The notes under the pieces were generated by a model. The model saw only the letters and a program-made list of their open reading frames with translations, was not told where the DNA came from and made no database searches. From IMG/VR virus record IMGVR_UViG_3300027260_000002: a DNA stretch of 64,000 nt, one strand, 5' to 3'. Both the position numbers and the translations under genes were made by a program. Of this stretch, positions 1 to 64,000 are shown piece after piece (position 1 is the first letter of the stretch; each line of letters begins with the position of its first letter). The DNA is from a virus. Its lineage: Duplodnaviria; Heunggongvirae; Uroviricota; Caudoviricetes.

Positions 1-204
1 GGCGATCGAAACTACGAGTGGCTAAGCGTCAATTCAAACGGAGATGCAATCCTTTGCTGCAATGATTATAACTTTGATTATATCTTTGGTAACATTCTTG
101 AACAAGAACTGAGTGAAATGTGGCACAGCGAGAAGCACGTCGAGACCATCGACAGAGCCTACAACAACATTTGTACAAAGTGTAGCGCATCAGTCACGAA
201 ATAG
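1..204 (+). CDS. partial CDS (3' end only, 5' end lies upstream of the window); Cys-rich C-terminal domain protein
   Basis: Frame 1 is open from position 1 to TAG at 202-204. Translation: ...GDRNYEWLSVNSNGDAILCCNDYNFDYIFGNILEQELSEMWHSEKHVETIDRAYNNICTKCSASVTK. CC and CxxC cysteine pairs suggest an Fe-S/Zn auxiliary domain (possibly SPASM/twitch-like) but the fragment is too short to assign. Confidence 0.35.
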   Translation, partial: GDRNYEWLSVNSNGDAILCCNDYNFDYIFGNILEQELSEMWHSEKHVETIDRAYNNICTKCSASVTK

Positions 205-217
205 TATAAATAGTCCT

Positions 218-505
218 ATGGGTTACGATACTATATTCAAACTTATTGGTGATGTCGGATTCCCCATCGCAGCAGCATTGCTCGGTGGGGTTTTCGTTTA
301 CTTCGTTATCAACTACATTCTTGAGAGTGTCGTGAAGGCAATCAAGGGAATGCAGGGTATTATTATGGGGCTTGACAATCGAGTCAAGACAATGAACCAT
401 GATATTATTCGCGTTGATGCAGTTGTAAGTTCCGCTCTTGGTCTGAAGCCAGATCTCGACAGAATCGCACGAGCAGACGGGAAGAACGATGCTCGGAAAG
501 ATTAA
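218..505 (+). CDS. small membrane protein, paralog A of a tandem pair
   Basis: ATG at 218 in the same frame as track ORF 113..505. It starts after the stop of the upstream partial gene. Hydrophobic segment GFPIAAALLGGVFVYFVINYI. Clear paralogy with the next ORF. Confidence 0.5.
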   Translation: MGYDTIFKLIGDVGFPIAAALLGGVFVYFVINYILESVVKAIKGMQGIIMGLDNRVKTMNHDIIRVDAVVSSALGLKPDLDRIARADGKNDARKD

Positions 506-768
506 TGGATCCACAAATAATTGCAGAACTGGTAAAACAATATGGATTTCCAATTGTCGCAGCGGTCGGCATGGGTTATTTTGTGTGGTTCATCTATAAG
601 TTCGTAACAGATAAACTAATGCCATTGATTGGCGAAACAAATGTAATTTTAATTGCGTTGATTGATCGTGTCCGTATGTTGGATAACGATCTTATTCGAT
701 TGAATCAGAAGGTGAACGTTGTATTGCAGATAAAGGAAGATCACAGTGAACATAAATCTAAAGATTGA
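505..768 (+). CDS. small membrane protein, paralog B of a tandem pair
   Basis: MDPQIIAELVKQYGFPIVAAVGMGYFVWFIYKF... aligns with 218..505 (shared GFPI(A/V)AA, G.FV.F, LI...R, D.IR). ATGA overlap with the previous stop. Confidence 0.5.
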   Translation: MDPQIIAELVKQYGFPIVAAVGMGYFVWFIYKFVTDKLMPLIGETNVILIALIDRVRMLDNDLIRLNQKVNVVLQIKEDHSEHKSKD

Positions 769-842
769 AATCATCAAGATCTTCACACTTGAATTTAGTC
801 TTTCTTCGAACAAAGATATACCTTTTAAGAGGGAAAAGAAAG

Positions 843-1283
843 ATGAAAAAGAGTCTGCTCCTGCTAGCTCTGATACTAAGCAGCCCAGCAAAAGCTGATC
901 CACTCGTACAGCAGTTTAAAAGTCCGTCCTTCAATGGATATGGATGGTCACAACATGTGCAGGCAATCGATGCGCAAGAACGTTCTCGTGAACAAGCAAT
1001 CAAAGATGCAGAAGCAGCAAAAGCCGCTCTTGCAAAAGCTGAAGCTTCGAACACTCCGCTTGCAAAGTTTATGGCTCTGTTTACCTCTCAGGTATATGCT
1101 CAGCTAGCCACACAGCTTTCAAACAATCTCTTTGCCGAAGGTTCTGCTCAGCAAGGCATGTTCAATCTCGATGGTAACACAATTAGCTATGTAAAAACTG
1201 GCACATCTGTGACGTTGACAGTTGTCGACAAATTTGGTAACACGACAGTCGTGACTGTTCCTATCGCAACGTTTGCGTTTTAA
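843..1283 (+). CDS. csgF: curli assembly component CsgF-like secreted protein
   Basis: ATG at 843 preceded by GAGGG. Signal peptide MKKSLLLLALILSSPAKA. Mature N-terminus DPLVQQFKSPSFNGYGW resembles E. coli CsgF FQFRNPNFGG. Lies immediately upstream of a strong CsgG homolog, matching the csgEFG gene order. Confidence 0.55.
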   Translation: MKKSLLLLALILSSPAKADPLVQQFKSPSFNGYGWSQHVQAIDAQERSREQAIKDAEAAKAALAKAEASNTPLAKFMALFTSQVYAQLATQLSNNLFAEGSAQQGMFNLDGNTISYVKTGTSVTLTVVDKFGNTTVVTVPIATFAF

Positions 1284-1292
1284 GGAGAAGTC

Positions 1293-2117
1293 ATGAAAAA
1301 GCTAATTTTACTTCCACTGCTTCTTGTCACAACTGCCTGCGCAGGCGGAGTGCATCCTCATCTCAATCAGTCGTATCTGATGAGAGAAGATGCCGAGGTA
1401 GAAAGATTTGCAAATCCTAAGTTGTTCAGAACTCTACCAGAACTTGACGGTCAGGTAATTCCGATTGCCATCTACTCGTTCACTGATAGAACAGGACAAC
1501 GCAAACCTTCTGCTACTCAAGCCAGCTTTTCGACAGCCGTGACTCAAGGTGCAGATGCTTATGTTATCAAAACATTGGCAGATGTCGGAGATGGCAAATG
1601 GTTTAAACCAGTCGAGCGTGTAGGCATCGATTCTTTAATTAAAGAACGTCAGCTCGTAAGACAGATGAGAGAGCAACAACTCGGAGAAGGTGCTGAGCCA
1701 CTTCCTCCTTTGATGGTTGCGGGTATCATTCTTGAAGGTGGTATTATTGACTATAGTTCAAATACCAAAACTGGTGGTAACGGTGCACGATTCCTTGGAA
1801 TCGGCCCTTATCAACAGTATGCAGAAGATCAAGTTACTATTAGTATGCGACTCGTATCAGTACAGACAGGAGAAGTCCTGACCTCTGTCACTGTTGAGAA
1901 GAATCTGCTCTCTACGTCCGAGGGAGTGACAGCATTTAAGTTTTTTGACATGGCAACAAAAGCTTTTGAATTCGATGGACAACAAACATCGAATGAAGCA
2001 GGTAGTTATGCGATCCGTTCAGCCATAGAAACGGCCGTTGTGGAATTGATCAAGGACGGTGAACGTAAAGGTCTATGGAGATTTAAGCAAAAGGAAACAA
2101 CAAATGAAGGTAATTAA
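1293..2117 (+). CDS. csgG: curli production/transport outer-membrane lipoprotein CsgG-like
   Basis: RBS AAGGAG. Signal peptide ending ...TTAC (possible lipobox Cys). Blocks IAIYSFTDRTGQRKP, GNGARFLGIG and SAIETAVVELIKDGERKGLW match conserved E. coli CsgG blocks (VSVYNIQDETGQFKP, GVGARYFGIG, SAIETGVIFLINDGIDRGLW). Confidence 0.85.
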   Translation: MKKLILLPLLLVTTACAGGVHPHLNQSYLMREDAEVERFANPKLFRTLPELDGQVIPIAIYSFTDRTGQRKPSATQASFSTAVTQGADAYVIKTLADVGDGKWFKPVERVGIDSLIKERQLVRQMREQQLGEGAEPLPPLMVAGIILEGGIIDYSSNTKTGGNGARFLGIGPYQQYAEDQVTISMRLVSVQTGEVLTSVTVEKNLLSTSEGVTAFKFFDMATKAFEFDGQQTSNEAGSYAIRSAIETAVVELIKDGERKGLWRFKQKETTNEGN

Positions 2118-2877
2118 ATCTTTATTCGTTGGAGCTGCTCTTCTTTATGGAACATCTGCGATTGCACAAACAGTGCTACCAACAGCCCCAACTCCACCAG
2201 CAATTGTAACTACGTCACCAAATGAAGTGACTGCAGCTGCAGTAGCTACAACAAACAAAGTATATATCGACCAAGAAGGTGGTAATGTAGATGTTAACAT
2301 TGTTCAAACTGGTACTGCTAATATCATTGGCGACAATGCTGATCCTATCTATTTACGAGGTGATAATCAAAGTGTCATCGCTGTTCAAACCGGTAACGGA
2401 AACGAACTCTACATGGGCGTGGTCTCCGCTACAGGAGCAACAGGAATCGCAGCAGTAACTGTTCGTCAGATCGGTAATCTCAACACTGCAGACATTCGTT
2501 GCGGCACGCTTCAATCTGATGCTATCTGTAACAAGTTTGATCTGAATGCCAGATTTACAGGCGATTCAAACTCGCTCGTATTCCATGGTTCAGGCGAAAA
2601 CATTCGTAACTCGATGGATATCACTGGTGACAACAATGCATTCAACATCGATGCACTCTCGCCTAACGCAACTCAAACCATTCTCGTGACTGGTGATTAC
2701 AATGACTTCGACGTGACACAAACAGGTCTCGGCGGAACATTCGGCCATTCTCTGTATGTGAACCTCACAGGTACACTGAACACCATTACAACCCAACAGT
2801 ACGGAGCTTCTGAAACCGTAATCAATATTAACTCGGCGGGTTCAAATGGTACGTTTAATATTAAAACTGGCCATTAA
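2104..2877 (+). CDS. secreted curlin-repeat protein (CsgA/CsgB-like amyloid subunit candidate)
   Basis: ATG 2104, signal peptide MKVIKSLFVGAALLYGTSAIAQ. Multiple Q-x-G-x-(G)-N-type repeats (IDQEGGNVDVNIVQTGTANIIGD, IAVQTGNGNELYMG, VTQTGLGGTFGH, TTQQYGASETVININ) reminiscent of curlin repeats. Confidence 0.55.
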   Translation: MKVIKSLFVGAALLYGTSAIAQTVLPTAPTPPAIVTTSPNEVTAAAVATTNKVYIDQEGGNVDVNIVQTGTANIIGDNADPIYLRGDNQSVIAVQTGNGNELYMGVVSATGATGIAAVTVRQIGNLNTADIRCGTLQSDAICNKFDLNARFTGDSNSLVFHGSGENIRNSMDITGDNNAFNIDALSPNATQTILVTGDYNDFDVTQTGLGGTFGHSLYVNLTGTLNTITTQQYGASETVININSAGSNGTFNIKTGH

Positions 2878-3982
2878 TGCACTCTTTCTGATATCGGTTC
2901 CAGCTTTTGCAGGCGTGGGATCGATATCAGAATTTCAGGGTGGAGGTTCTGTAAAGCGTGGTGCAAAAGTTGCACCTGCTGCTAAAGGCTCGAGTATCGA
3001 GAAGAACGATACTGTGTCGACCAATTCTCAAGGTAAATTTAAGATTCGATTCGTCGATGCCACCACTGTGAACATCACACAGAATTCACGGCTGGTCATC
3101 GACGATTTCGTATATGATGGAAACAATAAGAGCAAAGGCAAGCTCGGTTTGAAGCTAGCTTTAGGAACTGCAAGATATACTTCTGGAGCGATTGCTCATG
3201 GCAATGCTCGTGGTGTCGGTATACGTACACCGACTGCAACGATCGCCGTAAGAGGTACAGACTTTGTCATGTCTGTCGACGAAGCTGGCAGATCGACAGT
3301 CGTTCTTGTTCCTGAATGTTACAATGACAAAGATATCACAAAGATCAACTTCGAATGCCCATCAGGAGCTATCGACGTGATCACTGCTGCAGGTATCGTC
3401 ACTCTGACTCAGCCATTCCAAGCAACGATGGTCGAGAATTCTTATGCGCCTCCTGCTCCTCCTGTCGTCATCAATCCTTCAATGAAGGGTATGGACAACA
3501 ATATTCAGATCTCTCCCCTCGAAACCGATGATGGACAATCACTGATCACAGCAGCTCGTGAAGCTTTGAAGAAGTTTGTCAATCCTGCAAAAGCGGCATC
3601 TGACGATAACCAAGATCCAAATACTGGCGGAGATGGTGTAGAAGAAGTAGCGGTGGCTACACTTCGTTTGCCTACACAGAATGAACTTCAAGAAATTTAT
3701 GCAGAGTATAATTCTGGAAAGAGGCCTACAGAAACCGTTTATACGAACGTATCGCCCACTTTTAAGAAGTTGGTGCAGGTAGGTTGGGTATACTCGAGAA
3801 TCTCTGAAGATAAGAATCAAGTTGTCGTGGTATGGTTACCAAAAGATACTGAAATCCAAATGATTTCATCTCATAATGGTGTCGTCGACGCATACAATTT
3901 TATGGATGATAAATGGACTACGACTGGCACAGGTAGACCGCAAGGAAATATCACCGTGATACAAGAATCGGGTGTAAGATGA
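2846..3982 (+). CDS. secreted protein with FecR-like beta-sandwich region
   Basis: N-terminal hydrophobic signal. Central segment IRFVDATTVNITQNSRLVIDD...IAVRGTDFVMSVDEAGRSTVVLVPEC matches the FecR-domain pattern (GT.F.V ... V.V.EG). Start is uncertain because it overlaps the previous gene by 32 nt. Confidence 0.4.
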   Translation: MVRLILKLAINALFLISVPAFAGVGSISEFQGGGSVKRGAKVAPAAKGSSIEKNDTVSTNSQGKFKIRFVDATTVNITQNSRLVIDDFVYDGNNKSKGKLGLKLALGTARYTSGAIAHGNARGVGIRTPTATIAVRGTDFVMSVDEAGRSTVVLVPECYNDKDITKINFECPSGAIDVITAAGIVTLTQPFQATMVENSYAPPAPPVVINPSMKGMDNNIQISPLETDDGQSLITAAREALKKFVNPAKAASDDNQDPNTGGDGVEEVAVATLRLPTQNELQEIYAEYNSGKRPTETVYTNVSPTFKKLVQVGWVYSRISEDKNQVVVVWLPKDTEIQMISSHNGVVDAYNFMDDKWTTTGTGRPQGNITVIQESGVR

Positions 3983-5439
3983 TGAGATGGATCTTAACAC
4001 TACTACTGTTAACGTTCAGCGTACAGTTAAATGCGCAGACGCCTTCGAACTATGGTTTCGAAGATGGAAATTATGCGGGTTGGACGGTGTCGAACGGATC
4101 TACTGCACTTCGTACTTCATGGAGCGACACTGGTAACGGTGTACAAGTGACAACTGGAGTACAGAACTATTGCCCAGGCGGTGGTAAGTGCTGGACGATT
4201 ACTCCGTATGGATCGTACATGTTATCGATTCAAGCAGGAGGAAACTCGCCCAATTTTAATGCTGCGATGACTACTCTTGGGCTCAGCGCTTCTAACATTA
4301 CATCTATTCGTAACACGATCTATTCGAACGGATCGATGTATCCTACGAACGCTTCTTCAGTCAGTCGAACAGTATTCTTGCAGGCAGGAATTACATATTC
4401 GTTTGGTTGGCAGTATCTGTCGACAGACTATGTTCCGTATAACGATGGTTCTCTCATCACCTTGACGGGTGGACCGGGAACACCGACTCTCAACGGTCAA
4501 ACACAAAACTATGCGCTGTTAGGCTTTACAAATCCTGGAACTGGCAACTATTCGACTAACTCTTATAGTGCTACTGGCTGGCAAGTTGCCGTGTTCACGG
4601 TTCCAGCAGATGGCAACTATATGCTTGGATTCTCTTCTTTCAACCTCGGTGACACAGCTCTTTCGCCTATCTTATTCATCGATCAGTTACAAGGAACAAC
4701 GTCACTGAATGGTGCTACGTTTGCTCCTGTTGCACCGAACCAAGGATCTTCGGCACCGACTGCACCACCTCCACCTCCTGCAGAACCAGTATATCCAACT
4801 ACATCGATTACTACCAATCAAACTATCAAGCTCGGTCAAACGAATGCCATTACGAGCAACTCGATTTACATTCAAAATATCGGTGATAACAATACCGTCA
4901 ACATCGAGCAGTTCTCGAGGTTTAACGCTATCAGAGGTGTAAATGGTTCTCAATCGATGTTGATCAATGGTAGCAACAACTCCATTACTATCAATCAAGG
5001 TACTGCGGTCGCAATTCTTGGTAATAATCTTGCCGAAGTCTCTGTGACAGGAAACAATAACACCGTATCTCTGACTCAGCAATATAATGGCAAGTATGCA
5101 GAGCTAATAATGAATGGAACAGGAAATCAACTGACTGCCCAACAGAAAGATACTGGTGGAAAGTCTGCGTTCTTCAACATTTTAGGTAACTCGAATGTGA
5201 TTACGACTCTTCAACAAGGAACTGGTAATCATTTCCTCGATGTCAGTGCTCCGTATGGTGGGTTGAATGCAAATATCACTCAATCTGGTTCTGCACAGAA
5301 GCTGTTTAAATTGGTAATAAATAATCCTGGAATTGGAGTCACTGTATCGCAAACTGCCGCGAGCGTTACTGACTCAGTCTTAATGTCAATCACCTGCGCC
5401 ACTGGGCCATGTACTGGATACAGCTACGTAAAGAATTAA
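3979..5439 (+). CDS. secreted protein with N-terminal globular domain and C-terminal curlin-like repeats
   Basis: Signal peptide MMRWILTLLLLTFSVQLNAQ, Pro-rich linker APTAPPPPPAEP, then repeats SLTQQYNGKYAELIMNGTGNQLTAQQKDTGGKSAFFNILGNSNVITTLQQGTGNHFLDV (Q-x-G-x-G-N-x-A/L-x3-Q curlin motif). Confidence 0.55.
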   Translation: MMRWILTLLLLTFSVQLNAQTPSNYGFEDGNYAGWTVSNGSTALRTSWSDTGNGVQVTTGVQNYCPGGGKCWTITPYGSYMLSIQAGGNSPNFNAAMTTLGLSASNITSIRNTIYSNGSMYPTNASSVSRTVFLQAGITYSFGWQYLSTDYVPYNDGSLITLTGGPGTPTLNGQTQNYALLGFTNPGTGNYSTNSYSATGWQVAVFTVPADGNYMLGFSSFNLGDTALSPILFIDQLQGTTSLNGATFAPVAPNQGSSAPTAPPPPPAEPVYPTTSITTNQTIKLGQTNAITSNSIYIQNIGDNNTVNIEQFSRFNAIRGVNGSQSMLINGSNNSITINQGTAVAILGNNLAEVSVTGNNNTVSLTQQYNGKYAELIMNGTGNQLTAQQKDTGGKSAFFNILGNSNVITTLQQGTGNHFLDVSAPYGGLNANITQSGSAQKLFKLVINNPGIGVTVSQTAASVTDSVLMSITCATGPCTGYSYVKN

Positions 5440-5441
5440 TT

Positions 5442-6026
5442 ATGTTTATTTTTATACATGATAATGGCAATCTAAATGTTTTATCTATGACTAAGTGCGG
5501 TCATACGGCTATGTCATATTATTTTGGAATAGAACTACCAATGCAAAAAACATTTGCGCATTGGATAGAAGGAGAATCTCCGAAAGTAGTAGTATTAAGG
5601 CATCCAGTAGAACGTATGCATTCTGCTATTAATTTTCATGAAAAGCAATTTAATGAACGAATAGTAAAGTATAAAACCACCGGAGAATGCGACGACTTTT
5701 CTCTTATTGAAGACTTGATTAACTGGGATGATCGTCAACGAGAGTGGGAAATTGAAAGATTTATTTTTAATCAACACTGTCGTCCATATATGCATATTAT
5801 AAAAAATAGAGATTTTAGAATTATAAAATTTGAAGATCTATCTCAATATATTCCAAAGATATCACCCCGAGGCGCTGAAACCAATACTACTAATAGAAAT
5901 ATAGATCCTTTTCCAAAGAATAGATACTTTAAACGGGAAGATATGATAAAAGAGATTGAATTGTATGAGAGTCTTTTAGTAAATAGAGAAGTTATAACAC
6001 CCGAAGAATGGAAAGCGCTGACATGA
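5442..6026 (+). CDS. sulfotransferase-family protein
   Basis: ATG 5442 directly after the upstream stop. TKCGHTA (PAPS 5'-phosphosulfate-binding-like) and RHPVERMHSA (RxPxxR 3'-phosphate-binding-like). Markedly AT-rich relative to its neighbours. Confidence 0.45.
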   Translation: MFIFIHDNGNLNVLSMTKCGHTAMSYYFGIELPMQKTFAHWIEGESPKVVVLRHPVERMHSAINFHEKQFNERIVKYKTTGECDDFSLIEDLINWDDRQREWEIERFIFNQHCRPYMHIIKNRDFRIIKFEDLSQYIPKISPRGAETNTTNRNIDPFPKNRYFKREDMIKEIELYESLLVNREVITPEEWKALT

Positions 6027-8071
6027 TGAAAAAGATTCTACTGAGCCCGTGGTTGGCGCTCTTTACATTTGCAGTACTATTTACTTTTAAGTTACAAGAT
6101 CCATATCTAGTTGAAGCGACTCGTCTTAAATTTTATGACTACATCATGCTCGATAAAGCAAAACAATCTGAGCAGATTGTAGTCGTTAATTTAGGGGAGA
6201 AAGCAATTGAAAAATATGGCCAGTGGCCGTTCCCGCGTGAAGTCCACGCTGAAATTATTGGGAACATTTATGGCCGAGGGGCTGCTCTTGTTGGCAGCAC
6301 TGTACTTATGCCTGAGCCTGATCGGATGGGCACTGATCGAGTTCTTGTTGATACTCTAAGCAAGTATCCAGTTGTTCTTAGTCAGACTGTGTCGGCGGAT
6401 TGTGGTCGACCATCCAGTCGCGATGTTCGTCGGACAGGTGTGGCTGTTGTTGGGGATGGCCAGTCAACCGATTTTCTTCCGTCATATCCATGCGTCCTAT
6501 CGAATCTAGCATTGCTTCAGCAGCATGCTGCTGGTGTTGGAGTGACATCAACTCTTCCTGAACCTGACGGTGTTGTGCGACGAGTTCCGCTTCTCGCAAC
6601 CTCAGCGGGTGAATACTACCCTGCATTTGCTCTAGAAATGTTAAGAGTTGCTGCCGGAGATCCTTCGTATCAGGCAAAGATAAATGAGACTGGTGTGGAA
6701 GCATTACGAATTCCTTCTTTTGAAACTATTAAGACCGATGAATATGGTCGCGTGTTTATTAATCCAAACTATCGATTTGAGTCATACGAAATTGGCAAGG
6801 ATCCTTTGCCTGTCCTGAGTGGTAAAATCGTGATTCTCGGAGTAACTGCAGCTGGTGTAAGTAACCCTGTAGCGACTCCTTCAGGTGCGCAGTATCCCCA
6901 TCAGCTCCAGGCGAGTATTCTTGAGACTCTGATAAATGGTGATTCGGTTTCGATTCCGAATTGGACACAGCTTGTAGATCTTGCTGCTCTTCTTGTTTTG
7001 GCTCTGGCATTGATCATCATCTCTCGATTAAAATACTCTATCGTCTGGATAGGTTTAATTTTAGGCGGATATCTTTATCTGCCTATGTATTTATTCGCAA
7101 GCAAAGGAATCTTGTTAGACGTCACGTTTAACGTCATCGCAATTGCAATTATTTACATGCATATCTATACAGTGAAATTTATATCTGAATTCCTTCAGAA
7201 GCAACAAATCAAGAAACAGTTCGGCACATATCTGAGTCCAGATCTGGTAGCAAAATTGCAAAGACAACCAGATCTCTTGAAGTTAGGCGGAGAATCTCGC
7301 GAGCTTTCAATCATGTTCACAGACGTTCGAGGATTTACTACAATCTCTGAACACTATGGTGAAGATGTCCAAGGTTTGACTTCAATCATGAATCGTTATA
7401 TGACGGTCATGACAAGAGCGATCCTTGAAAACAATGGGACATTAGATAAGTATATTGGTGATGCACAGATGGCATTCTGGAATGCGCCGCTCGATAACAA
7501 ACAACATGCACGAGATGCAGTTCGAACAGCATTTCAAATGCTAAAAGACCTGGAGATATTTAATGAAGAAGTTGAAAGAGAAGGTATACCCGCTTTTGGC
7601 ATGGGTCTTGGTATTAACACTGCCACTGTGGTGGTTGGTAATATGGGCAGTAGCCAGCGTTTTGATTATACTTGTCTGGGTGATGGCGTTAATCTGGCTG
7701 CTCGTCTGGAAGGTCAATCCAAACCTTATGGCGTCAAACTCGTCGTCGGACCACAAACTGCCGAATTGGTTGGGGATGTATACCAAGTAGTTGAACTCGA
7801 CCTGATCGCCGTGAAAGGTAAGACAGAACCTGCTCGCATCTATACCATTTTTGATGTGGCAGATCCTGCTGGAGAATTGCTGCATAAAAAGTTCTTGGAC
7901 TTCTATCGTCAAGGTAAATGGGATGCAGCTATCAATCTGATAAAAGATCTGAAACGTTGCTGGGACGAAGAGCTGAATGCATACTACGATATGATGGAGA
8001 AACGCATTCAGAATCTAAAGTTTGAAGAACCCTGGGAATGGGACGGAGTTTATAGAGCTACAAGTAAGTGA
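6023..8071 (+). CDS. CHASE2-sensor class III adenylate/guanylate cyclase
   Basis: ATGA overlap at 6023. N-terminal signal/TM then a periplasmic CHASE2-like region. TM cluster (LVDLAALLVLALALIIISRL, IVWIGLILGGYLYLPMY...). C-terminal cyclase domain with LSIMFTDVRGFTTISE ... KYIGDAQMAFWNAP ... FDYTCLGDGVNLAARLEG. Confidence 0.8.
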   Translation: MMKKILLSPWLALFTFAVLFTFKLQDPYLVEATRLKFYDYIMLDKAKQSEQIVVVNLGEKAIEKYGQWPFPREVHAEIIGNIYGRGAALVGSTVLMPEPDRMGTDRVLVDTLSKYPVVLSQTVSADCGRPSSRDVRRTGVAVVGDGQSTDFLPSYPCVLSNLALLQQHAAGVGVTSTLPEPDGVVRRVPLLATSAGEYYPAFALEMLRVAAGDPSYQAKINETGVEALRIPSFETIKTDEYGRVFINPNYRFESYEIGKDPLPVLSGKIVILGVTAAGVSNPVATPSGAQYPHQLQASILETLINGDSVSIPNWTQLVDLAALLVLALALIIISRLKYSIVWIGLILGGYLYLPMYLFASKGILLDVTFNVIAIAIIYMHIYTVKFISEFLQKQQIKKQFGTYLSPDLVAKLQRQPDLLKLGGESRELSIMFTDVRGFTTISEHYGEDVQGLTSIMNRYMTVMTRAILENNGTLDKYIGDAQMAFWNAPLDNKQHARDAVRTAFQMLKDLEIFNEEVEREGIPAFGMGLGINTATVVVGNMGSSQRFDYTCLGDGVNLAARLEGQSKPYGVKLVVGPQTAELVGDVYQVVELDLIAVKGKTEPARIYTIFDVADPAGELLHKKFLDFYRQGKWDAAINLIKDLKRCWDEELNAYYDMMEKRIQNLKFEEPWEWDGVYRATSK

Positions 8072-8077
8072 GGTAAT

Positions 8078-8692
8078 ATGATTGATGATACGATGATGGC
8101 TTCTTATCGAGCTGAATTTGAGAAAAATGGTTTTGTTAAAATTAAAAACGTTCTGTCTCCTGAGATCATAGAGCTATATAAATCCTTTATCGATATCTCT
8201 CATCTCGATGATATGAGAAGGAGAGAAACGGGTCCATACTTAGGCGGAGACATTCAGTCTGTTGATGGCAACGTTCTCGATAATAGCATACTCTTATATT
8301 GCAAACATATCGTAGAAAAAATATGGGCAACCGATAATATGGTTCCTTCGTATGCCTATTCACGAGAATATTTTCGTGGAGCTGAACTCAAAAATCATCG
8401 AGATCGCGAAGCGTGCCAGTACTCCATCACTATCACGATGTGTAAGAGGGGAGAAGGAACGTCTGCGCTATTTTTTAGCGACTCAGATGATAAGAGCAAT
8501 CCGATACCGGTCGACCTTGATGAAGGTGATGCCATCATTTTCAATGGCGGATCAAACTATGGAGGCAAGTGGCACTGGAGAGATCCTCTCGAAATGGATT
8601 CATTAATCCAGCTATTCCTCCACTACGTCCATCCTGATGCATCACATCTTGCTGAAAGAGATTATCCAAGACCTTTTTATCGTTCACGCTGA
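8078..8692 (+). CDS. 2OG-Fe(II) oxygenase, phytanoyl-CoA dioxygenase (PhyH)-like
   Basis: N-terminus YRAEFEKNGFVKIKNVLSPEIIELYKSF is PhyH-like. HRD...H iron-binding candidates are present. Confidence 0.45.
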   Translation: MIDDTMMASYRAEFEKNGFVKIKNVLSPEIIELYKSFIDISHLDDMRRRETGPYLGGDIQSVDGNVLDNSILLYCKHIVEKIWATDNMVPSYAYSREYFRGAELKNHRDREACQYSITITMCKRGEGTSALFFSDSDDKSNPIPVDLDEGDAIIFNGGSNYGGKWHWRDPLEMDSLIQLFLHYVHPDASHLAERDYPRPFYRSR

Positions 8693-8741
8693 TTTTTAGC
8701 ATGTACATTTTATCAAAAGTTTGGTAAGGTGGACCTATAAT
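8693..8741 (+). promoter_or_regulatory. conserved early-promoter cassette (AATAA-CATGTACA-N17-TAAGGT-GGACC-TATAAT), PeSL-like
   Basis: ATGTACA at 8701-8707, 17-nt spacer, TAAGGT 8725-8730, TATAAT 8736-8741, then GAAGGA RBS. Near-identical copies at 18522, 18838, 56922 and 57354. Confidence 0.55.
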
Positions 8742-8757
8742 GATGAAGGACGAAAAC

Positions 8758-9225
8758 ATGAACATCACGATCACTGGTATGATTGGCAAGCGCAAAGAGA
8801 AAGCGCTCCTCAAGGAAGCCGCAGAATTCTTTGCAGCCCAACTCATGGATCCTCGCATGGTTCGCAACCTCACCCTCGACATCGAAGTTTACAACAACCT
8901 TGATGTTGAAGGCGAATGTGTCGATGAAGATGGTTTTCGCAATCCTCGTTGGTTCACCATCGGCCTGAAGAGCCAAGACATCAAAGACATGATCAAAACT
9001 CTCGGCCACGAAATGGTCCATGTTAAGCAGCATGCCAAGAACGAACTTCAGACTGGCCATGCAGTTGCTGCACGTGGCGGCCTCAAAATCTACAGCAAGT
9101 GGATGGGTGAAATCTGGAAAGCAAAACGCAAAGAAGATGATTACTTTGACTCTCCGTGGGAGATCGAAGCGTATGGCCGTGAAGTCGGTCTTTATGCAAA
9201 GTGGGTTCAATATAAAGGAAATTGA
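8758..9225 (+). CDS. HExxH zinc-metallopeptidase-like protein (SprT-like)
   Basis: ATG 8758 downstream of the cassette RBS. HEMVHVKQH...GH motif. Confidence 0.45.
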   Translation: MNITITGMIGKRKEKALLKEAAEFFAAQLMDPRMVRNLTLDIEVYNNLDVEGECVDEDGFRNPRWFTIGLKSQDIKDMIKTLGHEMVHVKQHAKNELQTGHAVAARGGLKIYSKWMGEIWKAKRKEDDYFDSPWEIEAYGREVGLYAKWVQYKGN

Positions 9226-9227
9226 TT

Positions 9228-9464
9228 ATGAAGATTATTGAAAAAGTTTTTAATGCCGTGTTCAGCTTTGGTGGTTTTATGACTATGGCTGGTATTCTAT
9301 TTCTACTCGGTCTTACGCTGATGATTAAAGGTGAGAATGCAGACAGGGCTCTAGTCGAGGCAACCACAAAGGCTTGCTATGACGGTGGTCTGATTAAAGT
9401 CGATACCGATGCAGGTTTTTATTGCGTTGCTCCTGCTAATCTTGTAAAGGTTGAAGTGAAATGA
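9228..9464 (+). CDS. small membrane protein
   Basis: ATG 9228 after AAGGA. TM segment FGGFMTMAGILFLLGLTLMI. Confidence 0.4.
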   Translation: MKIIEKVFNAVFSFGGFMTMAGILFLLGLTLMIKGENADRALVEATTKACYDGGLIKVDTDAGFYCVAPANLVKVEVK

Positions 9465-9673
9465 GTTTTTGGTTGATCGTATATCTGTTTACACAAGAAG
9501 GCGAGTTCATCGCCAAGGACGTTTATCAGACGGCTGATAAGGAACAGTGCGAGAGTTTTGCCGGCACTTATGCCAAGACCATTATCAATACCAAAACACA
9601 AGCACAGTTTCATTGTGTGAGTGACGATCACTATATGGGTCGTAAGCAAGACGAAGGTGTTGATTATGACTAA
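9461..9673 (+). CDS. hypothetical protein
   Basis: ORF with ATGA overlap to the upstream gene. No recognisable motifs. Confidence 0.35.
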   Translation: MSFWLIVYLFTQEGEFIAKDVYQTADKEQCESFAGTYAKTIINTKTQAQFHCVSDDHYMGRKQDEGVDYD

Positions 9674-9774
9674 TCATCCTCGTCAACGAGAGATGTGGGA
9701 TGGTCTGACTCGATCAGGTTGTCTCTATATGGTAATTTTGCTCATTATAGGAATGGTGATTGGAGTTTTAGTAA

Positions 9775-10194
9775 ATGGCATCTGAACGCGTAGGTATCGT
9801 AGCAAGTTGTTTTGATTTGTTTCATGCAGGTCATGTCCTTATGCTGATGGAAGCGAAGGAAAACTGTGATCGTCTGGTTGTGGCCTTGCAATCGGATCCG
9901 ACGATCGATCGTCCTGAGAAGAACAAGCCTGTTCAAGCTTTGTCTGAGCGTTATATTCAGTTGGAGGCATGTAAGTATGTTGATCAGATAATTCCATATG
10001 ACACAGAAGCAGATCTACTGAACCTGTTGACTGGATATGATTGGGATGTTCGATTCCTCGGTGATGACTATTTTCACCGTGATGATTATACTGGATATGG
10101 TTTAGATCTTCAAGTAAAGTTTCTTTCCAGGAAACACGATTATAGTTCGTCTGGTTTGCGTGATCGGATCTTAAAGGCAGGAAAAAGCAAATGA
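9775..10194 (+). CDS. cytidylyltransferase-like nucleotidyltransferase (HxGH motif; TagD/RfaE-domain-II-like)
   Basis: GIVASCFDLFHAGHVLML matches the (T/C)FD(L/I)xHxGH signature of glycerol-3-P cytidylyltransferase / ADP-heptose synthase domain II. Confidence 0.6.
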   Translation: MASERVGIVASCFDLFHAGHVLMLMEAKENCDRLVVALQSDPTIDRPEKNKPVQALSERYIQLEACKYVDQIIPYDTEADLLNLLTGYDWDVRFLGDDYFHRDDYTGYGLDLQVKFLSRKHDYSSSGLRDRILKAGKSK

Positions 10195-10634
10195 GTAAGT
10201 GGGCAGCACGATTCCTTGATCTCGCCGACCATGTTGCGACATGGTCAAAGGATCCTCGGACACAAGTAGGTTGTGTCATTGTAGATAAGCACAATCGTAT
10301 CGTCTCGCTTGGTTTCAATGGCTTTCCTCGTGGTGTAAAAGATCTTGCAGAGAGATACAACGATAGGCCTACGAAGCATCTGTTCGTAGCTCATGCCGAA
10401 CGGAACGCGCTCGACAATGCGCCACTGTCTGTCGAAGGCTGTACACTTTATAGTCCTCTTCTACCGTGCAGCGAATGCGCCAAGAGTATCATTCAGAAGG
10501 GAATTACGAAGGTGGTATCGTATGAGCCAGTTGAAGACGTCGAACATTTTCACTGGCATGTCACAAAACAAATGTTTTTAGAAGCTGGAGTTCAACTCTA
10601 TCTTATAAATAAAACTGTCACGCCTAATGGGTGA
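10191..10634 (+). CDS. cd: dCMP deaminase
   Basis: HAERNAL (zinc His/Glu) and PCSECAKSI (PCxxC) motifs of the cytidine/deoxycytidylate deaminase family. Confidence 0.8.
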   Translation: MSKWAARFLDLADHVATWSKDPRTQVGCVIVDKHNRIVSLGFNGFPRGVKDLAERYNDRPTKHLFVAHAERNALDNAPLSVEGCTLYSPLLPCSECAKSIIQKGITKVVSYEPVEDVEHFHWHVTKQMFLEAGVQLYLINKTVTPNG

Positions 10635-10667
10635 CAAACTTTAATCTCGCTTAATAAGGAGCAAAAT

Positions 10668-11186
10668 ATGAAAGAATTTTATTCAACTCAAGCCTTTGAT
10701 CGTTTCTTTGTAGGATTTGATCCAATCGTCAAGAAACTTTCTGAAGCAACAGAGCAGACCTTAAAGGCCGCTCAACAAAACTATCCTCCATATAATATCA
10801 AGAAGATTGATGAGAGCAAGTATCTTATCGAGATGGCTGTTGCTGGCTTCGGTAAGCAAGATCTTGAAATCGAACTTGCAGATGATAAGCTCATCATTAA
10901 AGGTAATGTTCAGTCTGGTGAACCTGCAGAACAGGGGTCAAATGGAGAGTGGACATGGCCAGCATTCCTTTATCAAGGACTCGCTAACCGTCCATTCACT
11001 CGCACGTTCAATCTCGCAGATAACGTAGAGATTCGTGGTGCATCTCTTCTGAATGGTATTCTGAAGATTGCTTTGGAAGCTATTATTCCTGAGCACAAGA
11101 AGCCGAAGAAGATAAAGATCGACGACGAAGATACCGAGTATCCGTCGCAAGCTGCCGAATTCTTGGCAGAAGGTAAAACTAAGTAA
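10668..11186 (+). CDS. hsp20: Hsp20/alpha-crystallin family small heat-shock protein
   Basis: AAGGAG RBS. IbpA-like core YNIKKIDESKYLIEMAVAGFGKQDLEIELADDKLIIKG. Confidence 0.8.
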   Translation: MKEFYSTQAFDRFFVGFDPIVKKLSEATEQTLKAAQQNYPPYNIKKIDESKYLIEMAVAGFGKQDLEIELADDKLIIKGNVQSGEPAEQGSNGEWTWPAFLYQGLANRPFTRTFNLADNVEIRGASLLNGILKIALEAIIPEHKKPKKIKIDDEDTEYPSQAAEFLAEGKTK

Positions 11187-11189
11187 AAA

Positions 11190-11215
11190 GAAGGGGAGCT
11201 TTCGCTCCCCTTCAA
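11190..11215. terminator. bidirectional rho-independent terminator between convergent genes
   Basis: GGGGAGC-TTTC-GCTCCCC hairpin with T-runs on both strands. Confidence 0.6.
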
Positions 11216-11216
11216 T

Positions 11217-12401
11217 TTATCCCCAATTGGCGTATTGTTTTGTTTTCTTTAAACGATCGTCAAGACCGTGTGTACCGCCATTCACTCTCTTCGAGATTTG
11301 AGTGATCACCGCATCGGTTACACCTTTGTCTGCAATTGCAAGCAATCCATTCTTACGGAAGAACCATAATGCAGACTCAAAAGCCAACTCACCAACCACA
11401 AGATCAGGATTCGTCAAGACGTCAGGACGTTTTACGTCAGCGGCAAAAGCTGTATAGTTGTCTTTCCCGGTCAGTTGGATCGGGCCTCGACCACGCCACT
11501 TCCAACCATCTCCAGAGGCTTCTGATCCGTTCCCCATCCGATTAGCATACACTTTGTTAGCAATCTTTTCTGGCTTACGAGCATAACCTGCGGTCGAAGC
11601 GATCGTAGGAAAATACTTCTTGAAGATGCCGTTGAGTCCCTTATCTGAGTAGTTCAGGTTCTCGGAGAACACCTTAAACCCGCCTGACTCGTGCGCACAC
11701 TGACCGAAGAAGTGCGCTGCTTGATTATTTGTCAGCTTGAAGTAATCTCTTGCTGCCTTATATGTGCCAGGTCCCCATTTACCGTCGGCAGTAATGCCGC
11801 ATTTTGTTTGGAGAGCAGCTAATGGACCAAGACCTGATACCTTTGAAGGAGCAGCCGGAGACGACTGAGGAGGCGCTTGCTTTGGCGCTGTGGCAATTGA
11901 AGGAGCCCCAGCAGCCTTTGTCGTCGATGGATCAAAGTCAGCGACCGTTGTATAGACGGTTCCGCCTGCCTTCGACTTCGTAGCGATCATACGCATCTTA
12001 CGATTGCCACCACCCTTCTTAATCGAAGCGTGAACCCAGCCAGAATTCTTATCGCCCTTTGTATAGAACTCAAGAATTACTTGGTCAAATTCGAGATTGT
12101 CGCCGATCCAATCCGCAACAACTTTGTTGTCAATACCAGGAATTTCGAAGTCGATCGCTTGGCCATTGACGTGCTGTGATGTCTTCGAACCGCCGACTGC
12201 CTTGTTCACCAACGGTGCACGATAAGACGAGTTGATTTGAACTGGTTTGCCAAAGTGATTACGAACTGGTTCGAGAATCTTTTCGCAGCAGTAACGCATG
12301 TTCTCAATGTGTTCTGGAGTTGGAGTGTTACTAAGTCCGAGTCTTTTTGCAGTAGGAGAAACAATCATCTCTGCCAAAGAAAAATGTTCAGTTAATTTCA
12401 T
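11217..12401 (-). CDS. multidomain endolysin: Peptidase_M15-like N-domain, peptidoglycan-binding domain, GH19 lysozyme/chitinase-like C-domain
   Basis: N-terminal SSYRAP...SQH..G.A.DF (M15 D-Ala-D-Ala carboxypeptidase-like). Middle CGITADGKWGPGT (PG_binding_1-like). C-terminal GQCAHESGGF ... NRMGNG ... WRGRGPIQLTG (GH19 signature blocks). Confidence 0.7.
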   Translation of the reverse strand: MKLTEHFSLAEMIVSPTAKRLGLSNTPTPEHIENMRYCCEKILEPVRNHFGKPVQINSSYRAPLVNKAVGGSKTSQHVNGQAIDFEIPGIDNKVVADWIGDNLEFDQVILEFYTKGDKNSGWVHASIKKGGGNRKMRMIATKSKAGGTVYTTVADFDPSTTKAAGAPSIATAPKQAPPQSSPAAPSKVSGLGPLAALQTKCGITADGKWGPGTYKAARDYFKLTNNQAAHFFGQCAHESGGFKVFSENLNYSDKGLNGIFKKYFPTIASTAGYARKPEKIANKVYANRMGNGSEASGDGWKWRGRGPIQLTGKDNYTAFAADVKRPDVLTNPDLVVGELAFESALWFFRKNGLLAIADKGVTDAVITQISKRVNGGTHGLDDRLKKTKQYANWG

Positions 12402-12478
12402 TTATTATCGCCTTTTGCTATGTACTTTATTTGGGTTTTAGGGTATAACTAATAATGCGGCCAGATACTGGAGATCCA

Positions 12479-14986
12479 ATGAATTTTTATACCAATGTTA
12501 CTCGTCATCGAAATCAAATTCTAGTTCGCGGAATATCTGACGGCAAACCTGTCAAGTTTTCTGTGAAATACAAACCTTATTTATTCGTTCAAGCAAGTGC
12601 ACAAACTGAACATAAGAACCTCAAAGGTGAATATGTCGGCAAGATGCAGTTCGATTCCATGTCTGAAACACGAGAGTTTCTGCAAAGTTATGAGAACGTG
12701 GCAGGCATGAACATCTACGGCCTCTCTGATTGGCCTTACATGTATATTTATGACAAGTATAAAGGTGAGATCAAGTATGATCCTGCCCTTGTTTCAGTTT
12801 GTTCGATCGATATCGAGACCAGCATCGAAGGCGGCTTTCCTGATATCGAGAAAGCTGACAACGAAATCACAGCGATTACCATCGGCCGCAATGGTAGGAA
12901 GACTACGTTTGGTTGCGGTGAATACAAGGAGCATCAAGACAATGTACAATATTACAAATGCGCAGACGAATCTGCACTCTTACTCGCCTTTCTCGAAGTC
13001 TGGAACGGATCACTCTATTCGCCTGACGTTGTCACGGGCTGGAACATCGAGTTCTTCGATATCCCATATCTTGTCAACAGGATTCGAAAAGTTCTTGGAT
13101 CTGATCACGCTGAACGTCTCTCTCCCTGGAAAATGCTCCGTGAATACAAAGTTAACAGCCGTGGACGAGAATGCATTTGCTATGCCCCTATCGGCATCGC
13201 AGTCCTTGATTACATCCAGCTTTATCGGAAGTTTACGTACACAGAGCAGGAATCTTACCGACTTGACTACATCGCTCAAGTTGAACTGAACGAAGGTAAG
13301 ATTGACTATCGTGACGAAGGTTATACCGACCTCGACGACCTTCGTCTCAGGAACTTCCAACGTTACATCGAATATAACGTTCGTGACGTTGAGATCGTTG
13401 AGAGGCTCGAAGATAAGCTGAAGCTCATCGAGTTGGTCTATGCTTTGGCTTATGACGCCAAGGTTAACTATGAAGATACTATGACAACCGTGAAACAGTG
13501 GGACGTGATCACTCACAACTACCTACTCGATCGAAACATCGTAGTGCCTCTCAACGATAAGAATAAACCCGACCGAGCCTTCGTAGGCGGATATGTCAAA
13601 GATCCAAAGGTCGGTATGAGTAAATGGGTTGTGTCGTTCGATTTGAATTCCCTTTATCCCCACCTTATCATGCAGTACAACATCTCCCCCGAGACGCTTG
13701 TTACTCGCTTAAAAGATAAGGTGTCAATCGACGACCTACTTGTTGGTGGCGCTAGTCAGTTCGGTGGCTATCTTGATAAAACGAACTGTACTATCGCCGC
13801 CAACCTTTGTATCTATACGAAAGAAAAACGAGGCTTCTTGCCATCGATTATGGATCGTATGTATGACGATCGTACTCGTTACAAAAAGCAGATGATCGAG
13901 TGCAAGAAGGAATACGAGAAGACGAAAGATCCTCGTCTTGTCAAGGAAATTGCACGACTCGATAACATGCAGATGGCCAAGAAGATTCAGCTGAACTCGG
14001 CTTATGGTGCTCTCGGTAATAAGTGGTTCCGTTGGTTTGACGTGAACAATGCCGAAGCCATCACCACATCTGGTCAGCTCAGCATTCGTTGGATCGAGAA
14101 CAAGCTCAACGACTATCTCAACAAACTGTTGAAGACAGAAAACTTTGACTATGTGTTGGCTTCCGATACCGACTCGGTTTATGTGACTCTCGAATACCTC
14201 GTCAAGAATGTATTCGGTGATGATGTGCCTGAAACCAAGAAGGTGATTCAGTATATCGACAAGATCTGTAAGGAACGTATCGAACCATTCATCGATCGTT
14301 CTTATCAAGAACTTGCCGAATATATGCACGCATATGCTCAGAAGATGCAAATGAAGCGAGAGAACATCGCAGACAAAGGCATCTGGAAAGCCAAGAAGAT
14401 GTACATTCTCAATGTATGGAACTCTGAAGGCGTTGAGTATGAGAAGCCGAAGTTGAAGATGACAGGCATCGAAGCGGTTCGATCCTCGACTCCGACTGCA
14501 TGCCGTGATGCCATTAAGAAGTCTCTCGAGATTATCATGGCTGGATCTGAATCGGATCTTCAGAAGTATGTCGCCAACTTCAAGGAAAAGTTTTCATCTC
14601 TTGGGTTTGACGACGTGGCTTTCACTCGCGGTGTCAAGGACATCGAGAAATATTGGGTAGGTGGTAGGTTCCAAAGCCAGACTCCTATCCATGTTCGTGG
14701 TTCTGTGGTCTACAACGAAATGTTGAAGAAGAAGAAACTTACAAATAAATATCAATCCATTACCAGCGGTGAGAAAATTAAGTTTGCATACTTGAAAAAC
14801 CCAAATCCGACACAAGACTATGTTATCTCGTGTCCGAATGGTCTACCGAAAGAATTGAAGATGGAAACTTACATCGACTATGCGGTGCAGTTCGAGAAAG
14901 GCTATCTCAGCCCTATCGAGTCGATCACTAACACCATGGGATGGCAAGCAGAAAAACGCGCAACACTGGAGGATTGGTTCTCATGA
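12479..14986 (+). CDS. 43: family-B DNA polymerase (T4 gp43-like)
   Basis: GGAG RBS. Exo motifs (DIETS, YNVRDVE), pol motifs (DLNSLYPH, KIQLNSAYG, YVLASDTDSVYV, KKMY). Long collinearity with T4 gp43. Confidence 0.95.
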   Translation: MNFYTNVTRHRNQILVRGISDGKPVKFSVKYKPYLFVQASAQTEHKNLKGEYVGKMQFDSMSETREFLQSYENVAGMNIYGLSDWPYMYIYDKYKGEIKYDPALVSVCSIDIETSIEGGFPDIEKADNEITAITIGRNGRKTTFGCGEYKEHQDNVQYYKCADESALLLAFLEVWNGSLYSPDVVTGWNIEFFDIPYLVNRIRKVLGSDHAERLSPWKMLREYKVNSRGRECICYAPIGIAVLDYIQLYRKFTYTEQESYRLDYIAQVELNEGKIDYRDEGYTDLDDLRLRNFQRYIEYNVRDVEIVERLEDKLKLIELVYALAYDAKVNYEDTMTTVKQWDVITHNYLLDRNIVVPLNDKNKPDRAFVGGYVKDPKVGMSKWVVSFDLNSLYPHLIMQYNISPETLVTRLKDKVSIDDLLVGGASQFGGYLDKTNCTIAANLCIYTKEKRGFLPSIMDRMYDDRTRYKKQMIECKKEYEKTKDPRLVKEIARLDNMQMAKKIQLNSAYGALGNKWFRWFDVNNAEAITTSGQLSIRWIENKLNDYLNKLLKTENFDYVLASDTDSVYVTLEYLVKNVFGDDVPETKKVIQYIDKICKERIEPFIDRSYQELAEYMHAYAQKMQMKRENIADKGIWKAKKMYILNVWNSEGVEYEKPKLKMTGIEAVRSSTPTACRDAIKKSLEIIMAGSESDLQKYVANFKEKFSSLGFDDVAFTRGVKDIEKYWVGGRFQSQTPIHVRGSVVYNEMLKKKKLTNKYQSITSGEKIKFAYLKNPNPTQDYVISCPNGLPKELKMETYIDYAVQFEKGYLSPIESITNTMGWQAEKRATLEDWFS

Positions 14987-15183
14987 TGGTAACAGAATAC
15001 AATGGCAATGGAAAATATGCAAATCGCCGAGCTGAATTGCATAAGCAAATCTATGATGATTATTACTATGTCAAGTTTTTTGAAAATGATGAGCATATTG
15101 AAACGCGAGTTTTAAAAGACAAAACATTACGATACGCAGAAGATTGCGCTGAAAACTGGACAATAGGAGTTATTAATGGCTAA
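14983..15183 (+). CDS. small hypothetical protein
   Basis: ATGA overlap with the polymerase stop. Confidence 0.35.
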   Translation: MMVTEYNGNGKYANRRAELHKQIYDDYYYVKFFENDEHIETRVLKDKTLRYAEDCAENWTIGVING

Positions 15184-15406
15184 ACTAGATATAGACTTAG
15201 ACTTTGATTTTGGTTTCACGACTTCATCTGAAGAAGAAATCAAACAAGAAGGCAACGATAAGGCACGTTACATGTACGATGCCATCATGCCTTTACTTAC
15301 AAACTTAAAGAAAGATGCAGACAAAAACCCGATCATCAACTGGCCTAATCGTGCCGAGAAAATCGATCTCTTCATTACTAAATTAAATAAGATTCTCGCA
15401 TCTTAA
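15176..15406 (+). CDS. small acidic hypothetical protein
   Basis: ORF with overlap coupling to the upstream ORF. Confidence 0.4.
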   Translation: MAKLDIDLDFDFGFTTSSEEEIKQEGNDKARYMYDAIMPLLTNLKKDADKNPIINWPNRAEKIDLFITKLNKILAS

Positions 15407-15462
15407 TGGTGTACAAATAAAGATATATCGTATATACTGGGACAATCAGACAAGGAGAAGTT

Positions 15463-16533
15463 ATGTCAGACCTATTAAATAAATTGCGTAAGAATACCAC
15501 AATCAAGGATTCAGATATTTTGTCTGATTCCAAGTTCTTCAATGCCAAGGACATGATCCGCACGACAGTGCCTGCAATCAACATTGCATTGAGTGGTAAA
15601 ATTAACGGTGGCTTCGTTCCTGGTCTGACCATTTGGGCAGGTCCATCGAAGCACTTCAAAACTTCTTTTAGTCTTCTCATGGCGAAAGCATACATGGACA
15701 CGTATCCAGATGCAGTCATGCTTTTCTATGACTCAGAATTTGGTACTCCTCAATCTTACTTCGACTCGTTCGGCATCGACACATCTCGAGTTCTCCATAC
15801 TCCCATCACAGATGTCGAACAGTTGAAGTTTGATATTATGCATCAGTTCGAAGAGATCAAGCGCGGCGATCGTGTCATCGTTGTGATCGACTCGGTCGGC
15901 AATCTCGCTTCGAAGAAGGAAGTCGAAGATGCACTCAAGCAGAACTCAGCCGCCGATATGACTCGCGCAAAACAGTTGAAGTCGCTCTTCCGCATGGTTA
16001 CGCCCCATCTTAACCTCAAGGATATTCCTCTGATCGTGGTCAACCACACTTATCAGACTCAAGAGATGTACTCGAAGGCCGTCGTATCTGGTGGCACTGG
16101 CATCTATTATTCGGCTGACAACATCTTCATTCTTGGTCGTCAACAAGAGAAAGATGGCAAGGAAGTCACTGGCTACAACTTCATCATCAACGTTGAGAAG
16201 TCTCGCTTTGTAAAAGAAAAGAGCAAGATTCCAATCGAAGTATCATGGGAAGAAGGCATCAGCAAATGGTCTGGTCTACTTGACATGGCTCTCGAGTCTG
16301 GTCACGTGATCAAGCCAAAGGTTGGTTGGTTCCAAAAGGTTGATATGACTACTGGAGAAATCTCCGATAAGTCGTATCGCCTGAATGATACTTATAACTT
16401 CAACTTCTGGCATCCTATTCTACAGTGTCCTAAGTTCAATGAGTTCGTTGAAAAGAAGTACGCTGCAGCAAACGGTGCCATTATGCAAAGTGAAGACGAA
16501 GTGGCAGATGTCTATGAGATGGAGGATGAATGA
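15463..16533 (+). CDS. uvsX: RecA-like recombinase UvsX
   Basis: GGAGAAG RBS. Collinear with T4 UvsX (SKFFN.KD..RT.IP..NIALSG...GG, AGPSK.FK, DSLGNLASKKE..DAL, TRAK..KSLFR, INHTYETQEMFSK). Confidence 0.95.
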   Translation: MSDLLNKLRKNTTIKDSDILSDSKFFNAKDMIRTTVPAINIALSGKINGGFVPGLTIWAGPSKHFKTSFSLLMAKAYMDTYPDAVMLFYDSEFGTPQSYFDSFGIDTSRVLHTPITDVEQLKFDIMHQFEEIKRGDRVIVVIDSVGNLASKKEVEDALKQNSAADMTRAKQLKSLFRMVTPHLNLKDIPLIVVNHTYQTQEMYSKAVVSGGTGIYYSADNIFILGRQQEKDGKEVTGYNFIINVEKSRFVKEKSKIPIEVSWEEGISKWSGLLDMALESGHVIKPKVGWFQKVDMTTGEISDKSYRLNDTYNFNFWHPILQCPKFNEFVEKKYAAANGAIMQSEDEVADVYEMEDE

Positions 16534-17945
16534 GAATTGAACACATCATATTTGGAAATCTTATTGAAAACGAGGATTATGCCCGCAAGGTCATTCCATT
16601 CCTCAAAGAAGAATACTTTACAGACACTGTAGATCGTAAGATCTTCTCTATCATTCATGAATACGTGGGAAAGTATAACAACTTTCCTACAAAATCTGCT
16701 GTCGAGATTGATCTTAACGAGGTAGGTGGTCTGTCTGACGATCAGTTCAAGCTTGCCAAAGAAGTTGTCTCTGGACTTGACAAGTCTGAAGATCGTGATG
16801 TGGCATGGCTCGTAGATAATACCGAGAAGTTTTGTAAAGACAAGGCATTGTATAATGCTTTGATGAAGTCTATTCAGTTGGTAGACGACAGCAAGAAGGA
16901 TAGCATCTCAGTCGGTGCTATTCCTCAGATCTTGACTGACGCACTCGGTGTTTCTTTCGATAGCCATATCGGCCACGACTTCTTGAATGATGCAGCAGAA
17001 CGCTATGAGTTCTATCATCGTAAGGAAGTTCGTATCGGTTTCGACCTTGATTTCTTTAACAAGATTACTCAAGGCGGTCTGCCTCGTAAGACACTGAACA
17101 TTGCTCTTGCTGGTACTGGTGTCGGTAAGTCATTGTTCATGTGTCATAACGCGGCTCAAAACTTGATGTCGGGTCAGAATGTCTTGTATATCACTTTGGA
17201 AATGGCAGAAGAAAGAATCGCCGAGCGTATCGATGCCAATCTCCTCGGTGTAACACTCGACGATCTGAAGGATCTACCTCAAGCCATCTACTACAAGTTG
17301 GTAGGCAAAGTCAAGGAACGAGCAAAAGGCAAGCTCATTGTGAAGGAGTATCCAACAGCATGCGCAGGATCCGCAAACTTTCGACATCTCTTGAACGAAT
17401 TGAAGATCAAGAAGAACTTTATCCCCGACATTATTTACATCGATTATCTGAACATCTGTGCGTCGTCGAGGATCAAGCCGGGATCGAACGTGAACTCGTA
17501 CACCTACATCAAGGCGATCGCCGAAGAACTTCGCGGCCTCGCCGTCGAGTTCAACGTGCCAATCGTTTCTGCTACTCAGACTAATCGTTCTGGTTTCAGC
17601 AACTCTGATGTCGGTCTCGAAGATACATCTGAATCGTTCGGTCTGCCAGCAACGGCCGACTTTATGTTTGCCTTGATTACGAGTGAAGAGCTACGTCAAC
17701 TCAATCAGATCATGGTAAAGCAGTTGAAGAATCGTTACGGCGATCCTTCAGTACACAAGCGATTCGTGATTGGTGTCGACTATTCGAAAATGCGTCTGTA
17801 TAATGTAGAAGCATCTGCTCAAGAAGATCTTGTGCAAGACGAAGATCGACCAGTCTTCGACAACTCCGCCTCTGGTTATCGACTCGAGAATGAATCGAAA
17901 CCAGTCAGTAAGTTTGAGAAAATTAAATTTGCAGGTTTCAAATGA
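16530..17945 (+). CDS. 41: DnaB-like replicative helicase (T4 gp41-like)
   Basis: N-terminus IEHIIFGNLIENEDYARKVIPFLKEEYF is gp41-like. Walker A GTGVGKS, Walker B IIYIDYL, SATQTNR. Confidence 0.9.
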   Translation: MRIEHIIFGNLIENEDYARKVIPFLKEEYFTDTVDRKIFSIIHEYVGKYNNFPTKSAVEIDLNEVGGLSDDQFKLAKEVVSGLDKSEDRDVAWLVDNTEKFCKDKALYNALMKSIQLVDDSKKDSISVGAIPQILTDALGVSFDSHIGHDFLNDAAERYEFYHRKEVRIGFDLDFFNKITQGGLPRKTLNIALAGTGVGKSLFMCHNAAQNLMSGQNVLYITLEMAEERIAERIDANLLGVTLDDLKDLPQAIYYKLVGKVKERAKGKLIVKEYPTACAGSANFRHLLNELKIKKNFIPDIIYIDYLNICASSRIKPGSNVNSYTYIKAIAEELRGLAVEFNVPIVSATQTNRSGFSNSDVGLEDTSESFGLPATADFMFALITSEELRQLNQIMVKQLKNRYGDPSVHKRFVIGVDYSKMRLYNVEASAQEDLVQDEDRPVFDNSASGYRLENESKPVSKFEKIKFAGFK

Positions 17946-18124
17946 TCGATAATCTCAGACGTGACTGGATAGTCAATACAGTCAAAAATCCTAAATACAG
18001 ATGGAAGTGCCAGATACTAAAGAATACTTGGTGGATGGTCGAGGAAGGCAATGAGCCTAATTGGTTTCATCGCAAGATGCAAGAACTTTGTTTTGGTTTT
18101 AAATGGGAGAAGATTGATGGTTAA
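17942..18124 (+). CDS. small Trp-rich hypothetical protein
   Basis: ATGA overlap with the helicase stop. Confidence 0.35.
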   Translation: MIDNLRRDWIVNTVKNPKYRWKCQILKNTWWMVEEGNEPNWFHRKMQELCFGFKWEKIDG

Positions 18125-18359
18125 CTATAAGATCGTAAATACTGGAAAGATCGTCGATGTCGGTGGCGGATTTGGCGAAAACAGCGGTGATATCCTTGAG
18201 ACCAAGACAGATCAGGTTGTAATCAAGGGTGTGCGTATGTCCAAAGTCAAAGAAATGGTTCGACATCTGAACTTTGGCGGTGGGTTTGACGGCCACACAC
18301 CAGCATTTTTTTTAGCCGAACGCGAAAAAACTTTAGAATTGACTGTAGAACTTGTATAA
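18117..18359 (+). CDS. small hypothetical protein
   Basis: Internal ATG 18117 in the frame of track ORF 18051..18359. Gly-rich VDVGGGFGENSGD. Confidence 0.4.
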   Translation: MVNYKIVNTGKIVDVGGGFGENSGDILETKTDQVVIKGVRMSKVKEMVRHLNFGGGFDGHTPAFFLAEREKTLELTVELV

Positions 18360-18393
18360 ATAGATGTACACTATGTGGTGCGTGGATATACAG
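18355..18393 (+). promoter_or_regulatory. TATAAATA (T4 late-promoter-like) overlapping a CATGTACA-N16-TATACA promoter
   Basis: TATAAATA 18355-18362, ATGTACA 18364-18370. Nothing but a terminator lies downstream, so this is a small non-coding transcription unit candidate. Confidence 0.4.
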
Positions 18394-18478
18394 TTTTAAC
18401 TGTGTAAGAGGCAAGTGTCTTAATTGACGACTGGAATAGGCAGGGTCACAGGTGGGGTTCCTCCTGCTACACGCATGA

Positions 18479-18508
18479 TGGGCGGCTTTCGGGTCGCCCA
18501 TTTTTTTG
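18479..18508 (+). terminator. rho-independent terminator
   Basis: TGGGCGGC-TTTCGG-GTCGCCCA hairpin plus TTTTTTT. Confidence 0.65.
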
Positions 18509-18521
18509 CTCTTTTTTTGAA

Positions 18522-18568
18522 ATAAACATGTACATTTTATCAAAACTTTGGTAAGGTGGACCTATAAT
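18522..18568 (+). promoter_or_regulatory. conserved early-promoter cassette (PeSL-like)
   Basis: AATAAACATGTACA (ATGTACA 18528-18534), N17, TAAGGT 18552-18557, TATAAT 18563-18568, then GAAGGA and ATG 18586. Confidence 0.55.
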
Positions 18569-18585
18569 CAAGAAGGAAAAAACAC

Positions 18586-18837
18586 ATGTACTCCATTCAA
18601 TATTTCGATCGTCTTAACAACAACCTCGACACCTCTTCGCCAAAATTCCCTACCATTCAACTTCTCGTCGATTTTATCAATCAAAATCCCGACCTCGAAT
18701 ATTCTATCGTCCTCTACAAAAACTTCTTCGTCGCACCAACCGTCGACGATATTATCCTTAACCAAAAACCTCGTCCAAAATTTGTCAAACTTATGACTAA
18801 AGTTTCTACCACTCTCGACAATTACGTATCTTCATAA
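18586..18837 (+). CDS. hypothetical protein
   Basis: First ORF after the promoter cassette. Confidence 0.4.
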   Translation: MYSIQYFDRLNNNLDTSSPKFPTIQLLVDFINQNPDLEYSIVLYKNFFVAPTVDDIILNQKPRPKFVKLMTKVSTTLDNYVSS

Positions 18838-18886
18838 AAATAAACATGTACATTTTATTGCAGATTTGGTAAGGTGGATCTATAAT
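18838..18886 (+). promoter_or_regulatory. conserved early-promoter cassette (PeSL-like)
   Basis: ATGTACA 18846-18852, N17, TAAGGT 18870-18875, TATAAT 18881-18886. Confidence 0.55.
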
Positions 18887-18998
18887 GAAGAAGGATATGA
18901 TGATGTCTGCTGAAGAACAAGAATTCTGGGAAGGTTATGAAGCTTGGCTCGATGAGCAAGCCGATCGTGCTGCATACGAACGTATGGTGGAAATGTGA
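18885..18998 (+). CDS. micro-ORF (37 aa, acidic)
   Basis: MKKDMMMSAEEQEFWEGYEAWLDEQADRAAYERMVEM. Its ATG is embedded in the cassette TATAATG, so the true start may be the MMM at 18897. Confidence 0.3.
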   Translation: MKKDMMMSAEEQEFWEGYEAWLDEQADRAAYERMVEM

Positions 18999-19633
18999 CT
19001 CGATTTGTAAACAGATTCGTTATCTCTGACCATCATCTTGGTCATACGAACTCGTGGGAAAAGTTCAAACTATCTGACGGCAGTCCGCTGCGTCCGTTCA
19101 CCTCGACTGAAGAGATGAACGAGACCATGATTGAACGCCACAATGCCAAAGTGAAAGAGCAGGACACTGTCTACTTTCTTGGCGACGTAGTAATCAATAA
19201 GAAGTATCTCGAACTGGTAAAGCGTATGAACGGCCGTAAGATCCTGATTCGTGGTAACCATGACATCTTTAAGGATGAAGACTATCGTGCAGTTGGCTTT
19301 GAGCAGATGCACGGTGTTCGTGTGTTTGTGGATAAGTTCATTCTGAGCCATATCCCACTGCACCCTGACTGTGTGACAGAACGTTTCAAGGTCAACGTCC
19401 ATGGACATCTTCATGCGAATGAGGTCAAAATGCCGTGGGGAGTTAATGCTGATAGAAACGAAATCATATATGCTGACTTCCCGGATCCTCGCTATCTGTG
19501 TGTCTCGGTTGAGCATACGAACTATGAGCCTCTGCACTTCGATGAAGTTCAAGCTCGCATCGATAAGCGTTGGGCAGATACTGGTTACACCGGTCCTGCC
19601 AAGGCTTGGGGTAATGGAAGTGGACCTGGTTGA
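18995..19633 (+). CDS. calcineurin-like metallophosphoesterase
   Basis: GTG start. SDHHLGH, GDVV, GNHD, GHLH motifs. Confidence 0.65.
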   Translation: MTRFVNRFVISDHHLGHTNSWEKFKLSDGSPLRPFTSTEEMNETMIERHNAKVKEQDTVYFLGDVVINKKYLELVKRMNGRKILIRGNHDIFKDEDYRAVGFEQMHGVRVFVDKFILSHIPLHPDCVTERFKVNVHGHLHANEVKMPWGVNADRNEIIYADFPDPRYLCVSVEHTNYEPLHFDEVQARIDKRWADTGYTGPAKAWGNGSGPG

Positions 19634-20007
19634 TGAGTAAACTAGTACAAGCAGTTGAGGCATCAGCTGGTCGCAATTATCAGCGCCGTATGAAGCCTGA
19701 GGGGCTCCTTTCTTCTATGATTAATGTAGAAGCCACGATGAATAAGGACGTGGTGCGCTACACACAGACGCGGTATAGTATCCGAGCCAAGCTCGGCGCT
19801 GATGCGTGGGTAGATGATCACCGCCCCGAAGCACTTCCTAAGGCCATCGTGCAAACGCAGCGAGCTATTACGGAAGCTGTGTTCGGGGAATTCAGACCAT
19901 ACTTTCGTGAGTTGAATCTGGCAGTGTTAGATGGTAAGTATGACGATCTTTATGAGATTCTAGATCGGTTTGAGAAGCAGATGTTTAAGGCAGATAGTTT
20001 CGAATAG
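19630..20007 (+). CDS. hypothetical protein
   Basis: ORF with ATGA coupling to the upstream ORF. Confidence 0.4.
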   Translation: MMSKLVQAVEASAGRNYQRRMKPEGLLSSMINVEATMNKDVVRYTQTRYSIRAKLGADAWVDDHRPEALPKAIVQTQRAITEAVFGEFRPYFRELNLAVLDGKYDDLYEILDRFEKQMFKADSFE

Positions 20008-20049
20008 CTGTTGCCATTATCTAATAAGTGATGTATAAGGAGATATAGA

Positions 20050-20226
20050 ATGAGTAAAATGATTTTCGCGTTTCTGGCTATCTTCGCAGTCGTGTTCCTT
20101 GCGATCCAAGGTTTCACTGCTGCAAGTGGTCGTGAAAAACTTCAGCTCGCCAAGGTGCTGGGGTATAGTTTGGCTTGTGCCACCTTGGCGACTGTGATTG
20201 CAGTTTCAATCGTTGTATTGTTTTAA
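20050..20226 (+). CDS. small two-TM membrane protein (58 aa)
   Basis: TAAGGAG RBS. MSKMIFAFLAIFAVVFLAIQGF...LACATLATVIAVSIVVLF. Below the ORF-track length cutoff. Confidence 0.45.
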   Translation: MSKMIFAFLAIFAVVFLAIQGFTAASGREKLQLAKVLGYSLACATLATVIAVSIVVLF

Positions 20227-20237
20227 AGGAATATATT

Positions 20238-21035
20238 ATGAAAAATGTTACTAAGGTTGCTGTTCTCGCTGGTCTGATGGCCACGACTGCTGCATGTACT
20301 CGTATCGAAACAGGTGAAGTTGGTGTTCGTCGTTCGTTCGACAAGACTATTGAAACCACTGAGTTGATGCCTGGTTCTGTTAATCAGACCATCTTCGGTG
20401 ATGTCATGACATTCCCAACGAAGGACGTTCAGGTTGATGTGTCTGACTTGACTCCATTGGCTTCGGACAACTCGACTGTTGCCGACTTCGATATGGCAGT
20501 GATCTACTCGATCAATCCAGGTTCTGTCGCAGAACTCTACATCGAGAAGAACCGTGGTTTTCACGCTGACACCGAAGAAGGTGATACTCTTCTGATGTAC
20601 AACTACATCCGTCAGCTTGGTCGTAATGCTGCCTATAAGGTTGCTCGTCGTTACGAGTCATTGAAGATGGCTGATAACCGTGCTGAGATGGAACAGTTGA
20701 TTCGTCAGGAAGTTGTAGCACAGCTCGCTTCTGAGAAGCTTGACGGTGCAATTTCAATCTCACAGGTTCTTGTTCGTCAGGTAAAGCCTGCTGCAAACAT
20801 CGTAGCCTCGGCTAATGCGCTTGTTCAAGCTCAGAATGCTGAGAAGCAGAAGCAAGTCGAAGTTCGTACTGCTAAGCTTGAAGCACAACGTATTGCTGCT
20901 CTGAATGCCAACGCTGGTGCAACGAAGTACATGGAAGCAACTGCTATCGTTACTATTGCCGAAGCTGTCAAGGACGGTAAGGTCAACACGATCGTTATCC
21001 CTTACGACTTCAAGGGTATCGTCAACGTAAAGTAA
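20238..21035 (+). CDS. SPFH/band-7 (stomatin/prohibitin-like) lipoprotein
   Basis: ATG 20238. Signal plus Cys (LMATTAAC). SPFH-like core IETGEVGVRRSF ... coiled-coil Ala/Gln-rich C-terminus. Confidence 0.55.
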   Translation: MKNVTKVAVLAGLMATTAACTRIETGEVGVRRSFDKTIETTELMPGSVNQTIFGDVMTFPTKDVQVDVSDLTPLASDNSTVADFDMAVIYSINPGSVAELYIEKNRGFHADTEEGDTLLMYNYIRQLGRNAAYKVARRYESLKMADNRAEMEQLIRQEVVAQLASEKLDGAISISQVLVRQVKPAANIVASANALVQAQNAEKQKQVEVRTAKLEAQRIAALNANAGATKYMEATAIVTIAEAVKDGKVNTIVIPYDFKGIVNVK

Positions 21036-21068
21036 GCATGTACAATTAATGCGTGGTAGTGTATACCA
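21030..21068 (+). promoter_or_regulatory. CATGTACA-N17-TATACC promoter
   Basis: ATGTACA 21038-21044, hexamer 21062-21067, then AGGAGG RBS and ATG 21090. Confidence 0.45.
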
Positions 21069-21089
21069 GAATCAGGAGGAAATTATATT

Positions 21090-21509
21090 ATGACAATGCA
21101 TCTTCTTGGTCCTGCTTACACTACCACTCATCATGGCAAGCGTAAGTCCAAAATGACAACTTCGAAGTATACCAAAATTGGTTTGGCTTGGCTCGAAGAC
21201 TGTAAGTTTTGCAAGCGTATTGGCGTCAAGCCAAAGACGTTCGAAGAATATCAGCAATACCGTGCAGGCAACTACAAGCCGAAGCTTCGTGGCACGCCGA
21301 TGCCTGATTACAACGTATCAGATCATCGTAAGAAGTACCCATCTCAGAACGAGATCGGTGTACACTACGCAAAGAATTCTTCTTACGAGAAAGAAAAGCT
21401 TGCCGTCAGTGGCAATTATATCATCGGCCAAGCCTATAACAAAGGCGGACTTGTTGTCCTTTCCAAGTCTGAAGCGGCCGATCCGGCAACTGGTAAGAGA
21501 CGCGGTTGA
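21090..21509 (+). CDS. hypothetical basic protein
   Basis: Strong AGGAGG RBS. Confidence 0.45.
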   Translation: MTMHLLGPAYTTTHHGKRKSKMTTSKYTKIGLAWLEDCKFCKRIGVKPKTFEEYQQYRAGNYKPKLRGTPMPDYNVSDHRKKYPSQNEIGVHYAKNSSYEKEKLAVSGNYIIGQAYNKGGLVVLSKSEAADPATGKRRG

Positions 21510-21540
21510 GCATCGTGTTCCTCCTCTCATCGTTGCCGTT

Positions 21541-21597
21541 CTTGGCGATCTTAGGCTTCTTCCTTTGGGTCGGGTTTAAGGTCGCCAAGATTTTTTT
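21541..21597 (+). terminator. candidate terminator (10-bp stem with large loop plus T7 run)
   Basis: CTTGGCGATC ... GGTCGCCAAG then ATTTTTTT. Followed by a degenerate cassette remnant TTGTAGTAAGGTGAACCTATG. Confidence 0.4.
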
Positions 21598-21689
21598 GCG
21601 ATTTGCCCTCTATGGTTTTCTTTTTATTATTTTGATTCTTCTCGCTTTAGGGGGTTTACAAAATTAGTTTTTTGTAGTAAGGTGAACCT

Positions 21690-21923
21690 ATGATTGACCA
21701 TACACCAACTTATTCCGCCTTTCGTACACCACTCGCAATGGCTGGCATCAATTTTCACGACCATCATTTGGTCGGTCTGACATGGCCATATATAAACTGT
21801 AAAGGCAAACAGTATCACGTCACGATGCTCGATCAAGGTTGGGTGTGTGACTGTCCTGGTTTTAACTTCTATAATAAATGTAAGCACATTACACAAGTGC
21901 ACGAAAAGGTGATAGCAGAATGA
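21690..21923 (+). CDS. SWIM-type zinc-finger protein
   Basis: CDCPGFNFYNKCKH fits the CxCx(n)CxH SWIM motif. Confidence 0.5.
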   Translation: MIDHTPTYSAFRTPLAMAGINFHDHHLVGLTWPYINCKGKQYHVTMLDQGWVCDCPGFNFYNKCKHITQVHEKVIAE

Positions 21924-22315
21924 TTGTTCAGAACGCAGTAAATTGTTTGTCATGTGGAGATCTCATCATCTCTAAACATCGTCATGACTTTGTAAATTGC
22001 ACTTGCGGTGCTGTATGGGTAGATGGCGGTCAGGACTACCTGCGTCGTGTAGGTGACTTTGAAAACGCCGTCGACTTGTCTTGGTCACTGCCAGACAAGT
22101 TATATTTTGATTGTGCTGATGCTGCTGGCCTTGCTATGGATAGCGGTCGTAATACTAAAGGCATCGCCAATGCAGTGATGCGTACTCTTCGTGAAGCTGG
22201 TCGAGTGATCGCCGAAGGTGAACAAAGAATTCTAGCTCATAATCCTCGTATGGATGAGATTATGGTCGAAGAAGCCGATGGCACCATCAATCGTTATAAG
22301 AAAGTTGTAGAATGA
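21920..22315 (+). CDS. hypothetical protein with N-terminal zinc-ribbon-like cysteines
   Basis: CLSCGD...CTCG. Confidence 0.4.
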   Translation: MIVQNAVNCLSCGDLIISKHRHDFVNCTCGAVWVDGGQDYLRRVGDFENAVDLSWSLPDKLYFDCADAAGLAMDSGRNTKGIANAVMRTLREAGRVIAEGEQRILAHNPRMDEIMVEEADGTINRYKKVVE

Positions 22316-23421
22316 AAGAAGCATGCATCGTCGGCTTTGGAATGATCGATGCGTTAGGTGATAATCCCATCGATTGTTGGGAGAATATGCTTAATGATCG
22401 AGACTTCCATAAACCTATCGATCCTCATGTTCATGAAGGCCACAATCTTAAAGTTAAGTACGGGTTTTATCCTGAAATTGATATCGATGAAGAATTACAA
22501 CCTCGAGCAGTAGCTTATGGTATGCATGCGGTTGAGCAAGCTTTACACATGGCAAATTTGCCGCATTCATCGAATGTAGGTGTCATCTTCTCGACTCTTT
22601 TAGGCGGCAACTCGACAAAAGCAAAGTTAGATGCCGAAGGTCGAAAGATGAAACCAAAACAGATCCTTCGCTCAACGATGGATTATCTCTGCAGTCAAAT
22701 CTCAATTAAGTATGGATATACTGGTATCAATACCATGGTGTATTCTGCTTGTGCTACAGGTTTGGTAAGCATCGAATATGCTATGCGAATGCTCGATGAG
22801 TATGACTATGTGATCGTAGGCGGTTCTGATGCTGGCGTAAATCACATGGATCTCTACTTCTTCTCGATTATCAAGGCGATCGGTTCGAAGTCGATGCCAT
22901 TCGATAAGAATCGCGACGGTTTTATTATGGGTGAAGGTGCAGGTTGCATCATCCTTCAGTCGAGAGAAAAGGCCGAAGCGATGGGTTCGAAGGTATATGC
23001 TCGCATCACTGGAGTTTCGAATGCTTCAGATGCACACGATCCGACTGCACCTTCTGGAGCCGGAGCTCGTCTTTGCTTGGAGAAGCTGGATCTCGAAGGA
23101 GTCGACTCAGTCAACTCGCATGGAACCAGCACTCCACTCGGAGATGTGGTAGAGTATGACGTGGTTCGCGAGTTTACTGATGCACCGATCTATTCCAATA
23201 AAGGAAAAATTGGACATACTTTCGCTGCAGCAGGTGTACTTGAAACAATTTACAGTGTACTGTCTATTCAGAACGGTGTGATTCCTCATACCGCTGGTTG
23301 TCAAGACACTGATATGGATGTGGTGATGGAGAACATCGAGACAGATGTCAAGAAAGTTCTTGTCAATTCATTTGGATTTGGTGGTAAGTGTTGTTCAATT
23401 ATTGTTGAAAAGGAAAAGTAA
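22312..23421 (+). CDS. beta-ketoacyl-ACP synthase (KAS I/II, FabB/FabF-like)
   Basis: Active-site blocks YSACATGL (Cys), HGTSTPLGD (His), GKIGHTFAAAG (His), and C-terminal NSFGFGG. Confidence 0.8.
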   Translation: MKEACIVGFGMIDALGDNPIDCWENMLNDRDFHKPIDPHVHEGHNLKVKYGFYPEIDIDEELQPRAVAYGMHAVEQALHMANLPHSSNVGVIFSTLLGGNSTKAKLDAEGRKMKPKQILRSTMDYLCSQISIKYGYTGINTMVYSACATGLVSIEYAMRMLDEYDYVIVGGSDAGVNHMDLYFFSIIKAIGSKSMPFDKNRDGFIMGEGAGCIILQSREKAEAMGSKVYARITGVSNASDAHDPTAPSGAGARLCLEKLDLEGVDSVNSHGTSTPLGDVVEYDVVREFTDAPIYSNKGKIGHTFAAAGVLETIYSVLSIQNGVIPHTAGCQDTDMDVVMENIETDVKKVLVNSFGFGGKCCSIIVEKEK

Positions 23422-23422
23422 A

Positions 23423-23668
23423 ATGTCTTCTGGATATACTGTAGAACTCGATTGGGAAACTGTAGACCACGTCGTGGTCGGTCAGCTGCGTAATACATGG
23501 GAAGCTTTAAAGGGCAATCTCGGCAATGGCGACTGGGTTTTTGTCTGGGGTGATCAAGAAGCCGATGATGCCGAGATCCAAAAGCACATCGACGCGCTCG
23601 AACTTCTCCTCAAGTGGTACTCCACTCCCGATGAGCTGGTAAAAATGGGACTCAAAGAAGGTGCCTAA
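23423..23668 (+). CDS. hypothetical acidic protein
   Basis: Internal ATG 23423 in the track ORF frame, immediately after the KAS stop. Confidence 0.4.
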   Translation: MSSGYTVELDWETVDHVVVGQLRNTWEALKGNLGNGDWVFVWGDQEADDAEIQKHIDALELLLKWYSTPDELVKMGLKEGA

Positions 23669-24047
23669 GTATCTTGTAGAGACAATCGACTTCTTTCGCA
23701 TGCGATATGTCGTGGAATGCGAGAGCGCAGAACATGCCAAAGACGTCGTGACGATGAAAGAAGCTGAAGAGTTCAGTCAATTATATCTTGACGAGACTAT
23801 CACTTCTACTCGCGTGATTGATGATGCAGAGTATCTTCGCATCTTCGACGAAGATAATGACTATCTCAAAGAGTGGTCAGAAGAAGAGAAATTTAAGTAT
23901 GTGCACGAAGTAGTCTATGATACTCCAAATCCAAGTATGAAAGAACTCGATCCGGATCAACGGGATTGGGAATATGATGGTTGTGGAGTAAAAGTCTGGA
24001 AAGGCACGATGCAACGTTATGAGGTAGAAAACGATGGAACAGAATAA
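23661..24047 (+). CDS. hypothetical protein
   Basis: ORF. No recognisable motifs. Confidence 0.4.
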   Translation: MPKYLVETIDFFRMRYVVECESAEHAKDVVTMKEAEEFSQLYLDETITSTRVIDDAEYLRIFDEDNDYLKEWSEEEKFKYVHEVVYDTPNPSMKELDPDQRDWEYDGCGVKVWKGTMQRYEVENDGTE

Positions 24048-24297
24048 AGTATATACAATTAAGCTTATGTCGGGCGAAGAACTCATTGCTCGTGTCAAGC
24101 AAGAAGGTGGTGTCACCGAACTGTTGAAGCCTCGTACAGTTGGTATGGGACCTCAGGGTTTTGCTATGATGCCATGGATGATGTCAGCTCCTGATAACAA
24201 CGTCGTAATCTCTGACACAGTCATTGTCGGTGCTACTGAAACGAGTGCACAGGTTGCTACACAATATCTGAAACAAGTAACAGGAATACAAGTCTAA
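24034..24297 (+). CDS. hypothetical protein
   Basis: ORF. No recognisable motifs. Confidence 0.4.
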   Translation: MEQNKVYTIKLMSGEELIARVKQEGGVTELLKPRTVGMGPQGFAMMPWMMSAPDNNVVISDTVIVGATETSAQVATQYLKQVTGIQV

Positions 24298-24713
24298 TGT
24301 TAGAATGTTTGATTATGGGCGATTCGATCGCCGTTGGAACGAAGATGTTTGCTCCGAAAGAATGTGTATCATATTCGAAGGGCGGTTGGAATACTTGGCA
24401 ATGGAACAAGAAGTGGGGTAAAACTCCGCTTGAAGCCAAGACAATCGTAATCAGCCTCGGAACAAACGATCATAGCGGCGTTGATACGAAAAAAGAGTTG
24501 ACAAAAATTAGAACTCGTGTTAAGGTAGGCAATGTAGTATGGATTATGCCTCCTTGTAACAAAGGCTTTTGTAAACCTAAGGTCAACGCCATAGTAAAAA
24601 GCATTGCCGTAAGCTACGGAGATCGTATCATTGCTACATCGTATGTTCAACCTGATGATATCCATCCATCGTGGCGTGGATATAAAGATCTCGTAAAGAA
24701 AGCTGGAATATGA
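24297..24713 (+). CDS. SGNH/GDSL-type hydrolase
   Basis: IMGDSIAVG (GDS block), SLGTND (GxND), DDIHPS (DxxH). Confidence 0.55.
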   Translation: MLECLIMGDSIAVGTKMFAPKECVSYSKGGWNTWQWNKKWGKTPLEAKTIVISLGTNDHSGVDTKKELTKIRTRVKVGNVVWIMPPCNKGFCKPKVNAIVKSIAVSYGDRIIATSYVQPDDIHPSWRGYKDLVKKAGI

Positions 24714-25267
24714 ATCTTTTCATTCTCGACAGTGATCCTGTAGTTGCTGCGCAGCTGCAGTGTGACAAGCATGTCGTGAAGATGATCGTCGAGAGTGCTC
24801 AAATGCTCTCGACTGTACATCGTATGCTCGACGGTGTAGAGACACGTGTGCCTTCAAAGTCTGGTAAGACAATGTCGAAGGCATGGACTCTACCTGACGA
24901 GCGCGAAGATACATTCTATCGTGCAGTGCATATGCACCATCCTTGTACGATTTGGACTGCACAAAGTAATAACAACTACAACTGGCATTACGTCCACTTT
25001 GTAGCTCTTTGTGACGAGTATACATATCGCTACGGCAAGGTTCATAGCACAGATACATTGCTTCGCGAAGCACTCAAGCAATTGCCTCGTAACATTCCTG
25101 TCGGTTACAAGACTCCTCAGCCGTTGGCAATGAAGGCCAATCCTGAGTGTATCGACTACAATGATATCGTAGGTTCATATCGTAAGTTCTATCAGACGAA
25201 GCAGGCTCGATTCAAGATGGCATGGACTAAACGTCCAATTCCAGAATGGTTTGCAGTCGCAGCCTAA
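24710..25267 (+). CDS. hypothetical protein
   Basis: ORF with ATGA coupling to the upstream ORF. Confidence 0.45.
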   Translation: MNLFILDSDPVVAAQLQCDKHVVKMIVESAQMLSTVHRMLDGVETRVPSKSGKTMSKAWTLPDEREDTFYRAVHMHHPCTIWTAQSNNNYNWHYVHFVALCDEYTYRYGKVHSTDTLLREALKQLPRNIPVGYKTPQPLAMKANPECIDYNDIVGSYRKFYQTKQARFKMAWTKRPIPEWFAVAA

Positions 25268-25290
25268 CAACATAAATAGAAGTAATACGA

Positions 25291-25322
25291 CCGCTCCAGT
25301 ATACTGGGGCGGTTTTCTTTTG
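25291..25322 (+). terminator. rho-independent terminator
   Basis: CCGCTCCAG-TATA-CTGGGGCGG hairpin plus TTTTCTTTT. Confidence 0.6.
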
Positions 25323-25351
25323 TTTAATAAATAAGTTTAGAACTTAGAACG

Positions 25352-26635
25352 GTGCAACGAATGCTTTCTACTGATGCAAAATCCCAATCTGCTATTATTT
25401 CAGAATATGAAGCAGAGTTGGCAAAGAAAAACATCAAGATAGTAAAGTCATCTCGTGGAGGAAAGCATCTTCGATTCTCATATCCAGGAGATCATAAGAA
25501 ACTCCTAAACGATATTATTAAATGTGAGCTTACGGATAGTACGTTTGTAATCTCAGGAAAATATCGTACAGAAGAACTTACTATCAAAGAAGCGGTAGAT
25601 GGAGCCAAGGTCGGAGACAAGATCTATGTCGTCAATGCTGTGTCATCTCGTGGCGAACTTCGTACAAAAGAATTGACACCTGAACGTATCGGTGTGGCTA
25701 CTGGCAAAAAGATCGGCAAGTTAGAATTTAAGAGAAAGGTGATGCAAGGCATCAACAGCCTCGGAGTTTCGGTTGTCGTCAAAGAGTTTATGAAAGATCT
25801 CATGGATTCTGCCGAAACAATGGGTGGTAAAATCAGATCAGAATATATCGAACAGATATCGGATTCAGATATCAACATTATCGCCAAAGATTTCGGTGAA
25901 GTCACAGGCGCATGGTGGTTTTTAAACGTATACGATAAGACTGCGGACGGGATCATATATCCTACTCAGAGCAATCTCAGACTGGTCGACTACTATGCCA
26001 CATATCCAAAGAAACCTAACCTTGCGATATCAGCCAAGGCTGGTAAAGGTGCACCTCCATCTATCGATGCGATCGCCGATATTTTAGATAAGATCAATTA
26101 CACTGACTCGAAGAAGAAGATAGCCAAGAACCTTATTATCGCCATTCGTAACAGCTCTGTGTTAGATGGCATCGTTCGTGGTTCTGCCGAGGTAAAAACT
26201 CCCGGCTGGAATGCACTCGTCAAACTGATGGGAAACAATATCACTCCAGCCTCGATTGAAATATTCTTATCAAAATATAAAACTGCAGAAGAACTCCTAA
26301 AAGTTTTAGATCCGCTATACAAGATTATGGGAAGAGCGGCTTCTATGGACATCACAAAACGGATCGTTGGAAATAGGGCAAAGAGAAACGGTTTGATACT
26401 GTCACCGCTTGCATATCACCTCGTAGATATGATGAACGCAGACAAGACATATTCTAACGTTCTGAATGAAGCCACAAAGCAGATCAACGTGAGTCAGCTC
26501 TACATCAATATCTACAAGACTCAGAAGCTGGTAAAATACAACATTCAGGAGTTTAAGGACATCGACTTCAAGTTCGAGTACAACGGAAACGCTGGCATGC
26601 CAGGCCTGAAAAAAATCTCATTCAAAGCGAAATAA
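25352..26635 (+). CDS. hypothetical protein (AT-rich gene)
   Basis: 427-aa ORF of noticeably lower GC than its neighbours. Confidence 0.45.
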   Translation: MQRMLSTDAKSQSAIISEYEAELAKKNIKIVKSSRGGKHLRFSYPGDHKKLLNDIIKCELTDSTFVISGKYRTEELTIKEAVDGAKVGDKIYVVNAVSSRGELRTKELTPERIGVATGKKIGKLEFKRKVMQGINSLGVSVVVKEFMKDLMDSAETMGGKIRSEYIEQISDSDINIIAKDFGEVTGAWWFLNVYDKTADGIIYPTQSNLRLVDYYATYPKKPNLAISAKAGKGAPPSIDAIADILDKINYTDSKKKIAKNLIIAIRNSSVLDGIVRGSAEVKTPGWNALVKLMGNNITPASIEIFLSKYKTAEELLKVLDPLYKIMGRAASMDITKRIVGNRAKRNGLILSPLAYHLVDMMNADKTYSNVLNEATKQINVSQLYINIYKTQKLVKYNIQEFKDIDFKFEYNGNAGMPGLKKISFKAK

Positions 26636-26668
26636 GCATGTACATTATTTCGAAAACAATATAGAGTG
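26630..26668 (+). promoter_or_regulatory. CATGTACA-N17-TAGAGT promoter
   Basis: ATGTACA 26638-26644, hexamer 26662-26667. Confidence 0.4.
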
Positions 26669-26673
26669 TAACT

Positions 26674-27279
26674 ATGATAAAGAAACGATTTAGAGAGTTT
26701 GTTGGTAGTGGTACACTCACGATATTCGATATCGATGAGACGCTGTTCCATACATATGCAAAGGTTGCCGTTGTCAAAGATGGCAAGGTTGTTCGAATGC
26801 TAGACAACCAAGAGTTCAACACTTACAAGCGTAAGAAGGGTGAAACCTACGACTTCGGAGAGTTTGCTAACGCAGAAGTATTCCGCAAGTCATCGAAGCC
26901 TATCACTCGTATGGTTGCTAAAACGAAAGCTATCTTTGCCAACTCTCGTAAGAATCCTCATAGTCGAGTGATTATCTGTACAGCACGAGCTGACTTCGAT
27001 AACAAGGATATCTTCCTTCAGACGTTTCGAGATCATGGTCTACCTATCGATAATATCCATGTAGAACGAGCTGGTAACCTGAAGATCGACTCTTCGGCAG
27101 AAGCCAAGAAGATCATCTTCCGTAAATATATAAATACTAAGAATTACGTAAAGCTTCGGTTGTTTGATGATGCTCCTAGCAATCTTCAGGCATTTCTTTC
27201 GTTGAAGAAAGAGTTTCCTGATATTACGTTCGAAGCCTTCTTTGTAAATCCTGATGGATCGGTAAAAACAGTACGATGA
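26674..27279 (+). CDS. HAD-superfamily phosphatase
   Basis: IFDIDETLF (DxDxT motif I). Confidence 0.55.
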   Translation: MIKKRFREFVGSGTLTIFDIDETLFHTYAKVAVVKDGKVVRMLDNQEFNTYKRKKGETYDFGEFANAEVFRKSSKPITRMVAKTKAIFANSRKNPHSRVIICTARADFDNKDIFLQTFRDHGLPIDNIHVERAGNLKIDSSAEAKKIIFRKYINTKNYVKLRLFDDAPSNLQAFLSLKKEFPDITFEAFFVNPDGSVKTVR

Positions 27280-28445
27280 CAAGTTTTAGAAATTTCCTTG
27301 CAGAAGAGCTTGACGAAACTAAGCTGAAGCATCTTGAGCATGCCGAAGATCACGTGATCAATGCTGGCCATGAAGGCTTTTCTCATGCCTATCACAATCT
27401 CAAAGATGTGCATGACAGGTTGACAGGCAAGAAGAACGACACAAGAATCACCATGAAGTATGATGGTTCTCCTTCTGTGGTATTCGGTCGTCATCCTGAA
27501 ACTGGTCGTTTCTTTGTAGCATCGAAGTCTGCCTTTAACAAGAATCCAAAGATCAACTATACGCTAGAAGATATCGAGCGTAACCATGGTCATGCCCCTG
27601 GCCTCGTATCGAAGCTACGAGCTGCTTTACAGCATCTTCCAAAGGTAACACCAAAGAAGGGTGTTTTCCAAGGCGATATCATGCACACTGCTGAGGACGT
27701 GCATGAATCTGATGGGCGTGTACACTTTACACCTAACACCATCACTTACTCTGCTCCGAAAAATTCAGCACATGGTAAGGCTGCTCTCAACTCGAAGATT
27801 GGCGTAGCTATTCATACCAAGTATAATGGTAAGAACCTCGAGGATATGCAAGCCGAGCACGGCGCTCAGCTAAATGACTTTGGATTGCACAAAGACGTGC
27901 ATCTGATTTCGACAGAACATCATCTCGATAACATCAAGTTCACGCCTCAGAATCGCGAGCGCTTTGCAAAGGCTATGACTGCAGCTGCAGCACATAACAA
28001 AAAGGCAAAGCCTGAAACTTATGAAGCTATCAAAGGCCATGAGATTCCTTTGAAAACTTACATTAATCATACTGTTCGTACTGGTACTAAGCCTAGCGTA
28101 GAAGGTTTCATGAACCACTACATGAAGGCACATCAGAAGAAGATCGAAGGTGTGAAGATGGCAGCATCGAAGGCATCTAAGACTGCTGCGATGGAATCAG
28201 ACATCGGTCACGTTCAACGTAATCGTGCTCACTTTGAAAACGTTCTGAACCAGCACAAGCATCTGCAAAAAGCAAAGGATATTCTTGCGCATACGCTGTC
28301 AAGCTCTGCGGAGTTTGATCACAGCATTAACGGCAAGAAGTCGAAGCCTGAAGGATTCGTAGTAGTCAGACATAATCGTCCTACTAAAATCGTAGATCGC
28401 GCTGAATTCTCGGCTGCCAATTTCAATAAGGTTAAAGCTCAATGA
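27276..28445 (+). CDS. His-rich nucleotidyltransferase, ligase/capping-enzyme superfamily-like
   Basis: MKYDGS (KxDG motif I candidate) and PEGFVVVRHNRPTKIVDRAEF (motif IV/V-like EGxVV...K). Intermediate motifs are not convincing. Confidence 0.3.
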   Translation: MTSFRNFLAEELDETKLKHLEHAEDHVINAGHEGFSHAYHNLKDVHDRLTGKKNDTRITMKYDGSPSVVFGRHPETGRFFVASKSAFNKNPKINYTLEDIERNHGHAPGLVSKLRAALQHLPKVTPKKGVFQGDIMHTAEDVHESDGRVHFTPNTITYSAPKNSAHGKAALNSKIGVAIHTKYNGKNLEDMQAEHGAQLNDFGLHKDVHLISTEHHLDNIKFTPQNRERFAKAMTAAAAHNKKAKPETYEAIKGHEIPLKTYINHTVRTGTKPSVEGFMNHYMKAHQKKIEGVKMAASKASKTAAMESDIGHVQRNRAHFENVLNQHKHLQKAKDILAHTLSSSAEFDHSINGKKSKPEGFVVVRHNRPTKIVDRAEFSAANFNKVKAQ

Positions 28446-29053
28446 AATCGATTCATATCACACAAGGACGATTCAATCCTGTTCATGCAGGCCACGAGAT
28501 GGTCGTCAAGCATGTGATGGCAGCTGCCAAGAAAGAAGGCGCAGATCATAAGATCTTGACGACTGGATCTCATGATGCCAAGAAGAATCCTCTGACACCT
28601 GAGCAGAAGGTCAAGCACCTTTCTCGTGCTGTCAAGGGTGCACATGTAGAGGCGATGACGAAGGAACATCCGACTCTGCTCCATCAGATGTCGAAGCTGC
28701 ACAAAGCTGGTTACACACACGTGACTATGCATGTCGGTTCTGATCGTGTTAAAGAGTTTCATGATTTACTTCATAAGTATAACGGTGCAGATATGAAGCA
28801 CGGTCACTACAACTTCAAGAGCATTAAAGTCAAGTCAGTAGGCGGTGAACGTAAAGAAGGCGGAGGTGGAATTGAATCTGCTTCTGGTACGGCTATGCGT
28901 AAGCACGTTACTGCAGGTGATAAGGAATCATTCCATAAGATGGCACCATCGGGAATGAGTAAAGCCCACAAAGATGAGTTATATCACGATGTCCGCAAAG
29001 GCATGGGTGTGAACGAATCATTCATTGTCAGATTTAAAAACTGGATTAGTTGA
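28442..29053 (+). CDS. NadM-like nicotinamide-nucleotide adenylyltransferase-family protein
   Basis: GRFNPVHAGH matches the archaeal/bacterial NMNAT G(R)FQPFHKGH HxGH signature. Confidence 0.5.
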   Translation: MKSIHITQGRFNPVHAGHEMVVKHVMAAAKKEGADHKILTTGSHDAKKNPLTPEQKVKHLSRAVKGAHVEAMTKEHPTLLHQMSKLHKAGYTHVTMHVGSDRVKEFHDLLHKYNGADMKHGHYNFKSIKVKSVGGERKEGGGGIESASGTAMRKHVTAGDKESFHKMAPSGMSKAHKDELYHDVRKGMGVNESFIVRFKNWIS

Positions 29054-29072
29054 CCTGTTAAAGTTTCCTTGT

Positions 29073-29080
29073 TATAAATA
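29073..29080 (+). promoter_or_regulatory. TATAAATA late-promoter-like motif
   Basis: Exact T4 late consensus, 62 nt upstream of the ATG of a Lys-rich candidate virion protein. Confidence 0.35.
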
Positions 29081-29141
29081 GATTTGCGGTTAGGCTACGG
29101 CAATCCCGTTTGTTTAACAGATAAGCCCAAGGGAAACTCTG

Positions 29142-31298
29142 ATGGAAGATAAGAAGAATAAACCGGTTGATACGAAGCAGTTAAAAAAGCCAACCGGCAC
29201 GTCTGTAACTGGCAAACCACTTGATGGCATCGAGATCCGTCCTCAGCTCAAAGGTCTCGGCAATCGCCAGCACAACGAGGATACCGTAGTCCTAACTGAC
29301 ACTCTCGCTGAGAAGAAAGCACTGACACTCGTTCAGCGCCAACGCAGAGCGCGTGCTCTTCGAGCTAAAGAGCCGAAGATGCAGAGAGCCAAAGAAGTTG
29401 CTCAACACAAACTCGCCTCGGACGAAAAGCTAAAGGCTCGAGCAATTGTCAAAGCAAGAAACATGGTCAAGATGAGGTTTGCAGCTCGGAAGGGAACTCC
29501 TTATACCGAGCTCACCACATCTGAAAAAATTCAAGTCGATAAGGTAGTCGATAAGAAGGTCAAGCTGATCAGAAGATTAGCTGCTCGCCTTCTACCTGCT
29601 CTTCGTAAAGCAGAAGTCAATCGTCTCGCTTCATTCCAATCGGGATCAAAAATCCAGCACGCGACTGCTGCCCCGGTCAACGAAGAATTCAATACAATCG
29701 TAGAGAGTCTTGACAATAAGACTTCTATGCAACTCGTTGACATTATCAACGATTCTATCGATGCTCTCAACGAGAATAATAACTCGATGGGTATCACGCT
29801 GAAGAGACTGCTAAGCGCTGTCCTTCCAGAAGACGTAGCAACTTCTACACTTATGAAAAAAGCCGAGAAGACCGGCATACCGTTCTCGACCCTCAGAGAG
29901 GTGTTCGAGCGCGGTTCTTTTGCGTGGGAAGACGACGGCAAAACTACGCAAGAACAGTTCTCATTCTCAAGAGTGAATAGCTACATTGCCAAAGGCAGAG
30001 CGTGGACACTCGATGCAGATCTTCGCGAAGAGAAGGAAGTCAACGACAAGCTCGATAAAATGTTCGAATCCGCTTATCATACTGGCTTGAGTGCTTCGAC
30101 TGCTAAGGCACGCGAATCTCACTGGAAAAAGATGGAAAAGTATTCTGATCGAGATCCACGTGCATATCAAGATGCGCCAGGTGACAAGGCAGCTCGTAAG
30201 AAAAATATGCCTCAATCTGTACATACGAAGAAGTATCATGCGATGTACGGCGAAGAGATCGAGCAGCTGGTCAATGAAGCCTCTGACGGTCTTGCTGCAA
30301 AGGCCAGCAAATCAGGTGTTTCCTTATCTACTCTGAAGAAAGTGTATGCTCGCGGTGTTGCTGCATGGAACAGCGGTCACCGTCCAGGAACTACACCACA
30401 ACAGTGGGGTATGGCTCGCGTAAACTCTTACATCACAAAGGGCAAAGGCACTTATCACGGCGCTGATAAGGATCTGCATGAAGATGATGTAAATGAAGGC
30501 CTATGGGCTAACATTCATGCTAAGCGTAAGAGAATTAAAGCTGGATCTGGCGAACGTATGCGTAAGCCTGGATCGAAGGGCGCTCCGACTGCCGCGGGTT
30601 TTAGATCAGCACAAGAAGCAGTCGAAGATCAAGTAGGCAATCAGATTGCTGATACAGGAAGACATGGTAAAGTAAGATATGTCGGTGTAAGAACTGCTGC
30701 TCATAAAGAAACTGGTACACAAGAGCGTCAAGAAGTTCAGTATATTAAGCGTCATAAGATGCATACGAAAAGAGAGACTGACGCCGATCCGCAACAGATT
30801 CGTATCGCTCAGGATCAGATCAAAAAGAAAGTGATCGACGAGTCGAACAACACGCCATACGTCAAGCCTTTCACAGAAAAAGGTAGTACAGAACAACGTG
30901 GTTGGAAAGCTTCGAACAAGCATGGCAAGGTAAAGTACTTTGGCATGGACTTCAAGGCTTCTGCACATAAGCATGCTGGAATCAATGAAGATACATCAGC
31001 AGATCGCGAAGTTGGTACGAAATCGCTCGTCAAGAAGTATCAAAAGGAAACTCCTGGACAGAAAAAAGCAGATCTGAACGAGTCGTTCAATATCGAGTTC
31101 GCCGCTGGAATTGGTGTAGGTCTGACTGCTAACGAATGTGGTATCTTCATCAAGCCAGGGTTCGAGATGCATCCTGATGTCGTAGAAGAAGATATCGAAA
31201 GAAGAGGCGACTTCAAGATGGTTAAAGTTCGCACTCCAAAAGGATATGTTTGGAAAAAAGTTCGCCGCGAAGTTGATATCGAGAGGGACGCAGAATGA
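29142..31298 (+). CDS. Lys-rich charged protein with duplicated RG-AW...RPG-T-QQW-ARVNSYI domain (paralog family member 1)
   Basis: Two copies of ~45-aa module (FSTLREVFERGSFAWEDDGKTTQEQFSFSRVNSYIAKGRAWT and LSTLKKVYARGVAAWNSGHRPGTTPQQWGMARVNSYITKGKGTY). Extreme K/E/R content. Confidence 0.5.
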   Translation: MEDKKNKPVDTKQLKKPTGTSVTGKPLDGIEIRPQLKGLGNRQHNEDTVVLTDTLAEKKALTLVQRQRRARALRAKEPKMQRAKEVAQHKLASDEKLKARAIVKARNMVKMRFAARKGTPYTELTTSEKIQVDKVVDKKVKLIRRLAARLLPALRKAEVNRLASFQSGSKIQHATAAPVNEEFNTIVESLDNKTSMQLVDIINDSIDALNENNNSMGITLKRLLSAVLPEDVATSTLMKKAEKTGIPFSTLREVFERGSFAWEDDGKTTQEQFSFSRVNSYIAKGRAWTLDADLREEKEVNDKLDKMFESAYHTGLSASTAKARESHWKKMEKYSDRDPRAYQDAPGDKAARKKNMPQSVHTKKYHAMYGEEIEQLVNEASDGLAAKASKSGVSLSTLKKVYARGVAAWNSGHRPGTTPQQWGMARVNSYITKGKGTYHGADKDLHEDDVNEGLWANIHAKRKRIKAGSGERMRKPGSKGAPTAAGFRSAQEAVEDQVGNQIADTGRHGKVRYVGVRTAAHKETGTQERQEVQYIKRHKMHTKRETDADPQQIRIAQDQIKKKVIDESNNTPYVKPFTEKGSTEQRGWKASNKHGKVKYFGMDFKASAHKHAGINEDTSADREVGTKSLVKKYQKETPGQKKADLNESFNIEFAAGIGVGLTANECGIFIKPGFEMHPDVVEEDIERRGDFKMVKVRTPKGYVWKKVRREVDIERDAE

Positions 31299-31588
31299 TC
31301 GGATTTAAGGAATTCATCACTGAGCGTGGCGAAGATTCGAAAGGTCACTTCATCGCCACCGAGAAGGGTGCAGGTATGACAGCGAAAGGTGTAAAAGCCT
31401 ATCGTGCCAAGAATCCTGGATCAAAGCTTCAGACAGCTGTCACTGGCAAAGTAAAGCCTGGATCTAAAGATGCAGGTAGACGTAAGTCTTTCTGCGCTCG
31501 TATGAGTGGAGTCAAAGGTCCGATGAAAGATGAAAAAGGTAGACCGACTCGTAAAGCAATGTCATTAAGAAGATGGAAGTGTAACTAA
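31295..31588 (+). CDS. small basic protein (DUF3008-like)
   Basis: GMTAKGVKAYRAKNPGSKLQTAVT...GRRKSFCARM pattern. Confidence 0.4.
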   Translation: MIGFKEFITERGEDSKGHFIATEKGAGMTAKGVKAYRAKNPGSKLQTAVTGKVKPGSKDAGRRKSFCARMSGVKGPMKDEKGRPTRKAMSLRRWKCN

Positions 31589-32025
31589 TGGAAGAGATTA
31601 CAAACCCTTTAAAGGTCGCGTTTGCAGACACCTATGCACTTTACGTGAAGGCTCAGAACTATCATTGGAATGTCGAAGGACCGATGTTCCCGATGTATCA
31701 TGAATTTTTTGGTAATATCTATGAAGAAGTTGGTGGTGCTATTGATCGTTTTGCCGAAGAGATTCGAGCCCAAAAATCTTATGCTCCGGCATCGTTCGGA
31801 AGATTCAATGAACTATCAACAATTGAAGATGAATCTCTTATTCAGTTACTTCCAATAACCATGGTAACTAATCTTTTCGAAGATAATAATCGAGTTCTTG
31901 CTTCTCTTCAACTTGCAAGAGATGCAGCAGACAAATACAATCAAAACGGTCTTGTTAACTTCCTTGAAGAGAGACTCGATCAGCACAACAAACACGCATG
32001 GATGCTCCGCGCATCGATGAAATAA
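31588..32025 (+). CDS. dps: Dps/ferritin-like DNA-protection protein
   Basis: YALYVKAQNYHWNVEGPMFPMYHEFF ... DRFAEEIRA ... matches the Dps ferroxidase-site pattern (HW...G..F...H). Confidence 0.65.
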   Translation: MEEITNPLKVAFADTYALYVKAQNYHWNVEGPMFPMYHEFFGNIYEEVGGAIDRFAEEIRAQKSYAPASFGRFNELSTIEDESLIQLLPITMVTNLFEDNNRVLASLQLARDAADKYNQNGLVNFLEERLDQHNKHAWMLRASMK

Positions 32026-32059
32026 TTTCATAAATAGATTTAAATTTACGGAGCAAAAA

Positions 32060-33985
32060 ATGTTAACGAATAAAATCACAGGATTCAGTGCTGATCTTCT
32101 TAATACTGTTCGTAGTATTCTCGGAGAAGCGAAGAAATGTCCAGCTGACTGCGAGTGCGAAAAGTGCGAAGCAGAAGAGATGGAAGAAGGCCATATGCCT
32201 ACTGCCGACGAACCGACTGATGCAAATAAAAAGACAGCGCAGAAGATTCGCGACATGATGGCCAAAGAAAAGAAGCCAGTCAAGGAAGAGACTAAAGAAG
32301 ATCTTCCTTTTGAAGGTCCTTATAGAAAAACTGGTGAACGCAAGGACGAATACGGCAACAAAGTAAAGAATGTTGCTAAGCATCTTGCGAAGAAGGCAAT
32401 GAAGGCTAACGAAGATTTAGAACATACTAACTGTGGAACTCCCGAATGCTGTGGTCAATGCGATACGCCTGGACAGATCGATGAGATTTCTGCAAAGACT
32501 GCAGTAAATGCTTATGCCAAGCGTAATGCCAAAGCATTCAACGACGGTCAATACGATGATGAAGCTGAAAAAGACTATAACAAGTTAGACAAACAAGGTG
32601 ATAGAATTCAAAGAAAGTTTGGTGACAAAACTGTTCGTAAAGCACAGAGTGCCGCTTATAAGAAGATCTTTGGAGAAGAAGTCGAAAATCTCGATGAAAC
32701 TGCAAAGATCGTTGCTCATCTTCAAAAGCGTTATGGTGATAACATTCGTAAGAGCCATGTTCGCTCGGCAGCTAGCGATTTCGGTGTTGATGCAGCGAAG
32801 TTAGCAAAAGCAGTACGTACTAAGTTGGGCAAGAATATGCTTGGTGAAGAAGAGCAGATCGATGAGATCTCGAAGGGAACACTTGGTCGTTACATCAACA
32901 AAGCCAAAGATTCTATTGATATGGCTTCTTATAGACAAGGCCACAAAGAAGCTCATGGCAGTTCTTCGAAGCCACTTGAAAAGAAGTTGACAAAGCGTCA
33001 TAAAGGTATTTCAACTGCAGTCAATAAATTGACCAAGGAAGCTTCTGGCGACCAACACATTGAAGTAACACACGCCGTTACTGGTCAAAAGAAAAAGGTT
33101 CCTGTTCATCCTGATAATGCTTTTAAAGCTCTAAACCATTATAAGAGTCTTTCGTCAACGAAGTCGGCTCGTATTGTTTCAGAAGAATCCGAGCAGATCG
33201 ATGAACTCTCAAAGGGAACAATGGGTCGTTACATCAACAAGGCTGCTACAAAAATGGGTAGTCAAGGTGTTACTGCTGGTCTGAAGATTGCTGCAGACGA
33301 AAAGTCAAGCAAGAACTTTAAGGATATGGGCAAGCGCGAAAAGGGTATCAAACTCGCCGTCAATAAGCTGACAAAGGAAGAGCAAGACTTCATCGACTCG
33401 CTGAACGATGCTGATATCGAACAGATCGATGAGATCTCAAAGGGTGCTGCATTGAAGTATCTTTCTGCCAATAAGAAAGACGATACTAAGGCTCGTGAAA
33501 CTGGCGATTATGACAGAATGACTAAGCGTATGCGTGGTACTGATATGGCTGTTCGTAAGTATACTGCTAAGCCAGGTTCTAAGTCTGTTCGTGTTCCTGC
33601 CACCGAAGAAGTAGAAATCACTGAAGCGCGCGGGCGTCCAAGAAAGGCTGGCGCCAAGGATTTCACGATCCATCCGAAGACAAAAGAAAAGCTCATGCAT
33701 AATAATCCTGAGCACATGAAAAAGATCGAAGCTCTTCAGAAGAACAAAGTTCTTGAGAAGCCAAAGATTGAAGCTGGTCAGCATATCATGAACCAGCTAC
33801 AGAAAGCTAAAACATCGATGCTAGGTGGTAGCACGATTCACTTTACACATGGTGACTCGAAGCACGTTTCTGGTACTCATGCTGCAAAGCTTCTGTCTAA
33901 ATATGCGGGCATGAAACCGAATGAGAAAGAAGACTTCCAAAAGAAGATCGGCCACTCACACGAACAACTAATGAAGCACGTATAA
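32060..33985 (+). CDS. Lys-rich repeat protein (paralog family member 2), three tandem ~65-aa repeats
   Basis: Repeats beginning EQIDEISKGTLGRYINKAK / EQIDELSKGTMGRYINKAA / EQIDEISKGAALKYLSANKK, each followed by a K-rich segment ending AVNKLTKE. Upstream ATAAATAG motif. Confidence 0.5.
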   Translation: MLTNKITGFSADLLNTVRSILGEAKKCPADCECEKCEAEEMEEGHMPTADEPTDANKKTAQKIRDMMAKEKKPVKEETKEDLPFEGPYRKTGERKDEYGNKVKNVAKHLAKKAMKANEDLEHTNCGTPECCGQCDTPGQIDEISAKTAVNAYAKRNAKAFNDGQYDDEAEKDYNKLDKQGDRIQRKFGDKTVRKAQSAAYKKIFGEEVENLDETAKIVAHLQKRYGDNIRKSHVRSAASDFGVDAAKLAKAVRTKLGKNMLGEEEQIDEISKGTLGRYINKAKDSIDMASYRQGHKEAHGSSSKPLEKKLTKRHKGISTAVNKLTKEASGDQHIEVTHAVTGQKKKVPVHPDNAFKALNHYKSLSSTKSARIVSEESEQIDELSKGTMGRYINKAATKMGSQGVTAGLKIAADEKSSKNFKDMGKREKGIKLAVNKLTKEEQDFIDSLNDADIEQIDEISKGAALKYLSANKKDDTKARETGDYDRMTKRMRGTDMAVRKYTAKPGSKSVRVPATEEVEITEARGRPRKAGAKDFTIHPKTKEKLMHNNPEHMKKIEALQKNKVLEKPKIEAGQHIMNQLQKAKTSMLGGSTIHFTHGDSKHVSGTHAAKLLSKYAGMKPNEKEDFQKKIGHSHEQLMKHV

Positions 33986-33993
33986 GGTGTAAT

Positions 33994-34296
33994 ATGACAA
34001 TTCATGTCGGAACTTTTATAGTAAAAAATACTACGCCTTCTATCGAAAGTGAAGAAGTTGCTGCGTTGCATGAAACTACAACTAATATCAAAGTTGGGAA
34101 TTTTGTAGTAAAAAATAAACCGATTGTAACCGAGACTTTACCAGAAGTTGAAGTTGTTATTGAAAATGAAGAAGCTGTGCCTCTACCTCAAGTTGTGCAA
34201 ATGGAAGAAGGTACTGTTATTCATAACGGCCAACCAAAAAAGTTTAATAAAAAAATGTCAGCATACATGATTGATATGCTTACATCCGAAGAATGA
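33994..34296 (+). CDS. hypothetical protein with internal duplication
   Basis: VGTFIVKNTTP / VGNFVVKNKP. Confidence 0.4.
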   Translation: MTIHVGTFIVKNTTPSIESEEVAALHETTTNIKVGNFVVKNKPIVTETLPEVEVVIENEEAVPLPQVVQMEEGTVIHNGQPKKFNKKMSAYMIDMLTSEE

Positions 34297-34330
34297 TAAA
34301 TAAAACAAAGAATCTTTAGGAGAAACGAAG

Positions 34331-35200
34331 ATGGCTCAATGGGGCAATACAGACGATGCTGCAAACTCGGTCCTATGGGCCACAACTGCAGTGAATAAAA
34401 CACCTAACACAGTAAACCAAACTGCACTGTTCGGTAACACTACTGTCGGCGCATTTACTGCTGGCGAAGCAGTCGGCCAATTCGGTCTTGATGTAAATGA
34501 AATTTCAATCGCCGTTGGTAATACGGCAGTTGCTCAGTATATCATTACGAATCCAGGTTCTGGATACAATGCAAATGCTGCTGTAACTGTTGCAAATACA
34601 ACAGGCGGTGCAAACACACTCGCCGCTAACTCAACAGTTTCGGCAGGTAAAGTAACTGCACTCACGGCAAACGGCACGATTATTCGTGGTTACACCGCTG
34701 CACCGGCAGTTACAATCGCTGCACCAGCTCTTATTATCTTCAATGGTAATACTGCTGTTACACCAAACAATGATATTGGCGCGTTCATTGCTATTGCAAC
34801 AGCAAATTCGTTCTTAGCAGTTGGTGACAAAGTTACCTATGCCGGTAATGCTACGTCAACACCAGCAACTCTAACTGATACTCGTCCGTATTATGTTAGC
34901 TTTGCTAATACGTCGGGCATCAAACTTTCAGACGAGCCTAACACAGCAAACATCAACTTTGCAAAGGCAAGCGGCAATGGCACGACTGCTGGCGGTGCAA
35001 CTCTTCGCGGTGAAACAGCTACAGCAACTGCTGTTCTAACAGGTCGTGGTTACATCGACGGTGCTGCTCATACTGGTTGGGTTCTTCGTACAGTTGGTAC
35101 TGGTGGTCGCGCTGGTCGCGTACAGTTTGAAACACTCGTTGCAATGGGTGGAAACTTCTCGACTGACGCATCTGACGACGCAATCTTGCCAGACGCATAA
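34331..35200 (+). CDS. Ala/Thr/Asn-rich fibrous structural-protein candidate
   Basis: Low-complexity A/T/N/G composition typical of phage fibre/decoration proteins. Confidence 0.45.
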   Translation: MAQWGNTDDAANSVLWATTAVNKTPNTVNQTALFGNTTVGAFTAGEAVGQFGLDVNEISIAVGNTAVAQYIITNPGSGYNANAAVTVANTTGGANTLAANSTVSAGKVTALTANGTIIRGYTAAPAVTIAAPALIIFNGNTAVTPNNDIGAFIAIATANSFLAVGDKVTYAGNATSTPATLTDTRPYYVSFANTSGIKLSDEPNTANINFAKASGNGTTAGGATLRGETATATAVLTGRGYIDGAAHTGWVLRTVGTGGRAGRVQFETLVAMGGNFSTDASDDAILPDA

Positions 35201-35209
35201 GGATAATAT

Positions 35210-35461
35210 ATGAGTGATCGTGCCAAGAAAATAACTGAACTGACTTCGATTGGCACGGCTAATACGTCGATCGCTAGCGGGGATATCTTTATTGTAGAGG
35301 ATATCTCCGCTAATACGACCAAGTCTGCTACATTATCTACGTTGCGTAAAGCTATTGTACAAGGTCCCTTTGCTAATAACACTGCCGCAAATACAGGCGG
35401 TGTTGCACTCGGTCAACTATACTATACTGCGGCAGGGGATGTGAAAGTAAGAAATGCCTAA
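35210..35461 (+). CDS. small structural-like protein
   Basis: Similar A/T/N-rich composition. Follows the previous gene closely. Confidence 0.4.
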   Translation: MSDRAKKITELTSIGTANTSIASGDIFIVEDISANTTKSATLSTLRKAIVQGPFANNTAANTGGVALGQLYYTAAGDVKVRNA

Positions 35462-35850
35462 TGATTGAAAAACTTGATGATTCGAATTTCTTGATATATG
35501 CTGCTAAGTGTTATGATAATCCACAATGTTTTGAGGATCTTGAATTTTACGAAGACTTAGCTCGATTCAAATATATTAAGAGATTACTTAATCGCTATGA
35601 AGAGTCCGGAGATTTAAAAGATAGATTAATCGTCAATCATCTCGTTGTTCTGTACAATGTGTTCGGTAACGAAGCTACCAGATTACTCTTCTTTAAGTTA
35701 GATGGCTATCATCATATGTTGAAGCCGTTCATTATTTTATTAGGAAGACTTCCTGAGAAGATACCGAATATAGGCATAGATAATAAAACACTTATTACTA
35801 ACGATATTGTTGCAGACGAAGTCATAGTACAAAAACTAAGGAAGATTTAA
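35461..35850 (+). CDS. hypothetical protein (AT-rich gene)
   Basis: ATGA coupling to the upstream ORF. Confidence 0.4.
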   Translation: MIEKLDDSNFLIYAAKCYDNPQCFEDLEFYEDLARFKYIKRLLNRYEESGDLKDRLIVNHLVVLYNVFGNEATRLLFFKLDGYHHMLKPFIILLGRLPEKIPNIGIDNKTLITNDIVADEVIVQKLRKI

Positions 35851-36503
35851 TGGCCAACAAAGAAAAGCAAGAGTATGACTACGAAGGCGATATGGCCATG
35901 TCACAACTCAAGTCTATCATTGCCAACGCTCAGCGTATGCATGACATGCTGAAGGTAGATACAAATCTTCCTGAATGGGTTCAGTCGAAGATCACATTAG
36001 CTGAAGACTACATCTCTACTGCTTCGAATTATATGCAAGGCGAGATGAGCGAAGCCGTAGACATGACTAAAAAGAATCAGGCGAAAGCGATGAAAGCTGG
36101 CGCCAATCTAAAAATGGATTCGGATACTGGAACACCAGATCACTTCACTGCTGCGGCGCGCCGCAAAAAAGGTTTACCAGAAGAAGTTCAGATCAATGAG
36201 CTTTCTAAAAATACGGTAATTTCGTATCTAAATAAAAACAAAAAAGATGTTTTTAATAAAATATTACAAGTAGGTAAAGCTCGTAAAAAAGAAGATTCTG
36301 TAGAAGTCAAAAAAATATCTAATAAAATTGTTAAAAGACACAACGGCGAGCATTTAGCAAAAGACAAACTTAGAAAACTTGCTAAAGAAGAAGTTGCGGC
36401 GAATTCTGTTGGTGCTGGCAATGTAGCGGGTCTACAAGGTGAACCGCCGGTAAATAAGAAAAAGAAAAACGTGATGTCTTTCAATAGATTTATGAAGAAA
36501 TAA
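35850..36503 (+). CDS. Lys-rich repeat protein (paralog family member 3)
   Basis: QINELSKNTVISYLNKNKK...KKISNKIVKRHNGEHLAKDKLRKLAKEE matches the repeat unit of 32060..33985. Confidence 0.45.
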   Translation: MANKEKQEYDYEGDMAMSQLKSIIANAQRMHDMLKVDTNLPEWVQSKITLAEDYISTASNYMQGEMSEAVDMTKKNQAKAMKAGANLKMDSDTGTPDHFTAAARRKKGLPEEVQINELSKNTVISYLNKNKKDVFNKILQVGKARKKEDSVEVKKISNKIVKRHNGEHLAKDKLRKLAKEEVAANSVGAGNVAGLQGEPPVNKKKKNVMSFNRFMKK

Positions 36504-36504
36504 T

Positions 36505-37017
36505 ATGTTAGGAATGATCCCACTGCCATATAAGTTGCTTGCAGGTGCTGCACTCATGGCAGGGATCTTCGTCTTTGGTTATATGAAAGGATCTGCTTAT
36601 GCTGAAGCTGAATTGGCTCGTTTCTCTGCACAAAAGAGTGAGCAAATCGCGGAATTGGAGAGGAAGAATTCTGCAATTTCTACTGAGGTAGTTACTGAAT
36701 ATGTTGATCGAGTTAACACAATTAGAGAGAAAGAATATGTATATCGCGACGTCGTTAAAGACTCTGTTCCTACTCAGCACGATATGTCTAATGGCTGGGT
36801 GTACACGCACGACCTTAGTGCCACATCCGGTGATGCCGACTCCGCCAGAGCTTCTGATGCGAGCCCCTCAGGAATTACAGACACTACAGCCCTCCTCGCC
36901 ATCATCGGCAACTACTCCAGATGCCAAGCCAACGCCGAGCAGCTAAGACAACTCCAGCAGTGGATAATTCAGAATAAAGAAGCTGTTGATGCCATGGCAA
37001 AAGAGAAGAAGAAATGA
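36505..37017 (+). CDS. i-spanin (Rz-like)
   Basis: N-terminal TM LLAGAALMAGIFVFGY, coiled-coil periplasmic domain, charged C-terminus. Contains an embedded +1-frame lipoprotein ORF. Confidence 0.55.
   Translation: MLGMIPLPYKLLAGAALMAGIFVFGYMKGSAYAEAELARFSAQKSEQIAELERKNSAISTEVVTEYVDRVNTIREKEYVYRDVVKDSVPTQHDMSNGWVYTHDLSATSGDADSARASDASPSGITDTTALLAIIGNYSRCQANAEQLRQLQQWIIQNKEAVDAMAKEKKK
36737..36946 (+). CDS. o-spanin (Rz1-like) embedded in the +1 frame of the Rz gene
   Basis: MYIATSLKTLFLLSTICLMAGC lipobox (LMAGC) followed by a Pro-rich mature peptide TRTTLVPHPVMPTPPELL... Confidence 0.5.
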   Translation: MYIATSLKTLFLLSTICLMAGCTRTTLVPHPVMPTPPELLMRAPQELQTLQPSSPSSATTPDAKPTPSS

Positions 37018-37226
37018 AAAAGTTTAAAGAAGTACCAGAAGAAGATTCGAACGACAGTTTGATTACCATTATTGCCAACTCTCTCAATAGAGCGAGCAGC
37101 GGCAATAAAGATGATACGCGCGGTCTCCTACTTTTGATCGCCGCGCTGGGACTTCTTAATCTTTCAAAAGACGGGCTTCCTGCAAGCGTTGCAAGAAAAC
37201 TCGCATCAACATCAAATAGAAAATAA
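37014..37226 (+). CDS. hypothetical small protein
   Basis: Has a C-terminal hydrophobic segment LLLLIAALGLLNL. Confidence 0.35.
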   Translation: MKKFKEVPEEDSNDSLITIIANSLNRASSGNKDDTRGLLLLIAALGLLNLSKDGLPASVARKLASTSNRK

Positions 37227-37237
37227 CGGAGATTCTT

Positions 37238-37420
37238 ATGTGGGAAAAAATTAAAAAGTGGTTTGGTTTTCTTGATCTAAACAAAGACGGTAAAGTATCG
37301 GCCGAAGATCTTGAACTTGCTCGTGCTTTGGCTGATAAGAAAGCCAAAGAAGCAAATGAAACTATCAATGCAGTTGTTGAAGCCGCAGAGAAAATTAAGA
37401 AAGTTAGAAAAAAGAAATGA
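37238..37420 (+). CDS. small EF-hand calcium-binding-motif protein
   Basis: DLNKDGKVSAEDLE fits the canonical 12-residue EF-hand loop (D-x-N-x-D-G-x-V-S-x-x-D/E). Confidence 0.45.
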   Translation: MWEKIKKWFGFLDLNKDGKVSAEDLELARALADKKAKEANETINAVVEAAEKIKKVRKKK

Positions 37421-37866
37421 GTCTAATGTCGTTTTTCTCATCACCGCCGATTACTAGTTTCGAGCAACTCGAGCTAGAAAAAGGTAAGATCCAACTAACT
37501 ATCATGAAGATGGTAACACTCGTCTTATCATCTATTATGTTAGCAGTTGTCGGTATCTTTCTGATTGGCCTCTTTTTGCCAAATCACGTGATCGATAATA
37601 ACGAGATCTTTAAGATCATCGGTCCTGCATTCTCTATGATTATTGGTGCCTTTGTCGGTGCATTCGCTACGATGATGGGAATGAAGACCGCAGAATTTGA
37701 TCCGAATGTTAAGACACAAGAACTCGGTAAGACAGATCATAAGCAACTCGCAGAAGCACATGTCATCAACGCACAAGCTGAAACAATTGAAACCGAAAAT
37801 GAAATTAAGATGATGGCAGCTATCGATAAATACAAAGATAGCGACGAGGATTTCGGTCCTTTCTAA
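37417..37866 (+). CDS. membrane protein (holin/antiholin candidate)
   Basis: Two predicted TM segments (VTLVLSSIMLAVVGIFLIGLFL; IIGPAFSMIIGAFVGAFATMMG). Position in the lysis region. Confidence 0.4.
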   Translation: MSLMSFFSSPPITSFEQLELEKGKIQLTIMKMVTLVLSSIMLAVVGIFLIGLFLPNHVIDNNEIFKIIGPAFSMIIGAFVGAFATMMGMKTAEFDPNVKTQELGKTDHKQLAEAHVINAQAETIETENEIKMMAAIDKYKDSDEDFGPF

Positions 37867-37900
37867 ATTATGATTTCGTTAACCTAACGGAGTCGAAGAA

Positions 37901-38140
37901 ATGTTTAAAAAAATAAAAGATCTGATTTTCCAAACATTCACTGGAAAAGATAATAAGACACTTGATCTTGGTAGAATTCTATGGGCCAAAGGCGTAATGC
38001 TTTTCTTTGGTCTATCGATCTACGACATCTATCGTGGTGCAGAATTTGATGCATCGACTTGGGGTGTAGGATTAGGTGCAGTACTCGCAGCAGGCGGTGC
38101 AGCTCTTGCACTCAAAGCTAGTACGGAACCAACAGAATAA
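37901..38140 (+). CDS. small two-TM membrane protein (holin candidate)
   Basis: 79 aa with TM1 ILWAKGVMLFFGLSIY and TM2 GVGLGAVLAAGGAALAL, and a charged C-terminus. Confidence 0.4.
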   Translation: MFKKIKDLIFQTFTGKDNKTLDLGRILWAKGVMLFFGLSIYDIYRGAEFDASTWGVGLGAVLAAGGAALALKASTEPTE

Positions 38141-38622
38141 TGGCAACACCATCGGTCAACAAGTTAGCTGAAGATGTGTCGTATCTAAGTAGAGATATGG
38201 CAGTCGTCAATACGCTTGTTGGCCGTTTGGATACAACCATTGATAAGCTGACTGACATTTCAAGCAGTGTGTCGAATCTTCTTGCTGTGCACGAAACCAA
38301 GTTGACTTCCCAGGAAATCATAAGTAAACAACTATCAGATTTAGTGGAAGCACGCAGAGTGGAAACAGACGACAAGGTCCAGCTATTGCACGAAAGAATT
38401 TCTTCAGGCGAGCGCGAGCTCAAAGAAAGCATCGACGATCAGTACGACGAACTCATGAAAGAAATTAAAGAGATGCGTGCTGAGTCGACAGTACAGCATA
38501 ATACGTTGAGCGATCGAATCACTGCCATGGAAAAATGGATGTGGACAGTCATCGGCGGTGCTGCTATCGTAGGTGGTATTATTACGTTGGTGCCATGGAG
38601 TACAATATTCGGAATTGGATAA
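38140..38622 (+). CDS. coiled-coil protein with C-terminal TM anchor
   Basis: Long heptad-like region then WMWTVIGGAAIVGGIITLVPW. Confidence 0.4.
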   Translation: MATPSVNKLAEDVSYLSRDMAVVNTLVGRLDTTIDKLTDISSSVSNLLAVHETKLTSQEIISKQLSDLVEARRVETDDKVQLLHERISSGERELKESIDDQYDELMKEIKEMRAESTVQHNTLSDRITAMEKWMWTVIGGAAIVGGIITLVPWSTIFGIG

Positions 38623-38625
38623 ATT

Positions 38626-39168
38626 ATGAGACGTGTGATTGATGACTTCTTACCAAGAGGTTATTTTAATGAAATAAAACAGATGATCGAACATCCAGCA
38701 TTTCGCTGGAACTTCTCATCGATACTTCCTGAAGGATATCACGACCAGACTGAAAAAGACTGGTACTTCATGAAGAGAATCTATACAGAAAATGAACACA
38801 TCGAAGATGCATTCGGGTACTGGCAAACGATCAGGCCGATGTTCTATTTCTTTGAAGAAAAACTTAATTTCCTTACAGAACATGTCATCAGTGTGAATGT
38901 CAATAGCATGATGAATCAGGGTCGTAAGCGTGCCCATGGTTGGCACAACGATTGTCCGTATAAGCATTACGTAGCTCTGTTTTATATCAATACTTGTAAT
39001 ACTGCTCCAACATTATTTGAAGATGGATCAGAAGTCGAGCATATCGAGAATCGATTACTGTTCTTTGAAGGCGGAGATCATATTGATAATCGGCACAGTA
39101 CTAATCTTCCATTAGATGTCGAAAGAAGATTAGCGATTAATTTTAATCTTCAAGGCTCTTTATTCTAA
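38626..39168 (+). CDS. 2OG-Fe(II) oxygenase-superfamily-like protein
   Basis: HGWHND (HxD) and downstream His candidates. Weak assignment. Confidence 0.35.
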   Translation: MRRVIDDFLPRGYFNEIKQMIEHPAFRWNFSSILPEGYHDQTEKDWYFMKRIYTENEHIEDAFGYWQTIRPMFYFFEEKLNFLTEHVISVNVNSMMNQGRKRAHGWHNDCPYKHYVALFYINTCNTAPTLFEDGSEVEHIENRLLFFEGGDHIDNRHSTNLPLDVERRLAINFNLQGSLF

Positions 39169-39205
39169 AATAAACATGTACAATAATCACAATCTGTGTA
39201 TAATG
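39168..39205 (+). promoter_or_regulatory. CATGTACA-N16-TATAAT promoter
   Basis: ATGTACA 39176-39182, TATAAT 39199-39204. Confidence 0.45.
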
Positions 39206-39227
39206 AAGTTAACAGATTGGAGTTATA

Positions 39228-40247
39228 ATGCTTTGGATTGAACACAAATACATCAGCCTTCTCTCAGGTCGCCTCGAGAGATTTCAGCGGGTCAACAACA
39301 CGGTCTATCGGTTCCGTTGCCCTATCTGCGGCGACTCAAAGAAAGATCGTCGTAAAACTCGTGGGCATTTGATCGAGAAGGGCGGCAAGGTCCGCTTTTA
39401 TTGTCACAACTGTAGCGCGAGCATGCAGTTCAGATATTTTATGAAAGAGATCGATCCGACTCTTTATCTCGAATACATCAAGGAACAGATGAAAGAATCT
39501 GGTAATCAAAAAGATGTCGAGACTTTTGCCGAGAAAATGAAACCTCCAGTCTTTGTCAAGACCACAGCTCTGTCAAAGATAAAGAAGGTAAGTCAGCTCG
39601 ATCCGAACCATCCTGTCAAGAAGTACGTGGATAGTCGGCAAATCCCTCCGCATTTGCATTATAAGTTATTCTATGCTCCAAAATTTGGCGCGTGGGTCAA
39701 TACTATGATTCCTGACAAGATCAAGATCGGAGAGAAGGACGAACCACGTCTGATCATACCATTTCTTGATAAGGAAAAGAATCTCTTTGGTTTTCAAGGC
39801 AGATCATTCAAGAAAGATGGTGTTCGATATATCACCATCATGCTGGACGATTCGAAACCAAAAGTATTCGGTATGGATACTATCGATGAGGACAAAGATA
39901 TATATTTACTAGAGGGACCGATCGATTCGATGTTCTTGCCAAATGCCATGGCAGCGGCAGGTGGAGATCTTGCTGCACAAGTCGAACAAACCGGTTTACT
40001 TAAAGAGAAAATTGTGGTAGTATTTGATAATGAGCCGAGGCATTCGGATACTATCAAGAGAATGCAGAAGGCGATTGATGCTGGATATCGTGTAGTCATA
40101 TGGCCTTCAGACATCGAGCATAAAGATGTCAACGATATGATTTTAGCTGGCTACACGCCAGAATATATTAAGGATGTTTTAGATGAATGCAATTACTCAG
40201 GACCAACTGCAAAACTACACTTTGCGATATGGAGAAAAGACCGTTGA
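39228..40247 (+). CDS. 61: DNA primase (T4 gp61-like)
   Basis: N-terminal zinc ribbon RCPICGDSKKDRRKTRGHL...CHNC, and Toprim-like YLLEGPIDSMFL. Confidence 0.8.
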   Translation: MLWIEHKYISLLSGRLERFQRVNNTVYRFRCPICGDSKKDRRKTRGHLIEKGGKVRFYCHNCSASMQFRYFMKEIDPTLYLEYIKEQMKESGNQKDVETFAEKMKPPVFVKTTALSKIKKVSQLDPNHPVKKYVDSRQIPPHLHYKLFYAPKFGAWVNTMIPDKIKIGEKDEPRLIIPFLDKEKNLFGFQGRSFKKDGVRYITIMLDDSKPKVFGMDTIDEDKDIYLLEGPIDSMFLPNAMAAAGGDLAAQVEQTGLLKEKIVVVFDNEPRHSDTIKRMQKAIDAGYRVVIWPSDIEHKDVNDMILAGYTPEYIKDVLDECNYSGPTAKLHFAIWRKDR

Positions 40248-40461
40248 AGCGGTGCTAGCTCTACCTGAAGAGAAGCTTACGTGGGTAGTATATAATGCCA
40301 ACATGGTGCAAACCGCAGTAACTCTGATTATTTCATTGCGTGGCATGGATTTCTTTGATGACTACGTGAAGGTTATTTCAAGAGAATGCGGTGACGGAGC
40401 TCAAGGTGCATTGTACTTTGATCCTAACATCTTCAATCTAATAGGAAACGGATATGACTGA
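40183..40461 (+). CDS. hypothetical protein
   Basis: ORF overlapping the primase 3' end by 65 nt, so its start is uncertain. Confidence 0.3.
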   Translation: MNAITQDQLQNYTLRYGEKTVEAVLALPEEKLTWVVYNANMVQTAVTLIISLRGMDFFDDYVKVISRECGDGAQGALYFDPNIFNLIGNGYD

Positions 40462-40726
40462 GTTAGTAGACAACGAGTTTGGGGTCGAGTACGAGCAGAT
40501 CCCGATAAAGAAACTTCGGATCTTCCGAGTTGGCAAGCAGTGGCTTGTCGAGTATCAACGTTATGTTCGTCTTTGGGCGCCATGGGACCATTTCTGGTGG
40601 TACAATGACGGGCAGTATGTAGAGTACTATGATGCCCTTGCTCGTGTGAATGAACTCAAGGCCAACGGCTACGCTAATGTTCCACGGTTCCAAAAGGTGA
40701 AAACGTTCGATGTCTCATCTGAGTGA
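40454..40726 (+). CDS. hypothetical Trp-rich protein
   Basis: ORF. No recognisable motifs. Confidence 0.4.
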   Translation: MTELVDNEFGVEYEQIPIKKLRIFRVGKQWLVEYQRYVRLWAPWDHFWWYNDGQYVEYYDALARVNELKANGYANVPRFQKVKTFDVSSE

Positions 40727-40858
40727 TAATAACATAAGTTATTTTAAGCACATGTTGAGATCATGGCGCTGGGGAGCAATACTGTTTATTCATGGTTTAT
40801 TTCCAAACGTATTTAAGACAACAGTAAGCGATGAAATGTGTAATCATAAGGATTAATA

Positions 40859-40996
40859 ATGCGTGAACCGATTACAAAGATAGATGAATATGAAATGAAA
40901 ACGGCGAGTGGCGATATTTGGATTGTTACTCTTCTTGGTGATAAAGCCACGAATGGTCAACGGTATTGTGAAGCACATATAAAGGGTAAAAAATGA
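40859..40996 (+). CDS. micro-ORF (45 aa)
   Basis: ATG 40859. Stop overlaps the thyX start (ATGA). Confidence 0.3.
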   Translation: MREPITKIDEYEMKTASGDIWIVTLLGDKATNGQRYCEAHIKGKK

Positions 40997-41694
40997 GTGA
41001 AGTAAATCTGGTCGGCCTCACCAAGCCGAGTGCATACACAGAATGCACAACTGCAAACGAACTGATTGCATGGGCTGCTCGAGTATCGAATCCATCGAAT
41101 CAAAACAATACTGCAACAGCACCGAAACTGGTTCAATATCTTATTAAGAACCAACATTGGTCACCTTTGGAGATGGTCCATGTCTCAATGGAAATCAGAA
41201 CGACAAGAGATATCGCTCGACAAATTCTTAGACATCGTTCTTTCATGTTCCAAGAGTACTCTCAGCGTTACGCCGATCCAACGAAAGATCTTGGCTTTGT
41301 TAATCGAGAAGCCAGACTTCAAGATGCCAAGAACAGGCAGAACTCAATCGAAGTTGGCGATAACAAATTACTACAAGAAAATTGGAATATACGACAAGCC
41401 CGAGTAATCAGCGAGTCGTTGTATGCCTATAACTGGGCAATTGAAAATGGTATCGCCAAAGAACAAGCTCGTGCCGTTCTTCCTGAAGGCAATACAGAAT
41501 CGGTCATGATCGTGACTGGCACGCTTCGTTCATGGGTTCACTATTGCCAGTTGCGTATGGATAAGGCAACTCAGAAAGAACATCGTATCATTGCCGAACA
41601 GTGCTGGGATATTATTGCGCACCATTTCCCTGATGTGAAGAAGGCTCTTGACGATATGGCTGCGCAAGCAGAGTTTGAAAGGAAACTACCATGA
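40993..41694 (+). CDS. thyX: flavin-dependent thymidylate synthase ThyX
   Basis: RHRSFMFQEYSQRY ThyX signature (RHRxxxxxxS). Confidence 0.85.
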   Translation: MSEVNLVGLTKPSAYTECTTANELIAWAARVSNPSNQNNTATAPKLVQYLIKNQHWSPLEMVHVSMEIRTTRDIARQILRHRSFMFQEYSQRYADPTKDLGFVNREARLQDAKNRQNSIEVGDNKLLQENWNIRQARVISESLYAYNWAIENGIAKEQARAVLPEGNTESVMIVTGTLRSWVHYCQLRMDKATQKEHRIIAEQCWDIIAHHFPDVKKALDDMAAQAEFERKLP

Positions 41695-41837
41695 TTAATT
41701 GGCTAGTATACAATAAAAATGATATCGTCGTTGCAGACGTTGAGTCTGAAGAAGAAGCCCTCGAAGTTGTACAAGATCTTACAGAAGATCCATGGTGGAA
41801 AGACGAAGCGCCTTATCGAATAGAGATGTTACCATGA
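41691..41837 (+). CDS. micro-ORF (48 aa, acidic)
   Basis: ATGA overlaps at both ends. Confidence 0.3.
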   Translation: MINWLVYNKNDIVVADVESEEEALEVVQDLTEDPWWKDEAPYRIEMLP

Positions 41838-42010
41838 GTCATAGCACCGTAGTGAAAGAAACTGAAGACGGCGAATTGTACATAGAATTATCAGATGAAC
41901 TTATGGAAGCCATGGGTTGGGATATAGATACTGAACTAGTATGGACCGTTTATGACGACGGCAAAATTGGATTAAGAAAGAGAACAGATGATTCAAGTAA
42001 CGAAACGTGA
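41834..42010 (+). CDS. small acidic protein
   Basis: ATG 41834 in the frame of the track ORF. Confidence 0.35.
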   Translation: MSHSTVVKETEDGELYIELSDELMEAMGWDIDTELVWTVYDDGKIGLRKRTDDSSNET

Positions 42011-44255
42011 TGGAACGCGAGAACCACTCGATATTAATAAGTTCCATAAAGTAGCGCTGCATGCGTGTGAAGGTTTAAGCGGCGTTTCTGTTTCAGATCT
42101 TGAAATCAAAACTCATATTCAATTTTATGATAAGATCAAGTCTTCTGATATTCAAGAGACTCTGATCAAGGCAGCTGCTGAACTCATTACAGAAGAACAA
42201 CCTAACTATCAGTATGTTGCTGGTCGTCTAATCAACTATAATCTTCGTAAACAAGTCTACGGCACGTACAATCCTGAACCGCTCTTAAAGCACTATATTC
42301 GTGTACGCGATGAAGGTTATTATGATAAGGAAATGGGCGATGTATATTCTGTAGAAGAGTTCGATGAACTTGAAAAATACATCGACCACGACCGTGATAA
42401 CCTACTGACCTATGCTGCCATGGAACAATTCCGTGGAAAGTATCTCATTCGTAATCGTGTGACGAATAAGTTCTACGAAACGCCACAGATGGCATTCATG
42501 TTGATTGCCATGACACTCTTTCAAAATTACACCACAAATAGAATGAAATGGGTAAAGGACCTTTACGATGCTATCAGTACATTTGACATTAGTCTTCCTA
42601 CTCCTATTATGGCAGGAGTGCGCTCACCTCAACGTCAGTTTAGTTCGTGCGTACTTATCGAAACTGACGACTCGCTGGATTCCATAAATGCAACAGCCTC
42701 CGCAATTGTTAAGTATGTTTCTCAGAAAGCTGGTATTGGTATTGGCGGCGGTCGTATTAGGGCTGTTGGATCTCCTATACGCAATGGCGATGCTTCTCAC
42801 ACTGGTGTTATTCCTTTTTATAAGCATTTCCAGTCAGCTGTTAAATCTTGTAGCCAAGGTGGTGTCCGTGGTGGAGCAGCGACTCTCTATTACCCCCTTT
42901 GGCATTACGAAGTGGAGGATATTCTTGTCCTAAAGAATAATAAGGGCACTGAAGATAACCGTATCCGTCATCTTGATTATGGTGTGCAATTTAATAAGGT
43001 AATGTATGAAAGACTTTTATCTGGAGGTAATATCACCCTCTTCTCACCTAGTGATGTCCCGGATCTCTATGAAGCCTTTTACAAAAGCGCTGAAGACTTT
43101 AGAGAACTCTACGAAAAGTACGAACGTAGTAAGGTTAGAAAGAAAACCATCCCTGCGATTGATCTCTTCTCAGCCTTCGTTACCGAACGAAAAGACACCG
43201 GACGAATCTATCTGATGAACGTAGACCATGCCAACGAGCATGGTTCATTCACCAAAGATACTCCGATCAAGATGAGCAACCTGTGCTGTGAGATTACATT
43301 GCCAACAACACCACTAAAGGATATTCATGATGAAACAGGCGAGATTAGCCTATGCACGCTTGCAGCGATCAATTGGGGAAAGATTAGAAAGCCAGCTGAT
43401 TTCGAAAAGCCATGCACCATTGCAGTACGCGCTTTGGATGCCCTACTTGATTATCAGGACTATCCTGTTCGAGCCGCTGCTATTGGTACTCGGAATCGTA
43501 GGCCTCTTGGTATTGGTATCATTAACTTTGCTTATTGGTTGGCTCGTAATGACACTAATTACTCTGATCCTAACCTTGAGCTTGTTCATGAGTATGCTGA
43601 AGCATGGAGTTATTACCTTATTAAAGCCTCGGTCGACTTGGCTGAAGAAGTAGGTTCTTGCCCTCTTGATTATCAGACAAAGTATGCATATGGTACTATG
43701 CCAATCGATACATACAAAAAAGATGTAGACGAATTGGTCGCTCCTAACTATAAGATGCCATGGAGTGTATTGTCAAGCCGAGCATTGTCATCTGGCATTC
43801 GTAACTCGACTCTCATGGCTCTGATGCCAGCCGAGACTTCTGCTCAGATCAGTAACTCGACCAATGGTATCGAACCACCTCGTGCACTCATCTCGATCAA
43901 GCAATCGAAAGATGGTGTACTGAAGCAAGTTGTTCCAGAGTTAAGACGACTGAAGAATAAATACGAATTACTATGGGATCAAAAGTCTCCAGAAGGTTAT
44001 CTGAAGATTATGGCAGTCCTACAGAAGTTTATCGATCAGGCAATCTCGGTAAACACTTCTTATAATCCTCGTCACTATGAGGATGAGAAGATTCCGATGT
44101 CAGAGATGATTAAACATATTTTGATGCACTACAAGTACGGCGGTAAGACGCTCTACTATTTCAACACCTTCGACGGTGCTGGTGAAATTGAAGAATCTAA
44201 ACCGCTAGCACAAGGGCAACTAGATGATGAGGACTGTGACTCTTGTAAAATCTAA
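41988..44255 (+). CDS. nrdA: ribonucleotide reductase class I alpha subunit NrdA
   Basis: ATP-cone N-terminus VTKRDGTREPLDINKFHKV. Active-site blocks (NLCCEI, PTPIMAG, SSCVLIE). C-terminal CDSCKI redox pair. Confidence 0.95.
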   Translation: MIQVTKRDGTREPLDINKFHKVALHACEGLSGVSVSDLEIKTHIQFYDKIKSSDIQETLIKAAAELITEEQPNYQYVAGRLINYNLRKQVYGTYNPEPLLKHYIRVRDEGYYDKEMGDVYSVEEFDELEKYIDHDRDNLLTYAAMEQFRGKYLIRNRVTNKFYETPQMAFMLIAMTLFQNYTTNRMKWVKDLYDAISTFDISLPTPIMAGVRSPQRQFSSCVLIETDDSLDSINATASAIVKYVSQKAGIGIGGGRIRAVGSPIRNGDASHTGVIPFYKHFQSAVKSCSQGGVRGGAATLYYPLWHYEVEDILVLKNNKGTEDNRIRHLDYGVQFNKVMYERLLSGGNITLFSPSDVPDLYEAFYKSAEDFRELYEKYERSKVRKKTIPAIDLFSAFVTERKDTGRIYLMNVDHANEHGSFTKDTPIKMSNLCCEITLPTTPLKDIHDETGEISLCTLAAINWGKIRKPADFEKPCTIAVRALDALLDYQDYPVRAAAIGTRNRRPLGIGIINFAYWLARNDTNYSDPNLELVHEYAEAWSYYLIKASVDLAEEVGSCPLDYQTKYAYGTMPIDTYKKDVDELVAPNYKMPWSVLSSRALSSGIRNSTLMALMPAETSAQISNSTNGIEPPRALISIKQSKDGVLKQVVPELRRLKNKYELLWDQKSPEGYLKIMAVLQKFIDQAISVNTSYNPRHYEDEKIPMSEMIKHILMHYKYGGKTLYYFNTFDGAGEIEESKPLAQGQLDDEDCDSCKI

Positions 44256-44267
44256 CAGGAGTTTTAA

Positions 44268-44414
44268 ATGGCAAGAAAAGCGCCAGCAGCTGGAGCTGTA
44301 CAACACGTAAAGATCGTAACAGGCACATCACAAGATACAAGACGTCCTAAGTTGTCGTCGATGAATAAGCATAAGAAGAAAAACTTTAAAGCGTATCGTG
44401 GACAAGGTAGATAA
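44268..44414 (+). CDS. micro-ORF, highly basic 48-aa peptide
   Basis: AGGAG RBS. MARKAPAAGAVQHVKIVTGTSQDTRRPKLSSMNKHKKKNFKAYRGQGR. Confidence 0.3.
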   Translation: MARKAPAAGAVQHVKIVTGTSQDTRRPKLSSMNKHKKKNFKAYRGQGR

Positions 44415-44602
44415 TGCAATATATTAAACTAGACAATGACATGTGGGCCGATGCAGGTAAAATTTGGTTTGTTCATAAACATGAAACAAGCCCAAACACA
44501 ACTGCAGTGAAGCTTACGATTGAAGACACCAAAACAGGTGAAATTGAAACACGAACGGTTCCTCAAAACCAAATTGAGTGGCTCGAAGCGAAGGACTGGT
44601 AG
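44414..44602 (+). CDS. hypothetical protein
   Basis: TAATG coupling to the upstream micro-ORF. Confidence 0.4.
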   Translation: MQYIKLDNDMWADAGKIWFVHKHETSPNTTAVKLTIEDTKTGEIETRTVPQNQIEWLEAKDW

Positions 44603-45144
44603 TGCTATATACGGGATCAGGAAATCTTCCGCATCATATCTATTGTTGGGTAGATTCTTCGTTCATTCGTAAAGATGCCAAACCATACACGTTCGAACCA
44701 TGTGTATGGTTTGCACTTCATGCCAAAGCTGGTCATTCTTGGGGATGTCACGTGATGCTCGAATGTGGAGCAGTTTATCGTGGAGTTCCACCTCATGCAC
44801 TGGCATTTCGACCGAATACATCAACTTGGCATCTTGAAGATACACAGTTGTGGGATTGTTACGGCGATCAGTTTTCAGTATTGATATATAATTATCTACA
44901 CAGTCAACAAGCAGAGATTCGAAAGAGCGGCCTTTTTGGCCGTTATCTTTTTACAGTGATTCCAATGCACGATGGATATTCACAAGATCCTTCTCAGTCG
45001 AAGGAATTTATGTTTATTCAATTAGACAATGGCAGACTGACTATCATGCCGACAAACGAACTTCGATTCCATGATAAATCATATACCGAAGGCGATTGGC
45101 CGAAAGATATTAAACTAAACACCAGCACCTGGAGAGTTGAATGA
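44578..45144 (+). CDS. hypothetical protein
   Basis: His/Trp-rich 188-aa ORF lying between nrdA and nrdB. Confidence 0.4.
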   Translation: MARSEGLVVLYTGSGNLPHHIYCWVDSSFIRKDAKPYTFEPCVWFALHAKAGHSWGCHVMLECGAVYRGVPPHALAFRPNTSTWHLEDTQLWDCYGDQFSVLIYNYLHSQQAEIRKSGLFGRYLFTVIPMHDGYSQDPSQSKEFMFIQLDNGRLTIMPTNELRFHDKSYTEGDWPKDIKLNTSTWRVE

Positions 45145-46205
45145 CAGTTTTTTCAAACGAAATGTTTGATGCTACAGAACAGACTTGTTTCTTTGGAAAG
45201 CAAGTCAATATTGCCCGTTACGATAAGCAACGTTACAATATCTTCGAGAAGCTGACAGATAAGCAACTCGGATTTTTTTGGCGGCCAGAAGAAGTAGATC
45301 TGTCAAGAGACGGCAAAGACTTTAAAGGGTTAAGCGACCATGAAAAGCACATCTTTACAAGCAATCTCAAGCGTCAGATTCTTCTTGACTCTGTACAGGG
45401 ACGTGCGCCTAGCTTGGCATTTCTACCGATTTGTTCGCTCCCCGAACTCGAAACCTGGATCCAAACATGGACATTTTCCGAAACGATTCATAGTCGATCC
45501 TACACTCATATCATTCGAAACGTTTATTCAGATCCGTCAAGGGTATTTGACGAGATGCTCGACATCCAAGAAATAGCTGACTGCGCTGCTGATATCAGTA
45601 AGTACTATGATAACTTAATTGCATTCAATAGTGTTATGCGATATAATTATGATCACAAGAAAGCACTATGGCTCTGTCTAAATGCTGTGAATGCTTTAGA
45701 AGGAGTAAGGTTCTATGTCTCGTTTGCATGTAGTTGGGCTTTTGCGGAAGTTAAGAAGATGGAGGGTAACGCCAAGATCATCAAGCTCATCGCGCGGGAC
45801 GAGAACGTTCATCTTGCCTCGACACAACAGCTCCTCAAAATTCTACCGAAAGAGGATCCAGACTTTGCTCGCATACAAGAAGAGACACGAGATGAGTGCA
45901 TCAGCATGTTTCATCGAGTGGTCGAGCAAGAAAAAAGTTGGGCACATTACCTTTTCCAGAACGGTTCGATGATTGGTCTGAACGAAGAACTTCTTTGTAA
46001 CTACGTAGACCATATTGCCGCGAAACGTATGGGCGCAATCGGTCTGAACGGAAAGCCAGGAGCGAATCCTTTGCCATGGACACAGAAGTGGATTTCAGGT
46101 TCTGACGTACAAGTTGCCCCGCAAGAAACAGAAATTACTAGCTATGTGATTGGTGGTGTCAAAAAAGACGTCGACGAAAATACTTTCAAAGGATTTACTT
46201 TATAA
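45141..46205 (+). CDS. nrdB: ribonucleotide reductase class I beta subunit NrdB
   Basis: Di-iron ligands (ETIHSRSYTHII, ...E..H...). C-terminal tail for alpha binding. Confidence 0.9.
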   Translation: MTVFSNEMFDATEQTCFFGKQVNIARYDKQRYNIFEKLTDKQLGFFWRPEEVDLSRDGKDFKGLSDHEKHIFTSNLKRQILLDSVQGRAPSLAFLPICSLPELETWIQTWTFSETIHSRSYTHIIRNVYSDPSRVFDEMLDIQEIADCAADISKYYDNLIAFNSVMRYNYDHKKALWLCLNAVNALEGVRFYVSFACSWAFAEVKKMEGNAKIIKLIARDENVHLASTQQLLKILPKEDPDFARIQEETRDECISMFHRVVEQEKSWAHYLFQNGSMIGLNEELLCNYVDHIAAKRMGAIGLNGKPGANPLPWTQKWISGSDVQVAPQETEITSYVIGGVKKDVDENTFKGFTL

Positions 46206-46552
46206 TGTGTACAGTATCTAATATCGGTGATGGTTATCGGGATAACTTTCCTCCTCGTTGGCGAGGAATTGTTCATCCAAACCCTTGGCCAGCACAACCA
46301 ACAAGTGTTCCATATCCGTCACAACCAGGCATACCAGGATATCCTTTGGTTATTGATACTTCTGGAGTTTCGAAAGAAGAATTCGAAGCACTGAAGAAAG
46401 AGGTTGAGGAACTTAAGCAACTGCTAAAAGCTGCAAAGAAGTTCGACGAAGAAACCGGTCAACCTGATTGCCACATGGATGACAAAGTAGATTTCATTAA
46501 GAAGCTAGCAGAATATGTTGGTGTTGATTTAGAAGACATCTTTAAAAAATAA
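46205..46552 (+). CDS. hypothetical protein (Pro-rich N-terminus, coiled-coil C-terminus)
   Basis: ORF. No recognisable motifs. Confidence 0.4.
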   Translation: MCTVSNIGDGYRDNFPPRWRGIVHPNPWPAQPTSVPYPSQPGIPGYPLVIDTSGVSKEEFEALKKEVEELKQLLKAAKKFDEETGQPDCHMDDKVDFIKKLAEYVGVDLEDIFKK

Positions 46553-46563
46553 GAGGAACTAAG

Positions 46564-46701
46564 ATGGATTGGATAACCTGCCCGTCATGCGACGAGGAAT
46601 TTAAAATAATCACAGAAAACACCGCTCTTCCAGAATACTGTCCATACTGTTCTGCAGAGCTTGATCTTGAAGATCCATTCGAAGAAGAATATGACGAATA
46701 A
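46564..46701 (+). CDS. zinc-ribbon micro-protein (45 aa)
   Basis: CPSCDEE...CPYCSAE. Confidence 0.35.
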   Translation: MDWITCPSCDEEFKIITENTALPEYCPYCSAELDLEDPFEEEYDE

Positions 46702-46731
46702 ATAGATCATTCTCCAAATGGAACGTGATCT

Positions 46732-47154
46732 ATGAGTTGGTTATACGAAGATAAAGAATTTACTGATGTTGAAGATTATTACGGCTTCATATATTTGATT
46801 GAAAATTTGGTAAACGGCAAGAAATATATAGGTCGTAAGTATCTAACAAAAGCCGGATACAAAACTGTCAAAGGTAAACGAAAGAAGCTTCGCGTAGAGT
46901 CCGATTGGCGAGACTACTACGGATCTTCTACTTCCCTCAAAGAAGACATTGATCTCTACGGAAAAGATAACTTTCGTAGAACGATCTTAAGACTCTGCAA
47001 GGGTCGCGGAGAATGTAATTACTTTGAAACAAAATATATATTCGATACAGATGCCATTTTAGATCCTAAATATTACAATAGTTGGGTATCTTGTAAAATT
47101 CAAACAAGCCACGTGAAGGCTTTACTTTTCAACCCCGAACAGGAGAATTTATGA
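46732..47154 (+). CDS. GIY-YIG nuclease-domain protein (homing-endonuclease-like)
   Basis: YGFIYLIENLVNGKKYIGRK is a GIY-YIG signature. Located in the nrd/speD neighbourhood. Confidence 0.55.
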   Translation: MSWLYEDKEFTDVEDYYGFIYLIENLVNGKKYIGRKYLTKAGYKTVKGKRKKLRVESDWRDYYGSSTSLKEDIDLYGKDNFRRTILRLCKGRGECNYFETKYIFDTDAILDPKYYNSWVSCKIQTSHVKALLFNPEQENL

Positions 47155-47155
47155 G

Positions 47156-47542
47156 GTGGGTAAGGTACTAGAACACAAGCATTTGATTGTAAGAGCAGAG
47201 CTGAACAATCCTCCGCAATGCACATCGGCGATCGATGAGTGGATGAAGAAACTGGTTAATCAGATTGATATGAAAATTTTAATGGGACCATACACGGTGT
47301 ATTCTGATATGGTCGGTAATCGCGGATTGACTGCCGTGACTATCATCGAGACCAGTCATATTGCTCTACATGTATGGGACGAATGCGAGCCTGCAATGGC
47401 TCAGCTAGATGTTTACACGTGCAGCACATTAAATATTCAAGATGTGTTCGATGCCATCACCGAATGGGATCCTACAAAAGTAGAGTATAAGTATATAGAC
47501 CGAGAAAACGGGTTGACATTAATTGAGAAAAATGTTATATAA
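47156..47542 (+). CDS. speD: S-adenosylmethionine decarboxylase proenzyme (SpeH/SpeD class 1b)
   Basis: IETSHIALHVWDE pyruvoyl-forming Ser motif. Size ~128 aa is typical. Confidence 0.7.
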   Translation: MGKVLEHKHLIVRAELNNPPQCTSAIDEWMKKLVNQIDMKILMGPYTVYSDMVGNRGLTAVTIIETSHIALHVWDECEPAMAQLDVYTCSTLNIQDVFDAITEWDPTKVEYKYIDRENGLTLIEKNVI

Positions 47543-47886
47543 TGTATAAGAGAACAACTAGAACTAATGGTCCTAAGCGTACCACATACACGCAGTCGTC
47601 TAAAGGTTCTAGTCGTTCTTCTAAAATGTCTCAGAAGTTACTACGACTACAAATTTAAATACTGGCGAAAGAAAGACTTATCTTACTCAGAGAACCGCAG
47701 ACGGCTGGGTTTCAAGAAAGAGTCTATCAGCTCCTAAGCCCAAGACAACCAAGTTTAAAAAAACAAAAACAATCCGAATGAAAAAGTCTAAACCTTTAGG
47801 CGTCACAGGTTGGATTGTTTTAGGAATTATAATTATACTATTATTAGCAAGTAATTGAAGTAAAAACAAGAAGTGAGGATTAAATA

Positions 47887-48156
47887 ATGGGTAAGAAGAG
47901 AACACGTAAGACAGTCGTATCGAAAGGCCAACGTCGTTCGATCGTGGCTGGCGTGAAAGAAGTTCGTCAAGATCGTAGCGAAGGCGAAAAGGCCTACAAT
48001 AAGCTGAAAGCTTGGCGCAAAGGCCAGAATCCATGGATTACTGTTCCTGGTCCGCAGTCTAACATGCGCTTTATTAAAGTGCGGGCGAACGGTGTTTGGG
48101 GTAATCCAAAAAATCGATCAACAGGCATTTACAGTAAGGCGACAAGCGATGAATAA
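47887..48156 (+). CDS. small basic protein
   Basis: GTGAGGA RBS. KKRTRKTVVSKGQRRS... Confidence 0.4.
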   Translation: MGKKRTRKTVVSKGQRRSIVAGVKEVRQDRSEGEKAYNKLKAWRKGQNPWITVPGPQSNMRFIKVRANGVWGNPKNRSTGIYSKATSDE

Positions 48157-48403
48157 GAATATTCTAATCTATACGAAAGACAACTGCCCTTTTTGTGTAC
48201 AAGCGAAAAACTTGTTTACAAATAAAGGAGAACAGTATATAGAGAAGAAGATAGGAAAAGATATTACGCGCGAAGAGTTTATGGAAAACTTTCCTGACGT
48301 AAGAACAGTTCCTTTCATTATAATTGACACAGAAAAGGTAGGTGGTTATGACAAACTCGTTGAATGGTACGACAGACCAGAACGATCGTTCTTGGCAGAA
48401 TGA
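48149..48403 (+). CDS. grx: glutaredoxin (NrdC/Grx-like)
   Basis: Internal ATG 48149 (MNKNILIYTKDNCPFCVQAKNLF) with ATGAATAA coupling. CPFC active site. Confidence 0.75.
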   Translation: MNKNILIYTKDNCPFCVQAKNLFTNKGEQYIEKKIGKDITREEFMENFPDVRTVPFIIIDTEKVGGYDKLVEWYDRPERSFLAE

Positions 48404-48653
48404 ATATTTAAAGGGCGTTCTCCAAACTGGAATCGCAAATGTATCCTTCATGAAGAAGGACGGAACACAGCGAAATCTTCTATGCACTCTGTTGCCGAGC
48501 GAATTGCCGGCACAGACTGATCTTGAAGAAGCCGTACAGAAGAAGACTCCAAATCCTGAAGTGCTTGCTGTATGGGATCTTGAAAATAAAGGATGGCGTT
48601 CGTTCCGTTACGACTCGGTCCTCGGCTTTAGTGTACTGTCACTCGACGCATGA
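48342..48653 (+). CDS. hypothetical protein
   Basis: Track ORF. Its 5' part overlaps grx, so the real start may be the ATG at 48447 (MKKDGTQRN...). Confidence 0.3.
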   Translation: MVMTNSLNGTTDQNDRSWQNEYLKGVLQTGIANVSFMKKDGTQRNLLCTLLPSELPAQTDLEEAVQKKTPNPEVLAVWDLENKGWRSFRYDSVLGFSVLSLDA

Positions 48654-48991
48654 TTTACATGGTAGACATTGATCAGACCATCTGTAAAACGCCATATACA
48701 GATGGTCAACATCGCTATGGATTGGCAACTCCATTTAAGCATCGTATCGAGAAGATAAATAAACTATACGATCAGGGTAATACCATCATCTATTGGACAG
48801 CCCGTGGTTCAGGATCGGGAATCGACTGGACCGAACTTACTACAAAACAACTAAAAGATTGGGGATGCAAGTTCCACGAAGTCCGTCTCGGAAAGCCATC
48901 ATACGACGTATGGATCGATGATAAGGCAATTGGCGACGGGTTCTTCTTTTACGATGAAGATATGGAATTGCTGAACGCTACTAAGGAATAA
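48650..48991 (+). CDS. small HAD-like phosphatase (GmhB-like candidate)
   Basis: MIYMVDIDQTI (DxDxT). In an operon with heptose-pathway genes. Confidence 0.45.
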   Translation: MIYMVDIDQTICKTPYTDGQHRYGLATPFKHRIEKINKLYDQGNTIIYWTARGSGSGIDWTELTTKQLKDWGCKFHEVRLGKPSYDVWIDDKAIGDGFFFYDEDMELLNATKE

Positions 48992-48993
48992 TA

Positions 48994-49983
48994 ATGAATA
49001 ACCAAGATAAGATTGAACTGAACGAACTGAACAAGGAATCGAATGGTGGAACAGAACTTACCACTCGAAATCTCTTCCACCGACTTTCAAGTGATGAACT
49101 CGATGGTGTCCAAATTATCACTGCTCGCGTCCGCGACCTCGATCCTGACCGAATTAAGATCTATCATTTACATGATCTCGCTGGCGATCCGGAAGCTTCA
49201 CACCTTCAAGATCCAGCTTCTCGAGCTCGCTTTCAAAAGTTGGTCTTCAGTTCTAACTGGCAGTATCAACAGTATCGTGATTATCTTGGAGTTCCATATA
49301 GCAATCATTCAACAGTTATCGAAACAGGCATCGAGCCTATTCCACTCGTTGAGAAACCAAAGGATAAGATACGTCTCATTTATACGTCCACACCTCATCG
49401 TGGACTGGAGATTCTGGTTCCTGTCTTTTGCGCTCTCGCCGAGAAGTATCCTAACATCGAATTAGATGTCTTCTCTTCGTTTGGCATCTATGGTCCAGGT
49501 TGGGAGGGCCGCGACGAAGCGTACAAGCCTCTCTTCGATCGGATGAAGGAGCACCCACAAATCAACTATCATGGTTGGGCAGATCAGGAGACAGTACGTG
49601 CCGCATATCAAAAAGCCCACATCTTTGCGTATCCTTGTATCTGGCCGGAAACTTCGTGCAGGTCTCTTATTGAAGCTATGTCAGCTGGTTGTTTGGCGGT
49701 TCATCCTAACTTCTCTGCTTTGGCTGACACGTCGGGTGGGCTAACTGTCCAGTATGACGGTGATCATGAGAATCCAAATCTGCATGCTAACATCTTTGCT
49801 CACACTCTGATGTATGCCATCGAGAACGTGCAGAACAACGACATTACTAACATGATGTCATTCGTCAAAGCCTACGCAGACACTCGCTTCGGTTGGGATT
49901 CAGTGATTCCCAAGTGGAAGGGACTCATCGCTTCGTTAAAGGAACAACACCGTGATATTGGCCAAAGCACCACTCAGAGTTAG
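48994..49983 (+). CDS. glycosyltransferase (GT-B fold, GT4-like)
   Basis: C-terminal ETSCRSLIEAMSAGCLAV matches the E-x7-E GT4 motif. Confidence 0.6.
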   Translation: MNNQDKIELNELNKESNGGTELTTRNLFHRLSSDELDGVQIITARVRDLDPDRIKIYHLHDLAGDPEASHLQDPASRARFQKLVFSSNWQYQQYRDYLGVPYSNHSTVIETGIEPIPLVEKPKDKIRLIYTSTPHRGLEILVPVFCALAEKYPNIELDVFSSFGIYGPGWEGRDEAYKPLFDRMKEHPQINYHGWADQETVRAAYQKAHIFAYPCIWPETSCRSLIEAMSAGCLAVHPNFSALADTSGGLTVQYDGDHENPNLHANIFAHTLMYAIENVQNNDITNMMSFVKAYADTRFGWDSVIPKWKGLIASLKEQHRDIGQSTTQS

Positions 49984-50902
49984 TTTTTTCGGCGGGGGTA
50001 GTGATATCCCCGCCCACTTTGCACAATGGGGTGGAGCAACCATCTCAACTGCCATCGACAAGTATGTCTATGTAGCAGTCATGCACACTCCTCACGACCA
50101 TGTCAAAGTTTCTTATTCGAAACAAGAGTGTGTAGAGAACGTTGAGGATCTTCAGAACGATATTGTCAAGAACGCTTTGAAATTCTTCGGTATCAAATCC
50201 AACATCGAGATCACATCATTCGCAGACATCCCTACGATCGGCAACGGTCTTGGTGGATCGTCTGCTTTTACTTGTGCTTTGATTAAGGCTTTATCAGCCT
50301 ATCTTGGTTTCGAATACGTAAATCCTTATCTTGTTGCGAAGACTGCTTGCCACATCGAGATCGATCTATGTGGTTGGAAGATCGGCATGCAAGATCAGTT
50401 TGCATCTGCTTTCGGTGGCATGAACTACATTCAATATGCAAATGAGCTTGGCAATGGACGAGTAGATGTGAAGCGTCTCGACTCGAATGCAATCGAGAAC
50501 TACATGATCTTGATTCCTACAAACGTAGAGCATCATGCAGCTAAGATCCTTGATAATATCAACTTTGAAGCAAAGACATTTATTATTCGTCAAATGGCTG
50601 ATATGGCAAATATGCAGGGAACACAGCAAGTGAATATCAATACGTACAGTCAGTTGCTTGATTCTGCATGGGTTCTGAAGAAACAGATGAGTGAAGAGAT
50701 CTCCAACAGTGATATAGATATTATGTACGAACGTTGCAAATCTTCTGGTGCTTTTGGCGCTAAGTTACTTGGAGCAGGAGGCGGAGGATACATGCTAGCG
50801 CTTACAGATTCTAAGAGTGCAATCCGCCAAGAATTCTCAGACAGAACATGCCTCGATGTAGGCATCTCACATGAAGGAGCAAGAGTTGTCTATCGAGACT
50901 GA
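49952..50902 (+). CDS. GHMP-family sugar kinase (D-glycero-D-manno-heptose 7-phosphate kinase HddA-like)
   Basis: GTG start. KAPLRVSFFGGGSD N-terminus and GLGGSSAFTCALIKAL ATP-binding motif. Confidence 0.65.
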   Translation: MILAKAPLRVSFFGGGSDIPAHFAQWGGATISTAIDKYVYVAVMHTPHDHVKVSYSKQECVENVEDLQNDIVKNALKFFGIKSNIEITSFADIPTIGNGLGGSSAFTCALIKALSAYLGFEYVNPYLVAKTACHIEIDLCGWKIGMQDQFASAFGGMNYIQYANELGNGRVDVKRLDSNAIENYMILIPTNVEHHAAKILDNINFEAKTFIIRQMADMANMQGTQQVNINTYSQLLDSAWVLKKQMSEEISNSDIDIMYERCKSSGAFGAKLLGAGGGGYMLALTDSKSAIRQEFSDRTCLDVGISHEGARVVYRD

Positions 50903-51467
50903 CATTATATTCGATCACCTCGGCCTGATTAATATCGGCTTTGCAAGTATCGATCATGAAGAATTTAAAAAAGCAGCAGAACTCATTTGGCTGACAAGCA
51001 TTTCTAATCATCGGAATAACATCTATACAATTGGTAATGGTGCATCTGCTTCCATCGCTCAGCATTGGGCATGCGACTATACCAAAGGTTGTAAGAAAGG
51101 TGGGCTGCGACCAAGAGTTATTTCTTTGGCAGCAAATATTCCACTCATGACAGCCGTGGCGAATGACATCTCTTACGACGATGTTTACTCGTTCCAGCTC
51201 GATGCACTCGGACAAGAAGGCGACGTACTCGTAGCCATCTCTTCGAGTGGTAATTCTCCGAATGTTGTCAAGGCAATTGAGACTGCTAAGTCATTGAAAA
51301 TAAAGACTATTGCCTTGACAGGTTTTTCTCCAGATAATAAGTGCGCTCAACTCGCAGATATCTCTCTACATGTCGATATCCAAGAATACGAGGCAGCAGA
51401 AGACGTCCACCAAGCTATTATGCATATGATTGCTAAATATATCAGAAACAGAGGTAAGGTTACATAA
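50871..51467 (+). CDS. gmhA: SIS-domain phosphoheptose isomerase GmhA-like
   Basis: TIGNGASASIAQH and ISSSGNSPNV ... LTG SIS blocks. Confidence 0.7.
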   Translation: MKEQELSIETDIIFDHLGLINIGFASIDHEEFKKAAELIWLTSISNHRNNIYTIGNGASASIAQHWACDYTKGCKKGGLRPRVISLAANIPLMTAVANDISYDDVYSFQLDALGQEGDVLVAISSSGNSPNVVKAIETAKSLKIKTIALTGFSPDNKCAQLADISLHVDIQEYEAAEDVHQAIMHMIAKYIRNRGKVT

Positions 51468-52222
51468 TGTCACAACAACCAGTATCGATCCATCAGATCC
51501 AAGCACAATTCGGCACAGATAGCGCAAACTATGAAGTACTCACTGACGCAGCCATTCGATCAAAGGGTGTAGAAGGTGCAGCAGTCGAGATTGGTGTCCG
51601 TATGGGCGGTGGTCTACAGTGTATCATCGACGGTCTCGTAGAAAGCGGTCAGACTCCTGAGAAGCCAGTCTTTGGTATCGATCCTTATGGGAACATCGAG
51701 TATTATCGTGACGAGATCTTCAAGGAAGGTCGCTGCGACTATACCAATGAGATGCGCGACATATGCATGATCAACTTATATCTGTATTGCCGTCAGAAAA
51801 ACGTCAACTTCTATATGTTCAACCTCGAAGATACAGAATTCTTTAATCGTTATGCAGACGGTGTTCCTGTCTATGCAGAGCATAAGAGTCTTGTCAATAA
51901 GTATAGCGTAGTTCACTTCGATGGTCCTCACACACTCGAAGCTCTCGATGCCGAGATTGCATTCTTCCTTGAGCGGTCAGATCCTGGCGCTGTCTTCGTC
52001 TTCGATGACGTAGAGATGTACGAACACGGTGCTGTGCACAATCAGTTGCTTGAGCATGGTATGGAAATTGCCATGGAAACTCCTCGCAAGTGGTCGTATT
52101 TCAAGAAAGAACATGTCGACAAAAAGTGGGAACCAGTCGTTGGAACTCCTGGTTGGGAGCCAAACGCAACTCAATATACACCCACCGCCGGTCCAAGTTT
52201 TAATTATAAAATCGACTTGTGA
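51467..52222 (+). CDS. SAM-dependent methyltransferase (TylF/MycF-like O-methyltransferase candidate)
   Basis: EIGVRMGGG glycine-rich motif I. Acidic metal-site candidates FDD/FDG. Confidence 0.45.
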   Translation: MSQQPVSIHQIQAQFGTDSANYEVLTDAAIRSKGVEGAAVEIGVRMGGGLQCIIDGLVESGQTPEKPVFGIDPYGNIEYYRDEIFKEGRCDYTNEMRDICMINLYLYCRQKNVNFYMFNLEDTEFFNRYADGVPVYAEHKSLVNKYSVVHFDGPHTLEALDAEIAFFLERSDPGAVFVFDDVEMYEHGAVHNQLLEHGMEIAMETPRKWSYFKKEHVDKKWEPVVGTPGWEPNATQYTPTAGPSFNYKIDL

Positions 52223-52261
52223 AAATAAGCATGTACAAATTATCAAAACTGTAGTAGATTG
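52223..52261 (+). promoter_or_regulatory. CATGTACA-N17-TAGATT promoter
   Basis: ATGTACA 52231-52237, hexamer 52255-52260. Confidence 0.45.
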
Positions 52262-52293
52262 AATAATACAAACAAGGAACTACAGAGGTAAAT

Positions 52294-53382
52294 ATGGTCA
52301 TTAAGGTTAAAGCTAAACCCAAACAGATCTCTCGTGCGGCTATTCGGTCGATCGATGACAAAGCCTATGGCTCAGAACCCATCGTAATCGATGGCTATAG
52401 CAATGCCTTGAACTGGTATAACTACATGGCATCTGATGATCAGTCGCGTGACTGGTTCTTCACTTATGCCAAGAAGAATTATACCAAGGACCAACTCGTA
52501 CTCCTACGCAAACTTCCAAAGTGGAAGATTTCCAAGACTCTTGGTAACGTTGCACGTATTCTACTGAATGGCAATGAGCTGCCGCAAAAGAATCTCGACT
52601 ACTTCAATGATAGTGTAAAGAATCTCCTTGCGGCAGCTACTCAGATTGTCGAAGAAGTCGAAGACACACCAAAGTCTGTCGTCGATATTCAAGCTCGCAT
52701 TCGTGAGAAGGCCAACTACATCATCACGAGTCTCGAAGAAGAACTCGATAATGTCATCGATGGCAAAGAGTTCTCGATGTACACCTTCTGTCAAGCGAAC
52801 GAGCTGAACGCACAGATTCTCGGCATCGTAGCTGACTATTATCGTCCTCAATATACAGAGATTATGTCGAATGACGAGCAAGTTCAAGAAGCTTTCGGCA
52901 AGCGTCTAAAGTTTTGGATTAACTTTTGGCAGAGTTTCTTCGGTGACATCGATCGTTATGTAAATAACAAGAAGGCTGTCAAGGTTCGTAAGCCACGTGA
53001 AAAGAAAGCAAAGTCTGCTGTCGATCTGGTCAAGAACCTTAAATACCAGAAGGAAGAGCCTTCACTCAAGATTGTCTCTGTCCATCCAGCAGAGGTCGTA
53101 GGATGTACACAGCTATGGGCTTACAACACCAAATACAAGAAGTTGGCTCGATATGATTCGAGTGGTCCAGCTGGAATCCAAGTCAAAGGCACTACCTTGA
53201 TCGGTTATGACGTCGAGACTTCTACAAGCAAAAGCTTGCGTAAGCCAGACGTTTCTATTCAAGCGTTGCTTGGTGCAGGTAAAGTTAGCCTGCGCAAGTT
53301 CATGGACGAGATCAAGACCGTAGAGTCGAAGCCGAATGGCCGAATCAATCAAGACACCATTCTACTAAGGGTTATTAAATGA
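52294..53382 (+). CDS. hypothetical protein
   Basis: 362-aa ORF after a promoter cassette. No assignable motifs. Confidence 0.45.
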   Translation: MVIKVKAKPKQISRAAIRSIDDKAYGSEPIVIDGYSNALNWYNYMASDDQSRDWFFTYAKKNYTKDQLVLLRKLPKWKISKTLGNVARILLNGNELPQKNLDYFNDSVKNLLAAATQIVEEVEDTPKSVVDIQARIREKANYIITSLEEELDNVIDGKEFSMYTFCQANELNAQILGIVADYYRPQYTEIMSNDEQVQEAFGKRLKFWINFWQSFFGDIDRYVNNKKAVKVRKPREKKAKSAVDLVKNLKYQKEEPSLKIVSVHPAEVVGCTQLWAYNTKYKKLARYDSSGPAGIQVKGTTLIGYDVETSTSKSLRKPDVSIQALLGAGKVSLRKFMDEIKTVESKPNGRINQDTILLRVIK

Positions 53383-53729
53383 CGGACAACGTAATCTTAT
53401 TTCCAGGTGTCAAGCGCGACGAGGCGCCGCCTCAGAACTTAGATGAAATTCATGATAAGGTTACTCAGACTCGTAAAGAACACGTGGCTGGAGTCATGAA
53501 TGACATGATTCCTGACATAATTAATATGTTCGGAGCCTACGGCGTAGATATTAATGACGATAAATACATCAAAGATGTAGCCTTAGTCATGGAAGGCATC
53601 AAGGCATTGTTGCACAGACAGTATAATCTCGAGCATCCATTTCATAATATGTCTGACAACATATTCGAATTTAGATATAATGAAGACAGTACAATTGAAT
53701 ATACGTATACTTTACCAGATGAAGAGTGA
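53379..53729 (+). CDS. hypothetical protein
   Basis: ATGA coupling to the upstream ORF. Confidence 0.4.
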   Translation: MTDNVILFPGVKRDEAPPQNLDEIHDKVTQTRKEHVAGVMNDMIPDIINMFGAYGVDINDDKYIKDVALVMEGIKALLHRQYNLEHPFHNMSDNIFEFRYNEDSTIEYTYTLPDEE

Positions 53730-53738
53730 GAAATTGAA

Positions 53739-54590
53739 ATGATTATTATGGACCTTTCGCAGGTTATGATTTCCAATCTAATGATACAACTTGGAAACCA
53801 CACGAATGCAGATATCGAAGAAGATCTTTTACGACACATGGTGCTAAACTCTGTTCGCGCTTATAATGTCAAGTTTAAGGACGAATTCGGCGAGATGATT
53901 ATCGCATGCGATGCTGGTAATAACTGGCGCCGTCAAGTATTTCCCTATTACAAAGCCAATCGTCGTAAGAATCGTGAGAAGTCCGAGATCAACTGGACTG
54001 CCGTATTCGAGACTCTCAATAAAGTCCGCGATGAACTCAAGGATTACTTTCCTTATCGAGTCATTCGTGTCGATGGCGCCGAAGCTGATGACATCATCGG
54101 CACTCTTGCACAAACCTATGGCAATACCAACGAGAAGATCTTGATTCTTTCTGGTGACAAAGACTTTGTGCAGCTTCAAGCTTACATGAACGTACAGCAG
54201 TTTGATCCTGTACAGAAGAAGTGGCGTAAGACGAACGACGTCGATAAGTTCATCAAAGAACATATCATTCGCGGTGATACTGGCGACGGTGTTCCTAACT
54301 TCTTGTCAGCAGATGACACGTTCGTTGTCGGTGCCAGACAGAAACCTATTAGTCAGAAAAAATTAGATCAATGGCTCAACTCAGATCCAAAGGAATTCTG
54401 TGACGAGAAGATGCTGCGCGGTTATCTTCGTAATCAGCAACTCGTTGATCTCAACTTCATTCCTCCTGATATTAAGAAGGAAGTGCTCGTACAGTACGAG
54501 CAGCAAGCTGGTAAAGGAAGAGATAAACTCTTCAACTACTTTATCGAACGTCGTCTCAAACTCCTATTAGAAAGCATTAACGAGTTTTAA
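53739..54590 (+). CDS. rnh: RNase H / 5'-3' flap exonuclease (T4 rnh-like)
   Basis: Collinear with T4 RNase H, including the C-terminal ...LLESINEF (T4 ...LTNSINEF) and DGAEADDIIG, SGDKDF acidic clusters. Confidence 0.85.
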   Translation: MIIMDLSQVMISNLMIQLGNHTNADIEEDLLRHMVLNSVRAYNVKFKDEFGEMIIACDAGNNWRRQVFPYYKANRRKNREKSEINWTAVFETLNKVRDELKDYFPYRVIRVDGAEADDIIGTLAQTYGNTNEKILILSGDKDFVQLQAYMNVQQFDPVQKKWRKTNDVDKFIKEHIIRGDTGDGVPNFLSADDTFVVGARQKPISQKKLDQWLNSDPKEFCDEKMLRGYLRNQQLVDLNFIPPDIKKEVLVQYEQQAGKGRDKLFNYFIERRLKLLLESINEF

Positions 54591-54591
54591 T

Positions 54592-55020
54592 ATGCAAAGA
54601 ACATTAGCGATCTCAGAGATCCTTGATCTTGTCAAGGAAGCCAAGGATGTACAGACAAAGGTTTCTCTCCTTCGTCAGTATGATAATGAAACACTTCGGT
54701 ATATCCTTGAATTGGCATTCCATCCTAACGTAGGATGGTGGCTACCAGAAGGAGCTCCTCCTTATAAGCCGAGCGAAGTGCTCGACAGCGAAGGAAGACT
54801 CTATCAAGAGGCACGTACACTTCCTCTTTACCTCAGCGGCAATCGTCCTGACATTAAACAAGTTCAGCGCGAAATGCTTTTCATCGGTCTTCTCGAATCT
54901 CTTCATCCGAAGGATGCAAATCTTTTGATTGCAGTCAAGGATAAGAAAGTCGAAGGACTCAACATCGCAACAATTAACGAAGCTTTTCCAGGGTTAATTC
55001 CAAATGAGCAACACGGTTAA
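54592..55020 (+). CDS. hypothetical protein
   Basis: ORF. No recognisable motifs. Confidence 0.4.
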   Translation: MQRTLAISEILDLVKEAKDVQTKVSLLRQYDNETLRYILELAFHPNVGWWLPEGAPPYKPSEVLDSEGRLYQEARTLPLYLSGNRPDIKQVQREMLFIGLLESLHPKDANLLIAVKDKKVEGLNIATINEAFPGLIPNEQHG

Positions 55021-55171
55021 GCGTTTTAGAAAATACAATGAAGAATATGACGACTCGAAAAATACATCACACGATCATCGTCAGCATTTGAGTGAGAAGC
55101 GGCTTCGATCTGCTCTTCGTTCTAAAGCAAAAAGCACCCTTTTAGATCTGATAGAAGATGAAGATTATTAA
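55004..55171 (+). CDS. micro-ORF (55 aa, charged)
   Basis: ATG 55004. TAATG coupling to the next ORF. Confidence 0.3.
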   Translation: MSNTVKRFRKYNEEYDDSKNTSHDHRQHLSEKRLRSALRSKAKSTLLDLIEDEDY

Positions 55172-55470
55172 TGCCTATATACGAATTTAGACTCAAAGAA
55201 ACCGGAGAAGTTTTCGAGGAATTCTTTAACTATCAACAGAAAATCGATTTTCTCGAGGCCAATCCAGACATCGAAGAGATTATAGGTGCACCTCATGTGA
55301 TATCAGGAATAGCAGGAGTGACTCATAAGAATGACTCTGGCTTTAACGATCTACTCAATAGAATCGGTAATGCTAACCCACACTCCCCACTCGGTCAACA
55401 GCACGGTGACAAAGATATTAAAAGTACAAAGATCAGAGAGGCAGTGAATAAGGCTCGCAATAAAAAATAA
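55171..55470 (+). CDS. hypothetical protein
   Basis: ORF. No recognisable motifs. Confidence 0.4.
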   Translation: MPIYEFRLKETGEVFEEFFNYQQKIDFLEANPDIEEIIGAPHVISGIAGVTHKNDSGFNDLLNRIGNANPHSPLGQQHGDKDIKSTKIREAVNKARNKK

Positions 55471-55479
55471 GGACAACTA

Positions 55480-56232
55480 GTGCAACATAGCCAACCTCGT
55501 TTAACTAAGAGAGAAAAAAGAATCGCCAGACAAAATGGTGACACACAAGAAGGGCTGACATTTAAAACTCAAAATTTCAATTTAAAAAATATAAATCCAC
55601 TCACAGAAAACCAGCGCATTGCGTTTGATGCTTTTGATGATGGAAAACATTTGATGTTGCACGGCATGGCTGGTACAGGTAAAACGTTTATTGCTCTGTA
55701 TAAGGCCATCGAATCGATGATGGAAAATACCGGTGTACAAAATAAGATTTATATTGTAAGATCGGTAGTACCAACACGAGATATGGGTTTTCTTCCTGGA
55801 AACCAGAAGGAAAAGATGAAGGTCTATGAGGCACCTTACTATGCCATCTGCACCGAACTGTTTGATCGGTCCGATGCATACGAGATCCTCAAGCAGAAGA
55901 ACGCAGTCGAGTTTATCTCAACGTCGTTCGTTCGTGGTATTACCATGAACAACTGTTTTGTTATCGTGGACGAAGTCAATAACATGACGTTCCACGAACT
56001 GGACTCGGTGATCACTCGTATTGGCAAGGGTTGTAGAGTATTGTTCTGCGGCGACTTTCGTCAGTCAGATCTTACGAAGGACCAAGAACGCAGCGGACTG
56101 AAAGACTTCATGCGAGTCATCGGTAAGTTGAATGATTTTGTACATGTTGACTTTCTCGAACAGGATATCGTTCGATCGAAATTAGTGAAGGAATATATAA
56201 TTGCTCGTCAAAAACTCGGACTTCAACCGTAA
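55480..56232 (+). CDS. phoH: PhoH-like ATPase
   Basis: GTG start after AAGGA. Walker A GMAGTGKTF and PhoH blocks (VVPTRDMGFLPG, FCGDFRQSDL). Confidence 0.85.
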   Translation: MQHSQPRLTKREKRIARQNGDTQEGLTFKTQNFNLKNINPLTENQRIAFDAFDDGKHLMLHGMAGTGKTFIALYKAIESMMENTGVQNKIYIVRSVVPTRDMGFLPGNQKEKMKVYEAPYYAICTELFDRSDAYEILKQKNAVEFISTSFVRGITMNNCFVIVDEVNNMTFHELDSVITRIGKGCRVLFCGDFRQSDLTKDQERSGLKDFMRVIGKLNDFVHVDFLEQDIVRSKLVKEYIIARQKLGLQP

Positions 56233-56890
56233 AGGTTTCGAATACGATTTGCTAGACTTTGCGGAGCTGCAAAGGATAGATGGTCCAACACGTCTCTATG
56301 AGACGCCAGAAGGGAAGAGATATCCGTCTGTCACCGCCGTCCTCGGTAAGATGACTGATAAATCTGCTCTTGAAGCTTGGAAGAAAAGAGTCGGCGAGGA
56401 CGAAGCAGCTCGAGTTTCATCTCGGGCTGCCACTCGCGGAACGAACATCCATACGATGTGTGAGAACTACGTGTTAGGTCATGACATCGATACGTCGATG
56501 CCTCATAACATGATGATGTTCCGCCAGATCAAGATGATCCTTGACGACAAGGTCGACATGATCAGAGCCACAGAATGCACTCTGTTCTCTGATCATCTCA
56601 AGCTAGCAGGTTCATGCGACCTCATAGCAGACTACGACGGTCGTCTGTCGATCATCGATTACAAGACGTCTGCGAAACTCAAACGTAAGGAATGGATCGA
56701 AGGATACTTTCTACAGACCAGTCTCTATGCATACATGCTATGGGAGATGACAGGCATCTTAGTGAAGGACATCGTGATCATCATCGGTGTCGATGATTCT
56801 CTCGAGGCACAGGTGTTTAGGGAACGACCTCAAAACTACCTTGAGAAAGCGACCGATCTGGTTCGATCTTACCATCAAATGTACGGATAA
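56201..56890 (+). CDS. PD-(D/E)xK-superfamily nuclease (Cas4/RecB-like fold)
   Basis: SCDLIADYDGRLSIIDYKTS matches the D...(D/E)xK core. Confidence 0.5.
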   Translation: MLVKNSDFNRKGFEYDLLDFAELQRIDGPTRLYETPEGKRYPSVTAVLGKMTDKSALEAWKKRVGEDEAARVSSRAATRGTNIHTMCENYVLGHDIDTSMPHNMMMFRQIKMILDDKVDMIRATECTLFSDHLKLAGSCDLIADYDGRLSIIDYKTSAKLKRKEWIEGYFLQTSLYAYMLWEMTGILVKDIVIIIGVDDSLEAQVFRERPQNYLEKATDLVRSYHQMYG

Positions 56891-56894
56891 GAAA

Positions 56895-56919
56895 ATGCGG
56901 CTTCGGTCGCATTTTTTTT
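56895..56919 (+). terminator. rho-independent terminator (UUCG tetraloop)
   Basis: ATGCGGC-TTCG-GTCGCAT plus TTTTTTTT. Confidence 0.65.
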
Positions 56920-56921
56920 GA

Positions 56922-56971
56922 CAATAAACATGTACAATATTTCGAAAACAATGTAAGGTGGACCTATAATC
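56922..56971 (+). promoter_or_regulatory. conserved early-promoter cassette (PeSL-like)
   Basis: ATGTACA 56930-56936, N17, TAAGGT 56954-56959, TATAAT 56965-56970, GAAGGA. Confidence 0.55.
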
Positions 56972-56988
56972 AAGAAGGAAAAAATATT

Positions 56989-57192
56989 ATGACTCGCTTA
57001 TTTGAATACATTCTCGCTCAAGATGATCCTTTCGATTTCATCTATGAAGCCCTCGGTGGAACTCATGGTGTTGAAACCATGAACACCTGCACTGAGATGT
57101 ACTACGATATCTCTGCAGACTATCGTTTGCATCCAGATGATGACTTCGAACGCATCATTGAGATTATGGTCGATCAGATGGAGGTTGTATGA
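56989..57192 (+). CDS. small acidic protein
   Basis: First ORF after the cassette. Confidence 0.4.
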   Translation: MTRLFEYILAQDDPFDFIYEALGGTHGVETMNTCTEMYYDISADYRLHPDDDFERIIEIMVDQMEVV

Positions 57193-57359
57193 CTAGTCCT
57201 GTTATCGGTTACTTCGGTCGCGACACCGTTCAGCGAGCAATCGCCGAATACTTCTCCAAGCATGGCATCACAGAAGATGTTCGTGACTATCTGATGGTCC
57301 TCGAGGATGAAAAGCCCGATGATTTTTTTCAGCTAGTTTGTGATTTTATCGAAAAATAA
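57189..57359 (+). CDS. micro-ORF (56 aa)
   Basis: ATGA coupling to the upstream ORF. Below the track cutoff. Confidence 0.3.
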   Translation: MTSPVIGYFGRDTVQRAIAEYFSKHGITEDVRDYLMVLEDEKPDDFFQLVCDFIEK

Positions 57360-57403
57360 ACATGTACATTTTATCAAAACTTTGGTAAGGTGGACCTATA
57401 ATG
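57354..57403 (+). promoter_or_regulatory. conserved early-promoter cassette (PeSL-like)
   Basis: ATGTACA 57362-57368 ... TATAAT 57397-57402. Confidence 0.55.
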
Positions 57404-57418
57404 AAGAAGGAAGCAAAC

Positions 57419-57562
57419 ATGAACAAGATTATTCAAGTTATCAGCGATATGAAGGCTACTATGACTCCTGCAGAGTTTCGCAACGAGATGCTCGCTAGCC
57501 TCGCTTTTCTCATTATGGCTCCAATCCTGTTCGCAGGTTTTTGGATCATTACTCCAGCGTAA
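57419..57562 (+). CDS. micro-ORF with C-terminal TM (47 aa)
   Basis: MNKIIQVISD...LAFLIMAPILFAGFWIITPA. Confidence 0.3.
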   Translation: MNKIIQVISDMKATMTPAEFRNEMLASLAFLIMAPILFAGFWIITPA

Positions 57563-57600
57563 ATTAAACATGTACAAATAGGCCATTCTATGGTAGAATG
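57562..57600 (+). promoter_or_regulatory. CATGTACA-N17-TAGAAT promoter
   Basis: ATGTACA 57570-57576, hexamer 57594-57599. Confidence 0.45.
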
Positions 57601-57631
57601 GTTATACCAAATTGAAAAAGGAAACTATATT

Positions 57632-58579
57632 ATGGCTCATATGATTGAATTTCTCGACGGCAAGGCTTCGATGGCTTATGCAGGCGAAACACCATGGCAT
57701 CACCTCGGCACGAAGGTCTCGAACGACCTTACTCCGAATCAGATGCTGAAGGCAGCAAACCTCGACTGGAAGGTCAATCCAGTTCCTGCTTTCGCCGAAA
57801 TCGGTGGCAAGCAAGTCGACATCGGTCACTCCGCTCTGGTTCGTGACGTCGACAACAAGATCCTCGACGTAATCACTAACGATTGGGTTCCTAATCAGAA
57901 CGAATCAGCCTTCGAATTCTTCAATGATTTCGTTGCAGCTGGTGAGATGGAAATGCACACCGCTGGTTCGCTTCGCGACGGTCAGCTTGTTTGGGCCTTG
58001 GCAAAGGTGAAGGATTCCTTCGAATTGTTCAAGGGCGATCAGGTCGATTCCTATCTGCTCTTCACCAATCCGCATAAGTATGGTTGGTCGATCGATGTTC
58101 GCTTCACTCCAGTTCGCGTTGTTTGCAACAACACTCTGACTCTCTCGCTGAACAGTCAGTCGAGCAAGATCGTCAAGGTCAGCCATCGTCGTGAGTTTGA
58201 CGGTGACGTTGTCAAGGAAACACTCGGTGTTGCCAAGGAAAAGCTTGCCAAATACAAAGAAATGGCTGCTTATCTTGGTTCGAAGCGTTACACTGACGAA
58301 AACATCGTCGAGTATTTCCAGCGTGTATTCCCTGTCACCGGTTCGAAGAAGGACCTCAGCAAGAATGCTGGTATCGCTCTCGAAATCATGGACCAACAGC
58401 CTGGTGCCGAGTTTGGCGAAGGTAGTTGGTGGCAGGCTTTCAACGCGGTTACCTTCATGACTGATCACATGATTGGTCGCAATGCAGATAATCGTATGAC
58501 TTCTGCTTGGTACGGTTCGAACAAGAACCTCAAGACGAAGGCATTGGAAACTGCCATCGAATTTGCAGACGCAGCATGA
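57632..58579 (+). CDS. DUF932-like phage/plasmid-related protein
   Basis: ATG 57632 after AAAAAGGAAA. N-terminal MAYAGETPWHHLGTKV resembles the conserved PWHGLG block of that family. Confidence 0.45.
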   Translation: MAHMIEFLDGKASMAYAGETPWHHLGTKVSNDLTPNQMLKAANLDWKVNPVPAFAEIGGKQVDIGHSALVRDVDNKILDVITNDWVPNQNESAFEFFNDFVAAGEMEMHTAGSLRDGQLVWALAKVKDSFELFKGDQVDSYLLFTNPHKYGWSIDVRFTPVRVVCNNTLTLSLNSQSSKIVKVSHRREFDGDVVKETLGVAKEKLAKYKEMAAYLGSKRYTDENIVEYFQRVFPVTGSKKDLSKNAGIALEIMDQQPGAEFGEGSWWQAFNAVTFMTDHMIGRNADNRMTSAWYGSNKNLKTKALETAIEFADAA

Positions 58580-58917
58580 TGTTTGAGGTTAAGAGTCGGT
58601 CCCCAGAATCCTGGGGACCTCTTGCTTCTCTAAGCGAGAGTAAGTTCAATCAGATCCTCAACAGTCAGCCCGGTTCTACAAAGGATAAGATCAAGAAGCT
58701 CAAGAAGCTCAAGACGTATAAGGTTACATTCAAAAAGGTTTGGAACTCAGATAGCTTTGAGATTCAGGCTGAAACCGAATATGGTGTGCAGATTGCAGCT
58801 AAGCAATACTTTAAGCAGAATGCAGAATCTATCGGTTTCAAGGAACAAGCTCGTAATCAGTGGGCAGATGGTTATCCTGGTTATGATTCAATTAGTTATG
58901 TAAGAATAAGGAGTTAA
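58576..58917 (+). CDS. hypothetical protein
   Basis: ATGA-coupled internal start MMFEVKSR. Confidence 0.4.
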   Translation: MMFEVKSRSPESWGPLASLSESKFNQILNSQPGSTKDKIKKLKKLKTYKVTFKKVWNSDSFEIQAETEYGVQIAAKQYFKQNAESIGFKEQARNQWADGYPGYDSISYVRIRS

Positions 58918-58920
58918 GTT

Positions 58921-59163
58921 ATGTTTTGGTTATATGGTTTTATTGCATTGCTTTTAGGACGGACGTTCTATGCAGGCATGAATTATAAGACTTTGTTTTA
59001 TCGTGATCCTAAGCACTATGGTGAAACAGGTCAGCAGGTGTGTGAAGATAGAGTTGTCGGTTATGCTTTGAGAACATTTGCTGTCGCACTTACTTGGCCG
59101 ATATCTTTGCCTTTGATCGGCATCTTCAAAATTGGTCAGAAGTTTGGTAGGAAGGAAGCTTAA
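58921..59163 (+). CDS. small membrane protein
   Basis: Two hydrophobic segments. Confidence 0.4.
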   Translation: MFWLYGFIALLLGRTFYAGMNYKTLFYRDPKHYGETGQQVCEDRVVGYALRTFAVALTWPISLPLIGIFKIGQKFGRKEA

Positions 59164-59164
59164 T

Positions 59165-59404
59165 ATGTGGTTATGGTTAATTGTTGCTATTGTACTCTTT
59201 GCAGTCAGTACATATTGTATCGGGCGGTTTGATCTAGATGGTGGTGATCCAGCCGGTCTGTTGTGGGTATGTTTTCTTGGTTCGCTATTGTGGCCGCTTG
59301 TACTCACTGCCGTAGTTATTGGTGGTCCATTCGTCGGTCTCTTCTGGCTCGGTGATCGCAAGCGTGAGAAGCTCAAGAAGGAAAAATCTACCGATAATAA
59401 ATAA
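59165..59404 (+). CDS. small membrane protein
   Basis: ATG 59165. MWLWLIVAIVLFAVSTYCIG ... LLWPLVLTAVVIGGPFVGLFWL. Confidence 0.4.
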   Translation: MWLWLIVAIVLFAVSTYCIGRFDLDGGDPAGLLWVCFLGSLLWPLVLTAVVIGGPFVGLFWLGDRKREKLKKEKSTDNK

Positions 59405-59408
59405 GTGA

Positions 59409-59597
59409 ATGGTAGAAGAAAATGGTACTTACTTTGTAGGAATGTCTTTCGAAACCGAGGATGACGATGAGATCGTTTTCCCGGTGATGTTCCACACGAA
59501 GAATTACAAAGAAGCGCTGACACTCACTCGATGCATTGCCGCTGGCGATCCAAGAAAACGAGTGATGTTTGCAGATATTGACGAGGACTACATATGA
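59409..59597 (+). CDS. hypothetical acidic protein
   Basis: ORF. No recognisable motifs. Confidence 0.35.
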   Translation: MVEENGTYFVGMSFETEDDDEIVFPVMFHTKNYKEALTLTRCIAAGDPRKRVMFADIDEDYI

Positions 59598-59944
59598 AAA
59601 AATTAATTGCATCTTTAGTTGTCGGTAGTATGCTAATCTCTACTCCTGCCTTTGCTGATCATCGTCGAGATCGAAATCGCGACCATGTCCAGCAAGAGCG
59701 TCGTAAAGCTGGCTGTGGCTGGCTTTGCGGCGCTATCATCGGTGGTGTTGTAGTTGGTGCTCTCAGCTCAGGTAATCGCGATCGCGAGAGGGATCGTGAG
59801 CGAGAAAGAGATTATGAGCCGCGCGACGATAATCGCTACTATCCACCAGATTATAGATATGATAGACGCTATTGCGTTCGTGAACAAATCACCGAATGGT
59901 ATCGTGGCGAACGCTACGTTTATTGGGAAACCCGTTGTAACTAA
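59594..59944 (+). CDS. secreted protein with glycine-zipper and RD/RE dipeptide repeats
   Basis: Signal MKKLIASLVVGSMLISTPAFA; GAIIGGVVVGA; RDRERDRERERDYEPRDD. Confidence 0.45.
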   Translation: MKKLIASLVVGSMLISTPAFADHRRDRNRDHVQQERRKAGCGWLCGAIIGGVVVGALSSGNRDRERDRERERDYEPRDDNRYYPPDYRYDRRYCVREQITEWYRGERYVYWETRCN

Positions 59945-59954
59945 GGAATAATAC

Positions 59955-60392
59955 ATGAAAAATTTTATTGCGCTAGCACTCGTGTTGCTGGCAACTCCAG
60001 CTATTGCACAGAAGACACCTACAGGTGTGACATATGACACTACCATTGTTCGTGCGATTGATGGTGATACGATCGTCATTACCGCACCGTATCTGCCAGC
60101 TCCTCTAAAGCCTGAACTTGGTGTTCGAATCTTTGGTGTCGATACACCTGAAAAGAGCTTTCGTGCCAAGTGTGAGAGCGAGAAGAAGCGTGGCGAACAA
60201 TCTAGTGAATTCACCAATTTGGTAATCAAATCTACAAAGAAGCATCAGGTTGTTCTGTACGATTGGGATAAGTTCGGTGGACGTGTTCTTGGAGATATTC
60301 TCCTTGATGGCATGAGCCTTCGAGACCTTCTCATCAAGAATGGTTTTGCACGTGCATATTTTGGTGATGCAAAGCAATCTTGGTGCAATTAA
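59955..60392 (+). CDS. secreted thermonuclease (staphylococcal-nuclease-like, SNase fold)
   Basis: Signal peptide, then VRAIDGDTIVI...VRIFGVDTPE...GGRVLGDILLDG...LIKNGFARAY matches SNase catalytic blocks. Confidence 0.75.
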   Translation: MKNFIALALVLLATPAIAQKTPTGVTYDTTIVRAIDGDTIVITAPYLPAPLKPELGVRIFGVDTPEKSFRAKCESEKKRGEQSSEFTNLVIKSTKKHQVVLYDWDKFGGRVLGDILLDGMSLRDLLIKNGFARAYFGDAKQSWCN

Positions 60393-60424
60393 GCATGTAC
60401 AATTAAAGCCCGTTGGGGTATAAA
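60387..60424 (+). promoter_or_regulatory. CATGTACA-N17-TATAAA(TAG) promoter upstream of the tmRNA gene
   Basis: ATGTACA 60395-60401, TATAAATA 60419-60426. Confidence 0.45.
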
Positions 60425-60430
60425 TAGAAT

Positions 60431-60495
60431 ATCAGTTGTTGACAATCAACAATAAAGGCGGAAAGACCGGGGTTCGACTCCCCGCACCTCCACCA
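60431..60495 (+). ncRNA. ssrA: tmRNA acceptor piece (3' tRNA-like half) of a circularly permuted two-piece tmRNA; 5' boundary approximate
   Basis: T-arm CGGGG-TTCGACT-CCCCG at 60468-60484, acceptor 3' strand CACCTCC 60485-60491, discriminator A 60492, encoded CCA 60493-60495. The complementary 5' strand lies downstream, not upstream, so the gene is permuted. Confidence 0.75.
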
Positions 60496-60577
60496 TGGAC
60501 ACACAGTCTTTCAACCACATTGCACAGGATGTAATGTCACGACAGATTGACTGAGTTGCGCAACGTGTGTCCATGAT
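60496..60577 (+). other. intervening segment of the permuted tmRNA precursor, closed by a 10-bp inverted repeat
   Basis: ATGGACACAC (60495-60504) pairs perfectly with GTGTGTCCAT (60565-60574). This juxtaposes the CCA end and the GGGGGTG 5' end, as in alphaproteobacterial ssrA precursors. Confidence 0.6.
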
Positions 60578-60900
60578 GGGGGTGACTATGGAATTCGATT
60601 TTCGTGTAATAGGGCGGTTTGAGACTGATTGCTTGGCAAAGTGCCACTAAACATAAATGCTAACGATAACGATAGCTTTGCAGATATCCGCCTAGCGGCA
60701 TGATCTACACGGGTATGGCTCCACCTTGGAACAGAACGGGCCACTTACTACCAGTTGAATGACTGGTGCTACGAGTCGCCAGAAAAACTGCTGGCGGTAG
60801 TATAAATAAAATATCACGACGGAGGTTAGAATCCTCCATTGACTCTTGCAAAACTTCAAGTCTTAGATGGCTAGAAAGCGGCATCATTCGGATGCCACCG
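60578..60900 (+). ncRNA. ssrA: tmRNA coding piece (5' acceptor strand, D-loop analog, PK1, tag ORF, downstream pseudoknot region); 3' boundary uncertain
   Basis: GGGGGTG 60578-60584 pairs with CACCTCC giving G3:U70 (the AlaRS identity pair). ACUAUGGAAUUCGAU is a D-loop analog like E. coli AUUCUGGAUUCGAC. Tag ORF GCT AAC GAT AAC GAT AGC TTT GCA GAT ATC CGC CTA GCG GCA TGA at 60659-60703 = ANDNDSFADIRLAA*, preceded by an A-rich tract. Confidence 0.75.
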
Positions 60901-61062
60901 ACGAAAACACTAATGATTTTGCATTTCCAGTAAGAGGGAAATGGATGGAAGATACTTCGTTATTCTCTTGTGTATCTTCTTATAGCGGCAGAAAACTATA
61001 TGGCTGGGATGCCTGTAAAGTAGTCTCTGTTTGCCAAAGTCATTGAGACTAAGAGGAAGAAC

Positions 61063-61641
61063 ATGAAACTTTTCGAAACTAGAAAAGATTTCCCGTATCT
61101 ACGCTGGGCCGAAGGCTTTGTCATAGGTATCATTGCAGTAACAGGTGTGGCTTTGGCTACACCAAACAAAGAACCTGAAGTCAAGATCGTAAAGGTCCCA
61201 GTTATTCAGGTAATCGAAAAAGAAAAGGTCGTAAAGAAGCCAGTCTATCTGAGCAACTACGACAAAAAACAAATCCAATGCATGGCCGAGAATACATACT
61301 TCGAAGCTGGCCATGAACCTTATAAAGGTAGGATTGCGGTAAACAATGTTGTTTTGAACCGCGCAAAAGACGATCGTTTCCCAAGCACGCCATGTGGAGT
61401 TATCAATCAGAGAACTGCGCGCGTATGCCAATTTTCATGGAAGTGTGAGGGTGGAAAAAGAATTCGTGATGGTGTAGCCTTTGCAAAAGCAAGGGAAATC
61501 GCCGAACATGTGTATCTCGGAAATTACGGTGACGTAACAAAGGGAGCAAAGTTTTACCACGCTGACTACGTAAGTCCGTCATGGGGTAGAGTGTTTGCTC
61601 GTACGACTAAGATTGGTGCACACATTTTTTATAGAGGATGA
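61063..61641 (+). CDS. SleB-family cell-wall hydrolase (N-terminal TM anchor)
   Basis: C-terminal domain CMAENTYFEAGHEPYKGRIAVNNVVLNRAKDDRFPSTPCGVINQ...QFSW...YHADYVSPSW fits the Hydrolase_2/SleB pattern. Confidence 0.7.
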   Translation: MKLFETRKDFPYLRWAEGFVIGIIAVTGVALATPNKEPEVKIVKVPVIQVIEKEKVVKKPVYLSNYDKKQIQCMAENTYFEAGHEPYKGRIAVNNVVLNRAKDDRFPSTPCGVINQRTARVCQFSWKCEGGKRIRDGVAFAKAREIAEHVYLGNYGDVTKGAKFYHADYVSPSWGRVFARTTKIGAHIFYRG

Positions 61642-61892
61642 TTATTATGGTGGACGACGTCATTTCAACGAAAGCATTGACTTCTGAAAAGTTCATTAAA
61701 GAAATTGAACGATTGGTTATTAATTATGATTTAGATTATATGGATGCCGTCGTCCACTATTGTGAAAAGAATAACATCGAGATCGAGGCTGCCGCGAGTA
61801 TCATTCGCAGTAACATTCGTATCAAGGCTCGTCTACAAGACGAAGCAGAAGATCTTAACTTCTTGCCAAAGAGGGCTAAGCTACCAGTATGA
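61638..61892 (+). CDS. dsbA: DsbA-like dsDNA-binding late-transcription accessory protein (T4 dsbA-like)
   Basis: YMDAVVHYCEKNNIEIE...DLNFLPKRAKLPV resembles the T4 DsbA C-terminal region. Position upstream of gp59-gp32 as in T4. Confidence 0.55.
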   Translation: MIIMVDDVISTKALTSEKFIKEIERLVINYDLDYMDAVVHYCEKNNIEIEAAASIIRSNIRIKARLQDEAEDLNFLPKRAKLPV

Positions 61893-62464
61893 CTCCATTC
61901 GAGAGCTACACCACTTTCCTCGCCCTTAAAAACCACTTCACAACAGACAGCTATGACTACATCAAATACAACGGTAAGATAGGTGCAAAGCCTTCGAGCT
62001 TTGATGTACGTAAGGACAAGTATCAGTTCTATAAGTTGTCGAAACATAAAGATCCGCTCAAATATCTGGTTGCCAACTTTGTAGATGGCGATTTGAAATG
62101 GATAGGCGATCTGTTTGATGATGACTCAGAGAAAGTGTACAATGAATGGTTGAAGAGACAGCAGTCTCTTTCTTATATCTTCGAAGAAGACGTAAAAAAA
62201 CTATGTACAAATTTCAATGATTGTGTTATTGTAAAGAATGGGCAACATCCCTTCTTACTGAAACAATATCTTCGTCGAGAGATTTCTATCGAGACGGTGA
62301 TTATCCTCAATGATATCTTCGGGTTCTTCGGTCATTGGAACAAGAAGATTGAGGATGGTGTCCTATGGCCCAGCATCCACAAGAAGCTGCTGAAGTATAA
62401 GCCCTTTTTTCATTATGATGCATTTAAATGTAGAAAAATTGTCAAGGATGCTTTTACTTCATGA
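61889..62464 (+). CDS. 59: helicase-loading protein (T4 gp59-like)
   Basis: YDYIKYNGKIG...RKDKYQFYKLSKHK...WIGDL...FEEDVKKL parallels T4 gp59 (YDVIKYN...RRDKYFFQKLSEKY...WIGDI...FEEDIRNI). Confidence 0.7.
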   Translation: MTPFESYTTFLALKNHFTTDSYDYIKYNGKIGAKPSSFDVRKDKYQFYKLSKHKDPLKYLVANFVDGDLKWIGDLFDDDSEKVYNEWLKRQQSLSYIFEEDVKKLCTNFNDCVIVKNGQHPFLLKQYLRREISIETVIILNDIFGFFGHWNKKIEDGVLWPSIHKKLLKYKPFFHYDAFKCRKIVKDAFTS

Positions 62465-62529
62465 TAAATACAATTGCAGTTCGCTGCAATCTAAATACTT
62501 CGAAACACACCGACATATAGGAGATAACT

Positions 62530-63426
62530 ATGTCATTTGCAGACCTCAAGCGTTCTTCCAGCTCTTCTTTTGAGAGGCTCACTAAAGAACTTGCTAAACA
62601 AAATACCACATATTCAGATCCCGATGAGGGCAAATATTGGAAGCCTACCGTCGATAAGGCTGGTAACGGATACGCCGTGATTCGTTTCCTTCCTGCGCCA
62701 GTCAACGAAGACATTCCTTTCACTCGCATCTGGGACCATGGATTCCAAGGACCAACAGGTCTTTGGTATATCGAGAAGTCGTTGACGACTCTCGGTAAAG
62801 ACGATCCCGTGTCAGAATACAACAGCGTTCTTTGGAACACTGGTCTTGACTCTGATAAGGAGATCGCACGCAAGCAGAAGCGCCGCTTGGCATACCACAG
62901 CAACATCTATGTTGTGAAGGATCCAGGCAATCCTGCGAACGAAGGTAAGGTCTTCCTGTACAAGTACGGAAAGAAGATCTTCGATAAGCTTAACGACCTC
63001 ATGAACCCAGGTTTTGAGGACGAGAAGCCAGTAAATCCTTTCGATCTTTGGAACGGTGCTAATTTCAAGCTCAAAATTCGTAAGGTCGAAGGTTGGCCTA
63101 ATTACGATAAGTCAGAATTCGACTCTCCCGCACCACTGTTCGATGATGACAGTGAGCTTGAACGTGTCTACACTCAAGAGTATTCGCTTGCGGAACTCGT
63201 AGATAAAAAGCAATTCAAGTCTTATGAGGATCTCAAGACTCGTCTGAACACTGTCTTGGCTCTTTCTGCGGAACCTGCCAAGATTCGCGGAGTTGATCGT
63301 GATGAAGAGGAGTATAGAGCTCCTGCGCCTACCTTCAAGGCGGCTGCTGCACCTGCTGCAGCTTCTACGGTCGATGAAGACGACGATGATCTCGATTTCT
63401 TCAAACGACTTGCCGAAGAAGATTGA
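62530..63426 (+). CDS. 32: ssDNA-binding protein (T4 gp32-like)
   Basis: KAGNGYAVIRFLPAP, HGFQGPTGLWYIE, VVKDPGNPANEGKVFLYKYGKKIFDKLN and an acidic C-terminal tail all parallel T4 gp32. Confidence 0.9.
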   Translation: MSFADLKRSSSSSFERLTKELAKQNTTYSDPDEGKYWKPTVDKAGNGYAVIRFLPAPVNEDIPFTRIWDHGFQGPTGLWYIEKSLTTLGKDDPVSEYNSVLWNTGLDSDKEIARKQKRRLAYHSNIYVVKDPGNPANEGKVFLYKYGKKIFDKLNDLMNPGFEDEKPVNPFDLWNGANFKLKIRKVEGWPNYDKSEFDSPAPLFDDDSELERVYTQEYSLAELVDKKQFKSYEDLKTRLNTVLALSAEPAKIRGVDRDEEEYRAPAPTFKAAAAPAAASTVDEDDDDLDFFKRLAEED

Positions 63427-63434
63427 TAAGGTGG

Positions 63435-63466
63435 GAAAGGGGGCCGAAAGGTCCCCTTTCTTTTTA
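63435..63466 (+). terminator. rho-independent terminator after gene 32
   Basis: GAAAGGGGGCC-GAAA-GGTCCCCTTTC plus TTTTT. Confidence 0.65.
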
Positions 63467-63488
63467 GGCTCTCATACCACCAAGAGCA

Positions 63489-64000
63489 TTATACCTTACT
63501 TTGTTGTAATCCAAGCCCCATGCGCGTAAGATAATAATCGATAGATGACATATCAGAAGCAGTCGGAGCATTTTGAATAAAGTCTGTACTGCCACTCTTA
63601 CTAATATTCGGTGGATCTTTAATCATTGGACCAGTCTCGATGGCAGGAGTATTTACTTCTGCCATTTTTGCATTCTTGCTTACTGCTGCTATAGCTATTT
63701 CACCTGCAGTGTTAGGAGCAGTTTGCATCAATGATTCAGTGATGCTACGACTTGCCATCGGTCCAAGACCAGCACTAATTACAGATCCAAGAGCTTCAAT
63801 TGCTCCAGCTCCTAGATTCCACAATTGAGAAGTGGCGTTTTGAGCCATTCCCATAAGATTGTCTCCAGTTCCACTTCCATCGTCGGCGCCATATCCAGTT
63901 CTATTTGCTCCCGACAAAAAGTTTGCCGGCTCTTGCATCTGGCGACCTTTCCAAATTTCAAAGTGTAAGTGAGGAGGGGTGCCTTTAGCATTTCCTGTAT
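63489..64000 (-). CDS. M23-family peptidase-domain protein (partial; N-terminus beyond window end)
   Basis: The minus-strand frame stays open to the window edge. Translation of 63939-64000 gives ...TGNAKGTPPHLHFEIWKGRQ, the M23/LytM G.TG.S.GPHLHFE signature. Gly/Ala/Ser-rich C-terminal tail. Confidence 0.55.
   Translation of the reverse strand, partial: TGNAKGTPPHLHFEIWKGRQMQEPANFLSGANRTGYGADDGSGTGDNLMGMAQNATSQLWNLGAGAIEALGSVISAGLGPMASRSITESLMQTAPNTAGEIAIAAVSKNAKMAEVNTPAIETGPMIKDPPNISKSGSTDFIQNAPTASDMSSIDYYLTRMGLGLQQSKV

Follow-up and report, generated by a model that had tools for sequence, protein, structure and literature searches.

Curli-type (type VIII) secretion modules of marine phages were described by Zaragoza-Solas (2020), Buchholz (2022) and Wittmers (2022), and their synteny is discussed in several reports (PMC7029224, PMC9004378, PMC9599517, PMC7198788). 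This T8SS module is carried by pelagimyophages, HTVC023P-type pelagipodophages and Melnitz (HTVC008M, KC465899; Melnitz, MZ577097; PMC7029224, PMC9004378, PMC9599517), its annotated order in HTVC008M and Melnitz running from a pair of small membrane proteins through CsgF, CsgG, curlin and FecR to a CHASE2 adenylate cyclase, which a second curlin may precede, and metatranscriptome expression of marine versions has been reported (PMC9599517). The window examined here (the whole 64 000 nt stretch of DNA that was analysed) shares gene content and order with this module, and both are without CsgE, CsgC and CsgD and are found in T4-like (Kyanoviridae-type) genomes that encode a permuted tmRNA as well. 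A search for syntenic loci found the same arrangement in HTVC008M, Melnitz, 67 IMG/VR loci and about 12 phage-like MAG contigs. The initial annotation of a curli-type locus in a T4-like phage was borne out by Pfam, PHROG and structure matches, but its description as unusual does not hold in the sense of new, as the same six-gene synteny was already annotated in HTVC008M and Melnitz. Judged by its genes, the locus joins the T8SS module known from marine pelagiphages and Melnitz. Its proteins are 27–51% identical to the HTVC008M and Melnitz versions, and no DNA-level match to the window was found in the GenBank phage collection. It differs in the head of the second curlin (an unnamed adhesin-type module in the window, PA14 at the same position in HTVC008M, none in Melnitz) and in an extra variable gene, orf6, ahead of the cyclase.

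With the curli system of E. coli and Salmonella (csgBAC–csgDEFG) the window has in common the CsgG lipoprotein channel, CsgF, secreted subunits with strand–turn–strand repeats of about 22 aa bearing Q/N/G ladders, and the F-then-G gene order, which was correctly likened to csgEFG (csgF at 843–1283, then csgG at 1293–2117). However, Pfam and profile searches detected no CsgE, CsgC/H or CsgD in the gene cluster, and a clear CsgB-type nucleator could not be identified there (NCBIfam CsgB 17.9 bits against a cut-off of 165). The window subunits are also longer (8.5 repeats versus 5) and less regular, one of them is fused to a large head domain, a FecR–CHASE2-cyclase pair is embedded among the genes, and the set forms a single co-directional array in a lytic phage.

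Five ORFs were confirmed between 843 and 5439, all on the + strand (as are all features given below), and their translations hold verbatim every peptide block that had been quoted for them. In order they encode CsgF, CsgG, a curlin-like beta-solenoid, a FecR-domain protein and a 486-aa protein ending in curlin repeats, and all five have a signal-peptide-like N-terminus (positive n-region, hydrophobic core and A-x-A-type end, judged by eye and hydropathy). Throughout the co-directional array neighbouring genes are tightly packed or overlapping, and dN/dS is 0.06–0.16 across all eight genes, all of them under strong purifying selection. The T4-like context is confirmed by PHROG matches to T4-type DNA polymerase (gp43), DnaB-like helicase (gp41), NrdA and NrdB; the polymerase is about 49% identical to cyanomyophage gp43, and the G+C content of the window is about 43%. 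The octamer TATAAATA (205–212), which has the T4 late-promoter consensus, lies 5 nt ahead of the first gene of the array. The window has seven occurrences, every one on the + strand, where 2.2 would be expected (none of 100 shuffles reached seven), and the position of the octamer is kept in all close relatives; in HTVC008M, Melnitz and several marine loci it is likewise found close to tm1 or csgF, an exact match being absent in the L041–L064 group. As a message started from this octamer would begin at the ATG (leaderless), we take it as weak evidence that the array may be expressed late.

The CsgF homologue (843–1283, 146 aa) carries the signal peptide MKKSLLLLALILSSPAKA and matches phrog_35372 and, over positions 6–132 of the 132 in the profile, Pfam CsgF (64.6 bits, E 1.3e-17). 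Pairwise BLASTP against E. coli CsgF was not significant; by eye its mature N-terminus, QQFKSPSFNG, is similar to FQFRNPNFGG of E. coli CsgF. CsgF, which nucleates and anchors fibres at the pore, is conserved throughout the related loci. The description of the next protein (1293–2117, 274 aa) as a strong CsgG homologue, and hence a predicted outer-membrane lipoprotein channel, stands on its Pfam score (174.5 bits, E 2.3e-51) and on the match of residues 43–268 to the E. coli CsgG structures 3x2r, 4uv3 and 6si7 (E 3e-44). Its sole cysteine, Cys16, lies within a lipobox-like LVTTAC (by eye and hydropathy), it is 45–49% identical to CsgG of HTVC008M and Melnitz, and its gene has a dN/dS of 0.08. 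HfaB of the holdfast anchor (HfaA/HfaB/HfaD) of Caulobacter, an alphaproteobacterium, is likewise a CsgG-family outer-membrane protein exporting amyloid-like anchor proteins, but on the NCBIfam models the window protein reaches 163 bits for CsgG and only 23 for HfaB, it is accompanied by CsgF, and neither HfaA nor HfaD was detected in the window.

The first curlin-like protein, rptA (2104–2877), has a signal peptide, a conserved Pro-rich N-segment and about 8.5 strand–turn–strand repeats, each closed by G-x-x-N. Its annotation as a 258-aa curlin-repeat protein was right as to the repeats (Curlin_rpt 20.8 bits, barely over the Pfam cut-off of 20.7) and slightly out as to the length, which is 257 aa from the ATG or 272 aa from an upstream GTG. 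The repeats are irregular (27–29 aa, then about 22 aa, plus a disulfide-bearing insert), autocorrelation is weaker than for the second protein (lags 11 and 22, z 3.0 and 2.1) and the match to E. coli CsgA by hhalign is weak (probability 30%). For the curlin-like proteins Foldseek gave no significant match against the PDB; the best structural match of the repeat proteins is CsgA, with no tailspike, and their only HMM family match is to curli subunits. What can be added to the published descriptions is that a secreted N/Q/G/S/T-rich, curlin-like protein of 220–250 aa is encoded after csgG in 28 of the 28 divergent loci with listed ORFs, those tested passing the Curlin_rpt cut-off (24.3 and 25.2 bits); the second curlin of HTVC008M scores 33.1 bits. 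With a dN/dS of 0.06, rptA is as constrained as csgG.

The second curlin-type protein, rptB (3979–5439, 486 aa), consists of a signal peptide, an adhesin-type N-domain of about 255 aa (nt 4036–4800), a Pro-rich linker and curlin-type repeats (approximately nt 4846–5358). The curlin periodicity proposed for it was recovered by autocorrelation of the C-terminal 200 residues, which gave lags of 45, 23 and 11 (z 4.9, 2.9 and 2.7), the same fingerprint as E. coli CsgA in this test (lags 45, 22, 23 and 11). The Curlin_rpt score (16.2 bits) is under the 20.7 cut-off; hhalign relates the repeat region to the rptA family with a probability of 92% (E 5e-7) and rptB to E. coli CsgA with one of 2%. In the structure model the repeat region has a pLDDT of about 80 and the N-domain is poorly modelled. 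Homologues of this N-domain span 286 protein clusters and, among 47 representatives, 10 carry an autotransporter beta-domain, five Big_9/cadherin, four Curlin_rpt and two F5/8 type C. By these architectures it is an unnamed domain borne also by autotransporters and cadherin-type adhesins, which is a further addition to what was known of the module. The C-terminal tail contains cysteine. rptB is confined to a close clade, with weak repeat-region matches in HTVC008M, L065 and L075. Its layout of passenger plus curlin repeats is that of engineered curli display by CsgA fusions (Van Gerven et al. 2014, cited in PMC10192328), but rptB is a natural fusion with an N-terminal passenger of about 255 aa, whose secretion and display are predicted. 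A head of this size would need to pass unfolded through a pore of about 1.2 nm.

Between the two curlin-like genes lies that of a secreted FecR-domain protein (2846–3982, 378 aa; phrog_37870), as had been proposed for the fourth position: residues 55–155 match Pfam FecR (47.6 bits, E 2.4e-12) and the protein has a signal peptide and two cysteines. It weakly resembles the Leptospira FecR-type lipoproteins LipL45 and Lsa33, and its gene is present in nearly every related locus long enough to include it. The 687-aa product of 6008–8071 (alternative start 6023; phrog_35576, E 7e-237) is a CHASE2 receptor fused to a class III adenylate cyclase (Pfam CHASE2 130.8 bits, Guanylate_cyc 63.5 bits) and occurs in almost all related loci. 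Its hydrophobic segments are at 9–27, 267–285, 320–338, 345–363 and 368–386, and as that at 267–285 falls inside the Pfam CHASE2 match it was not counted as transmembrane; the predicted topology is read as one transmembrane segment, a periplasmic CHASE2 domain, three transmembrane segments and a cytoplasmic cyclase. The catalytic domain matches CyaB 3r5g (E 1e-31) and CyaC 1wc1 (E 2e-29), the nearest solved structures being adenylate cyclases, and its motifs FTDVRGFT, DKYIGD and DYTxxGDxVNLAARLE are conserved and intact.

A secreted FecR-domain protein beside a CHASE2 receptor is a recurrent bacterial pair (PMC5192318, PMC9239204, PMC5498481). In the Burkholderia BiofilmReg operon such a gene adjoins that of a membrane receptor whose CHASE2 domain is periplasmic (PMC5192318), CHASE2 adenylate cyclase clusters of Campylobacterota combine a FecR-domain neighbour with class III adenylate cyclase output (PMC9239204), and the CHASE2 cyclases CyaD1/D2/K of S. 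meliloti also have class III output, the FecR-domain SMc02177 being described separately (PMC5498481). Unlike these, the window pair is embedded in a curli operon, is split in its clade by rptB and orf6, and has no phosphodiesterase, TPR protein or response regulator nearby; in IMG/VR loci without a second curlin the FecR and cyclase genes abut. The bacterial csgG loci that come closest, those of Rhizobium and other alpha- and gammaproteobacteria, showed no FecR or cyclase homologue within 8 kb, so that the presence in the phage module of a sensor pair known from bacteria and missing there is also added here. We prefer to read the FecR protein as a putative partner of the CHASE2 cyclase encoded downstream rather than as a component of the export machinery. 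The suggestion of a surface-remodelling island containing a sulfotransferase and the cyclase survives for the cyclase, a conserved module member, and is weak for the sulfotransferase. The latter, orf6 (5409–6026, likely start 5442), encodes a cytoplasmic protein of 194–205 aa with zero Pfam, NCBIfam or PHROG matches and only 46 homologues, all unnamed; the best match of its family profile in the PDB is the sulfotransferase 3rnl, a weak one (E 0.019). It is a sporadic insert outside the core module, absent from many loci that otherwise match (L004, L007–L015 and others) and in which the cyclase directly follows rptB.

We consider it probable that the array is a streamlined type VIII secretion operon, carried by the phage and linked to an envelope sensor, and that with it the infected cell builds adhesive curli-like fibres. 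The phage proteins would be exported by the host Sec system during infection, CsgG and CsgF would form an outer-membrane pore, and rptA would cross it unfolded and polymerise at the surface, where rptB may join the fibre through its curlin repeats and display its adhesin-type head; fibres with such heads would coat the infected cell or its debris or make it sticky. Together, the FecR protein and CHASE2 cyclase may act as a periplasmic sensor pair converting an envelope signal to cAMP. CsgE, CsgC/H and CsgD are plausibly missing because a doomed cell needs neither protection from premature amyloid nor a host regulator. As candidate pay-offs, published work has put forward the capture of neighbouring hosts and the exclusion of rival phages, and clumping of Melnitz-infected cells was not seen in cytograms or TEM (Buchholz et al., PMC9004378).

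That observation also suits a reading that we regard as unlikely, in which CsgG and CsgF simply export monomeric beta-solenoid surface proteins or adhesins, cell-attached or released, with no polymerised fibre. The nearest solved structure and the sole HMM family match point instead to curli subunits, and CsgF, the known fibre nucleator and anchor, is conserved throughout; yet the irregular repeats and disulfide insert of rptA could block polymerisation, rptB has a large head and a cysteine-containing C-terminal tail that could cap the solenoid, and many beta-solenoids of curlin-like fold do not polymerise (PMC10192328). Slightly less likely again is that CsgG, alone or together with CsgF, has taken on a new role as an outer-membrane channel timing or assisting lysis, the repeat proteins being irrelevant. 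Buchholz et al. (2022) proposed such a pinholin-like or secretin-like role for Melnitz from structure models and the absence of clumping (PMC9004378), and the octamer at the head of the array and the lack of a CsgE gate in the cluster would fit it. Its premise that csgA/B are missing fails, however, since all loci examined have a gene for a secreted curlin-like protein after csgG, under constraint matching that of csgG; a channel in the outer membrane, unlike a pinholin, cannot depolarise the inner membrane, an endolysin is encoded separately in the window (11217–12401), and CsgF, the adhesin-head fusion and the FecR–cyclase pair are left unexplained.

The undetected CsgE gate and the FecR domain have also been taken to hint at an ungated CsgG pore admitting nutrients, cofactors or siderophores, with FecR pointing to iron (PMC7029224, PMC9599517). 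We find this improbable: the phage FecR protein is missing the anti-sigma architecture of true FecR and adjoins a CHASE2 receptor, an arrangement known from bacterial sensor pairs that have nothing to do with iron citrate uptake (PMC5192318, PMC9239204), a hole in the outer membrane alone gives no passage across the inner membrane, and the conserved curlin subunits and CsgF go unaccounted for. The initial annotation had further offered the repeat proteins as virion fibres exported by the phage channel; more broadly, they would be virion fibres or decorations exported or assembled with its help. This proposal is very improbable, as both proteins have predicted cleavable Sec signal peptides, while virions of the T4 type are assembled in the cytoplasm, the best structural match is to CsgA and not to a tailspike, the module lies among replication and auxiliary genes and outside any structural module, and the same module occurs in podoviruses whose virions are unrelated (PMC9599517).

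The array that we interpret as a fibre-building operon begins with two small genes, tm1 (218–505, 95 aa) and tm2 (505–768, 87 aa), which are paralogues and both match phrog_18771 (E 3e-31 for tm2). tm1 has no Pfam domain; a single N-terminal membrane helix (one hydrophobic 19-mer) is followed by a helical tail. The gene at the equivalent position was called a 'histidine kinase' (PMC9599517), but a kinase domain was undetectable in tm1. In most loci tm1 immediately precedes csgF; in L043, L044, L048, L063, L065–L067 and L091 it is located elsewhere, on the opposite strand. tm2 has one hydrophobic segment and, against L008, a dN/dS of 0.09.

The five ORFs that span 843–5439 on the plus strand are packed tightly or overlap, lie at the coordinates given in the initial annotation and contain all of the peptide strings quoted there. 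The claim that they make up a curli-type secretion locus is borne out by Pfam HMM searches, in which the first ORF (843–1283, +) matched CsgF (64.6 bits, E 1.3e-17), the second (1293–2117, +) matched CsgG (174.5 bits, E 2.3e-51) and the fourth (2846–3982, +) matched FecR (E 2.4e-12). The third, rptA (2104–2877, +), a curlin-like subunit, passes the Curlin_rpt cut-off (20.8 bits against 20.7) and the fifth, rptB (3979–5439, +), a second curlin-type protein, falls below it (16.2 bits). Each of the five proteins carries a signal-peptide-like N-terminal segment. The array extends past these coordinates at both ends, starting with the single-pass membrane protein tm1 (218–505, 95 aa) and its paralogue tm2 (505–768, 87 aa, also single-pass), both in phrog_18771, and finishing with a CHASE2–adenylate cyclase receptor gene at its 3′ end (6008–8071; Pfam CHASE2 and Guanylate_cyc). 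All junctions are overlaps or gaps of ≤ 75 nt. The dN/dS values against one related locus (L008) are 0.06–0.16 for all eight module genes, which are thus under strong purifying selection. A profile search over all ORFs in the window found no further curlin-like genes. The T4-like phage setting is likewise confirmed, as the window encodes a T4-type DNA polymerase (PHROG, 1045 bits; about 49% identity to cyanomyophage gp43), a DnaB-like helicase, NrdA and NrdB as well as an endolysin.

CsgG aligns with the solved Escherichia coli CsgG across 226 residues (E 3e-44) and its single cysteine, Cys16, falls within a lipobox-like LVTTAC, as for an outer-membrane lipoprotein channel of the CsgG family. 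The adjoining accessory protein CsgF covers its Pfam profile from end to end at well over the cut-off of 25.8 bits, and its gene stops 9 nt upstream of csgG, although pairwise BLASTP with E. coli CsgF was not significant. Other curli components were sought among the array proteins. The periplasmic adaptor/gate CsgE gave no match, even when the unassigned proteins were tried to E 10, and it is likewise missing from marine phage modules (PMC9599517). No CsgC/CsgH chaperone or CsgD regulator was detected. For the nucleator CsgB the NCBIfam model gave 17.9 bits where 165 are required, in an array with two curlin-type proteins. A cell that is bound to lyse can plausibly do without the functions of the absent CsgE, CsgC and CsgD. 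Among public assemblies, 144 blocks of the collection contain a CsgG identical to that of the window, on contigs of up to 161 kb.

The array encodes a secreted curlin-repeat subunit of the CsgA/CsgB type. In an alignment of 39 homologues rptA consists of about 8.5 strand–turn–strand units, each closing in G-x-x-N (for example VQTGTAN, VQTGNGN, RQIGNLN, RFTGDSN and ITGDNN), and the AlphaFold model (mean pLDDT 81, about 90 across most of residues 50–257) has 16 strands, two per repeat, so that the predicted fold is curlin-like. The strict motif [QTSFRN]-x-G-x-x-N is enriched in rptA (five matches, a number reached in 7 of 2000 shuffles). In the repeat region of rptB there are two matches and no enrichment (877 of 2000 shuffles). 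In rptB the last 200 residues autocorrelate at lags of 45, 23 and 11 (BLOSUM scores, tested against shuffles), the pattern given by E. coli CsgA in the same test; the signal for rptA, at lags 11 and 22, is weaker. The rptB model is confident in the repeat region only, and this region appears from hhalign to be related to rptA (probability 92%, E 5e-7). The turns that close the rptB repeats, G-x(1,2)-N, are looser, and the description of these repeats as near-canonical curlin was therefore generous. Alignment to E. coli CsgA by hhalign was too weak for use (probability 30% for the rptA family and 2% for the rptB family), and a Foldseek search of PDB with both models, limited by the repeats and by the poorly modelled N-terminal domain, gave no match at E ≤ 0.001.

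The N-terminal 255 residues of rptB have no Pfam match, and their sequence matches in PDB are to flagellin at chance level. When 1.84 billion cluster representatives were searched exhaustively, homologues turned up in 286 clusters at E ≤ 1e-3, in which the domain is placed N-terminally, centrally or C-terminally in proteins of up to 3174 aa. It was characterized through its domain partners alone, by a Pfam scan of 47 representatives: an autotransporter beta-domain (with ESPR and PATR) accompanied it in 10, Big_9/cadherin repeats in five, Curlin_rpt in four and F5/8 type C in two. Because of these partners we take it to be a reusable surface-adhesin head. The rptB counterpart in the Pelagibacter phage HTVC008M has a PA14 domain at the same position (27.7 bits, cut-off 24). 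This protein, AGE60352 (9546–10871 of the HTVC008M locus, L001), is annotated as hypothetical; in it PA14 is joined to five Curlin_rpt matches (33.1 bits), which makes it a curlin body with a lectin-type head. In contrast to both of these versions, the counterpart in the Methylophilales phage Melnitz lacks a head domain. A 648-aa protein from the representative library (P0292) combines an rptB-type head, an F5/8 type C (discoidin) lectin domain and Curlin_rpt (25.4 bits), and is thus an adhesin–curlin fusion in three parts. In Rhizobium tubonense a 1114-aa protein is encoded after csgG (L085, 7848–12402), and Pfam detects nothing in it but a marginal Curlin_rpt at the C-terminus (20.0 bits), so that long N-terminal extensions on curlin-type proteins occur in alphaproteobacteria too.

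The secreted FecR-domain protein and the CHASE2/Guanylate_cyc receptor, as identified by Pfam, form a recognizable sensor pair that in phages is grafted onto curli genes. In IMG/VR loci without rptB (L041–L046, L048, L049, L053, L057 and L060–L067) the two genes abut; in the window, rptB and orf6 stand between them. The cyclase has five hydrophobic segments by hydropathy, one of which (267–285) falls within the CHASE2 match and was left out of the transmembrane count, and we read the topology as one transmembrane segment, a periplasmic CHASE2 domain, three transmembrane segments and a cytoplasmic cyclase domain. The catalytic domain is closest to CyaB (3r5g, E 1e-31) and CyaC (1wc1), and in the alignment to these it keeps FTDVRGFT, DKYIGD and DYTxxGDxVNLAARLE, that is to say the metal-binding Asp pair, the substrate-specifying Lys/Thr and the transition-state Asn/Arg of an intact class III cyclase. 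All of its best 15 PDB matches are adenylate cyclases. We take the product to be cAMP rather than cGMP from the Lys/Thr pattern of class IIIb enzymes. Among bacteria, a CHASE2 receptor gene beside one for a secreted FecR-domain protein has been reported from Burkholderiales and P. aeruginosa (PMC5192318), and from Campylobacterota with an adenylate cyclase as output (PMC9239204). For S. meliloti, both CHASE2 adenylate cyclases and a FecR-domain protein, SMc02177, are described (PMC5498481).

Relatives of the locus were found at the protein level only, megablast against 50,697 phage records giving no match. By tblastn with CsgG the only syntenic GenBank phages were HTVC008M and four Melnitz isolates (46–49% identity); one further match (41%) was to an unannotated 1.5-kb record of Salmonella phage S.Kent 1-2-1. 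The annotated order in HTVC008M and Melnitz is CsgF, CsgG, curlin-repeat protein, FecR, second curlin-repeat protein and adenylate/guanylate cyclase, and tblastn recovered this order in 67 IMG/VR loci and in phage-like contigs that had been assigned to MAGs, so that, with small membrane proteins ahead of CsgF and the second curlin treated as optional, the window shares a conserved module with other phages. Searched by tblastn with all of the module proteins, every IMG/VR contig of sufficient length has tm1, tm2, CsgF, CsgG, FecR and the cyclase. The second repeat protein occurs only in the close clade and in a few marine lineages. The first escaped tblastn in some loci; when the ORFs there were listed, a gene was found directly 3′ of csgG in each of the 28 divergent loci inspected. 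Its products are secreted, 220–250 aa long and 44–64% N/Q/G/S/T, they begin with motifs like SVYIDQTNADNS or NDIYVTQSGATLDLDILQDG, and the examples tested clear the Curlin_rpt cut-off (24.3, 25.2 and 33.1 bits). The MAG bins of related contigs disagree as to host (Bacteroidetes, Polynucleobacter, Rhodobacteraceae and Pelagibacter).

A bacterial origin for the whole cassette was considered and rejected. In a CsgG-profile scan of one genome per species, contigs with both FecR and cyclase also held tm1/tm2, CsgF or curlin and are therefore phage contigs binned into MAGs, and the nearest genuine bacterial csgG loci (37–47% identity; Rhizobium tubonense, Rhizobium sp. and assorted alpha- and gammaproteobacterial MAGs) have no FecR, cyclase, tm1 or tm2. 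The grafting of the sensor pair thus looks phage-specific, a view shared by Wittmers et al. (2022; PMC9599517).

The locus was correctly recognized in the initial annotation, but its kind was already published: the HTVC008M record labels CsgF, CsgG and a ‘curlin minor subunit CsgB’, and four papers describe such systems, making the window locus a new, divergent member of the published phage type VIII secretion (T8SS) module. Zaragoza-Solas et al. (2020) described the operon across pelagimyophages and proposed macromolecule uptake or ‘sibling capture’ (PMC7029224), Tominaga et al. (2020) noted curli genes in a T4-like genome with a predicted Bacteroidetes host (PMC7198788), and Buchholz et al. 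(2022) called csgA/B missing and suggested that the system helps to time lysis in the manner of a pinholin or secretin (PMC9004378). Wittmers et al. (2022) found CsgA/B-type genes, FecR and cyclase in podo- and myophages alike, detected transcripts at sea and weighed superinfection defence, sibling capture and import (PMC9599517). Phage-encoded curli systems are widespread, marine ones reportedly accounting for about 0.1% of the assembled viral proteins at each GOV2.0 ocean station (PMC9599517). The window carries the module into a distant, abundant T4-like lineage.

On balance we favour, with some confidence, a working secretion and fibre system in which the module proteins would be exported via Sec, CsgG and CsgF would form the pore, rptA would be secreted and then polymerize at the surface, rptB would co-assemble with it with the head on display, and FecR–CHASE2 sensing would be coupled to cAMP. 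That the repeat proteins are instead secreted solenoid adhesins that do not polymerize is unlikely, as their sole HMM matches and best structural matches are to curli subunits and CsgF is conserved. A role for the pore alone, in lysis, has a rather low probability: a constrained curlin gene is always there and the channel is in the outer membrane, and with the fibre-subunit gene always present the reading of an incomplete operon that supplies only a pore loses its premise. Use of the channel for import would leave both the curlin subunits and CsgF unexplained and seems improbable, while the proposal that the repeat proteins are virion fibres is contradicted by their signal peptides and can be given very little credence.

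Within the favoured fibre reading, swappable adhesin-type heads on the second subunit favour a role in adhesion or capture; together with the universal curlin gene these fusions point toward fibre formation and adhesion. One possible, and distinctly tentative, version is a natural ‘curli display’ in which amyloid fibres of rptA made late by the doomed cell, and bearing rptB heads, would tether fresh hosts at the burst site. The exchangeable head (unnamed here, PA14 in HTVC008M) would bind a ligand on neighbouring hosts or particles, the FecR–CHASE2 cyclase would signal envelope or contact state as cAMP, and head swaps between phage lineages would track host surface chemistry in the manner of tail-fibre tips. 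Should the fibres be confirmed, a lytic virus would here be building extracellular matrix on its host, with consequences for plankton aggregation, particle formation and phage–phage competition.

The octamer TATAAATA, of the T4 late-promoter consensus type, lies 5 nt upstream of the first ATG of the array. There are seven copies in the window (at 205, 10604, 18355, 27129, 29073, 60419 and 60801) against 2.2 expected, all on the coding (+) strand; several precede the start of a gene or an RNA by 8–140 nt. The array's own copy is kept in close relatives and several marine loci, although not in all, and gives a weak hint of late expression; a transcript starting from it would be leaderless. Intrinsic terminators and sigma-70 promoters in 1–9500 showed no excess over shuffled expectation. 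The copy at 60419 is about 8 nt upstream of the Rfam 5′ boundary of a permuted (two-piece) tmRNA (60400–60794; ARAGORN, tag peptide ANDNDSFADIRLAA; Rfam RF04321, 90 bits, 60434–60703, at the gathering threshold). This rare form is published for Melnitz and is likewise present in the window. No glutamine riboswitch was found in the window at the Rfam gathering threshold.

The small proteins upstream of csgF have been labelled histidine kinases (HK) (PMC9599517). For tm1 and tm2, of 95 and 87 aa with one membrane helix each, this can be rejected, since no Pfam match at all, HisKA and HATPase_c included, passed a cut-off in searches taken to E 10. They have a faint YvrJ-like match at the N-terminus (E 0.07), are better conserved between lineages (45–70% identity) than CsgF or the curlins, and in some lineages the tandem pair occupies a different genomic place. 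The cyclase is conserved with the module, but orf6 (5409–6026) is no conserved member of it. The orf6 protein (194–205 aa, cytoplasmic) is sporadic and missing from many sister contigs, 5409–6026 being a variable slot between the second curlin gene and the cyclase gene. Its proposed identity as a sulfotransferase is unproven: it has no match in Pfam, NCBIfam or PHROG, or in PDB with the single sequence, but its family profile weakly matches the sulfotransferase 3rnl (E 0.019), and the invariant C-G-H and R-x-P-x-x-R resemble, by eye only, the 5′-PSB and 3′-PB motifs for PAPS.

The window begins within a radical SAM/SPASM gene, whose 3′ end takes up positions 1–203. Beyond the cyclase gene, the 204-aa product of 8078–8692 weakly matches PhyH (2OG-Fe(II) oxygenase-type) and belongs to phrog_2954 (E 2e-26), a PHROG that carries the label ‘ferrochelatase’; HTVC008M likewise has PhyH-domain genes close to its curli operon. 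The endolysin gene (11217–12401, −) is the sole large minus-strand gene within the first 20 kb and encodes two domains, Peptidase_M15 and one like glycoside hydrolase 19/chitinase, giving the phage a conventional lysin independent of CsgG. Sister contigs also carry, in the 5 kb upstream (L103, 4929–8912), genes for an outer-membrane beta-barrel protein (PF13505), a peroxiredoxin and a DUF6552 protein, which places at least one further outer-membrane protein near the curli array.

Follow-up and report, generated by a model that had tools for sequence, protein, structure and literature searches.

What use does a T4-like phage have for a membrane-bound nucleotide cyclase encoded at the end of a string of curli secretion genes, and what might drive its activity? 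Phage curli secretion genes have been termed a mystery (PMC7029224, PMC9004378, PMC9599517), and they have been reported from every one of the 65 GOV2.0 ocean virome stations analysed (PMC9599517). The locus considered here lies in a 64,000-nucleotide stretch of viral DNA (IMGVR_UViG_3300027260_000002; hereafter the window), where T4-type genes for a family B DNA polymerase, UvsX, a gp41-like helicase, gp32, gp59, gp33 and RNase H confirm the phage context. The lineage is uncultured and seen in JGI metagenome assemblies only, and a nucleotide search against a deposited phage collection gave no match.

Catalytic domain, sensor domain and predicted membrane topology

The cyclase ORF runs on the plus strand from 6008 to 8071 with no internal stop. 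Its first ATG, at 6008, yields 687 aa, and an in-frame ATG at 6023, which in the sequence ATGA shares bases with the stop codon of the ORF before it, yields 682 aa. The initial annotation of this DNA thus had the ORF and frame right but paired the start at 6023 with a length that requires the ATG five codons upstream; the three motifs that it quoted, FTDVRGFTTISE, KYIGDAQMAFWNAP and GDGVNLAARLEG, are all found in the translation. Its description, namely that a phage encodes a membrane-anchored class III cyclase whose CHASE2 domain is extracytoplasmic, is borne out by domain profiles, hydropathy and the T4-type genes in the window, and the domain search that it had suggested returns both families: CHASE2 (PF05226, E=8.5e-38, 130.8 bits vs. 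a cutoff of 26.3, covering 6-256 of the 257 profile positions) and Guanylate_cyc (PF00211, E=2.7e-17, 63.4 bits vs. a cutoff of 21.9). The protein further belongs to phrog_35576 (E=6.7e-237, PHROG profile search), and NCBIfam holds no family for it; in protein-database searches close viral relatives filled the listings, with no distant homologs among the matches listed.

A PDB sequence search matched 44 cyclase sequences, the best being CyaB (3r5g, 1.1e-31) and CyaC (1wc1, 8.8e-30). All seven catalytic positions have aligned counterparts among the CyaC catalytic residues and vary little or not at all across 83 homologous sequences of 39-98% identity: the metal-binding D434 and D480 are Asp in 83/83, the phosphate-contacting R546 is kept in 82/82, and the transition-state residues N557 and R561 in 80 of the 81 aligned and 81/81, respectively. 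K476 is invariant, and position 550, where our Thr aligns with that of the CyaC 'DFTAIG' motif, is Thr in 80 sequences, Asp in phage Melnitz and Ser in phage HTVC008M. The initial annotation had proposed to read ATP versus GTP from the substrate-specifying residues, and these answer clearly: Lys476 and Thr550 form the class IIIb adenine pair as aligned to CyaC and indicate an adenylate cyclase of that class with ATP as its predicted substrate, and Asp or Ser at position 550, when combined with Lys, is still predicted to specify adenine. Bicarbonate activation is a class IIIb trait.

Could the enzyme nevertheless be a cGMP-making guanylate or dual-specificity cyclase? Among the top PDB matches is 2w01, deposited as an adenylate cyclase, which we take to be Synechocystis Cya2, an enzyme that later work identified as a guanylate cyclase. 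Relatives in Sinorhizobium meliloti are moreover termed AC/GCs and work with a receptor, Clr, that binds either nucleotide (PMC13001267, PMC10127613). Against this stand not only the class IIIb adenine signature of the phage protein itself but also its relatives, which carry Lys with Thr, Asp or Ser and never a Glu/Cys-type guanine pair, and we discard the guanylate reading on the substrate residues as very improbable. A degenerate pseudo-cyclase serving as a mere scaffold or membrane anchor, the outcome that the initial annotation had tied to a loss of catalytic residues, is rejected as next to negligible, as D434, D480, N557, R561, R546 and the K476/T550 pair are all intact and conserved throughout the 83 sequences.

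Hydropathy peaks at aa 4-25 and then at 315-335, 340-360 and 363-385 give a 1+3 transmembrane (TM) pattern, in which CHASE2 is predicted to be extracytoplasmic, with one TM helix before it, three after it and a cytoplasmic output domain. The sensor retains 59-82% identity to relatives per 40-aa block. The C-terminal tail, with ~50% identity among relatives and no Pfam match, is modelled as three helices (pLDDT 65-84) within an otherwise poor prediction; mean pLDDT is 42.7 for the cyclase and 35.1 for the FecR protein introduced below, both from shallow alignments of sequences 72-97% identical to the query. Bacterial homologs keep this tail, their matches extending to residue 682. Together, the sequence features describe what is apparently an intact membrane-bound, sensor-coupled, cAMP-making enzyme of a T4-like environmental phage, and we consider it very likely that the predicted protein is a functional membrane adenylate cyclase.

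Table 1. Features of the cyclase locus, in window coordinates
Feature	Position	Strand	Basis or remark
Candidate T4-type late-promoter motif TATAAATA	205..212	+	5 nt before ATG at 218
Small protein with one TM helix, 95 aa; paralog 1 of 2 ahead of the module	218..505	+	phrog_18771
Second paralogous single-TM protein, 87 aa	505..768	+	phrog_18771
CsgF homolog, signal peptide	843..1283	+	Pfam CsgF 2.3e-17; N-terminus MKKSLLLLALILSSPAKA
CsgG homolog (outer-membrane T8SS channel)	1293..2117	+	Pfam CsgG 2.3e-51; lipoprotein-like N-terminus MKKLILLPLLLVTTAC
Curlin-like repeat protein 1, signal peptide	2104..2877	+	weak Curlin_rpt 6.4e-4, just below gathering
Secreted FecR-domain protein, 378 aa	2846..3982	+	Pfam FecR 2.4e-12
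Curlin-like protein 2, 486 aa	3979..5439	+	Curlin_rpt 0.01, 3 stretches
orf205/194, without signal peptide	5442..6026 (or from 5409)	+	sporadic insert
Predicted CHASE2-class IIIb adenylate cyclase, 682 aa	6023..8071	+	Pfam, PDB, phrog_35576; alternative ATG 6008
TM helix 1, aa 4-25	6032..6097	+	hydropathy; helix 9-25 in low-confidence model
Predicted periplasmic CHASE2 sensor domain, aa 18-331 (Pfam envelope)	6074..7015	+	Pfam; between TM1 and TM2
TM helices 2-4, aa 315-385	6965..7177	+	three hydrophobic peaks; low-confidence model helices 315-334, 339-361, 366-400
Predicted cytoplasmic class III cyclase homology domain, aa 426-602	7298..7828	+	Pfam, PDB alignment, conservation in 83 sequences
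D434 codon	7322-7324	+	catalytic
K476 codon	7448-7450	+	catalytic
D480 codon	7460-7462	+	catalytic
R546 codon	7658-7660	+	catalytic
T550 codon	7670-7672	+	catalytic
N557 codon	7691-7693	+	catalytic
R561 codon	7703-7705	+	catalytic
C-terminal helical tail, aa 603-682	7829..8068	+	family-specific, less conserved; HTVC008M without tail

The cyclase in a curli secretion and FecR gene module

The cyclase is the last gene in the order CsgF-CsgG-curlin-like-FecR-curlin-like-cyclase (843-8071), whose members are joined by start/stop overlaps (Table 1). The five upstream products all have signal peptides, so the whole module is expected to work in the cell envelope. Counterparts of curlin-like protein 1 are annotated as curlin-associated in the cultured phages Melnitz and HTVC008M, while curlin-like protein 2 consists of a signal peptide, an N-terminal non-repeat domain, a Pro-rich linker and C-terminal curlin-like repeats, varies strongly in presence and identity among loci and is absent in some relatives. 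In the FecR protein the signal peptide is followed by a FecR domain (aa 55-155) and ~220 aa of unknown fold; its gene was absent from the initial annotation, though FecR proteins are known cellular partners of CHASE2 cyclases.

That annotation had placed the cyclase directly downstream of curli and sulfotransferase genes. The curli part is right, with CsgF, CsgG and curlin-like genes upstream of the cyclase, but the sulfotransferase label finds no support: the ORF in question, orf205, is without a match in Pfam or among PDB sequences, both searched to E<=10, and matches no PHROG. It is found between curlin-like protein 2 and the cyclase in three related loci only (L003, L010 and L037) and, judged by this distribution, is a sporadic insert outside the conserved module.

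Upstream of CsgF, the two small TM proteins match each other and share a PHROG of unknown function, with no Pfam family for either; they occupy this position in most loci and are moved downstream, onto the opposite strand, in L058-L064 and L079-L080. The motif TATAAATA before the first of them has 7 exact matches in the window vs. 2.2 expected, recurs at the equivalent site ahead of this gene's homolog in 32 of 57 related loci, and is followed by no convincing plus-strand terminator before ~11190. It is the probable promoter of the gene string that includes the module, a function assigned from the motif alone.

The module is compactly arranged and kept in several phage clades, and its synteny is invariant in both sampling directions. 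Loci seeded from the cyclase have FecR upstream in 58/58 cases and CsgF with CsgG in 51/51; conversely, those seeded from the HTVC008M CsgG have FecR downstream in 41/41 and the cyclase in 18/18. Melnitz and HTVC008M show the identical module order, and each FecR sequence type goes with a single CsgG type and vice versa. We consider it highly probable that the cyclase is an integral part of the T8SS/FecR module. The curli link drawn by the initial annotation is thereby real and stronger than claimed, but its argument from second-messenger control of curli expression borrows enterobacterial CsgD/c-di-GMP biology, for which the window offers no CsgD- or Crp-like regulator.

Co-evolution was also considered as positive evidence for contact between FecR and CHASE2. 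FecR and the sensor half of the cyclase give a mirror-tree r of 0.52, or 0.46 as a partial r with the catalytic domain taken into account, yet the correlation is gone (-0.12) once CsgG is controlled for. One CHASE2 type also co-occurs with either of two FecR types, in 22 and 16 loci. Since linkage between the genes is enough to account for the correlation and the two cannot be told apart, we reject it as evidence.

The viral curli module, adenylate cyclase and FecR included, was described by Wittmers et al. in 2022, who also reported its expression in metatranscriptomes (PMC9599517). A phage CHASE2 cyclase beside curli genes has likewise stood in database annotation since 2013, and its presence here is thus of low novelty. 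What is added here is the recognition of FecR and CHASE2-cyclase as a recurrent cellular pair that comes with an export device, and of a phage FecR protein without Fec-type hallmarks.

Proposed outside-in signalling and competing explanations

Around 80 bacterial full-length relatives of the cyclase (31-38% identity), 26 loci by raw count have a FecR-domain ORF within 10 kb, and in 9 of those 26 this ORF immediately precedes the cyclase, in the same orientation and no more than 100 bp away. The FecR proteins at these loci are secreted multidomain proteins, and at several of them the space between FecR and cyclase is taken by the gene for a Slam-like protein (TPR/beta-barrel) or by a T1SS pair of ABC and HlyD genes; CsgG or CsgF was found near none of the 80. 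FecR with a CHASE2 cyclase is hence a recurrent cellular signalling pair, found in S. meliloti, Bradyrhizobium and Campylobacterota, and it is accompanied by a device for export at the outer membrane, either a Slam-like barrel or a T1SS, in whose place the phage has CsgG/CsgF. A paper on T11SS cargo makes no mention of FecR or cyclases.

In light of the domain architecture, the intact catalytic residues, the invariant synteny and this cellular pairing, all of which are directly observed, we propose that the phage protein acts in outside-in signalling, as the inner-membrane receptor adenylate cyclase of an envelope module, and assign this explanation as a whole a probability of roughly 55%. TM1 would lead into the periplasmic CHASE2 domain and three TM helices back to the cytoplasm and the class IIIb catalytic domain, which by analogy with CyaC and CyaB would work as a homodimer converting ATP to 3',5'-cAMP. 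The module would probably be transcribed late, from the upstream T4-type promoter, a timing read from the motif alone; the CsgG/CsgF pore would export or display the curlin-like proteins, the secreted FecR protein may couple outer-membrane or periplasmic events to CHASE2, and the cyclase would then shift cAMP in the infected cell, to be read by a host cAMP receptor. That the input of the cyclase specifically depends on FecR and the T8SS is a more tentative element, which we rate as somewhat doubtful.

The strongest competitor is a constitutive flood of cAMP, that is, a signal-independent takeover enzyme that switches the host Crp regulon of carbon and energy genes to the advantage of the phage, with curli adjacency a product of accidental co-acquisition. 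The initial annotation had put forward such rewiring of host signalling, the catalytic residues are intact, and recombination of the cyclase is in part uncoupled from that of the CsgF-FecR cassette. A constitutive enzyme, however, would find CHASE2 and all four TM helices superfluous, and here they are complete and conserved; deletion of CHASE2 is indeed what renders CyaD1 constitutive in S. meliloti (PMC5498481). Nor does accidental co-acquisition sit well with FecR/T8SS synteny that holds whichever gene is used as the seed, and the Crp-type receptor that it would need in the host is putative, so we regard this alternative as unlikely.

Less probable still is self-regulation of curli, as in the proposal of Wittmers et al. 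that the adenylate cyclase, a histidine kinase and FecR are T8SS regulators (PMC9599517), by which cAMP and an iron-responsive FecR would control expression of the viral T8SS and curli genes. The part of the literature cited there that bears on this has cAMP-CRP influencing csgD in E. coli (PMC9599517). The phage cyclase, however, is closely coupled to its supposed targets within a single gene string, and no CsgD, Crp, ECF sigma or other DNA-binding regulator was detected in the window. Late transcription of the T4 type relies on gp33/gp55 and not on Crp, which further counts against this idea. Neither is FecR a plausible iron regulator of the Fec type (FecA-FecR-FecI): it has a signal-peptide-like N-terminus and no cytoplasmic anti-sigma part, its FecI and FecA partners were not found in the window, and among the 97 window ORFs there is no sigma-70 r2/r4 or TonB-receptor domain. 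The same 97 ORFs hold no cNMP-binding, Crp, GAF or phosphodiesterase domain, and an Rfam search over the window returned a tmRNA only and no riboswitch.

Finally, interference with host immunity or nucleotide pools, by jamming or pre-empting a cyclic-nucleotide defence or by depleting ATP at a chosen moment, draws on the broad precedent that nucleotide signals feature in conflicts between phages and their hosts, and on nothing specific to this locus; the protein is built like an envelope sensor and unlike a soluble counter-defence enzyme, the constant partners are envelope proteins and no defence-related domains were noted nearby in the window, which leaves it a very slim chance.

Outside-in signalling by the receptor cyclase can also be carried further, to a bolder proposal that we put forward as speculative and improbable as it stands: the phage 'curli operon', rather than being a fibre or biofilm device first of all, would amount to a full outside-in signalling pathway encoded by the virus. 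CsgG/CsgF would serve as the outer-membrane export pore, curlin-like or lectin-like proteins displayed on the surface as antenna, periplasmic FecR as transducer and the CHASE2 cyclase as inner-membrane receptor, allowing a lytic phage to sense the host exterior late in infection (neighbour cells, lysis debris or superinfecting phage) and to convert it into cAMP that times or tunes the end of infection. By analogy, this arrangement would parallel the cellular FecR/CHASE2 modules with their Slam-like or type I secretion parts in the CsgG/CsgF position. Recognition of the CHASE2/FecR sensor pair makes surface-to-cAMP signalling during infection a testable question, and such signalling by the module, if true, would be something rarely seen, a lytic phage that carries its own environmental sensor.

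Relation to known cyclase and FecR systems

At the level of the catalytic domain the closest structures are those of CyaC (Spirulina, 1wc0/1wc1) and CyaB (P. aeruginosa, 3r5g), with which ~190 residues align (E=1e-30) and which match the phage cyclase in all metal-binding, substrate (Lys/Thr) and transition-state residues. Their N-terminal sensory parts are unlike that of the phage enzyme, and to our knowledge neither contains a CHASE2 domain.

Among phages, the pelagiphage T8SS module has the same gene order in likewise T4-like myoviruses, with cyclases 41% identical over 96% of the query in Melnitz (QZI94833.1) and 39% over 85% in HTVC008M (AGE60353.1), and the nearest cellular relatives found here are alphaproteobacterial, as in the phylogeny of Wittmers et al. 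(PMC9599517). The window phage nonetheless represents a distinct, higher-GC (~43%), very abundant uncultured lineage, which differs in having Thr at the substrate position instead of the Asp of Melnitz and the Ser of HTVC008M, in keeping the 80-aa C-terminal tail relative to HTVC008M, and in the extra orf205 before the cyclase. The published account of the pelagiphage module leaves CHASE2 and the catalytic residues unmentioned and reads FecR as an iron regulator (PMC9599517).

Among cellular systems, the Burkholderia BiofilmReg operon comprises a response regulator, a LysM/FecR periplasmic protein and a CHASE2 histidine kinase (PMC5192318), and so encodes a periplasmic FecR protein beside a CHASE2 sensor of the same 1+3 TM topology, differing in its histidine kinase output and in biofilm control via the response regulator. 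Campylobacterota have a cluster of CHASE2-AC, FecR, TPR protein and phosphodiesterase (PMC9239204); in these clusters and those of Bradyrhizobium the cyclase adjoins a secreted FecR protein and an envelope export or outer-membrane component, as in the phage. The export part is Slam-like or T1SS at the bacterial loci, never CsgG/CsgF, and the cAMP phosphodiesterase of the Campylobacterota cluster has no counterpart among the window ORFs.

In S. meliloti, CyaD1, CyaD2 and CyaK share the architecture of the phage enzyme, the full-length homolog being 31% identical over aa 25-609 with an annotated FecR-domain gene 256 bp away, and they make cAMP on an external signal perceived via the outer-membrane protein NsrA (PMC7529298, PMC13001267, PMC5498481). 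CyaD1 without CHASE2 is constitutive, and the FecR-domain protein SMc02177 is dispensable for signal perception (PMC5498481). The system differs from that of the phage in being cellular, with a known Crp-family receptor, Clr, and known target genes, and in its outer-membrane partner, a large beta-barrel protein; of the cellular clusters' NsrA or Slam-like partner, phosphodiesterase and Crp-family receptor the window has none, and CsgG/CsgF stand at the outer-membrane position. The logic of an external cue passing via an outer-membrane component to CHASE2 and on to cAMP (PMC7529298, PMC13001267) is nevertheless the one that we propose, by analogy, for the phage module.

Domains and catalytic residues of the phage cyclase

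The initial annotation had proposed a phage-encoded membrane class III cyclase with a CHASE2 sensor, and both the Pfam domains and the hydropathy profile bear this out. The domain search that it suggested recovered the CHASE2 and cyclase domains with clear significance (see table), and the hydrophobic helices, a single one at aa 4-25 followed by a group of three spanning aa 315-385, define a predicted succession of TM helix, periplasmic domain, three TM helices and cytoplasmic output that is the canonical CHASE2 topology. The plus-strand reading frame is likewise real, but its start and length did not match: 687 aa is the count from the first ATG at 6008, while the proposed start at 6023, in an ATGA overlap with the preceding ORF's stop codon, gives the 682-aa version used here for residue numbering. 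Among relatives the sensor half is retained, with 59-82% identity per 40-aa block.

For the C-terminal 282 aa, the nearest relatives of known structure are Pseudomonas aeruginosa CyaB (3r5g, 1.1e-31) and Spirulina CyaC (1wc1/1wc0, about 1e-29), both adenylate cyclases. In the printed PDB alignments D434 and D480 fall on the metal-binding residues of CyaC, K476 and T550 on its substrate residues, R546 on its phosphate residue, and N557 and R561 on its transition-state residues, roles which we take to be those described in the class III cyclase literature. When 83 homologs are aligned, no substitution is seen at D434, K476 or D480, nor at R546 and R561 wherever these positions are covered; position 557 is Asn in 80 of 81, and at position 550 Thr is present in 80 sequences, with Asp in the Methylophilales phage Melnitz and Ser in the Pelagibacter phage HTVC008M. 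The codons of the catalytic residues were checked in the window DNA. Because the catalytic positions, whose absence was to betray a degenerate pseudo-cyclase, are all present and conserved in this alignment, that reading is rejected; a guanylate cyclase is in turn unlikely from the substrate pair, since Lys together with Thr marks adenine specificity in class IIIb and points to ATP in the choice between ATP and GTP, which had been left to the substrate-specifying residues. To judge from its sequence, the gene apparently encodes a functional CHASE2-class IIIb enzyme, which should be an active adenylate cyclase.

Composition, conservation and transcription of the module

Positions of the module and of other features in the window (nucleotides unless marked aa)
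Feature	Position	Strand	E-value	Remark
T4-type late-promoter motif TATAAATA	205-212			
Small single-TM paralog	218-505	+		phrog_18771
Small single-TM paralog	505-768	+		phrog_18771
CsgF	843-1283	+	2.3e-17	
CsgG	1293-2117	+	2.3e-51	
Curlin-like repeat protein	2104-2877	+		
FecR-domain protein	2846-3982	+	2.4e-12	
Curlin-like protein 2	3979-5439	+		486 aa; C-terminal curlin-like repeats
Relaxed late-promoter-like motif AATAAATA	5316-5323	+		
orf205	5409/5442-6026	+		194/205 aa
Cyclase	6008-8071	+		
CHASE2 (PF05226)	aa 18-331		8.5e-38	Pfam; profile positions 6-256 of 257, complete
Class III cyclase domain (PF00211)	aa 426-602		2.7e-17	Pfam
2OG-Fe(II)/PhyH-like oxygenase	8078-8692	+		weak Pfam match; PHROGs label 'ferrochelatase'
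Small HExxH metalloprotease-like protein	8740-9225	+		
GC-rich hairpin	11190-11213			
Two-domain cell-wall hydrolase	11217-12401	-		Peptidase_M15 + glycoside hydrolase 19-like
SPFH/Band 7 protein	20238-21035	+		auxiliary gene
FabF-like beta-ketoacyl synthase	22312-23421	+		auxiliary gene
Permuted (two-piece) tmRNA	60400-60794	+		tag peptide ANDNDSFADIRLAA
T4-type late-promoter motif	60419-60426			
T4-type late-promoter motif	60801-60808			

The junctions between the module genes are overlapping or RBS-spaced, and all five exported components carry signal-peptide-like N-termini, that of CsgG being lipoprotein-like. By tblastn, relatives of the cyclase are found at 41% identity in Melnitz and 39% in HTVC008M, where they are annotated as adenylate/guanylate cyclase and stand in a gene order identical to that of the window; both phages can be cultured, Melnitz on OM43 strain H5P1 and HTVC008M on HTCC1062. 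At least 587 IMG/VR contigs encode such relatives, and among the 80 of these taken as loci for synteny counts FecR lies upstream of the cyclase in all 58 with enough sequence and CsgF plus CsgG in 51/51, so that the position downstream of curli genes, as first described for the window, holds throughout; with reverse seeding from the HTVC008M CsgG, FecR comes next in 41/41 loci, and the cyclase is there in 18/18. The cyclase gene is integral to the T8SS/FecR module of these viruses.

The phage 'curli operon' has been treated as a puzzle, with the cyclase unmentioned, by Zaragoza-Solas et al. 2020 (PMC7029224) and Buchholz et al. 2022 (PMC9004378). Wittmers et al. 2022 (PMC9599517) described the module in podo- and myovirus pelagiphages as (HK)-CsgF-CsgG-CsgA/B-FecR-(CsgA/B)-adenylate cyclase, reported an alphaproteobacterial affinity for CsgG, CsgF, FecR and AC, detected curli proteins, along with the FecR that accompanies them, at each of the 65 GOV2.0 stations, and presented metatranscriptome evidence for expression of the module. 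The cyclase moreover has a PHROGs family (phrog_35576, 6.7e-237, function unknown), and JGI names an identical protein 'adenylate cyclase'; in view of that description and these entries, a phage cyclase in the curli module is not new.

Curlin-like protein 2, the most variable module member and missing from many loci, consists of a non-repeat N-terminal domain of ~250 aa, a Pro-rich linker and the curlin-like repeats; it returned no family match and might form the ligand-binding head of a fibre subunit. Between it and the cyclase, orf205 is found in three loci only and is therefore a sporadic insert. It shows no signal peptide at its N-terminus and no match to Pfam (even at E<=10), PHROG or PDB sequences, which leaves the earlier label of 'sulfotransferase' unsupported.

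The late-promoter motif TATAAATA abuts the first gene of the module's string, ending 5 nt ahead of its first ATG (218), and is kept at that position in 32/57 loci. Because this motif is conserved and no convincing plus-strand terminator follows it before about 11190, late expression of the module is likely; the 5-nt spacing, conserved in many relatives, further hints at a late mRNA that is leaderless or nearly so. The two small single-TM paralogs that precede the module belong to no Pfam family and have no detectable kinase domain; they may correspond to the short 'histidine kinases' that Wittmers et al. describe. The motif AATAAATA, inside the 3' end of curlin-like gene 2, stands about 120 nt ahead of orf205 and 700 nt ahead of the cyclase and could be an internal promoter. 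Where the module string and the opposite-strand hydrolase gene converge, a strong hairpin could act as a bidirectional terminator. Homologs of the metalloprotease-like protein follow the cyclase in about 17 related loci, those of the oxygenase directly 3' of it in few loci only.

The window phage comes from a lineage that is abundant and uncultured, with a GC content of about 43%, and a nucleotide search of the window against deposited phages gave no match. The window is a T4-like replication region with family B DNA polymerase, UvsX, gp41-like helicase, gp32, gp59, gp33 and RNase H, together with ribonucleotide reductase, ThyX and PhoH; the FabF-like and SPFH/Band 7 genes are unusual auxiliary ones, and further genes encode ferritin-like, EF-hand, AdoMet decarboxylase, GDSL lipase, SIS/GHMP-kinase and glycosyltransferase proteins. 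The tmRNA is permuted as in Melnitz and has late-promoter motifs nearby, and no glutamine riboswitch was found at the Rfam threshold.

Cassette exchange and a proposed signalling role

All-against-all comparison of 49 unique loci revealed that each FecR sequence type goes with one CsgG type (1:1 concordance, r=0.95), and that FecR is more strongly correlated with the cyclase's sensor half (r=0.52) than with its catalytic half (r=0.25), the corresponding partial correlations being 0.46 and 0.03. After controlling for CsgG the FecR-sensor correlation is gone (-0.12), and a single CHASE2 type occurs with two FecR types. Together, these data indicate that the CsgF-CsgG-curlin-FecR block travels as a cassette with respect to the cyclase and are compatible with FecR being tied more tightly to CsgG; since linkage alone can account for the residual signal, co-evolution is no proof for or against contact between FecR and CHASE2. 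Five phage loci (L015, L021, L033, L035 and L041) display cassette replacement relative to window 843-3982, with flanks ~90% identical to the window and a CsgF-CsgG-curlin-FecR block only 26-50% identical. The cyclase itself is a domain mosaic across lineages: loci L068-L082 share 80-88% identity with the window in the catalytic domain, about 43% in CHASE2 and 25-30% in the TM region, as though the sensor half had been swapped there or had changed far faster.

In the best-supported reading the module would be an envelope signalling unit, in which curlin-like proteins would be exported or displayed by CsgG/CsgF, the FecR-domain protein would couple outer-membrane or periplasmic events to CHASE2, and the cyclase would then set the cAMP level in the infected cell. 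We consider it doubtful, at a probability of roughly 0.2, that the 'curli operon' as a whole amounts to a signalling pathway, encoded by the virus, from the cell surface to cAMP. A cAMP receptor and a phosphodiesterase were sought in the window and neither was found.

FecR and CHASE2 in phages and bacteria

Wittmers et al. do not mention CHASE2 and read FecR as an iron-dependent regulator (PMC9599517). The phage FecR carries a signal peptide in place of the anti-sigma domain, and neither an ECF sigma factor nor a TonB-dependent receptor is encoded within the window, so that it does not fit the definition of a Fec-type iron regulator. The best 80 bacterial relatives of the cyclase are full-length, 31-38% identical and mainly from Alphaproteobacteria, and their neighbourhoods were scanned over a 10 kb range with profiles built from the phage proteins. 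A FecR-domain ORF lies within 10 kb of the cyclase in 26/80 loci, and 9 of the 26 reproduce the phage arrangement, with FecR directly upstream on the same strand at a gap of <=100 bp; in Sinorhizobium meliloti an annotated FecR-domain gene lies 256 bp from a full-length cyclase homolog. The bacterial FecR proteins are secreted and multidomain, combining FecR with cadherin-like and laminin-G domains, RTX repeats, or TPR. Several bacterial loci encode an outer-membrane export device between FecR and cyclase, either TPR/Slam-like (SlipAM/DUF2860) or of the T1SS kind: a TPR/Slam-like beta-barrel in L116 and L123, a TPR/DUF2860 barrel in L142, TPR repeats only in L152, HlyD with a type I secretion ABC transporter in L090 and L102, and an ABC transporter in L155, where the scan covered that gene only. 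Where the companion is a T1SS ABC/HlyD pair, the FecR protein bears RTX or cadherin parts. Neither FecR nor cyclases are mentioned in the T11SS cargo paper.

FecR plus CHASE2 is thus a cellular sensor pair, which is what the present analysis adds to earlier descriptions of the viral module. Published systems support this pairing. The S. meliloti CHASE2 cyclases CyaD1/D2/K raise cAMP, an external proteinaceous signal being sensed via outer-membrane NsrA (PMC7529298, PMC13001267); CyaD1 without CHASE2 is constitutive, and the FecR-domain protein SMc02177 is dispensable in signal perception (PMC5498481). A CHASE2-AC/FecR/TPR/PDE cluster is known from Campylobacterota (PMC9239204), and an operon of FecR with a CHASE2 histidine kinase from Burkholderia (PMC5192318). 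CsgG and CsgF were sought near all 80 bacterial loci and found at none.
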